Source: Aliivibrio fischeri ES114 (GTDB lineage: Bacteria > Pseudomonadota > Gammaproteobacteria > Enterobacterales > Vibrionaceae). Taken from it: a stretch of 32,000 nucleotides of DNA. Made by a program: the position numbers and the translations under genes. The notes beneath the pieces were generated by a model. That model ran no database searches, had not been told where the DNA came from, and saw only the letters and a list, made by a program, of their open reading frames with translations. The stretch lies in the NCBI RefSeq assembly GCF_000011805.1, contig NC_006840.2. One strand, given 5' to 3'. Positions 1 through 32,000 of this stretch are shown here, piece by piece. The stretch's first letter is position 1. Each line of letters starts with the position of its first letter.

Positions 1-507
<507 letters not shown>

Positions 508-586
508 TTATAAAAACAATTAATTACGAGAAAATAAAATTACATATTTTGATTTAATTCATCATATTTGCTTTTAATTAATGTAC

Positions 587-602
587 CGTGATAACAATCA
601 CA
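587..602. promoter_or_regulatory. CRP-like site CGTGA-N6-TCACA upstream of ansB
   Basis: cGTGATAACAATCACA matches 9 of 10 positions of TGTGA-N6-TCACA. Its centre is about 99 nt upstream of the ansB ATG. E. coli ansB is known to be CRP and FNR co-activated. Confidence 0.35.
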
Positions 603-833
603 ACTATCATATCCACACAGAACAATATTAGATTTAATTTTTGAAAATCAACAATTTACAAACATAATAAACCACAAACCACACATTCAGAAACATGGTA
701 ATTACATAGTGATCTGCATCATTAAAATACACATTAACGCCTGAACTTTCCTACTCATCATTTCACTCTATTTCTTTCAAAACCTAGCAGAGAAAGGTAG
801 AATATCGCCCCCGAAAAAAAGAAAGGTAAAGTC

Positions 834-1523
834 ATGTCATCAACAAAGCAAAAGGCCCTTAAAAAGATAGCTAAATGTCTTGAGCTCGGTAATTCAGCAA
901 ATGTGAATGAAGCCGCTCAAGCCATAAAAATGGCTCATCGCCTTATGCTTAAGTATGGCCTTGAAAAAGATGACATCGAATTTATCAAGATGGGTAAGAC
1001 ACAAAGTATCCATCTGCTTCCTGCTAATGTAGGCAGTAATATATTAAAAATCATCCGTGGTATTAATACCCGCTTTGGTGTCGAAGCCGTATTACTTAAT
1101 CATAAAGGCTTAAAGAAAGTTGAATTCATCGGTTCGGCAGATCGTGCTATTTTTGCAGCTTTCGCATTTGACATTGTTTATCGTGAAATGAATGAACAAA
1201 CGGGACAATTTAAAAACAGCTTTGCAGGAACGGGCACAGGACAGTTAGAAGTCACTAAACGTGTAAATTCATTTTTAGCAGGCTGGATTGAGGGTGCATT
1301 AGAAAAATTACCTGTGATCGCCCCTGATGAAGACTCAGCAAACAAAATTAATGACTACATTGATAAAGAATTCAAAAATATAGACCGCGAAACCTTTAAA
1401 CAGCAATTAAAAGAGGCAATGGCTAATATTACTGCTGATTACGAAAAAGGTTTAAAGAAAGGTCGAACTATTTCAGTTAACCGCCCTGTCGCAGGTGCGC
1501 AAGCGCCAAAACTTCTGAAGTAA
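834..1523 (+). CDS. DUF2786-type protein, function unknown
   Basis: The N-terminus KALKKIAKCLELGNSANVNEAAQAIKMAHRLMLKYGL fits the DUF2786 helical motif as I remember it. The start context is AAAGGTAAAGTCATG. The remainder is unrecognised. Confidence 0.6.
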   Translation: MSSTKQKALKKIAKCLELGNSANVNEAAQAIKMAHRLMLKYGLEKDDIEFIKMGKTQSIHLLPANVGSNILKIIRGINTRFGVEAVLLNHKGLKKVEFIGSADRAIFAAFAFDIVYREMNEQTGQFKNSFAGTGTGQLEVTKRVNSFLAGWIEGALEKLPVIAPDEDSANKINDYIDKEFKNIDRETFKQQLKEAMANITADYEKGLKKGRTISVNRPVAGAQAPKLLK

Positions 1524-1561
1524 TACTTTGGTAGCATGTTTGTTAAAAAATTGATGTTACT

Positions 1562-1575
1562 TTGATTTAAATCAA
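1562..1575. promoter_or_regulatory. Perfect FNR-type box TTGAT-TTAA-ATCAA
   Basis: It matches the TTGAT-N4-ATCAA consensus exactly and sits inside a perfect 16-bp palindrome TTTGATTTAAATCAAA (1561-1576). The centre is 68 nt upstream of the ATG at 1637. Confidence 0.55.
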
Positions 1576-1636
1576 ACGAATGCTCTAGATTGCACGATAC
1601 CTTTAAGTTGTTAAACAAATGTTGCAAGGAGCAATT

Positions 1637-1819
1637 ATGACATTACTAAGAAACCCAAAATGCTATACGGATGTGTGTATTGATGGAAAGTGGTACCACT
1701 ATGATCACTGTGGTACCCAAGTTTATATGCTAAAAGGCGGAGCTGAAGCGTTTTTTGAATTAGATTCAGAGCCCGTAACTGAAAATGAATTAATTGAACA
1801 AATTAAGCAGTTTGGCTAA
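1637..1819 (+). CDS. Small (60 aa) Cys/His-rich hypothetical protein
   Basis: A strong SD AAGGAG (1626-1631) lies 5 nt before the ATG at 1637, whereas the track start at 1619 has no SD. The protein is MTLLRNPKCYTDVCIDGKWYHYDHCGTQ... with the pattern C-X4-C-X6-H-X2-H-C. I recognise no homology. Confidence 0.55.
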   Translation: MTLLRNPKCYTDVCIDGKWYHYDHCGTQVYMLKGGAEAFFELDSEPVTENELIEQIKQFG

Positions 1820-2498
1820 TTTTCAAATTAATCGCATCATGGCAACAACGAATTGTCTGTAATAGAAAAGGAGTCTGACTTTTGTTACAGGCAACTTGAT
1901 TGATCGATAACAACATACTTCCAGAACTTAAATTCAACGCATCAGATTCGAGCTGAGATGCAGGAATAATCCCTACCTCTATCTCATGTTTTTCCGAATC
2001 ATATTCAAAGCTATTCAATAATTGAGTTAGTACGTCCGTTTGTTCGTCATGACTTAATAATGTCGTCATTTCCTCTGGAATATATCGGTACTGAACCGCA
2101 ACCCTTCTTCCATCAATATGGATAAGAGAAACTTGTTGTTTGACGTAAGAAAATGGAGACAACTTTAAAACGGTCAGCATTTCTTTTGTTGCTAACAATC
2201 GATGAGAAGAAAGCGCCTCAATTCGGCAATTTCTTTTCTGCTCCTTACACGCCTCCGCAATATCAATACATTGCATAGGATTAAATATTAACTTAGCCGT
2301 TGATACAAACCAGCCTCTACGCTCTTCTTTGTATATTTTACCTGATAAGGCTAAATGATTAAGGGCTTCACGTAGTGTAATGCGTGTTGTAGAAAATGTT
2401 TCAGCTAGCGTTCTTTCTGAAGGCAACTTTTGTCCAGCCTCAAACATGCCAGTATCAATTTGCTCTTCTATTGCATCTTTAATCGTTAAATACTGCAT
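1803..2498 (-). CDS. GntR/HutC-family transcriptional regulator (wHTH plus UTRA-like effector domain)
   Basis: The N-terminus ...GQKLPSERTLAETFSTTRITLREALNHLALSGKIYKEERRGWFV is a typical GntR HTH. At 231 aa the length fits the HutC subfamily. It starts 8 nt after the stop of the upstream cysG-like gene. Confidence 0.8.
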   Translation of the reverse strand: MQYLTIKDAIEEQIDTGMFEAGQKLPSERTLAETFSTTRITLREALNHLALSGKIYKEERRGWFVSTAKLIFNPMQCIDIAEACKEQKRNCRIEALSSHRLLATKEMLTVLKLSPFSYVKQQVSLIHIDGRRVAVQYRYIPEEMTTLLSHDEQTDVLTQLLNSFEYDSEKHEIEVGIIPASQLESDALNLSSGSMLLSINQVACNKSQTPFLLQTIRCCHDAINLKISQTA

Positions 2499-2506
2499 TA
2501 ATAAAC

Positions 2507-3448
2507 CTATAATGTAGGAACATATACATCATTTGCTAAATAATGCTGAATATTTGAATCACTGAATAATTGACCTTTTTTCACTAAAATAGTCACTCGG
2601 ATGTTTTCAGCGTTTGCTTTATCCAAATAATCCGCCATCTCTTTTTCAGAACGAATATAAATACGCTCCGCATCACGACGACAAAGCTCAATGAATTCAG
2701 CAGGACAACTTTCAAAAGCAATAACCCATTCTGCTTGCTGCATTAATCGCAGTGCTTTTAGAGTCAGCATTTCAGTATCCGAATTATACTCAATCCAATT
2801 CCGTTCAGACTTAATTTGAACATCAGTCGTTAATGCTTGTTGAAATAATGCTTCTAATTCATTTCGAGTATTTATCTTCTCGATTTCGGGCAATCGCAAA
2901 AAGGTTTCCCAAAATTTTCTTCTCTCATCAACAGTTTTAAAATGCTGTTTAATAAGATTTCGCTTATCAGCACCAAAGTCCGCTAACATGGCAACTTTTG
3001 TTGATAGCTGAGTTTCAAGCTGTTCTCTAATAATTCGGATTAATACCGGAGATGCTCCACCACTTGAAATAGCGACCTGAACACGACCTCGATTGACCAT
3101 TGATGGCGTTATAAAATCACAATATTCCGTATCATCAACAACATTCACCGGAACGCCAACGTCATGCGCATCAGCATGTACTTGGTGATTTAAATCTGAA
3201 TTGTCTGTTGTTGCCCATACTTGTACGTAATCATTACTTAATAAGTTTTTATGATAAAAACCCTTTATATATTCAAGCTTCCCTTCTTCTACGTATTTCA
3301 TTAAATAAGCTTTAATTGATGGTGCGACAACGGTAATACTTGCCTCAGCTTGCAGCAACATATCTATCTTACGACAGGCTACTTCACCACCACCAACAAC
3401 CAATACTGGTCGCTTTTTAATATCCATAAACATGGGAAAATATCTCAT
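2507..3448 (-). CDS. Precorrin-2 dehydrogenase / sirohydrochlorin ferrochelatase (CysG N-terminal type) with a vestigial methyltransferase-like tail
   Basis: MRYFPMFMDIKKRPVLVVGGGEVACRKIDMLL...AISSGGASPVLIRIIREQLE...ERRKFWETF aligns by eye to E. coli CysG residues 1 to about 210. The last ~100 aa resemble only the start of the SUMT domain and lack GAGPGD and GGDP. Confidence 0.75.
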   Translation of the reverse strand: MRYFPMFMDIKKRPVLVVGGGEVACRKIDMLLQAEASITVVAPSIKAYLMKYVEEGKLEYIKGFYHKNLLSNDYVQVWATTDNSDLNHQVHADAHDVGVPVNVVDDTEYCDFITPSMVNRGRVQVAISSGGASPVLIRIIREQLETQLSTKVAMLADFGADKRNLIKQHFKTVDERRKFWETFLRLPEIEKINTRNELEALFQQALTTDVQIKSERNWIEYNSDTEMLTLKALRLMQQAEWVIAFESCPAEFIELCRRDAERIYIRSEKEMADYLDKANAENIRVTILVKKGQLFSDSNIQHYLANDVYVPTL

Positions 3449-3836
3449 TACAATCCGCTTCCTTAATATCTCTTTGAATATACAGCTTTAATATACCTTG
3501 ATTTTAAAAAATAAGGTATGCATTCAGTAAACCATGATTGTTTAGTTAACACATTCAAAATTTATAATAATTAACAATTTTACAACAAACACACTCATTA
3601 GACCTGATCACTATGACCACATAAAATCAAAAAAGCAGTGTTTATCACCAGTAAAGATAAAAATAAACCGATATATCAACTGGTTTTTACATTATCTTGA
3701 ATTTCACAAATTGTTAACCTTTAGTTATCTTTAAATACAGTTGCTTAAAAATAAGGCAATCGTTCTATCAACGGCTAACTCAACGCAATAGATTGAGATA
3801 AGCCAGCTAAATTACGCACAACAAGGAAGAACACAG

Positions 3837-4865
3837 ATGAAATTTAAAACAAATAAACTGTTTGCTGCTATTGCTACTTCTGCGGCACTTTTATCAGCTC
3901 CAGCACTCGCTGCAAGTGGAACATTAGAAAAAGTTCAAAAAAATGGATATTTACAATGTGGTGTGAGTACTGGTTTACCTGGTTTTTCAAACCCTAACTC
4001 AAAAGGTGAATGGGAAGGTATCGACGTTGAATTCTGTCAAGCCGTCGCAGCTGCCGTACTAGGTGATAAATCTAAAGTAAAATACGTACCTTTAACAGCC
4101 AAAGAGCGATTTACAGCTCTACAGTCAGGCGAGATTGATGTGCTTTCTCGTAACACTACATGGACTTTACACCGAGACACTTCTTTAGGCCTAAATTTTG
4201 TCGGTGTAAATTACTATGATGGTCAAGGCTTCATGGTTAAGAAAGAGCTTGGATTAACGAGTGCAAAAGAACTTGATGGCGCATCGGTTTGTGTTCAATC
4301 AGGTACAACTACCGAGTTAAACCTTGCTGACTACTTCCGTAATAATAATATGGAATACAAACCAGTGGTTTTTGATACTGCAGCACAAACATCTAAAGGT
4401 TTTGATGCCGGCCGTTGTGATGTTCTTACCACCGACCAATCTGGTTTGTATGCTCTACGCCTTAATTTAAAAGATCCTAAAACAGCTCAAGTTTTACCAG
4501 AAATAATCTCAAAAGAACCCTTAGGTCCGGTAGTTCGCCAAGGGGATGATCAATGGTTCAACATTAATAAATGGGTTTTAAATACCATGATCAATGCTGA
4601 GGAATACGGTATCAGTTCTAAAAATGCTGACCAAATGCTGAAATCGAAAGATCCAAACATTAAACGTATTCTTGGTGTTGATGGGCCAAAAGGCAAAGGA
4701 TTGGGAATTCGTGATGATTGGGGCTACCAAGTGGTGAAACAAGTCGGTAACTATGGCGAAAGTTTTGAACGCACCGTAGGTGAAGGTTCTCCATTACAAA
4801 TCTCTCGTGGCGTCAATGCACTTTGGAATGCTGGTGGCTTTGTGTATGCAGCACCCATTCGTTAA
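3837..4865 (+). CDS. aapJ: General L-amino-acid ABC transporter, periplasmic substrate-binding protein
   Basis: It has a signal peptide (…SAPALAASG) and a family-3 SBP sequence. At 342 aa it is the length of AapJ/BztA/YhdW. It is first in a four-gene ABC operon. Confidence 0.85.
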   Translation: MKFKTNKLFAAIATSAALLSAPALAASGTLEKVQKNGYLQCGVSTGLPGFSNPNSKGEWEGIDVEFCQAVAAAVLGDKSKVKYVPLTAKERFTALQSGEIDVLSRNTTWTLHRDTSLGLNFVGVNYYDGQGFMVKKELGLTSAKELDGASVCVQSGTTTELNLADYFRNNNMEYKPVVFDTAAQTSKGFDAGRCDVLTTDQSGLYALRLNLKDPKTAQVLPEIISKEPLGPVVRQGDDQWFNINKWVLNTMINAEEYGISSKNADQMLKSKDPNIKRILGVDGPKGKGLGIRDDWGYQVVKQVGNYGESFERTVGEGSPLQISRGVNALWNAGGFVYAAPIR

Positions 4866-4906
4866 TCAACTCATAGTCTAATTATAAATATAAAAACACA
4901 ATTTAT

Positions 4907-4928
4907 GGGGTGAATCTTCACCCCTTTT
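4907..4928 (+). terminator. Intercistronic GC-rich hairpin plus T4 (probable partial terminator or attenuator after the SBP gene)
   Basis: The sequence GGGGTGA-atct-TCACCCC is followed by TTTT. It sits between aapJ and aapQ, a common arrangement that gives excess binding protein. Confidence 0.4.
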
Positions 4929-4955
4929 AATAAATGGATTTAAGGTTGTAGTTGT

Positions 4956-6122
4956 ATGTCATCTAAAAATAAAAACATCTTATATAATCCAACATTTCGT
5001 GCGATTTTATTTCAAGTGATAGCAGTTGCTGCACTTGTCTTTTTTTTCTACACCATAGTTAACAATGCATTATCCAATTTAGAATCTCGTGGTATCGCAA
5101 CTGGCCTTGGCTTTTTAGATCAAGAAGCCGGCTTTGGTATCGGCCTTTCTTTAGTGGAGTACGATGAAACATACAGTTATGGTCGCACGTTTGTTGTCGG
5201 ATTATTAAACACCGCTCTTGTGTCTGTCCTTGGTATCTTATTTGCTACCGTTTTGGGCTTTACTATTGGTATCGCACGACTCTCAAGTAATTGGCTAGTT
5301 AGTCGATGTGCCGCAGTTTATATTGAGACTTTCCGAAATATCCCTCTTTTATTACAAATTTTCTTTTGGTATTTCGCCGTCTTACAAGCGCTTCCCTCTC
5401 CTAGACAAAGTTTGAGTTTAGGTGAAAGTGTCTTTTTAAACGTTCGTGGTTTATTTTTTCCAAGCCCTATTTTCGAAGAAGGTTCGAACTTAATTGGTAT
5501 CGCTTTTATTGCCGCGATTGTATTTATTTTATTTTTATCTAAATGGGCAAAAAACAAACAGCGCATTACAGGGCAGCAAACACCCGTATTACGTTACTCT
5601 CTTCTTGCTCTGTTTGGTTTACCCACTTTAGCTTATTTTATTTCTGGAATGCCAATATCTATTGAATATCCAGAATTAAAAGGATTCAACTTTCGTGGTG
5701 GTATTAGCATCATTCCTGAATTAGCGGCATTGGTCGTTGCTCTTAGTGTATATACCGCCTCTTTTATTGCTGAGATAGTTCGTTCGGGTATCAATGCCGT
5801 GAGCCATGGTCAAACAGAAGCAGCGATGGCACTTGGTTTACCAAGAAAACGAACCCTTAAATTGGTCGTTATTCCGCAAGCGATGCGAATCATCATTCCC
5901 CCTCTCACTAGCCAATATTTAAATTTAACTAAAAACTCATCCTTAGCAATGGCAATTGGTTACCCTGACTTAGTTTCGGTGTTTGCAGGAACAACACTAA
6001 ACCAAACAGGTCAAGCTATTGAGATCATCACAATGACCATGGCGGTGTACCTAACACTAAGCCTATTAACCTCATTTTTGATGAACATTTACAACAGCAA
6101 AGTTGCATTGGTTGAGAGGTAA
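4956..6122 (+). CDS. aapQ: Amino-acid ABC transporter permease
   Basis: This is a multi-TM protein with an EAA-type loop region (…TEAAMALGLPRKRTLKLVVIPQAMRIIIPPLTSQYLNLTKNSSLA). Its size matches AapQ/YhdX. Confidence 0.85.
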   Translation: MSSKNKNILYNPTFRAILFQVIAVAALVFFFYTIVNNALSNLESRGIATGLGFLDQEAGFGIGLSLVEYDETYSYGRTFVVGLLNTALVSVLGILFATVLGFTIGIARLSSNWLVSRCAAVYIETFRNIPLLLQIFFWYFAVLQALPSPRQSLSLGESVFLNVRGLFFPSPIFEEGSNLIGIAFIAAIVFILFLSKWAKNKQRITGQQTPVLRYSLLALFGLPTLAYFISGMPISIEYPELKGFNFRGGISIIPELAALVVALSVYTASFIAEIVRSGINAVSHGQTEAAMALGLPRKRTLKLVVIPQAMRIIIPPLTSQYLNLTKNSSLAMAIGYPDLVSVFAGTTLNQTGQAIEIITMTMAVYLTLSLLTSFLMNIYNSKVALVER

Positions 6123-6124
6123 TT

Positions 6125-7222
6125 ATGAATACACATCAATTTCAGCCAGATTTACCACCACCAGCTAATACCGTTGGTGCAGTAACTTGGCTTAAAAAAC
6201 ATTTATTTAATGGCCCAATTAACTCCATTCTAACTCTTATTATCGCTTACCTTGCAATCATCGGGTTATGGAATGTGATTTCTTGGGGCTTAATTAACGC
6301 TGATTGGATTGGCACAACCCGTGATGCCTGTTCTAGTGAAGGCGCTTGTTGGGTGATGATAAGCGTTCGCTGGGACCAATTCATGTATGGTTTTTATCCT
6401 AGTGATGAATTGTGGCGTCCACAGCTATTTTATGGGTTATTAGCGATTTTCGTTGCACTACTAGCTTATGAACACACACCAAAGAAATTTGCGATTTGGT
6501 TAATTTTTGTAAATATTTTTCCTATCTTCGCAGCCTTTCTTCTTTATGGCGGTGTTTTTGACTTACCGGTTGTAGACACTCACTTATGGGGCGGATTACT
6601 AATAACTCTCGTAATTGCCATTGTAGGTATTGTCGTTTCTCTTCCTATTGGTGTTGCACTGGCACTTGGTCGACGTTCAGAAATGCCTATCATTCGAAGT
6701 ATGTGTACGGTGTATATCGAAATCTGGCGTGGTGTACCACTCATTACCGTGCTTTTCATGGCTTCCGTTATGCTTCCGTTGTTTTTATCAGAGGGAATGG
6801 AGCTAGATAAACTCTTTAGAGCATTAATTGGTGTTGTTCTATTTAGTGCCGCTTACATGGCAGAAGTTGTCAGAGGGGGCTTACAAGCGATTCCTAAAGG
6901 TCAATACGAGGCTGCAGACGCACTTGGTTTAGGGTACTGGAAAAAGATGCGCTTAATCATTTTGCCGCAAGCATTGAAAATTACGATCCCTTCTATTGTT
7001 AATACCTTTATCGGTTTATTCAAAGACACCAGTCTGGTTCTTATTATCGGGATGTTTGATGTGCTAGGTATTGGTCAAGCCGCAAATACCGACCCTGAAT
7101 GGCTTGGGTTTTCAACAGAAAGTTATGTCTTCGTCGCTTTGGTTTTCTGGGTGTTCTGTTTCTCTATGTCGAGATACTCCATCTACTTAGAAAATAAACT
7201 TCATACAGGTCATAAGCGATAA
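6125..7222 (+). CDS. aapM: Amino-acid ABC transporter permease
   Basis: It starts 2 nt after the aapQ stop. It carries an EAA-type loop (…YEAADALGLGYWKKMRLIILPQALKITIPSIVNTFIGLFKDTSLV). Its size matches AapM/YhdY. Confidence 0.85.
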   Translation: MNTHQFQPDLPPPANTVGAVTWLKKHLFNGPINSILTLIIAYLAIIGLWNVISWGLINADWIGTTRDACSSEGACWVMISVRWDQFMYGFYPSDELWRPQLFYGLLAIFVALLAYEHTPKKFAIWLIFVNIFPIFAAFLLYGGVFDLPVVDTHLWGGLLITLVIAIVGIVVSLPIGVALALGRRSEMPIIRSMCTVYIEIWRGVPLITVLFMASVMLPLFLSEGMELDKLFRALIGVVLFSAAYMAEVVRGGLQAIPKGQYEAADALGLGYWKKMRLIILPQALKITIPSIVNTFIGLFKDTSLVLIIGMFDVLGIGQAANTDPEWLGFSTESYVFVALVFWVFCFSMSRYSIYLENKLHTGHKR

Positions 7223-7249
7223 TTAACAGAATTCAAGGAAGTAGCAATT

Positions 7250-7999
7250 ATGGAAAATCAACAAGATTATATGATCCAACTAGAAGACATGAACAAATGG
7301 TATGGTCAATTTCATGTTTTAAAAAACATTAACTTAAAGGTTAAAAAAGGCGAAAAGATCGTTATTTGTGGGCCTTCTGGTTCTGGAAAATCAACAATGA
7401 TCCGCTGTATTAACCGATTAGAAGAGCACCAAAGAGGACACATCTTTGTTTCTGGTACAGAATTAACAGAAGATCTTAAGAACATTGAAGCGGTAAGAAA
7501 AGAAGTTGGAATGTGCTTTCAACACTTTAATCTCTTCCCTCATCTAACGGTGCTAGAAAACTGTACTCTCGCTCCTATTTGGGTGAAGAAAATGCCTAAA
7601 GCAGAGGCTGAAGCTCTAGCAATGCAATATCTTGAACGTGTAAAGATCCCAGATCAAGCAGATAAATATCCCGGGCAACTCTCTGGTGGACAACAACAGC
7701 GTGTAGCTATCGCTAGGTCGTTATGTATGAATCCACAAGTGATGCTATTTGATGAACCAACTTCAGCACTTGACCCTGAAATGGTTCGAGAAGTATTAGA
7801 TGTAATGGTTGAACTGGCAAGTGAAGGCATGACAATGCTGTGTGTTACACACGAGATGGGCTTTGCTAAAGAAGTGGCAGATAGAGTGATATTTATGGAT
7901 GCTGGTGAGATCATAGAAGAAAACAACCCTGTCGATTTCTTTGAGAACCCACAATCGGATCGAACTCAATTGTTCTTAAGTCAGATCTTGCATCATTAA
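7250..7999 (+). CDS. aapP: Amino-acid ABC transporter ATP-binding protein
   Basis: Walker A is GPSGSGKST, the ABC signature is [13 protein letters not shown], and Walker B is [11 protein letters not shown]. Confidence 0.9.
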
Positions 8000-8024
8000 C
8001 TTTTAAATACTAAATCCTCAAGTT

Positions 8025-8054
8025 AAAGCAGTGATCGTTTAATTACTGCTTTTT
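8025..8054 (+). terminator. Rho-independent terminator of the aap operon
   Basis: The stem AAAGCAGTGA / TTACTGCTTT is followed by a T-run, 26 nt after the aapP stop. Confidence 0.5.
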
Positions 8055-8217
8055 GTTACAGATGCTTACAAACTACATCTGCTAAGTTAATGTACTGATG
8101 TAAAATGGTTTCCAGCTCAATTAATTCAAACCGAAAGTCAATTCTATCTTGATTTTTGGAACTATAAGCGCCATAACTGTCTATATAATTATGTCAGTAC
8201 ATTCCAAGGGGAATACG

Positions 8218-8880
8218 ATGAATAATCAAATGTTCAGCCAAACTCATACACAAGAGTCGGCTCTACAAACTAACAAAGTATTACGTAATACTTATTTCTT
8301 ATTATCAATGACACTACTTTGGTCTGCGGTAGTTGCTGGTGTTTCAATGGCAATGAACCTACCTCGTCCAGGTATCATCATCATGCTTGTTGGTTTCTAC
8401 GGCCTACTTTTCTTGACGGAAAAGAACCGTAACAACAACATGGGTCTTGTATTTACGTTCCTATTTACAGGCTTCTTAGGCTACACCATTGGTCCAATCC
8501 TTAACATGTACATTGGTGCAGGTATGGGTGATGTGATCTTAACTGCACTTGGCGGTACTGCGCTTTCTTTCATGGCAGCATCTGCTTATGCACTAACAAC
8601 TAAGCGTGACCTATCGTTCCTTAACGGTGTGTTAATGGCTGGTTTTGTTGTTCTATTAATTGGTATGGTAGCAAACATCTTCCTACAAATGCCATTATTA
8701 CACCTAGCAATGAGTGGTATGTTTATCCTGTTCTCAACAGGTGCAATCTTGCTAACAACGCAATCAATCATTCGTGGTGGTGAAACAAACTACATCTCAG
8801 CAACGATTACGCTGTATGTTTCTATCTACAATATCTTCATCAGCCTACTAAGCATTCTTGGTATCATGCGTGATGATTAA
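8218..8880 (+). CDS. yccA: BAX-inhibitor-1 / YccA family inner-membrane protein (FtsH modulator)
   Basis: It is near-colinear with E. coli YccA as I recall it (…KVLRNTYFLLSMTLL…GGETNYISATITLYVSIYNIFISLLSILG…). I moved the start to ATG 8218, which follows AAGGGGAATACG. The track extension from 8149 contains a TATAAT hexamer (8184-8189) and is probably promoter. Confidence 0.9.
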   Translation: MNNQMFSQTHTQESALQTNKVLRNTYFLLSMTLLWSAVVAGVSMAMNLPRPGIIIMLVGFYGLLFLTEKNRNNNMGLVFTFLFTGFLGYTIGPILNMYIGAGMGDVILTALGGTALSFMAASAYALTTKRDLSFLNGVLMAGFVVLLIGMVANIFLQMPLLHLAMSGMFILFSTGAILLTTQSIIRGGETNYISATITLYVSIYNIFISLLSILGIMRDD

Positions 8881-8894
8881 TCGATAATATCGAA

Positions 8895-8929
8895 TAAAAA
8901 AAATGCCAGTCAATCGACTGGCATTTTTG
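8895..8929. terminator. Bidirectional rho-independent terminator
   Basis: The sequence is A8-ATGCCAGTC-aatc-GACTGGCAT-T5. It lies between convergent yccA and the Sel1 gene. Confidence 0.7.
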
Positions 8930-8972
8930 TATCTATGGTTTCTATTATTGTACCAATCACAGTAACTAGGTA

Positions 8973-9998
8973 TTAATTCACATACATAGCACATTCATCA
9001 TCAATATCTTCTGGTGGGAAATAATTTTCTCTCACGTAGAATTTATTTAGTAACTTAATCACTGAATGTTTCTTTACTGGTTTTTCTTCCATCAAACCAT
9101 GTAGCTTTCTCGCTACATTTTGAATGCTTAACAAGTTCTCTAAAGGCAATATTGCTTCTAGCTCATTCTTTAAATCATGTGCATCTTCGTTATGGTTCGC
9201 TACCGCTAAATAAGCCCAAATATAAGCTACTGCATTATGAGATGAAGATACCTTTTGATTATATTGAGCCGCTCTGTATTGTGATTCAGGAGCTTTAAGT
9301 TCACCACCACGTTCTGCCCAATAGATAGCCTTATAAACGTTTTTCTGCGTCCCTATTCCATGGTAATAACAAGAGCTTACTGTTGTCATTGCCTTAGGAT
9401 CATCTTGATAAGCCGCTTTTAGCATCCAATAAAAACCTTCAGGATGTCCATCTTGTTGCTTTTGATACCATTGCGCTAAAAACAATTGAGATTCTAAATG
9501 GTTCTGTAATGCCAATTTAGTAATGGTTTTCGTTCCTAGCTCTATGTCTTTTTCACAACCAGTACCTGTGAGATACAATTTACCTAGAGTTAAAGAAGCA
9601 CTAATATCACCTTGGCTATCATCAAGTCTAGCCGCCCAGTAATCCGACTTTTCTGTTGCTTCAGGATCGTCGTAATTATCATCATATAAACGCACTAGAG
9701 CGTAAAAGGCTTGTTGGCTATTTTGTTCAGCCGCTTTTAAATACCATTTAATCGCACCATTTTGGTCAACCAATTCAAGGTCAGCCCCTAAAGCTAATTG
9801 GGCTGTTATATTTCCATTTTTTGCTCGTTGAATTTTGTCCTTTTTATCCGCTTCGTCATCAAACGGAACCACTGGAGACTTATGACTACTTTGTTGATTT
9901 TGTCGAATCGTTAACTTTTTTTTCTTTTCTGTAGTTTGAAAGTGTAGAACCATCAAAATAAGGCACACAACACTACAAAAAAATAAGAACCAATACAT
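8973..9998 (-). CDS. Membrane-anchored Sel1-repeat (TPR-like) protein
   Basis: It has an N-terminal hydrophobic helix (MYWFLFFCSVVCLILMVLHF) and then a Lys/Asp-rich linker. Several Sel1-type repeats follow (…AIKWYLKAAEQNSQQAFYAL…, …GFYWMLKAAYQDDPKAM…YYHGIGTQKNVYKAIYWAERGG…). Confidence 0.7.
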   Translation of the reverse strand: MYWFLFFCSVVCLILMVLHFQTTEKKKKLTIRQNQQSSHKSPVVPFDDEADKKDKIQRAKNGNITAQLALGADLELVDQNGAIKWYLKAAEQNSQQAFYALVRLYDDNYDDPEATEKSDYWAARLDDSQGDISASLTLGKLYLTGTGCEKDIELGTKTITKLALQNHLESQLFLAQWYQKQQDGHPEGFYWMLKAAYQDDPKAMTTVSSCYYHGIGTQKNVYKAIYWAERGGELKAPESQYRAAQYNQKVSSSHNAVAYIWAYLAVANHNEDAHDLKNELEAILPLENLLSIQNVARKLHGLMEEKPVKKHSVIKLLNKFYVRENYFPPEDIDDECAMYVN

Positions 9999-10236
9999 AT
10001 CTATATCATCGAAAAGGAATACGTTTTTTTGAGGCCTTATTCTAATGATTTTTATTCAGAATGAGAACGAATACATGATAGCAAAACAGTAATTAGGGCT
10101 ATTTTTTATAAAAAAATGCGACAAAAATAAATAAAAAAAACATATTCAGTTTTTATTCAATATTCCTAGCTTTGTGACTGGTTTTTTTCAATAAGTTAGC
10201 TAAGGTATAATTAAAATTATTATTTATTTGGTTAGT

Positions 10237-12591
10237 ATGAAAAAACTCTATCGTTACGTTTTATTTACTTTTTTGTTGATATTCTCTCAGCTCAGTTTTG
10301 CCAATTGGGATCTCACTGACAATCAACCAATAGAGATTAGCGCTCAAGCGACAAATATTGAGGCGGATATTCGTGCACTTCCTGAACAGCATTTCTTTTC
10401 AAATAACGATTATGCTCAAGTAAAACGATTACTTTCTACTACTATTTCGCAGCAAAAAGAGCATGCAACCGCTCTTAAAGAGGCATTAGCCACTTACAGA
10501 GAAGACAGTAGCAATCAAAACTGGATTGCAGTAGAAACTGTTCATCAATCATTGACTTCACTAAACCTAAGTAAAGAGCAACTGCTTAAGCTAACAAATA
10601 GCACAACACGAGAGCAATTAACCGGTTTTGGTCCTTATGGTGTTACCCAATTCTATTCTGAGTTATCCATTACCAAACTCAATATCGAATATTATCTACA
10701 TTACCAAATTCGTAGTTTTAAAAACCTACTAAAAGACTTAACCATTTCACCAGTTCCAATTATTAGTGTTATTTTTAAAGTGCTTTGTGTTTTCTTTATT
10801 TTTAGTTGGTGGATGAAAAATAGCTCTCGACTTATCAACGACTTTAAAACATCAAAATTAGAAAACGGCACCAAACCGAATTTCTTTATTAGAAGTATTT
10901 GGTATTTAACCCGTGCACATAAAGCAATAGCGTGGCTATTATTAATCACGGTCACATTACGAATCGTATCCACATTACCAAGCCTACAACACTTAATATT
11001 CTTAGAAATCTTCACTTGGTGGATTTTAGGTGGTTCTATTGCTGTTAGCTTTATTCTTGAATTTATTTATCGCAATAGTAAGCATAACAAAAAAGAAATT
11101 ATCGCTCTTCGTTTATCGACGGTTCGCCATTATGTTTGGGGGATAATTGTTGCAGGCGTAATTTTACAAATATCCTCTCGTACATTAGGACAAGGTACTA
11201 TCTATGCGTGGATAAACTCTCTAATGTATTTATTTTTTGTGCTCCTTACTATTCATACATTAAGAAAGTGGAAACCAACGGTTTTCGAAAGAATCGAACG
11301 TGTTGACCCTCTACCTCTATCTATTCAATGGGCGAAAAGAAATCAAAAGACTTTCCTTATTTCAATCGCTGCTACCGCTTGTGGCGCCGCTTGGTTATCT
11401 TGGCGAGCACTTCAACACTCGATTATTGCACTGTTATCGCAATACGCTGCATTCAGTCACGCATTGGCTTACTTATTCAGAATTGAAGTAGCTAAGCAAA
11501 CAGAAGTTGCACGTGAGCAATCCAATCTCGTTCGTGTTAAAGGTACGGCAGCATTTGATTACATTGCTCCTGGTTCTGAAGATTCAGAGCTTATTGAAGA
11601 TTATGCTAAAGATGAAATGTCTGCTCTTTCACGTTACTTATTAACCGAAAGTCCTGCTGTATGTGTGCTATCTGGTGAACGTGGTGTAGGTACAACTACC
11701 CTTCTTAATCGTATTTTAAATAAAGTAAAAAACGCGACACCGATTTATATTAATTGCCCATACGATGGCTATTCTGCTTTGCTTCCTGAACTGGCAAAAC
11801 AATTAGGACTAGATGAAGAATCAAGTGAGCGTGATATTCTTCAATACCTGCGTAACAGCGATACTTGTTATCTGCTTGCGTTTGATAGTGCGCAACGGTT
11901 AGTAAAACCCAAAGTGAATGGCTTAGCCGATTTAATGAAACTAACTAATTTATTGCGTCGAGCTCGTAAAAGTCATCGAGTGGTACTGGCTATTGAGAAA
12001 TCGTGCTGGCGCTTTATTGACCGTGCTCGTGGCGAAAGATTACTATTTGATTTAGTAACTTTTATGCCTAAATGGGATGAAAAGCAAATTGGTCAATTAT
12101 TAGAGTCGAGAATTACCCTATCTGAAGGTCAACCTACAATTTCATTTGATGGCTTAGTGCTACCAAGACAGTGGGATGAAGAAAACCTAACAGAGGAAGA
12201 ACGAGCGAGAAATGGATTCTATCGCATTCTTTGGGATTACTCTGATGGTAACCCTACAGTTGCACTTCGTTTCTTTAGATTATCACTTCACCGTGATAAA
12301 GACACTGATGCTATTTTGGTTCGTTTATTTAGAGCACCGCACTCTGATGACTTAGAAACCATGCCAAAACCTATGTTGGCAGTACTTAGATCAATTGTAC
12401 AGTTGGAGGTCGCCTCTCCTGCTGATGTATGTGATTGTAGCCGCTTAAGCATGGCTGAAGTTATCAGTACGCTTCGTTATTTCCAAAGTCGTGGCTACAT
12501 TGAATGGAGTGATGATAAAGCAAGGATCTCTGATCACTGGTTCCGCCACATTACTAATGTTCTTCATCGTCAACATTTATTGGTGAAATAA
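10237..12591 (+). CDS. Multi-domain membrane protein: signal peptide, periplasmic helical region, ~6 TM helices, cytoplasmic P-loop NTPase with atypical Walker A, C-terminal wHTH-like domain; function unknown
   Basis: I prefer ATG 10237 (MKKLYRYVLFTFLLIFSQLSFA) to the TTG at 10228. Hydrophobic helices span about aa 172-395. The P-loop is VCVLSGERGVGTTTLLNRIL and the Walker-B-like motif is CYLLAFDS. The C-terminus …LSMAEVISTLRYFQSRGYIEW… looks like a winged helix. Confidence 0.7.
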   Translation: MKKLYRYVLFTFLLIFSQLSFANWDLTDNQPIEISAQATNIEADIRALPEQHFFSNNDYAQVKRLLSTTISQQKEHATALKEALATYREDSSNQNWIAVETVHQSLTSLNLSKEQLLKLTNSTTREQLTGFGPYGVTQFYSELSITKLNIEYYLHYQIRSFKNLLKDLTISPVPIISVIFKVLCVFFIFSWWMKNSSRLINDFKTSKLENGTKPNFFIRSIWYLTRAHKAIAWLLLITVTLRIVSTLPSLQHLIFLEIFTWWILGGSIAVSFILEFIYRNSKHNKKEIIALRLSTVRHYVWGIIVAGVILQISSRTLGQGTIYAWINSLMYLFFVLLTIHTLRKWKPTVFERIERVDPLPLSIQWAKRNQKTFLISIAATACGAAWLSWRALQHSIIALLSQYAAFSHALAYLFRIEVAKQTEVAREQSNLVRVKGTAAFDYIAPGSEDSELIEDYAKDEMSALSRYLLTESPAVCVLSGERGVGTTTLLNRILNKVKNATPIYINCPYDGYSALLPELAKQLGLDEESSERDILQYLRNSDTCYLLAFDSAQRLVKPKVNGLADLMKLTNLLRRARKSHRVVLAIEKSCWRFIDRARGERLLFDLVTFMPKWDEKQIGQLLESRITLSEGQPTISFDGLVLPRQWDEENLTEEERARNGFYRILWDYSDGNPTVALRFFRLSLHRDKDTDAILVRLFRAPHSDDLETMPKPMLAVLRSIVQLEVASPADVCDCSRLSMAEVISTLRYFQSRGYIEWSDDKARISDHWFRHITNVLHRQHLLVK

Positions 12592-12592
12592 T

Positions 12593-13468
12593 ATGCTTCG
12601 TATTTTTATATTTTTTATAACGCTCGGATTTGGTTCGCTTGCATTTGCAGAAGAAGCACAATCTATCGACAACTTACAGCAGTTCGCTAGTCTAATTCGT
12701 TGGAGCGGTGTTGCTTTCTCATTTGTTATCGTATTTGTTGCTTGGTTACTGTTACGCTTTACCCAATCAATTGTAGATGGAATAAGTAGTCAATTTGCTC
12801 AACGTCGAATGTTGATGCAAAAACTGCAATCTTTCTTTCAATTCTTTATTTATATGTCAACGGGTATGGCTGTTTTCATGCTTAGCTTCCGTGTTGATGA
12901 GCGTGTGTTAGCACTAATCGGTGGTACGATTGCTGTCTCTGTTGGCTTTGCACTGAAAGACTTAACTGCATCATTCATCGCTGGATTAACAGTAATGATC
13001 GATCGCCCTTTCCAAGTCGGTGATCGCGTAACGTTTGAAGGTAATTATGGAGACATTATCGCTATTGGTTTACGTTCTGTTCGAATGCAAACTCTAAACG
13101 ATGACATTATTACTATCCCTAACAACAAATTCTTAAATGAAGTTGCTGTAAGTGGAAACTATGGTGCATTAGATATGCAAGTTGTTATTCCATTTTATAT
13201 TGGTATGGACCAAGACATTAATACCGCAAGAGATATTATTCAAGAAGCGGCATCTTCTAGTCGTTATATCCACTTACCTAAGCCTGTGGTTGTACTAGTG
13301 AAGCAAACCATTACAGATAATTATTTAGCCATTCAATTAACTTGTAAGGCTTACGTGGTAGATATTAAGTTTGAAAAGCTGTTCGAAACGGATATCACCT
13401 TACGTGTTATGCAAGAATTCAGAAAATCAGACATATTCCCGCCAGCCATTGCCGTTCAAAACAAATAG
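12593..13468 (+). CDS. Small-conductance mechanosensitive channel (MscS) family protein
   Basis: GGTIAVSVGFALKDLTASFIAGLTVMIDRPFQVGDRVTF…GDIIAIGLRSVRMQTLNDDIITIPNNKF is the MscS pore-helix and beta-domain signature. The ATG lies 1 nt after the stop of the upstream gene. Confidence 0.85.
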   Translation: MLRIFIFFITLGFGSLAFAEEAQSIDNLQQFASLIRWSGVAFSFVIVFVAWLLLRFTQSIVDGISSQFAQRRMLMQKLQSFFQFFIYMSTGMAVFMLSFRVDERVLALIGGTIAVSVGFALKDLTASFIAGLTVMIDRPFQVGDRVTFEGNYGDIIAIGLRSVRMQTLNDDIITIPNNKFLNEVAVSGNYGALDMQVVIPFYIGMDQDINTARDIIQEAASSSRYIHLPKPVVVLVKQTITDNYLAIQLTCKAYVVDIKFEKLFETDITLRVMQEFRKSDIFPPAIAVQNK

Positions 13469-13480
13469 TTATTCTATTAA

Positions 13481-13520
13481 AGGTAGCATGATAAACCATG
13501 CTACCTCTCTCTTTTCTCTC
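13481..13520 (+). terminator. Probable terminator after the MscS-like gene
   Basis: A 10-bp perfect stem AGGTAGCATG / CATGCTACCT with a 6-nt loop is followed by a C/T-rich tail containing TTTT. Confidence 0.45.
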
Positions 13521-13606
13521 TTGAGTAATTAACTTATCGCTCGCCGTACTGTGCTTTTATTGCTAACATACAAACAATAATATTTTGTTAACTCGTTGGT
13601 TATGTA

Positions 13607-14302
13607 ATGAAAATACTTTTAAAATCGTTAGTTATATCTGCTTCATTATGCTCACCTTTTGTTCTAGCTAACAGTGAAGCTCATAGTGATTATCTAAAAG
13701 GCACGGCTTATTTAAATCAAGATAACTATAAAGAAGCAATTACTTGGTTAACCAGTGCTGCTAATAATGGTTCTATTGAAGCACAAAACAAAATTGGAAC
13801 TATTTATGCGAAAGGGATCGGTACTGAAGCAAACACACAACTTGCTACCCAGTATTTTTTGAAAGCCGCAGCAAACCAAAGTTCTATGGCTTACTATAAC
13901 CTTGGTAAAATCTACGAATCAGAAGAAAAATATTCAACATCTATTGATTGGTATAACAAAGCAATTGAAGAAAATAACAGTAATGCAATGAATAACCTTG
14001 CTGACTTATATCTTCATGGCAAAGGGCTTGTTCAAAATACTCACCAAGCAGAATTACTTTATATTCAAGCTGCTGAATTAGGTAATGCTACAGCGATGCG
14101 TAATCTTGGTTTCTTATACACTAACAATAAAGAAGTTAAACAAGACATGAGCAAAGCGTATTTTTGGTTTAACCTTGCTGCTGAAAAAGACTTCCCAGAT
14201 GCAGATAAGTACCGTGACTATACAGGGAAAAAGCTAAGTAAAAGTAAACGCATTAAAGTTCAAAATGAAGCACTTGAATGGTTAGAACAGCATAATAGTT
14301 AA
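13607..14302 (+). CDS. Secreted Sel1-repeat protein
   Basis: It has a signal peptide (MKILLKSLVISASLCSPFVLANSEA) and 5-6 Sel1 repeats (…AITWLTSAANNGSIEAQNKIGTIYAKGIGTEAN…, …AELLYIQAAELGNATAMRNLGFLY…). Confidence 0.8.
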   Translation: MKILLKSLVISASLCSPFVLANSEAHSDYLKGTAYLNQDNYKEAITWLTSAANNGSIEAQNKIGTIYAKGIGTEANTQLATQYFLKAAANQSSMAYYNLGKIYESEEKYSTSIDWYNKAIEENNSNAMNNLADLYLHGKGLVQNTHQAELLYIQAAELGNATAMRNLGFLYTNNKEVKQDMSKAYFWFNLAAEKDFPDADKYRDYTGKKLSKSKRIKVQNEALEWLEQHNS

Positions 14303-14332
14303 TTTATAACCATAAAATAAGCAGACAAACAA

Positions 14333-14366
14333 GGCCACATCAGTAATTCACTGATGCGGCCTTTTT
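14333..14366. terminator. Bidirectional rho-independent terminator
   Basis: GGCCACATCAG-taattca-CTGATGCGGCC (one mismatch) is followed by T5. It lies between convergent genes. Confidence 0.7.
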
Positions 14367-14368
14367 AA

Positions 14369-15841
14369 TTATCGTTTAGCGAACTTATTTTCTATTACTT
14401 TAGGTAACCATGCGGCATAAACAAAAAGACCAAAAATAACAGTAAAATTACCGATAGTTCTGATTACCAACACATTCAGACTACTCGCTTCAACTTGTGT
14501 TAATAAATAATTTACGCCATACCTAGCTAACATTACACTCAATACAATTGTTATCAATGCAATTAATTTTACTTTTTCATCATTAATCACTTTAGGTTTA
14601 GAGCAAGCAATCGCTGCAACTACCCCCCAACATATTGCTGCTGCATATAAATAGTACACATACGCCATAATAAATGCGATGCCACTTATAACCACACTGA
14701 GCAATAACCAAAAATGTAAGCTTCCAATCACTTGATACAGCAAATCACCGTGTTTCTTCTGCATATTTGAGAAATGATAGAAAACCATTCCACCCAAACA
14801 CACACCGACAATGGCATCAGATACAAAATGAACACCGAGCCAAACTCGCGCTATTGATTGCCCTATTATTAGAATAATGAAAATGCATGCGTACCGTTTT
14901 AGTATTTTTTCTGGGAGTGATAATCTTTTTAAAATTAAATAAAAAGTACCGTAAATCACAACAGATAACATACTGTGCATACTTGGCATACCAAAACCAA
15001 CGGCTTCAGTTAATTGCAGTTGTGGTATATAAACAAAAGGACGTGGTAACCCTAAACCTTGCTTAGCCAACCCAGTTAAAACTATCGATAAAATAATACC
15101 AAACAATAAGGTTAAAGCAGAATTTCGACCAAAATAAACCAACGCAATAATAACGAAAAAGTAGAAGAAACCTTCTTTGCCAGTTTCGTTAATTAAGGTG
15201 AATATCGTTTTAACACTCAGTGTGACCACTTGCGGTAATTGATCTATTTTCGCACGAAGTGACGAGAGTAAATCCAACTCAAATTGATGAACTTTAGGTG
15301 CCTGATCAACAAGGTTAGTTACCCATAATATTTTATTCTCTGCGCTCGTTGTATCTAAAGACCATTGTTGTAATAACGGTAATTGTCCCGGGTAACGATA
15401 TTTATTTTCTGGGATCTTATACACTTCACTTAAATAAACCGCTTCAGTTTCTATACCGTAATGAGGAGCAAACCACGAAGGTATACGAAATAAGCCATTA
15501 ATGGTTTCTAGATCAAACGCAACAATATCGGATTCACTTACACAACGAAATATTGCTGCTGTTTCATCTTCGATAAGCAACTCTTTAGCTGTAACAACTA
15601 ATCCAGTTTCTTCCCATACTTCTCTTTCTGCGGCTTCTTGAGGTGTCTCTCCTCTCTCTTTATCAATGGTTCCACCTGGCAGTGATAATTTTCCAGTAAT
15701 TAATTCTTCAACTAAAACGACATGACTGCCATCACCAATAACGCATACTGCACCTTTTGGTTGAACAATATTGGCTGATGCACTGTGCATTGAAAATAGA
15801 GATAAAATAAATACAAATATGTTAAATAGTGGCATTTTCAT
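14369..15841 (-). CDS. Fusion protein: N-terminal signal/anchor, Nudix hydrolase domain, PAP2 (type-2 phosphatidic-acid-phosphatase family) membrane domain, extra C-terminal TM helices
   Basis: The Nudix box is GGTIDKERGETPQEAAEREVWEETGL (nt 15599-15676). The PAP2 motifs are KQGLGLPRP, PSMHS and ARVWLGVHFVSD. The N-terminus MKMPLFNIFVFILSLFSMHSASA looks Sec-cleavable. Confidence 0.75.
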   Translation of the reverse strand: MKMPLFNIFVFILSLFSMHSASANIVQPKGAVCVIGDGSHVVLVEELITGKLSLPGGTIDKERGETPQEAAEREVWEETGLVVTAKELLIEDETAAIFRCVSESDIVAFDLETINGLFRIPSWFAPHYGIETEAVYLSEVYKIPENKYRYPGQLPLLQQWSLDTTSAENKILWVTNLVDQAPKVHQFELDLLSSLRAKIDQLPQVVTLSVKTIFTLINETGKEGFFYFFVIIALVYFGRNSALTLLFGIILSIVLTGLAKQGLGLPRPFVYIPQLQLTEAVGFGMPSMHSMLSVVIYGTFYLILKRLSLPEKILKRYACIFIILIIGQSIARVWLGVHFVSDAIVGVCLGGMVFYHFSNMQKKHGDLLYQVIGSLHFWLLLSVVISGIAFIMAYVYYLYAAAICWGVVAAIACSKPKVINDEKVKLIALITIVLSVMLARYGVNYLLTQVEASSLNVLVIRTIGNFTVIFGLFVYAAWLPKVIENKFAKR

Positions 15842-15848
15842 TCTTAAA

Positions 15849-16325
15849 TTACCTATTCAATGGCTTGCGTAAATAATGAATATGCTCATTCAATCCTTGT
15901 TTATTATAGAATTCCAATGCCCCTTTATTAAAATCCCACACTTCTACAAAAATCTCTTTTACACCATAATCTTTTAATTCTTGTTCTATTCGCATCATTA
16001 ATTGCTCAGCAACACCTTCGCGTCGATATTCTTTTTCAATATATAGTTCATCTATGGTTGCCATCATTACTAGTTTACTCACCGTTGAAATTAATTCGCA
16101 AAAATGACCAGTAATAAACCCAATAATAACGTCATCCATTTCCGCCACATACACCATACATTCAGGATCATCTAAATATCGAGCGATACTTTTCTCTTCT
16201 TCAATTTCAGAAGCTGTTTTGAATAAATCTGGACATTGTTGGTGATGTTCATCGTGTAATTTATACATCAGTGAATTTAAACAATAGAGATCAATCTCTT
16301 TTGCTCGACGGATAACTGGAGCCAT
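15849..16325 (-). CDS. GNAT-family N-acetyltransferase
   Basis: …IGFITGHF…IDELYIEKEYRREGVAEQLMMRIEQELKDYGVKEIFVEVWDFNKGALEFYNKQGL is a GNAT motif A/B region. I moved the start to ATG 16325, because the TTG start at 16376 lies inside the fadL terminator T-tract. Confidence 0.8.
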   Translation of the reverse strand: MAPVIRRAKEIDLYCLNSLMYKLHDEHHQQCPDLFKTASEIEEEKSIARYLDDPECMVYVAEMDDVIIGFITGHFCELISTVSKLVMMATIDELYIEKEYRREGVAEQLMMRIEQELKDYGVKEIFVEVWDFNKGALEFYNKQGLNEHIHYLRKPLNR

Positions 16326-16372
16326 GTAAATACCAAATAAGAAATGAGGCGTAATTAGAGCATGTTTGCTAA

Positions 16373-16404
16373 ACAAAAAAAAGGCTCGGAATAATCAGAG
16401 CCTT
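16373..16404 (-). terminator. Rho-independent terminator of fadL
   Basis: The minus strand reads AAGGCTCTGA-ttat-TCCGAGCCTT followed by T8, 37 nt after the fadL stop. Confidence 0.7.
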
Positions 16405-16440
16405 GAATCATTGAGGTGCATAGCAATTTTATGAGTTATT

Positions 16441-17784
16441 TTAGAAACTATGACTCAATTGAATAGCGGCTAACACAGCATTAGCGTGTGTGGTTGCAGT
16501 TAAAGATGGATTAGGCGTAGTAATGCCCATCATATCCGGAATATCTTGAACCTCTGAAACCTCAACATCTTCACCAATTAAATACGTAAAACCAAAATCT
16601 ACGCTGGTTTGGTTACTCCAGTTATAAGTGAAACCAGTTGAAAACCATTGTCTATCTGAATCAGGAATCGAAATTGACGTAATTTCATCTACTGGCGTTT
16701 TATCAAACATATAGCCTGCACGTAATGTCCATTTTTTATTTAAGTAATAAGTTGTACCTACAGCGATATGATATGAGTTTTTCCAATTGTATTCTTTTAC
16801 CGAAATACGTTGATCAGAATTAACATCATTAATATCAACAGAATCAAATGCAGACCAACCAATCCACTGATAACTATAATGGATTGCCACTTTATCGGTT
16901 AGTAAATGATAACCCGAAAATTCAGCAATATCAGGTAGCGGTAAATACACACTATCACTTGTCACGCCATGTACATGATTCTCTAAATAATCAACATCAC
17001 CTTCCGCTTCAACTTCTGGACTGTATTTATAACTTAAACCAAAACGATTGCGCTCATTAACCTGATATACAACACCAACATTCCCGCCAATGCCTACACC
17101 AGTAGCTGATATATCCAAGGCTTTAGTTTTCTTAATAGAACAATCTTTTGCTCCCGCAAAAGGCTTATTACAAATCGTACTGTCAAGATCCCGATATAAA
17201 TTACCAATACCATAAATAACATCAATTCCAGCACCAAAACTCCATTGTTCATTAAGCTTATATGCCAAACTAAAACCGATATTGGCACTTTTTACCTCTG
17301 TTTTCCCACCAAAAATAGAAGCATCATAGTTATCCTCAAATTCTGTGCCTGTCCCAAAATTAGAATAACTTGCGAATCCAAATGCCCATTTATCATTTAA
17401 GGGGTGAATTACATAAAAATTTGGAACAAACTCCGTTCCTGCAATCCCATCAGTATTAGAAACCGTCATACTGTTGAATCCTATTCCTGTCGGAATCCCC
17501 ATATTTTCATTAATTTTCAGTTGTTGATATTCTACATTTTCCACACTTACATCAGGCTTAACCATAGTTAACCCCATTGAAATGGATGTTGAATCAAACA
17601 TCGTCATTGCCGCCGCATTACGACTTAATACTGAAGCGTTATCTGCAATAACCGCCTCACCTGCAAACGCTCGACCTAAACCTGTAGCTGAATGTTCGTT
17701 TACTTGAAATCCTCCAGCTATAGATGTCGCACTAATAAATAAAGTACTTGTTGCAAGCAGCGTACGCGAAAATGTTGTATTCAT
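16441..17784 (-). CDS. fadL: Outer-membrane long-chain fatty acid / hydrophobic compound transporter (FadL/OMPP1/TodX family)
   Basis: A signal peptide is followed by GGFQVNEHSATGLGRAFAGEAVIADNASVLSRNAAAMT, the FadL hatch motif. The protein has beta-barrel periodicity and a C-terminal Phe. Confidence 0.85.
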   Translation of the reverse strand: MNTTFSRTLLATSTLFISATSIAGGFQVNEHSATGLGRAFAGEAVIADNASVLSRNAAAMTMFDSTSISMGLTMVKPDVSVENVEYQQLKINENMGIPTGIGFNSMTVSNTDGIAGTEFVPNFYVIHPLNDKWAFGFASYSNFGTGTEFEDNYDASIFGGKTEVKSANIGFSLAYKLNEQWSFGAGIDVIYGIGNLYRDLDSTICNKPFAGAKDCSIKKTKALDISATGVGIGGNVGVVYQVNERNRFGLSYKYSPEVEAEGDVDYLENHVHGVTSDSVYLPLPDIAEFSGYHLLTDKVAIHYSYQWIGWSAFDSVDINDVNSDQRISVKEYNWKNSYHIAVGTTYYLNKKWTLRAGYMFDKTPVDEITSISIPDSDRQWFSTGFTYNWSNQTSVDFGFTYLIGEDVEVSEVQDIPDMMGITTPNPSLTATTHANAVLAAIQLSHSF

Positions 17785-18061
17785 AATTGTGTTATATCCA
17801 CTTTGGACAAATCAAACCGAACTTTATTTAAAAGGAAATGTCTGAAATTTGCTGTGTTATTTTTTAGGAAAAAAAGTGTAACAGCATGTGTATCGTCAGA
17901 AATCTGACCAGTGTTTTTTTGACGGTTATTTTAAAATGCCCTGACAATAGTTAATATTTTTTAAACCATTTGTAACTAATACAAGGTGTTTAAATTATCG
18001 ACTTTGTTATCAGATAGAGTGAATACTCTATTAAATTGCCTTTTTATTACTTTAGCTTGAC

Positions 18062-18859
18062 TTGCCTATGCCACTGGCAGTTACACTACCCCTAATTCAT
18101 TTACTATTTGATTTCATTATGACTTTTTCATTTTCACCTAAAAACAGAATTTACGAGCTCATTGCGCTAGGTTTCTTTTCACTAATGATGGTTTGCACTC
18201 TATTGTTAACCCCAAAACCTGACCTATTTACTCCATTATCAAATAATGTAAATGAACTACTCAATTTGTTAAGTAACTCTGCAGGAAATCCATTTTTTCT
18301 TGTCACCACTTTTGTTCTTTGCCTTATTCCTGTAATTAAACGCCTATCAAGAAAAAAATTAGCGTCGCTATATGTGCAATTTGCTTTGTTGCTGGTGTTA
18401 AGTTTCGCTCTTAAAACAGGATTAAAATCAGTAACAGAAGTGCCTCGCCCATACAGCTATGCTCTCGCTGAAGTTGGACTAGTTGATAATGCTGCTAGCT
18501 TCTATCAATTAGAACCTGCGCTTAAAGATGAATTAATAGAACGTATCGCTTCAAAAGTGAGCCCTGCCAGAATCGAACAATGGCACGGCGAAACAAACTA
18601 TGCGTTTCCATCTGGCCACACAATCTTCGTTGCTATCTGTATTTTATTTTGGGGGGGATTCTTACTTAGACATAACCACTATATAACTGCAGGTTTATTA
18701 CTTACTTGGGGGGTTGGTGTAGGATTCAGTCGTATTTGGCTTGGAATGCATTGGCCGACAGATTTAATGGGCTCAACAATTTTAGCTTCATTATTAATCT
18801 TTTGTGTACCAAAAATTAATTTTGAAAAGAATCATCAAGCAAATAATGCCGTAAGCTAA
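18062..18859 (+). CDS. pgpB: PAP2-family phosphatase, phosphatidylglycerophosphatase B-like
   Basis: The PAP2 motifs are LKSVTEVPRP, FPSGHT and SRIWLGMHWPTD. The region …HGETNYAFPSGHTIFVA… resembles E. coli PgpB. The start is uncertain (TTG 18062, ATG 18068 or ATG 18119). Confidence 0.7.
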   Translation: MPMPLAVTLPLIHLLFDFIMTFSFSPKNRIYELIALGFFSLMMVCTLLLTPKPDLFTPLSNNVNELLNLLSNSAGNPFFLVTTFVLCLIPVIKRLSRKKLASLYVQFALLLVLSFALKTGLKSVTEVPRPYSYALAEVGLVDNAASFYQLEPALKDELIERIASKVSPARIEQWHGETNYAFPSGHTIFVAICILFWGGFLLRHNHYITAGLLLTWGVGVGFSRIWLGMHWPTDLMGSTILASLLIFCVPKINFEKNHQANNAVS

Positions 18860-19737
18860 GTATCTAAATTACATAGAATACTCCATACCTTTTCACCGGC
18901 TGGATGTAACCTTGCTTGATAACGATACGCATAATATTCAATAGGAAGTCGCAGTGATTGTTCACCGATTATTGCGACTTTTTTCTGTGCTAACTCTTCT
19001 TGAATACTGTAAGCAGGCAACCAAGCTATTCCTTGTTTATTCAGTACTAATATCTTCAACATATCAGTCATTGATGACGAAAAAATAGGTGTTAACGCCA
19101 CTTGTTCTCTTATAATTTCTACCTGTCTTCCCATGTAAGATGTTGAACTATATGTTAACCAAGGCACAGCGCCTTGAGATATAAAATCATAAATAGGTTT
19201 TCCCATTTCATCACATGCACTCACAGGTAACAGCTCTGTTTTAGCAATAAGCTGAGACTGATAAGGTGGCAAACGTAAAATATCATCATCAAACGCTAAT
19301 AATATGTCACATGCCCCCTCTCTTAACTCTTTTGTTGCTTCGTCTACGTCAATGGCTTCAACACTTAAAATCGGTTTATAGTCCCCCTCATCAAACGCTT
19401 GCTGCATCTTAGGTATTAAACTAGTTGCTAGCGAGTGTGCCGCTGCAACTTGAACAACATTACCACCTAATTGAGATAAATCTGATATTTGGCTTATGCC
19501 AGCTTCAATCTGATTGACCAAGGTTCTTGCGGTTATTCGGAATAATTTACCACTTGGAGTTAACTCTATCGGTTTACTCTTTCTATCGACTAGTTCAGCA
19601 CCTACGGTATCTTCTAATAAACGAATTCTTCGACTGAATGCAGGCTGAGTGACATTTCTTAATTCAGCAGCTTGTGAGAAATTTTTCACTTTTGCTAACA
19701 CTAAAAAATCTTCTAGCCATTTACTTTCTACATTCAT
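18856..19737 (-). CDS. LysR-family transcriptional regulator (YjiE/HypT-like)
   Basis: The HTH is …WLEDFLVLAKVKNFSQAAELRNVTQPAFSRRIRLLEDTVGAELVDR…. Blocks such as EAIDVDEA and GIAWLP resemble E. coli YjiE/HypT as I recall it. I moved the start to ATG 19737, which follows GAGG with a 5-nt spacer, rather than the TTG at 19752. Confidence 0.85.
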   Translation of the reverse strand: MNVESKWLEDFLVLAKVKNFSQAAELRNVTQPAFSRRIRLLEDTVGAELVDRKSKPIELTPSGKLFRITARTLVNQIEAGISQISDLSQLGGNVVQVAAAHSLATSLIPKMQQAFDEGDYKPILSVEAIDVDEATKELREGACDILLAFDDDILRLPPYQSQLIAKTELLPVSACDEMGKPIYDFISQGAVPWLTYSSTSYMGRQVEIIREQVALTPIFSSSMTDMLKILVLNKQGIAWLPAYSIQEELAQKKVAIIGEQSLRLPIEYYAYRYQARLHPAGEKVWSILCNLDT

Positions 19738-20065
19738 TTCAACCTCATACAACCATTCTATTTGAGATAGTTATCACTATTCCGAAACTGCATTATCACC
19801 ATTTTTTAAAAAATTTTATGTCGGCCAAGCCAAAATATTCGCTTAAATTATCAAGTTATTTCGCTTTTATGTTTAAAAAAGCATCAAAAAAGACATTTAC
19901 CGAGAGCAAAGTCAATTTTTAAACCATTGCACTATGCCGATTTGGCATGATGAAACAATTCTTAGCATTTAACAAAAACCATACCGACTGACATGATTTA
20001 TTTAGCTTATCCGTCGCAAGATGAATTAAAAAAATCAATTAGTTAAAATTTAAATAGGATGTTTT

Positions 20066-21367
20066 ATGTCGGTAATAATTGAAATCTCAGTAGTGCTAAT
20101 TTGCATCTACTGGGGATTAAAAATGGGTGGCCTTGGCGTTGGTTTGGCAGGAGGGTTTGGTCTTGCGGTATTAACGCTTGGATTAGGTCTCGAACCTAGC
20201 GCTCCTGCTATTGATGTTATTCTTATTATAATGTCTGTTGTGACTGCAGCTTCAACCATGCAGGCGGCGGGTGGTATGGAATGGCTAGTTCATCATGCAG
20301 GTAACTTAATGCGCCGCCATCCAAAATATATAAATATACTAGCACCGATCATTACTTGGTGTATGACCATTATGGCGGGCACAGGGTATACGGTTTTTTC
20401 AACTCTTCCTGTTATTTCAGAAGTAGCCAAAGAAATTGGAGAAAGACCATCTCGCCCTTTATCTGCGGCGGTTGTGGCTTCGCAAGTTGCAATTTCTGGC
20501 TCACCTATCTCTGCGGCAATGGCGGCCATGATTTCAATCATGGAACCTGCAGGTGTTAGCTTCTTACAAATTATGGCTATTTGCTTACCCGCTTCTTTCA
20601 TTGCTGCAATGGTTGCGGCATTTATTGCCTCTCGACAAGGCTGTGAATTAAAAGACGACGTGGTTTATCAACAAATCCAAAAAGAAAATAAACAACATGT
20701 TACTTCAATGACTAAAGACATTGATCCTAAGGCAAAATATTCAGTGTTTCTTTTTGCATTAGCTACGTGTGCCATTGTTCTTTATGCCGCTATTCCTTCA
20801 CTACGTCCAGCCTTTCCAAGTGGCGATATCATGACAACACGTGACATCATTATTGTCAGTATGTTTGCTGCAGCATGTTTGATGGTACCTATGTGTAATA
20901 TTCATCCGGATCGTATTATTAAAACCACGACGTTCCGTTCAGGAATGAGCTCTGTAGCGGTTATTTTAGGTATTGTGACCATGGGCTCAACTGTTGTTAA
21001 TGCTCACCTTCCTGAGATTAAAGAATTTGCGGGTTCTCTACTTCACTCTTACCCAATGTTGTTATCACTTGTTCTTTTTGGCACTTGCACATTATTAATG
21101 TCACAAGGCGCAACAACACCACTGATTGTTCCTTTAGCGCTGAGCTTGAATGTTCCTCACTGGGCGATCTTAGCGTCATTCGTTGCAGTAACTGGTGTGT
21201 TTGTTCTACCAACATACCCTACCTCTCTTGCAGCTATTGAGTTTGACTCAACAGGTTCAACTCGAATGGGGAAAAACATCTTTGATCATCCATTTATGCT
21301 ACCGGGTCTAACAGGTGTCATTGTTGCCATTGGCTTTGGTTTCTTACTCGCTCCAGCAGTGCTTTAG
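20066..21367 (+). CDS. Anaerobic C4-dicarboxylate (or aspartate) transporter, DcuA/DcuB family
   Basis: At 433 aa it is colinear with E. coli DcuA (…RRHPKYINILAPIITW…TLPVISEVAKE…PTYPTSLAAIEFDSTGSTRMGKNIFDHPF…). Confidence 0.9.
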   Translation: MSVIIEISVVLICIYWGLKMGGLGVGLAGGFGLAVLTLGLGLEPSAPAIDVILIIMSVVTAASTMQAAGGMEWLVHHAGNLMRRHPKYINILAPIITWCMTIMAGTGYTVFSTLPVISEVAKEIGERPSRPLSAAVVASQVAISGSPISAAMAAMISIMEPAGVSFLQIMAICLPASFIAAMVAAFIASRQGCELKDDVVYQQIQKENKQHVTSMTKDIDPKAKYSVFLFALATCAIVLYAAIPSLRPAFPSGDIMTTRDIIIVSMFAAACLMVPMCNIHPDRIIKTTTFRSGMSSVAVILGIVTMGSTVVNAHLPEIKEFAGSLLHSYPMLLSLVLFGTCTLLMSQGATTPLIVPLALSLNVPHWAILASFVAVTGVFVLPTYPTSLAAIEFDSTGSTRMGKNIFDHPFMLPGLTGVIVAIGFGFLLAPAVL

Positions 21368-21408
21368 CACTTACTACAACGCGTATTTCATTTAAAGGAG
21401 TAAATATT

Positions 21409-22119
21409 ATGAACAAGAAATTAGGTATTTTAGGCGGTATGGGACCTTTAGCAACGGTTGAGTTTATGTTGAAGATCATTAGTCAAACCCCTGCACATAA
21501 TGACCAAGAACACATTCCGATGGTAGTAAGTAGCGTTCCACAAATCCCTGACAGAACCGCTTTTATTATGGGGCATGGACAAGATCCTTACCCTGAATTA
21601 AAACACAGCTTTGAGCAACTTGAGCGATCTGGTGCTGAATGTATTGTTATCCCTTGTAATACCGCTCATTATTGGTATCCACAACTGAGTGCGACTAGCC
21701 ATGTGCATACCATCAGTATCATCGATAGTGTTGTTCAAGAAGCGCAAAATCGTCGGTATAAAACCGTTGGCTTATTAGCTACCACGGCAACAATGAAAGC
21801 AAGAATGTACCAACAAAAACTTAATCAATATCATATTGAGGTCATTGAAACTGATGACATTCAACAACGTGATGTCATGCAGGGAATTTACGAAGTAAAA
21901 GCAGGAAATGTAGAAAAAGGAAAAGCATTAATGCTACCAGTATTCGAGTCAATGCTCGCTCAAGGCGCTGAGGCTGTCATTTTAGGTTGCACTGAAATTC
22001 CAGTTGCTCTGGCAGAACAAAACCTCAAGCAACCACAACAATGTTTAGACTCACTGGAAATCTTAGCTAAGTGTTGTGTTGATTGGTCTTATGAAGAACA
22101 AGCCGCTTTAGCAAGTTAA
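21409..22119 (+). CDS. Aspartate/glutamate racemase-family protein (aspartate racemase-like)
   Basis: LGILGGMGPLAT and the two catalytic-Cys motifs PCNTAHYW and GCTEIP are present. The SD AAGGAG precedes the ATG. Confidence 0.8.
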   Translation: MNKKLGILGGMGPLATVEFMLKIISQTPAHNDQEHIPMVVSSVPQIPDRTAFIMGHGQDPYPELKHSFEQLERSGAECIVIPCNTAHYWYPQLSATSHVHTISIIDSVVQEAQNRRYKTVGLLATTATMKARMYQQKLNQYHIEVIETDDIQQRDVMQGIYEVKAGNVEKGKALMLPVFESMLAQGAEAVILGCTEIPVALAEQNLKQPQQCLDSLEILAKCCVDWSYEEQAALAS

Positions 22120-22565
22120 CGATTTCTTCTTACTGAATTCACCGCCATGATGCAAAAAACGACAAGTAACAATAATGGTAATAACCAAAGTACGTATGTT
22201 TTAGCATTTAATGGCGGTTCATATAATACAAAATCACCAAATCGATGCGTCATAAAAGCAATCACTTCTTCTTCACTCTTTCCTGCTTTAATCTGTTGAT
22301 ACACAGTTAATCGTAAATCTTTAGCAATAGGTGAGTTGGACTCTATTAAGTTTTGATTTTGACATTGTGGACATCGCAAGCGTTTAGCCAATTCAATCGC
22401 CTGCTTTTGTTGCTCTTGGGAGGTGAACTCAAACAATTCAACGCTCTCAATAACGTCTTTATCTGCAGAAACGAATAAGTCATTACTATTATCTAATGCA
22501 GCGTTGACTGAAAACATACTCAATAAACAGAATAAATACAGTAATGATTTAAAAGAATGCTTCAT
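22116..22565 (-). CDS. nrfF: Cytochrome c maturation thiol-reductase component, NrfF/CcmH type
   Basis: It has a signal peptide, the motif LRCPQCQNQNLIESNSPIAKDLR and a C-terminal TM helix. It is the last gene of the nrfE cluster. Confidence 0.8.
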   Translation of the reverse strand: MKHSFKSLLYLFCLLSMFSVNAALDNSNDLFVSADKDVIESVELFEFTSQEQQKQAIELAKRLRCPQCQNQNLIESNSPIAKDLRLTVYQQIKAGKSEEEVIAFMTHRFGDFVLYEPPLNAKTYVLWLLPLLLLVVFCIMAVNSVRRNR

Positions 22566-23092
22566 TATTTTCCCTCAAAAAAATCGGCAAATTCACGTTG
22601 CCACTTTTCTTCATTCAACGCGCCTGTAAATCGATGTAATATCTTGCCATGTTGATCAATAACAAAGGTTGTCGGCGTTCCATAAACCCCTAAATCCATG
22701 GCTAAAATCCCTTGAGGATCATAAAGAACAGCTTGATATGGATTACCAGTTTGCTCTAATACCTGTTTTGCTGCACTTCTATTATCACGGTAATCTAAAC
22801 CAATAATTGGTATCCCTTGCTCTTTAAGTTGATGTAAAAATTGATGCTCTGTTTTGCATATTCCACACCATGCCGCCCACACATTAAGCAAGGTAAGTGA
22901 ATCATTATGAAAAATAGATTCCGTTAAATACGTAGAGGCGTCGGTGACATCTGATAATTTAAAAGCAGGAACCGTTTCCCCCACCATTGCTGTAGAACCT
23001 GAGGATTCCTTGGTTTCTAAACCACTTAGTAACACAAAAAAAACTGCAATACACAAAATGATAGCAGTGAGAACCTTAGCTATTTGCTTCAT
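22565..23092 (-). CDS. CcmG/DsbE-family membrane-anchored thioredoxin-like thiol:disulfide oxidoreductase (nrf-associated)
   Basis: It has an N-terminal anchor, the active site WAAWCGICKTEH, and GVYGTPTTFVID. It overlaps the nrfE stop by 4 nt and the nrfF start by 1 nt. Confidence 0.8.
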   Translation of the reverse strand: MKQIAKVLTAIILCIAVFFVLLSGLETKESSGSTAMVGETVPAFKLSDVTDASTYLTESIFHNDSLTLLNVWAAWCGICKTEHQFLHQLKEQGIPIIGLDYRDNRSAAKQVLEQTGNPYQAVLYDPQGILAMDLGVYGTPTTFVIDQHGKILHRFTGALNEEKWQREFADFFEGK

Positions 23093-24975
23093 GCTGTTTT
23101 TCTCTTTCTTTTAACCATAGCGAATACCCCTCCAACACACATTAACAATGAGCCAAACCAAATCCACCTCACGTACGCTTTATATTGCAATCGTAACGCA
23201 AAACTTCCATCTTTTAATTTTTCGCCCAGTGTAACGTATATATCGCCGCGCCAAAACCAGTGCATTGCCGGCTCACTCATGTTCATCACTCGTACTTGAT
23301 AATGTCGACGTTGAGGGTGAACATTCGCTATTTCTTTCCCATTTTCATAAATACGTAAATTCGCTTGCTCTGCTGTATAATTAGCACCAACTAATAGCTC
23401 AGTATCTTTATAATGGATATTATAATTCGCAAGTTTCGCACTCATTCCAGGTTCCATTTTTGCACTGGTTTCAAATGAATGATAACTGTTCATCGCAGCG
23501 CCAATCATAACCACAGCCACACCAATATGCGCGATTGCCATGCTTATATTTTTACCTTTAGATCGTTTTATTTCCCACACCGTTCCAATAATAACGGCAA
23601 TAGATAAGATCCACACAATAAGAGGAATAACGTAAATACAATCATATTGAAGTGTATAAATCAGCATTCCACTAATAACTGAACTACCAATGAATATGGC
23701 TGTATTTTTTATTGTTGCCATCTCTGCTTTCTTATTCCATTGCACAAAAATCGATAACGCCATCATACCGAGTGCAATAAGCGCCATTGGAACAAAAAGT
23801 AAATTAAAATAAGGTGCCCCTACCGAAATATTCCCTAACCCTAAGATCTGAAAAATCATAGGATAAAACGTGCCAAGTAATACCGTCACCGTTGCAATTG
23901 CGAATAAGCCACACAACACTAAAAATAGAAAATCACGACTGATAAAATGTTGGATGGGTTCACTGTTAATTTGTCTGCTTTTTACTGTATAAAGGCTAAA
24001 AGAGAGCAACATTACAATAAACAAAATTAGTAATAATATGATGCCTCTTGTTGGATCGACAGCAAACGCATGAACCGACGTTAATACCCCTGAGCGAACC
24101 ACAAAAGTCCCTAAGATACTCAAACAAAAAGTCACTAATGCCAAAATAATCGATGCTTTTAGTAATAGCTTTCTCTTATGACTAGCAATTAATGTGTGTA
24201 GTAATGCGGTGGATGTTAACCAAGGCAACAAAGAAGCGTTTTCTACTGGGTCCCAAAACCACCATCCACCCCAACCTAACTCATAATAGGCCCACCATGA
24301 GCCAAGACTGATCCCAGCAGTAAGCAATGACCAAGCAAGCAATGTCCAGTTTCTCGCATAGCCGACCCATTGAGATGGCACTTTTTTCATCATTAATGCA
24401 GCGAGTGCAAATGAAAAGGTAGCAGCAAAACCAACATAACCGAGATATAACAATGGGGGATGAAATATCAATCCAATATCTTGTAACATTGGATTCAAAT
24501 CTCGTCCTTCTAAAGGCGTATTGGCATAAATAATAAAAGGATTAGATGCAAATAAAGTAAAGGCTGAAAAGATAACAATTAATCCATTTAATATTAAAAG
24601 AACACGTACTAAATAAGATTGCTCAATGCTTTTTCTTTTTAATGTAATTAAGCCAACCCATAAGGTGAGTGTTAATACCCAAAATAGTAATGAACCTTCA
24701 TGCCCACCCCAAATCGCAGCAATTTTAAAAAATACAGGTAATGCAGAATTAGAGTGCTCGGCTATATATCGAATAGAAAAGTCATCAATATAAAACCCAT
24801 AACCTAAAGCAGATATGGATAAAATACAAAAAAGAGCTGTTAATAATGAAAGTGGGAAAATAGATACGGCCCAATTGTCTTCATTTCTAAAAATACCGTA
24901 ACTTGCTGTCACACAAGCAACAGCAGACAACACCATAGTGGTTATTAACCAAAACTGTCCAATTTCAGCAATCAT
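23089..24975 (-). CDS. nrfE: Heme lyase NrfE (CcmF paralogue) for the CXXCK heme of NrfA
   Basis: The WWD motif is WGGWWFWDPVENASLLPWL, in a multi-TM protein. I moved the start to ATG 24975 (MIAEIGQFW…, preceded by GGAG), which aligns with the CcmF/NrfE N-terminus, rather than the GTG at 24996. Confidence 0.85.
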   Translation of the reverse strand: MIAEIGQFWLITTMVLSAVACVTASYGIFRNEDNWAVSIFPLSLLTALFCILSISALGYGFYIDDFSIRYIAEHSNSALPVFFKIAAIWGGHEGSLLFWVLTLTLWVGLITLKRKSIEQSYLVRVLLILNGLIVIFSAFTLFASNPFIIYANTPLEGRDLNPMLQDIGLIFHPPLLYLGYVGFAATFSFALAALMMKKVPSQWVGYARNWTLLAWSLLTAGISLGSWWAYYELGWGGWWFWDPVENASLLPWLTSTALLHTLIASHKRKLLLKASIILALVTFCLSILGTFVVRSGVLTSVHAFAVDPTRGIILLLILFIVMLLSFSLYTVKSRQINSEPIQHFISRDFLFLVLCGLFAIATVTVLLGTFYPMIFQILGLGNISVGAPYFNLLFVPMALIALGMMALSIFVQWNKKAEMATIKNTAIFIGSSVISGMLIYTLQYDCIYVIPLIVWILSIAVIIGTVWEIKRSKGKNISMAIAHIGVAVVMIGAAMNSYHSFETSAKMEPGMSAKLANYNIHYKDTELLVGANYTAEQANLRIYENGKEIANVHPQRRHYQVRVMNMSEPAMHWFWRGDIYVTLGEKLKDGSFALRLQYKAYVRWIWFGSLLMCVGGVFAMVKRKRKTA

Positions 24976-25002
24976 ATTGCTCCATACATTTTTCACATAA
25001 AA

Positions 25003-25040
25003 GCCATGCTTATGCTCGTCATTATTGGCATAAGCATGGC
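25003..25040 (-). terminator. Intercistronic 13-bp perfect stem-loop between nrfD and nrfE (attenuator or processing site candidate)
   Basis: GCCATGCTTATGC-N12-GCATAAGCATGGC. On the minus-strand transcript it is followed by UUUUAUG. Confidence 0.5.
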
Positions 25041-25049
25041 ATTACTACA

Positions 25050-26006
25050 TTATACGACCGTCATTTGTCCTGCATACAACACAAACGTACGAAGCATTAA
25101 TACACCAAGTAAACTTAATGATGTCACAACAAAAATAAACCCTTTACCGTGAACCAATTCCTTTGGCGCAAATGCATTCAAAGTTAAAGGGGTGATCATA
25201 CCTAAACCAATAACGCCAACCCAGAACCATATTCCCCAAAAACCACCACCAATAGCAGCCCAAGCAGCAGCTTCGCCCTGCCCTCCACTAAAGATTAAAC
25301 CAGTAAAGAAGGTAACAAGTACGAACAACTCAAACAGTACAACAGGTCGTTCAAAGTTATGGATCCACTTCACCGAATGGCTATGGCTTGGTTCTTTAAA
25401 ACCTAAAATACCAAACAGTAAACACGCCGCTGCACCAGACGATAAACTTGAGAACAAGAATAAAATCGGCAATACCGGGTTATTTAACATTGGATACGTT
25501 TGTAATGCTGACAATAAGAAACCAGTATAAGCCGCAAGCATAATAGCAAGCACAGCTAAAAAGATTTCTAACGCATTTTCAAACTGTTCAATCTTAAGCA
25601 AGATAGTATCGATAAAACCAAACTTTCCTTTTAGAAAGCTCATGATATCCTTTCTAAACATTACGCCAAGCCAAGCAAATAGCACAGCCATATACACTTG
25701 GAATAGAATAACCCCCATCGACATCACGGATGTTGGGTTAAAGAAAATCATAATTTTCCAAAAAGAGAGTGGTTTGGTTAAGTGGAAAATCAAAATGGTT
25801 AAACCTGCAATAATGCCAAATGGCGCTAAAATTGCGGTTGCTTTGATAATACCGTTATCTGCAGGGTTACCTTCAATCACTTTACGTTTTAAGTAAATCG
25901 ATATCATAACCGCACCAGCAGACATACCGGCTAAGAAAAGGTAGATCGCAATGATCCAATCCCATACTAAAGAGTCGAAATTAAACGCTGCTTCCCATGC
26001 ACTCAT
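25050..26006 (-). CDS. nrfD: NrfD, polysulfide-reductase-type integral membrane quinol dehydrogenase subunit
   Basis: This is a 318-aa protein with 8 TM helices, encoded immediately after nrfC (1-nt gap). It shows NrfD/PsrC family character. Confidence 0.85.
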   Translation of the reverse strand: MSAWEAAFNFDSLVWDWIIAIYLFLAGMSAGAVMISIYLKRKVIEGNPADNGIIKATAILAPFGIIAGLTILIFHLTKPLSFWKIMIFFNPTSVMSMGVILFQVYMAVLFAWLGVMFRKDIMSFLKGKFGFIDTILLKIEQFENALEIFLAVLAIMLAAYTGFLLSALQTYPMLNNPVLPILFLFSSLSSGAAACLLFGILGFKEPSHSHSVKWIHNFERPVVLFELFVLVTFFTGLIFSGGQGEAAAWAAIGGGFWGIWFWVGVIGLGMITPLTLNAFAPKELVHGKGFIFVVTSLSLLGVLMLRTFVLYAGQMTVV

Positions 26007-26007
26007 C

Positions 26008-26694
26008 TTAAATCTCCCCTTTTAAATATGGAATCTTATACAATTTAGGCTTGGTACCTAGATCCACTTTGTCACGGTATACTGGGTTACTATTCAATAC
26101 CGCATTAATCTCGCTATCTTTATCGTTTAAATCACCAAAGGTCAGTGCTTTTGTCGGACAAGATTCAACACAAGCCGGTTGCTTACCTTCTGCTAAGTTT
26201 GTTTCACGGCAAAAATCACACTTATCTGCCGATTTAGTCACAGGATTAAAGAAACGAACTTGATACGGACAAGCTGCCAAACAATAGCCACAGCCAACAC
26301 ATTTTTCGTTATGAACATCAACAATTCCTGTTGTTTCATCTTTATATGCCGCACCGGTAGGACACACCATTACACAAGGAGCATTTTCACAATGTTGACA
26401 TGACTTACGAGTAAAACGGTATTCAACATCAGGAAACTCACCTTTGGGCTCACTACGGATGATTTCTAAACGTGTTACCCCTTCAGGAACACGGTTTACT
26501 TCTCTACATGCTTCCGTACATGCTGTGCAGCCGATACACGCGTTTTCATCATGAACCATACCATAACGCTTTGAACCATCTTCCATGGAATACGCTAAGG
26601 TTTTTTTACTGTTTATTAATGATGTTGTCGCAACACCTGTTGTGAAAATAACCGCACCTGAACCAGCTAAAAAATTTCGTCTAGAACAACTCAT
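26008..26694 (-). CDS. nrfC: NrfC, Tat-exported 4x[4Fe-4S] ferredoxin subunit
   Basis: The Tat motif is SRRNFLAGSG. There are four Cys clusters (CIGCTACTEAC, CQHCENAPCVMVCP, CVGCGYCLAACP, CDFC…CVESCP). Confidence 0.9.
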   Translation of the reverse strand: MSCSRRNFLAGSGAVIFTTGVATTSLINSKKTLAYSMEDGSKRYGMVHDENACIGCTACTEACREVNRVPEGVTRLEIIRSEPKGEFPDVEYRFTRKSCQHCENAPCVMVCPTGAAYKDETTGIVDVHNEKCVGCGYCLAACPYQVRFFNPVTKSADKCDFCRETNLAEGKQPACVESCPTKALTFGDLNDKDSEINAVLNSNPVYRDKVDLGTKPKLYKIPYLKGEI

Positions 26695-26695
26695 A

Positions 26696-27289
26696 CTATT
26701 CTCCTAGCTTATTTTCTTTCTGATTAAAATCAACGTGGCAATCAACACACATCTTAATCTTCGCTGAATGGTCAAAAGAAAGCACAGCTTCTTTCTCTCC
26801 ATGAACGATATGACAAGATGAGCAGGTTAGGTTTTTAGCGTGAACGTCGTGTGTCCAGCTATCTTCACGTAATCGATCAGGCGTATGACAATCAGTACAT
26901 TGGCTATTAGCTTGTAAAATTTCATCAAACGAGAGGGTCACTTTTTCCGTGCCGACTTTTGATTGTGCTGCCGAATATTTTATAACTTGCGGTGCGCCTT
27001 CTCGGTGATCAGGCCCAATTGATTTATGACACTCGACACAATTCACATCACGTTTAAGAATCGCAAATGACTCTTCCCCGTGTGATCCTTTAAGTGTCTC
27101 TTTTTCGTCTTTATGACATTGTGTACACGCATAATCGCGATCACGAATTAATGTCACTTCATGTCGATTGGATGAGTTGGCCTCTACTTGGGGCGATTCA
27201 TCTGCAGCAACATTCAGAGACAAACCATAGAGACAAAATGCGAAGGTAAGCTTCAACATTGTGGCTATGGCTAATTTGACTTTGCCCAT
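26696..27289 (-). CDS. nrfB: NrfB, periplasmic pentaheme cytochrome c
   Basis: It has five CXXCH motifs (CTQCH, CVECH, CTDCH, CSSCH, CVDCH). I moved the start to ATG 27289 (MGKVKLAIATML…, signal peptide, preceded by GGAAGGA) rather than 27328. Confidence 0.9.
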   Translation of the reverse strand: MGKVKLAIATMLKLTFAFCLYGLSLNVAADESPQVEANSSNRHEVTLIRDRDYACTQCHKDEKETLKGSHGEESFAILKRDVNCVECHKSIGPDHREGAPQVIKYSAAQSKVGTEKVTLSFDEILQANSQCTDCHTPDRLREDSWTHDVHAKNLTCSSCHIVHGEKEAVLSFDHSAKIKMCVDCHVDFNQKENKLGE

Positions 27290-27575
27290 TTTATATCCTT
27301 CCCTTTCCATTCTATTTATCAAATTCATAAATAGTTGGATGAGTAATTGTTGTTAAAGAGCTAGTGCTCTTCTTTGGTATCAATTCTCATTGGATAGTTA
27401 GCCACAACGCTTAACAGAAACATTTTATAATTAAATGTGTCTAAATAATACAACTTATGTCTTTATTGTTACACTTATCTACTCCTTTTGTGATATAGAC
27501 CCAGATACTTATATCTCTCTGTTATTTAAAGAAAATAAGAATCATTCTTAATAAAGATAATCGCAAATAACACTT

Positions 27576-27591
27576 AAGAGGTATACCTCTT
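27576..27591. promoter_or_regulatory. Perfect 16-bp palindrome AAGAGGTATACCTCTT containing two inward-facing TACCTCT heptamers
   Basis: TACCTCT fits the NarL/NarP heptamer consensus TACYYMT, but the arrangement is not the canonical 7-2-7. The centre lies 43 bp from the FNR box centre. Confidence 0.3.
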
Positions 27592-27619
27592 TAATGGTGA
27601 TATTGATCACTTATGTAAC

Positions 27620-27633
27620 TTGATGTAAATCAA
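27620..27633. promoter_or_regulatory. Perfect FNR box TTGAT-GTAA-ATCAA in the nrfA / nrfB divergent region
   Basis: It matches the consensus exactly. It is 126 nt upstream of the nrfA GTG and 331 nt upstream of the nrfB ATG. The nrf promoter of E. coli is FNR-dependent. Confidence 0.65.
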
Positions 27634-27657
27634 CTCCTATATTGATGTAAAAATTAA

Positions 27658-27673
27658 TACCTCTTAATTAGTA
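27658..27673. promoter_or_regulatory. NarP/NarL-like 7-2-7 element TACCTCT-ta-ATTAGTA
   Basis: The left heptamer matches TACYYMT 7 of 7 and the right heptamer 6 of 7. It overlaps a perfect TATAAT (27672-27677). Confidence 0.3.
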
Positions 27674-27758
27674 TATAATTTACCTGTTTCCAATTCTGAT
27701 TGATGGTCGCTTTCACAACGCTTGGCTAATTAATTAAAAGAATATTGGAGATACAATA

Positions 27759-29195
27759 GTGAAAAAGCAATGGACCCGTCGTTCAGCCGCTGCAATAGCA
27801 ATGGTGACTACTTTATTATTAAGTAGCCACAGCTTCGCTGCCTCTGAAAACAATGAACGAGTTGACCCTCGTAATGAAGCCTACGCAAAAGATCATGCCG
27901 ATCAATATGATTCATGGCGATCTACCTCTGATAGTGTGCAAATCGAAGATGCATTAGCTGAAGATCCTAATATGGTGATCTTATGGGCTGGCTACGGTTT
28001 TGCAAAAGACTACAACAAAGCTCGTGGACACTTTTATGCTGTCGATGATGTAAGACAAACCCTTCGTACTGGTGGCCCAACCGATGAAAATTCAGGCCCG
28101 ATGCCAATGGCATGTTGGAGCTGTAAAAGCCCAGATGTTGGCCGAGTTATCGAAGAACAAGGCGAAGATGGTTATTTCTCAGGAAAATGGGCTCGCTTAG
28201 GCAGTGAAATCCAAAACCCTATCGGCTGTGCAGATTGCCATGATACTCGTAGTGAAGAATTTAAAAATGGTGGCCCTGCTCTTGCCTTAACTAAACCTCA
28301 CGTTGAGCGTGCAATGGATGCCATTGGTAAACCTTTTGGTGATCAATCTCGTCTTGATCAACAAGCTGCGGTGTGTGGTCAGTGTCACGTAGAATACTAC
28401 TTCACAGGTAAAACTAAAGCCGTAAAATTCCCTTGGGACAAAGGCACTACCGTTGACGAAATGGAAGAATACTATGATGAGATCGGCTTTAAAGACTGGA
28501 CTCACAAAGTATCTAAAGCGCCTATGTTAAAAGCGCAGCATCCTGGTTATGAAACATGGCGTGATGGTATTCATGGCAAAAACAAAGTAACTTGTGTTGA
28601 CTGTCATATGCCTAAAGTAACCAAAGAAGATGGCACGGTGTACACAGACCATAAAGTAGGTAACCCATTTGATCGTTTTGAAGATACCTGTGCAAATTGT
28701 CACACTCAATCTAAAGAAATGCTTCAAAGTGTTGTTGCAACCCGTAAAGCACAAGTGCTTAAAATGAAACTGACAGCAGAGCGTCAAATCGTTGCTGCTC
28801 ACTTTGAAGCTGGTGCAGCATGGGATGCTGGTGCTACTGAAAAAGAAATGGCACCAATCCTACAAGACATTCGCCACGCACAATGGCGTTGGGATTATGC
28901 GATTGCTTCGCATGGTGTTCATATGCACGCACCAGAAGTTGCTCTAGAAGTGTTAGGTACCGCTGTCGATAAAGCAGCAGACGCTCGAACTAAACTTGTG
29001 CGCTTACTTGCGAAAAAAGGCATTACAGAGCCAGTAGCTATTCCTGATATTTCAACGAAAGCAGCAGCACAAAAAGCATTAGGAATGGACATGGAAGCGA
29101 TGAAAGCTGAGAAGAAACACTTCTTAGAAACCGTTGTTCCAGAGTGGGAAGAACAAGCAAAAGAACGTGAAGCCCGAGATTACGAACCAATGTAA
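27759..29195 (+). CDS. nrfA: Cytochrome c552 nitrite reductase (ammonia-forming), pentaheme NrfA
   Basis: It is colinear with E. coli NrfA. It has CWSCK plus four CXXCH motifs (CADCH, CGQCH, CVDCH, CANCH) and a signal peptide. The GTG start is preceded by GGAG. Confidence 0.95.
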
Positions 29196-29226
29196 TTACG
29201 ACTAGCTTAAACAGGTAGTAATAAAT

Positions 29227-29256
29227 AAAAAGCCGACAGTTAAGTCGGCTTTTTTA
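29227..29256. terminator. Bidirectional rho-independent terminator shared by nrfA and nrfG
   Basis: The sequence is A-run, AGCCGAC-agttaa-GTCGGCT, then T6. Confidence 0.75.
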
Positions 29257-29288
29257 TGTTTCTTATTTATTAGTACAACTTATAAAGT

Positions 29289-29936
29289 TTAATTACGGCG
29301 TGCGTGCATTAACTGTTTGGCTTCATTAATTGAGTTAATAATTGTCACTCGATCAACATCAACTCGCTCAGAATCTAAAATTTTCTGCCACGCATTAATG
29401 GCCTTCTGGTAACGGAAAGTAACAAAATGATCAGAAGCAATTAATGTTAAAGCGGCTTGATTATATTCATCAAGAACTAACGCTTTCTTAAGTAACTCTT
29501 CTACTTCATCGCTCATAATCTGAGAATGTAAATAATACTGAGTCGTCGCTTTTGCTGCATATTGATTGGCTGTTGGCTCTTCTGTTAAACGAATTGCGTA
29601 TCCAAAGCAGATATTCGCATTGTTTAATTCACCATTCAGTAGATAACCCTGCCCTATTTCAAACCACAATTCAGCGTCATTTGGGCTCTGTTTCAGTTGA
29701 TCCTCTAAATAGCGCATCTTATCTTCATAAGAGAGAGGACCTAGTGGCTCTGTAATTAACTCATTTTGTACTGCGTATTTTTCTGGTCTTAATCCAGATG
29801 AAAATACAACAATCACACTGACTACAACAACAAATATCATCCATACAGGATTCAAAGAAGCGGCATTTCCACGGCTATAAAACCACCATAATACTGCCCC
29901 AATAAGAACAAAACTTAGTAACATCGTTATAATCAT
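29289..29936 (-). CDS. nrfG: NrfG-like TPR protein (heme-lyase accessory for the CXXCK heme)
   Basis: It has an N-terminal TM anchor and then TPRs. …QSPNDAELWFEIGQGYLLNG…ALVLDEYNQAALTLIASDHF…AINAWQKILD…SINEAKQLM parallels E. coli NrfG (…NSEQWALLGEYYLW…[20 protein letters not shown]…AIELWQKVMD…SINMAKLL) as I recall it. Confidence 0.7.
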   Translation of the reverse strand: MIITMLLSFVLIGAVLWWFYSRGNAASLNPVWMIFVVVVSVIVVFSSGLRPEKYAVQNELITEPLGPLSYEDKMRYLEDQLKQSPNDAELWFEIGQGYLLNGELNNANICFGYAIRLTEEPTANQYAAKATTQYYLHSQIMSDEVEELLKKALVLDEYNQAALTLIASDHFVTFRYQKAINAWQKILDSERVDVDRVTIINSINEAKQLMHARRN

Positions 29937-30026
29937 ACTGAGTATCCAAATAAAAAATCGGCCAGATCGTAATTGAAATCATCATTTTTCGCAATGATCG
30001 CCATCATAGATGTCCTTTATCCAAAC

Positions 30027-30057
30027 ATAAAAAAAGCTTCTTGATCACAGAAGCTTT
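30027..30057 (-). terminator. Rho-independent terminator of pldA
   Basis: The minus strand reads AAAGCTTCT-gtgatca-AGAAGCTTT followed by a T-run, 29 nt after the pldA stop. Confidence 0.65.
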
Positions 30058-30085
30058 AAATTTTTCGCAATAAATAGCACTGGCA

Positions 30086-30859
30086 TTAATTTGGCGGCAT
30101 TAATTTAATACCAAGACCAATTCGAGTTTGATCATGGTTATAATCAATTAAGGTTTCCCCATACCCTTTCCATGCTTGTACGTATAAACCAACAAATTTA
30201 TTGACGTTTAATGTATAACCAAGCTCAGCACCACCTTTATCGGTTTCGAAATTATAATGGAAACGAGTACTGAGTGTTCCAATATCATTACCGACAGAAG
30301 CCCAAACATCATAATTACCTAAATAATCCGTAATATCTTCGTTATTTTCTTCATCAGCAATGACATACCAAGCTCTAACGCCATATTGTACAGGGCCATC
30401 AATTCGTTCTAATGCGCCATAAATGCGATCCCAACTACGAGATAAACTTGCTGTTTGACCATTAGATTCATGCATATAACCAAATTCAGCATTGTTAAAA
30501 ATCAACATATTTGACTGATGCATCAAGAAAAATTGTGGCTTATAGTTAGTTTCTCTAAAAGGGGATGAAATATCGCTGTTACCCAACTGCCATAATGACT
30601 TTTGTGTATAAGCAAACATGATTGAGGAACTTTGACTAACTGGGAACAAAGGTACTGCAAATGAAAATTTGAATTTCACTTCAACATCATGAAGGCCATC
30701 AGCATCTTCAAAACCACCATCAATATAGGTTTGTTTGTTCAAATCACTAATATAAGAACCTAAAATATAGCTATCTTCATAGGCATGTATACGATTTAAC
30801 TCTTTTGCGAACGATAAAGAGGGTATTGCCAATGCAATTAATAGCATCCATTTTTTCAT
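30086..30859 (-). CDS. pldA: Outer-membrane phospholipase A1 (OMPLA)
   Basis: The catalytic block is YMHESNG…SRSWDRIY (E. coli has HQSNG…SRSWNRLY). It has a signal peptide MKKWMLLIALAIPSLSFA from ATG 30859, preceded by AAAGG. The track start at 30910 is an upstream extension. Confidence 0.85.
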   Translation of the reverse strand: MKKWMLLIALAIPSLSFAKELNRIHAYEDSYILGSYISDLNKQTYIDGGFEDADGLHDVEVKFKFSFAVPLFPVSQSSSIMFAYTQKSLWQLGNSDISSPFRETNYKPQFFLMHQSNMLIFNNAEFGYMHESNGQTASLSRSWDRIYGALERIDGPVQYGVRAWYVIADEENNEDITDYLGNYDVWASVGNDIGTLSTRFHYNFETDKGGAELGYTLNVNKFVGLYVQAWKGYGETLIDYNHDQTRIGLGIKLMPPN

Positions 30860-30954
30860 AGTCGACCTTTTGTCATTAATTTGCTTTTTTATTGTTAATG
30901 CAAAAAGCATACCTAATAACTAAGGTTTTTATTCATACATTCATAATGTTAATA

Positions 30955-32000
30955 CTATTTGATATCAACTGTTCGACTTGCTTTCTTATACTGCAATTTC
31001 CAACCCGACCAACTTGGTAGCTCCCAGCGTTTAACATCACCTTTACGTTGTCCTTTATGATAATGCAGCAAAATTCGCTTACTTCTCGGAAAATATTCAA
31101 CCGACAATACAAGATCTGGTAGCACAACTTTCTGAGGGTAAGAATCTAGAAAATCTTGAAGCTCCCACTCAGGGATACCATGAAAAACAAAATCTGTTTC
31201 ATCAAATAATTCCATCTCATCAATTGAGCTCACACCAAGAGCTTCTAATTGCTCTTTAAACCAACTCTCAAATGTGACAGAAGAGACTTCTTTATTATTT
31301 AACTGGCAATACAGTTTCCAAGCGGCAATCTCCTTCTCTCTTGCTTCTTTTAATTTAGGCATAAGTAAACCGCTATCAACTTGATTGAGGATCACTGCGA
31401 TATTATCGGTATTATCAGGGGCGACGAATTCCGTTTTCAACTTCCGATTTGCATAAAAGTATTCATGTATTATTTTAAATTCACCATCCTGATTTATTAC
31501 CTCTCCACTTCGACACTCAGCTAATCCAGAATTTAAAACTAACGATAAATCAATCGGTGCCAGTGCCGTCGCAATGGTTAATGTCTGCTTAGAGCCTCTG
31601 CCCGGTAAAGAAAATTGATCAAAAACCAACGCAGCTTCATACGATGATGGAAAACAACTGTTGCGGCCGAGTAAAACTTCTTGCTTCTCATTACCAAATG
31701 CTTCTTTTCGCTTTTCTCTTCTAACAAAAACTAATTCTGGTAATTTTTCTACGAGTTGCAGTAATACTTCTTCACGCTTAATGCGACTACTTACTTCTAA
31801 ATCAGGTAAACCAAGTTCATCTCGGATCTGTATTGATAATTTACGAGCTTCAGATTGCAGCTCTTTATCAACAATAACTCCTTCACATGAATGACCGCGA
31901 ACGATAGAAATTAACGTAATAAGATCACAACCTTTAGGATTCCAACGAGTAAATTCCTCTAATGCATCTTGTTTTTTAGATATTGAATAGAGTTTGTTTG
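30955..32000 (-). CDS. C-terminal ~348 codons of a large protein, probably a DEAH-box (HrpA/HrpB-like) helicase; 5' end beyond the window
   Basis: The reading frame stays open from 31998 through the track ORF (30955-31629). My translation of the upstream part is NKLYSISKKQDALEEFTRWNPKGCDL…LQLVEKLPELVFVRREKRKEAFGNEKQEVLLGRNSCFPSSYEAALVFDQ…. Its pattern resembles the HA2/OB region of DEAH helicases. The extreme C-terminus is unrecognised. Confidence 0.45.
   Translation of the reverse strand, partial: NKLYSISKKQDALEEFTRWNPKGCDLITLISIVRGHSCEGVIVDKELQSEARKLSIQIRDELGLPDLEVSSRIKREEVLLQLVEKLPELVFVRREKRKEAFGNEKQEVLLGRNSCFPSSYEAALVFDQFSLPGRGSKQTLTIATALAPIDLSLVLNSGLAECRSGEVINQDGEFKIIHEYFYANRKLKTEFVAPDNTDNIAVILNQVDSGLLMPKLKEAREKEIAAWKLYCQLNNKEVSSVTFESWFKEQLEALGVSSIDEMELFDETDFVFHGIPEWELQDFLDSYPQKVVLPDLVLSVEYFPRSKRILLHYHKGQRKGDVKRWELPSWSGWKLQYKKASRTVDIK

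Follow-up and report, generated by a model that had tools for sequence, protein, structure and literature searches.

Two genes lie in tandem on the plus strand of the window, the 32,000-nucleotide stretch of Aliivibrio fischeri ES114 DNA analyzed here, and all coordinates below refer to features on this strand. Gene 1 (10237–12591) encodes a 784-aa protein from an ATG and is identical to AAW86033.1 of A. fischeri ES114, while gene 2 (12593–13468) encodes a 291-aa protein of the MscS family that matches the representative of the AAW86034.1 cluster with 100% identity and coverage. An in-frame TTG is also present at 10228, ahead of the gene 1 ATG. The layout described in a first-pass annotation was confirmed, including the translational coupling proposed there—the gene 1 TAA (12589–12591) is followed by one nucleotide and then by the gene 2 ATG at 12593, giving a TAA-t-ATG junction (12589–12595; AAA TAA t ATG in context), and a Shine-Dalgarno-like GGTGA falls within the final codons of gene 1. 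The terminator suggested after the pair likewise held up, as a stem-loop at 13481–13506 with a 10-bp stem and a 6-nt loop leads into a T-rich tail, forming an intrinsic-terminator-like hairpin (13481–13516) that closes the operon. The AT-rich intergenic region at 9999–10236 presumably holds the promoter of the operon, though a consensus scan of its plus strand gave no convincing sigma-70 site; the Sel1 gene upstream of the module is divergent, on the opposite strand.

The large protein was thought at first to run from a signal peptide through a helical periplasmic region, a transmembrane (TM) bundle of about six helices, and a P-loop domain to a winged helix, and this order, but not the helix count, was borne out by an AF2 model (pLDDT 84.8), hydropathy, and alignment. 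Its first 25 residues (10237–10311; MKK...SQLSFA|N) form a signal peptide, predicted to be cleaved, with a hydrophobic segment at aa 4–22; model confidence is low here (pLDDT <50 over aa 1–31). An all-helical periplasmic domain follows (10312–10743; aa 26–169, from the AF2 model and alignment) and carries a near-invariant juxtamembrane motif, LTGFGPxGVxQ (G132, G135, E142). In Myxococcota and Novosphingobium it is extended by about 400 aa, such that the long forms of Myxococcota and Alphaproteobacteria have roughly 550 aa of periplasmic helices and total about 1,100 aa. Hydropathy and the positive-inside rule place seven TM helices, rather than six, in the bundle (10744–11478; aa 170–414), arranged as TM1 and then three helical hairpins (170–188, 230–248, 253–271, 300–318, 321–339, 374–392, and 396–414). 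The K/R-rich loops at 189–229, 272–299, and 340–373 are assigned to the cytoplasm, and an odd number of helices is required if the module that follows is to sit there too. No match to a Pfam or NCBIfam family fell within this TM region.

The remainder of the protein (aa ~430–784) was modeled as a complete Cdc6/Orc1-like module of AAA+ domain, lid, and winged helix. Pfam AAA_22 matches aa 473–590 (40.6 bits; cutoff 27), and Foldseek retrieved 1fnn (4.8e-9) along with 7jgr_G, 2qby_A, and 2v1u_A, in alignments of about 400 columns to targets of 366–382 residues. Dedicated sequence models stayed below their thresholds—TIGR02928 (NCBIfam orc1/cdc6) scored 23.2 bits where its cutoff is 181.3, and the Pfam ORC-CDC6-like match was also sub-threshold. 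The initiator-clade AAA+ alpha/beta domain spans 11530–12186 (aa 432–650; AAA_22 3.9e-10, Foldseek), followed at 12187–12588 by the lid (aa 651–700), with a family motif WDYSDGNP in which G671 and N672 are invariant, and by the winged helix (aa 701–784), which ends in a conserved tail, RQHLLVK. The P-loop NTPase domain named at first pass stands as an AAA+ fold with lid and winged helix, but its P-loop lacks the lysine: the degenerate Walker A (11674–11700; G480-E-R-G-V-G-T486-T-T) has threonine at that position, and the degenerate Walker B (11869–11889) reads YLLAF-D550-S551 where long forms have hhhhDD. The Walker A lysine was found in none of 120 gammaproteobacterial homologues, and the second Walker B acidic residue is likewise missing, yet all 112 motifs recovered from these homologues preserve the GERGxGxTT scaffold. 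The long forms of Myxococcota and Alphaproteobacteria have both GERGxGK[ST] and DD, with the lysine retained in 95 of 110 long-form representatives. Since the lysine and the second acidic residue are absent, nucleotide control of the pair in this window is unlikely, and the earlier suggestion of a nucleotide-regulated channel complex is not supported for it, given that these residues are missing in all 120 gammaproteobacterial homologues.

The product of gene 2 has the pore-helix and beta-domain signature previously reported as intact, which both Pfam and alignment supported. After a signal-peptide-like segment (12593–12649; aa 1–19, ..SLAFA|EE) comes a conserved periplasmic motif, IRWSGV, with R36 and G39 invariant; hydrophobic segments at 39–57, 81–99, and 105–131 make up three TM helices, with the N-terminus outside and the C-terminus inside. 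The pore helix, TM3 (12905–12985; aa 105–131), reads GGTIAVSVGFALKD and presents a small-residue packing face and a hydrophobic constriction; beyond it comes an RPF motif (...DRPFQVGD). Residues G110, G111, A114, G118, F119, and A120 are invariant in the subfamily, and the positions equivalent to E. coli MscS L105, L109, and G113 are occupied by V, F, and D, as they are in the aligned MscK core, the V and F being invariant in the subfamily. The cytoplasmic beta-domain and alpha/beta C-terminal domain (12959–13435) correspond to PF00924 (MS_channel_2nd, aa 123–183; 60.1 bits vs 20.2, 2.3e-16) and PF21082 (MS_channel_3rd, aa 197–281; 23.4 bits vs 21, 8e-5), and the best solved relatives are MscK and MscS. 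Partner MscS proteins from other loci score 267–385 bits against the A. fischeri protein, compared with 22–61 for other MscS paralogues at the same loci, and identity between phyla is about 53% for the channel partner and about 30% for the AAA+ partner. Judged by these comparisons, gene 2 belongs to a dedicated, highly conserved MscS subfamily, and its sequence is under unusually strong purifying, not diversifying, selection.

A survey of gene neighborhoods strongly favored the dedicated two-gene module that the first-pass annotation had put forward as a candidate. Searching from the AAA+ gene, we found that the very next gene downstream, in the same orientation, was the dedicated MscS gene in 81 of 82 genomic loci from Myxococcota and marine Gammaproteobacteria, the single exception being a contig end; searching from the channel gene, the AAA+ gene was upstream in 73/73 evaluable metagenome loci. 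The pair is also found on plasmids of Alphaproteobacteria (Novosphingobium and Caulobacter). A stop codon separates the two genes in all 155 loci, and no single-polypeptide fusion was seen among the top 150 representatives. Spacing is −4 (21 loci), +1 (20), −1 (5), or 0 (4) nt in 50 of 81 loci, overlaps of the ATGA type among them, and never exceeds 39 nt. No third gene is conserved across loci; the flanks vary and only the pair is kept. This tight junction and recurrent adjacency exceed chance, and the pairing is obligate, the linkage being strict in both directions. Within Myxococcota, trees of the two partners mirror each other (r = 0.85, a value reached in 0/500 permutations), although such a correlation, like the synteny itself, is also expected of any stably linked operon.

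The N-terminal half of the large protein had also been likened to the extension of MscK/KefA-type channels, and ahead of the pore the pair does match the MscK/MscM architecture in AF2 models and hydropathy. E. coli MscK took ranks 1 and 2 in Foldseek, but with insignificant E values (0.18 and 0.48) and TM-scores of 0.22–0.26. In hhalign, the alignment to MscK 374–663 was collinear (probability 23.8%, P 8.5e-4), and its score of 43.1 lay 5–6 SD above shuffled and reversed controls (shuffled 21–23 ± 3–4, maximum 31.9), with a thin MscK template profile built from MscKs of at least 80% identity. A 139-sequence profile scored 36.3 against 21.4 ± 3.3 (z ~4.5, probability 8.3%), whereas a 15-sequence profile scored within noise. 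Neither MscS_TM (PF12794) nor MscS_porin (PF12795), both of which true MscK proteins carry, was matched in any of 30 members at E ≤ 10 or appeared among the 25 families listed, and a profile search of the extension against PDB sequences returned only coiled-coil noise. The likeness—MscK as top structural match, with alignment scores 4.5–6 SD over controls—is therefore suggestive only, as the E values are not significant and the HH probabilities are 8–24%.

Taken together, these observations lead us to favor, with a probability of about 0.5, a reading in which the products of both genes assemble into a single obligate complex in the membrane, as the separate polypeptide subunits of an MscS-type channel. 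The 291-aa protein would form an MscS-like heptameric pore, constricted by the hydrophobic V and F residues and ending in a cytoplasmic cage. The 784-aa protein would be a subunit outside the pore, kept by translational coupling at about the level of its partner; it would contribute its helical domain in the periplasm and, surrounding the pore, an outer bundle of 7 TM helices, acting in trans as the MscK/MscM N-terminal extension does in cis. The Cdc6/Orc1-like AAA+ and winged-helix module would then be placed under the membrane, beside the cytoplasmic cage of the channel. In the ancestral-looking long forms of Myxococcota and Alphaproteobacteria, where the AAA+ site is intact, it would probably switch gating or assembly according to nucleotide state. 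Its role in Vibrionaceae (this window included), Shewanella, Psychromonas, and Oleiphilus, where the catalytic lysine and the acidic residue are lost and the fold is kept, would be that of a scaffold or regulatory domain working independently of nucleotide. The parts of this scheme that we infer are the physical association of the two proteins, their stoichiometry, and any influence on gating. Two points of background count against it, namely that Cdc6/Orc1 proteins usually bind DNA and that initiator-clade AAA+ modules are not known as regulators of channels. Also counting against it are the weak MscK similarity of the N-terminal half, the 7 TM helices where MscK has 8, and the lack of any fused form among the top 150 representatives.

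A stronger version, which we advance tentatively and consider doubtful as it stands, is that the pair represents a new class of heteromeric channel, in which a heptameric MscS pore is permanently wrapped by seven 7-TM subunits, with Cdc6/Orc1-type AAA+/winged-helix modules ringed under the cage. Through these modules, gating would respond to nucleotide state in Myxococcota and Alphaproteobacteria, and in vibrios to some ligand or partner in the cytoplasm. In a bolder variant, the winged helix would tie membrane tension to DNA. Were the wrapped channel to prove real, gene 1 would encode the first protein of the replication-initiator AAA+ clade to be integral to the membrane, and gene 2 the first MscS-family channel needing a second gene product.

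The nature of the cytoplasmic module raises an alternative that we regard as unlikely, namely that the pair signals from membrane to DNA, with the MscS-like protein or the 7-TM/periplasmic part sensing the envelope or its tension and the AAA+ and winged-helix module binding chromosomal DNA as a membrane-tethered regulator or tether. A complete Cdc6/Orc1-type module whose closest solved relatives include DNA-bound archaeal Orc1/Cdc6 (2qby, 2v1u) would fit such a role, as would weak TrmB and MarR winged-helix matches in several members and the conserved winged-helix arginines R718, R747, and R770. The net charge of the winged-helix domain, however, is −1 in the window and averages −0.8 over 30 members, with the recognition helix and wing near 0, so DNA binding is not favored; moreover, the fold was kept though a whole clade lost the ATP site, neither a target gene nor a DNA repeat is conserved alongside the pair, and the greater conservation of the pore partner would be left unexplained. 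Strict operon linkage fits equally well with a large protein that is no stable subunit but a dedicated biogenesis or quality-control factor—for insertion, oligomerization, or localization of the MscS paralogue—or with two proteins that act in one pathway without contact, and GspA/ExeA and other membrane AAA_22 proteins do work in the assembly of envelope complexes. We nonetheless consider this quite unlikely, because a motor for assembly should depend on hydrolyzing ATP and the site is dead in some 120 well-conserved homologues, because translational coupling points to similar levels of both proteins, and because canonical MscS channels assemble unaided.

Highly improbable, in our judgment, is the abortive-infection logic raised in the first-pass annotation, under which the NTPase protein would sense infection and open the MscS-like pore to depolarize the cell. 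Sensor-NTPase and membrane-effector logic is common in defense systems, and weak sub-threshold matches to STAND-type NTPase models (nSTAND3, nSTAND5, NACHT), a copy on a Caulobacter plasmid with T4SS genes, and the presence of two copies in Aliivibrio could all be read in this way. Against this, the neighbors are housekeeping genes (an ABC transporter, YccA, FadL, nrf, and ccm genes) in flanks conserved genus-wide in Aliivibrio; the gene occurs in many named Vibrio species at 55–60% identity in a pattern that looks vertical; and no copy of it turned up among 2.9 M viral contigs or 50,697 phage records. PADLOC gave no match, the NTPase site of the supposed sensor is lost throughout the gammaproteobacterial clade, and selection on the pore is unusually strong and purifying rather than diversifying.

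The two-subunit channel that we favor can be set against several known systems, none of which it reproduces. As supposed at first pass, the pair matches no named system—PADLOC returned nothing, and Pfam and NCBIfam gave only generic AAA_22 for the large protein—and a literature search found no paper on it, so that we regard this two-gene MscS/Cdc6-like module as previously undescribed. The pore subunit resembles canonical MscS (E. coli YggB and the T. tengcongensis and H. pylori proteins) in size, in its three TM helices with an outside N-terminus, in the Gly/Ala packing face of its TM3 pore helix, and in its beta and alpha/beta cytoplasmic domains. It differs in having a cleavable-looking signal peptide and the IRWSGV motif, in occurring without the upstream AAA+ gene in 0/73 evaluable metagenome loci, and in an identity across phyla far higher than that of unlinked MscS paralogues. 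Like archaeal and eukaryotic Cdc6/Orc1 (1fnn, 2qby, 2v1u), the cytoplasmic module folds into three parts, an AAA+ alpha/beta domain, a lid, and a C-terminal winged helix; unlike them, it is membrane-anchored behind 7 TM helices, reads GERGVGTTT and LLAFDS in place of the consensus GxxxxGK[ST] and hhhhD[DE], aligns a G-N-P lid motif where Cdc6/Orc1 has a sensor-2 arginine motif, and has a winged helix that is not basic. With the secretion and pilus ATPases GspA/ExeA and MshM it shares the AAA_22 P-loop family and inner-membrane association. In ExeA the ATPase is N-terminal and cytoplasmic and is followed by one TM helix and, in the periplasm, a peptidoglycan-binding domain, whereas gene 1 reverses this domain order and has 7 TM helices, and its partner is an MscS channel, not GspB or a secretin.

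The closest parallel is with the large MscS-family channels of E. coli, MscK (KefA; PDB 7uw5/7ux1) and MscM (YjeP; 11sm). The pair and these channels have the same parts in the same order—signal peptide, long helical periplasmic domain, multi-TM bundle, MscS-type pore, beta-domain, and alpha/beta domain—and gene 2 aligns to MscK 836–1086, through the end of that protein (HH probability 98.5%), which is its best solved sequence relative and shares the V/F/acidic pattern at the positions of E. coli MscS L105, L109, and G113. In the pair, however, extension and pore are two polypeptides instead of one, and the bundle of gene 1 has 7 TM helices rather than the 8 extra helices seen in the MscK structure (7uw5), so the pair is not a simple split of MscK. 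Finally, MscK and MscM lack the ~350-aa Cdc6/Orc1-like AAA+ and winged-helix module that follows the bundle in gene 1.

Translational coupling and strict conservation mark the two genes as a pair, one encoding a specialised MscS-type pore and the other a seven-TM protein with a Cdc6/Orc1-like cytoplasmic module. On the plus strand of the window, the 784-aa ORF of the large protein runs from the ATG at 10237 (an in-frame TTG at 10228 is an alternative start) to the TAA at 12589-12591, and the junction (...AAA TAA t ATG) leads after one nucleotide into the 291-aa ORF of the small protein (ATG 12593 to 13468), which is followed by a hairpin with a 10-bp stem (13481-13506) and then a T-rich tail. 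ORF list, junction and stem all agree in this with the first-pass annotation, and because the upstream neighbour is divergent, the pair makes up a two-gene operon. AAW86033.1 of Aliivibrio fischeri ES114 is identical to the large protein and the AAW86034.1 cluster representative, from the same strain, shows 100% identity to the small one; accession arithmetic from VF_1655 (AAW86150.1) would place their locus tags at about VF_1538 and VF_1539. A 104-aa antisense ORF inside gene 1 (10701-11015, minus strand) is without support.

An exhaustive HMMER search (E <= 1e-30) returned 344 cluster representatives related to the large protein, most of which are 1,050-1,300 aa long, match the query over aa ~90-783, and so carry ~400 extra periplasmic residues; no fused single-polypeptide version was present among the top 150. 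Among the best 80 of 165 relatives from a scan of species-representative genomes, long forms were found in Myxococcota (Polyangiales, Nannocystales, Bradymonadales, and others) and short forms in Aliivibrio and Photobacterium. Once a further two loci (Psychromonas and Vibrio) were included, an MscS-like ORF lay directly downstream on the same strand in 81 of 82 loci, the lone exception being a contig that ends there. The myxococcotal partners scored 267-385 bits against the window MscS, versus 22-61 bits for other MscS paralogues in the same loci. Junction spacings—somewhat biased, as the start codon nearest the stop was chosen—were -4 in 21 loci, +1 in 20, -1 in five, and 0 in four, and never exceeded 39 nt. 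All-against-all clustering of neighbouring ORFs gave no third conserved gene; apparent conserved-neighbour clusters proved to be antisense ORFs in high-GC DNA, resembling the one inside gene 1, and were rejected. In the reciprocal direction, the MscS subfamily was traced in metagenomes as an independent collection (best 80 loci, 47-90% identity): wherever the upstream sequence was long enough (73 loci), the 3' end of the AAA+ gene immediately preceded the MscS gene; the other seven loci were too short to judge. The neighbourhood survey proposed in the first-pass annotation strongly favours a dedicated two-gene module.

In some loci the partner is immediately followed by another MscS-family gene (locus L013, 8709-10552; the Caulobacter plasmid locus L166, 7037-8880; and loci L036, L038, L043, L060-L062, and L065): this extra gene nearly duplicates the partner in a Bradymonadaceae MAG (343 and 326 bits), and ranks as a distant paralogue on the Caulobacter plasmid and in several Polyangiaceae (22% identity; 24-29 bits). 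One Myxococcota-like member with 37% identity to the query (locus L041) lies on a 2,769-bp contig binned as Gaiellaceae, Actinomycetota, which is probably a mis-binning and not a fourth phylum.

The phyletic pattern is patchy, covering Myxococcota, some marine Gammaproteobacteria, and some Alphaproteobacteria. A tblastn search against plasmids recovered the pair on two Novosphingobium megaplasmids (N. pentaromativorans pLA3, locus L165, and the plasmid of Novosphingobium sp. PP1Y, locus H2) and on the plasmid of Caulobacter sp. NIBR2454 (L166), with MscS partners 55% and 49% identical to that of the window. Carriage on these alphaproteobacterial replicons—megaplasmids and a 104-kb plasmid with T4SS genes—indicates that the module can move horizontally. 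In Myxococcota, the AAA+ partner averages 30% identity to its window counterpart and the pore partner 53%. The two partners' pairwise distances correlate (r 0.85 within Myxococcota and 0.98 within Gammaproteobacteria, reached by 0/500 permutations), and at the level of these distances the correlation shows co-inheritance without partner swapping, as would also be expected of any stable operon.

Hydropathy and loop charge bore out the signal peptide (aa 4-22) and helical periplasmic region (aa 26-169) predicted for the large protein, as well as its membrane bundle, for which they gave seven hydrophobic helices (170-188, 230-248, 253-271, 300-318, 321-339, 374-392, and 396-414) and not the roughly six first counted. 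K/R-rich loops alternate on the cytoplasmic side, and because the helices number seven, the AAA+ module is cytoplasmic. Library searches with Pfam, NCBIfam, and PADLOC returned nothing beyond a generic AAA_22 match (aa 473-590, 40.6 bits, plus weaker P-loop families in Pfam; an NCBIfam orc1/cdc6 match fell below threshold), in line with the initial failure to match any named system. No library family covers aa 1-430, and a PDB sequence search gave only noise. An AF2 model built from a 30-sequence alignment was confident (mean pLDDT 84.8), and its top Foldseek PDB matches were archaeal and eukaryotic Cdc6/Orc1 proteins (1fnn, 4.8e-9; 7jgr_G; 2qby_A; 2v1u_A). Since some 400 columns align, the match extends across the AAA+ domain, lid, and winged helix in full, which confirms and extends the P-loop and winged-helix assignment made at first reading.

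The ATP site of this module is altered. Walker A reads G480-E-R-G-V-G-T486-T-T and Walker B LLAF-D550-S551; in the 120 nearest database proteins (Aliivibrio, Photobacterium, Vibrio, Psychromonas, and Shewanella), no K stands at the Walker A lysine position, which holds T (84), A (19), S (11), V (5), or I (1); N follows the Walker B aspartate in 116; and the remainder of the P-loop, GERGxGxTT, is invariant across 112 recovered motifs. Long relatives keep canonical motifs (of 110 representatives, 95 have K and 80 have DD), as do both alphaproteobacterial plasmid copies for the lysine (GERGLGKSS and GERGAGKTS). As judged from these motifs, the site is dead in the gammaproteobacterial clade, the window included, and intact in the long forms, so that the earlier suggestion of a nucleotide-regulated channel would hold at best for the latter. 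Family-wide, conservation peaks in a lid motif, W-D-Y-S-D-G-N-P (window 12217-12240, aa 661-668 region), with G671 and N672 (12247-12252) invariant. It lies where Cdc6/Orc1 proteins carry their sensor-2 arginine motif, a placement judged by eye from the alignment; whereas those proteins have the arginine, the module family lacks it, and its absence extends to the long forms whose Walker motifs are intact, so that even these may be slow or non-canonical ATPases.

The small protein, with a signal-peptide-like start and three TM helices, matches PF00924 (60.1 bits) and PF21082 (23.4 bits), and its best solved relatives are MscK (7uw5, 6.9e-15) and T. tengcongensis MscS. Its pore helix, GGTIAVSVGFALKD...DRPFQVGD, aligns V, F, and D to L105, L109, and G113 of E. 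coli MscS, a pattern likewise found in the MscK core. On these matches, which sustain the family assignment and pore-helix and beta-domain signature noted initially, it is a bona fide MscS-family member.

The likeness of the large protein's N-terminal half to the MscK/KefA extension, also proposed at first reading, is no more than suggestive. In its favour, a separate AF2 model of aa 30-432 (pLDDT 85) retrieved E. coli MscK, open and closed, at Foldseek ranks 1 and 2 of 350,542 chains, although with E of 0.18 and 0.48 and TM-scores of 0.22-0.26. Against a thin MscK/MscM template profile (A6; nine sequences, the MscKs all enterobacterial at >=80% identity), the 30-sequence family profile scored 43.1 (P 8.5e-4, probability 23.8%), aligning window aa 69-322 collinearly to MscK 374-663; the N-terminal template alone gave 41.1, its reversed control 18.1, and 80 block-shuffled controls 21.3 +/- 3.1 (maximum 27.3) and 22.7 +/- 3.7 (maximum 31.9). 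A 139-sequence profile recovered the core of this alignment, TM1-loop-TM2 to MscK 503-601 (36.3 versus 21.4 +/- 3.3, maximum 28.7). The pore gene aligns to MscK 836-1086 with 98.5% probability, and gene order therefore equals MscK domain order. On the other side, Pfam MscS_TM and MscS_porin, both carried by true MscKs, matched 0/30 family members; the extension has seven TM helices to the eight of MscK; hhalign with the single E. coli MscK sequence was not significant (probability 1.4%); a 15-sequence profile scored 22.7, within the shuffled null; and an HMM of the N-terminal half found only coiled-coil noise among PDB sequences. Homology of the two extensions is plausible but unproven, at even to slightly better than even odds. 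A simple gene split of an MscK was rejected, given the wrong TM parity and the extra AAA+ module. The functional analogy with MscK is independent of this question.

The genes of the window comprise an amino-acid ABC transporter, YccA, a Sel1 protein, the module, a second Sel1 protein, a NUDIX-PAP2 fusion, GNAT, FadL, a LysR regulator, DcuA/B, and ccm and nrf genes. The unusual fusion, a 490-aa ORF (14369-15841, minus strand), combines a NUDIX hydrolase domain, at its N-terminus, with a PAP2 membrane phosphatase, and a stand-alone second PAP2 gene lies ~2 kb away (18062-18859, plus strand); at the window edge, a DUF2786 + DUF7168 ORF (834-1523, plus strand) adjoins a GntR regulator and a sirohaem synthase-like gene, with no obvious link to the module. 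The immediate flanks are kept in seven other Aliivibrio loci: the upstream Sel1-repeat gene (8973-9998, minus strand) in 7/7 and the downstream one (13607-14302, plus strand) in 6/7. Both are absent from the loci of a second paralogue and from other genera, and hence are not part of the module. That second copy of the complete two-gene module, which Aliivibrio species carry in addition to the first (VF_1655/VF_1656 in ES114; 75% identical for AAA+ and 88% for MscS), likewise lacks the Walker A lysine; in A. fischeri strain emors.2.1 the two copies lie ~76 kb apart on one contig (loci L064 and L068).

This setting bears on the abortive-infection-like alternative, in which a sensor NTPase would control a membrane-permeabilising effector. 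The window module is chromosomal and vertically inherited and is not in a defence island; context and distribution weaken the defence reading, there was no PADLOC match, and neither phage genomes nor viral contigs yielded the pair; both a defence system and a phage gene were rejected. A DNA-binding output, which the winged helix could suggest, is weakened by its non-basic character. We instead favour a channel of the MscS family whose partner subunit is obligate and previously undescribed, as the conserved pairing suggests; exceptional conservation of the pore subunit and periplasmic motifs conserved on both proteins fit an extensive heteromeric interface. No description of the pair was found in the curated families, defence catalogues, or literature searched, and the text of an A. 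fischeri salinity proteomics paper does not mention the module proteins.

Because Vibrio fischeri ES114 is a genetically tractable model with two paralogous copies, these hypotheses are directly testable, and the disappearance of the ATP site across a whole clade, cleanly datable and with the fold otherwise kept, offers a natural experiment on the role of the AAA+ module, whose membrane use would be unexpected for the Cdc6/Orc1 fold. The usual view of MscS-family channels in bacteria is of homo-heptamers that are self-sufficient and owe their diversity to extra domains fused in cis, as in MscK, MscM, YbiO, YnaI, and bCNG channels. A pore subunit never encoded without a specific second membrane protein, in Myxococcota, Alphaproteobacteria, and Gammaproteobacteria, would add a trans-acting subunit to this picture: both proteins would form one complex, in which the part present in cis in MscK and MscM would be provided in trans by the large subunit, together with an added cytoplasmic module for regulation or scaffolding.
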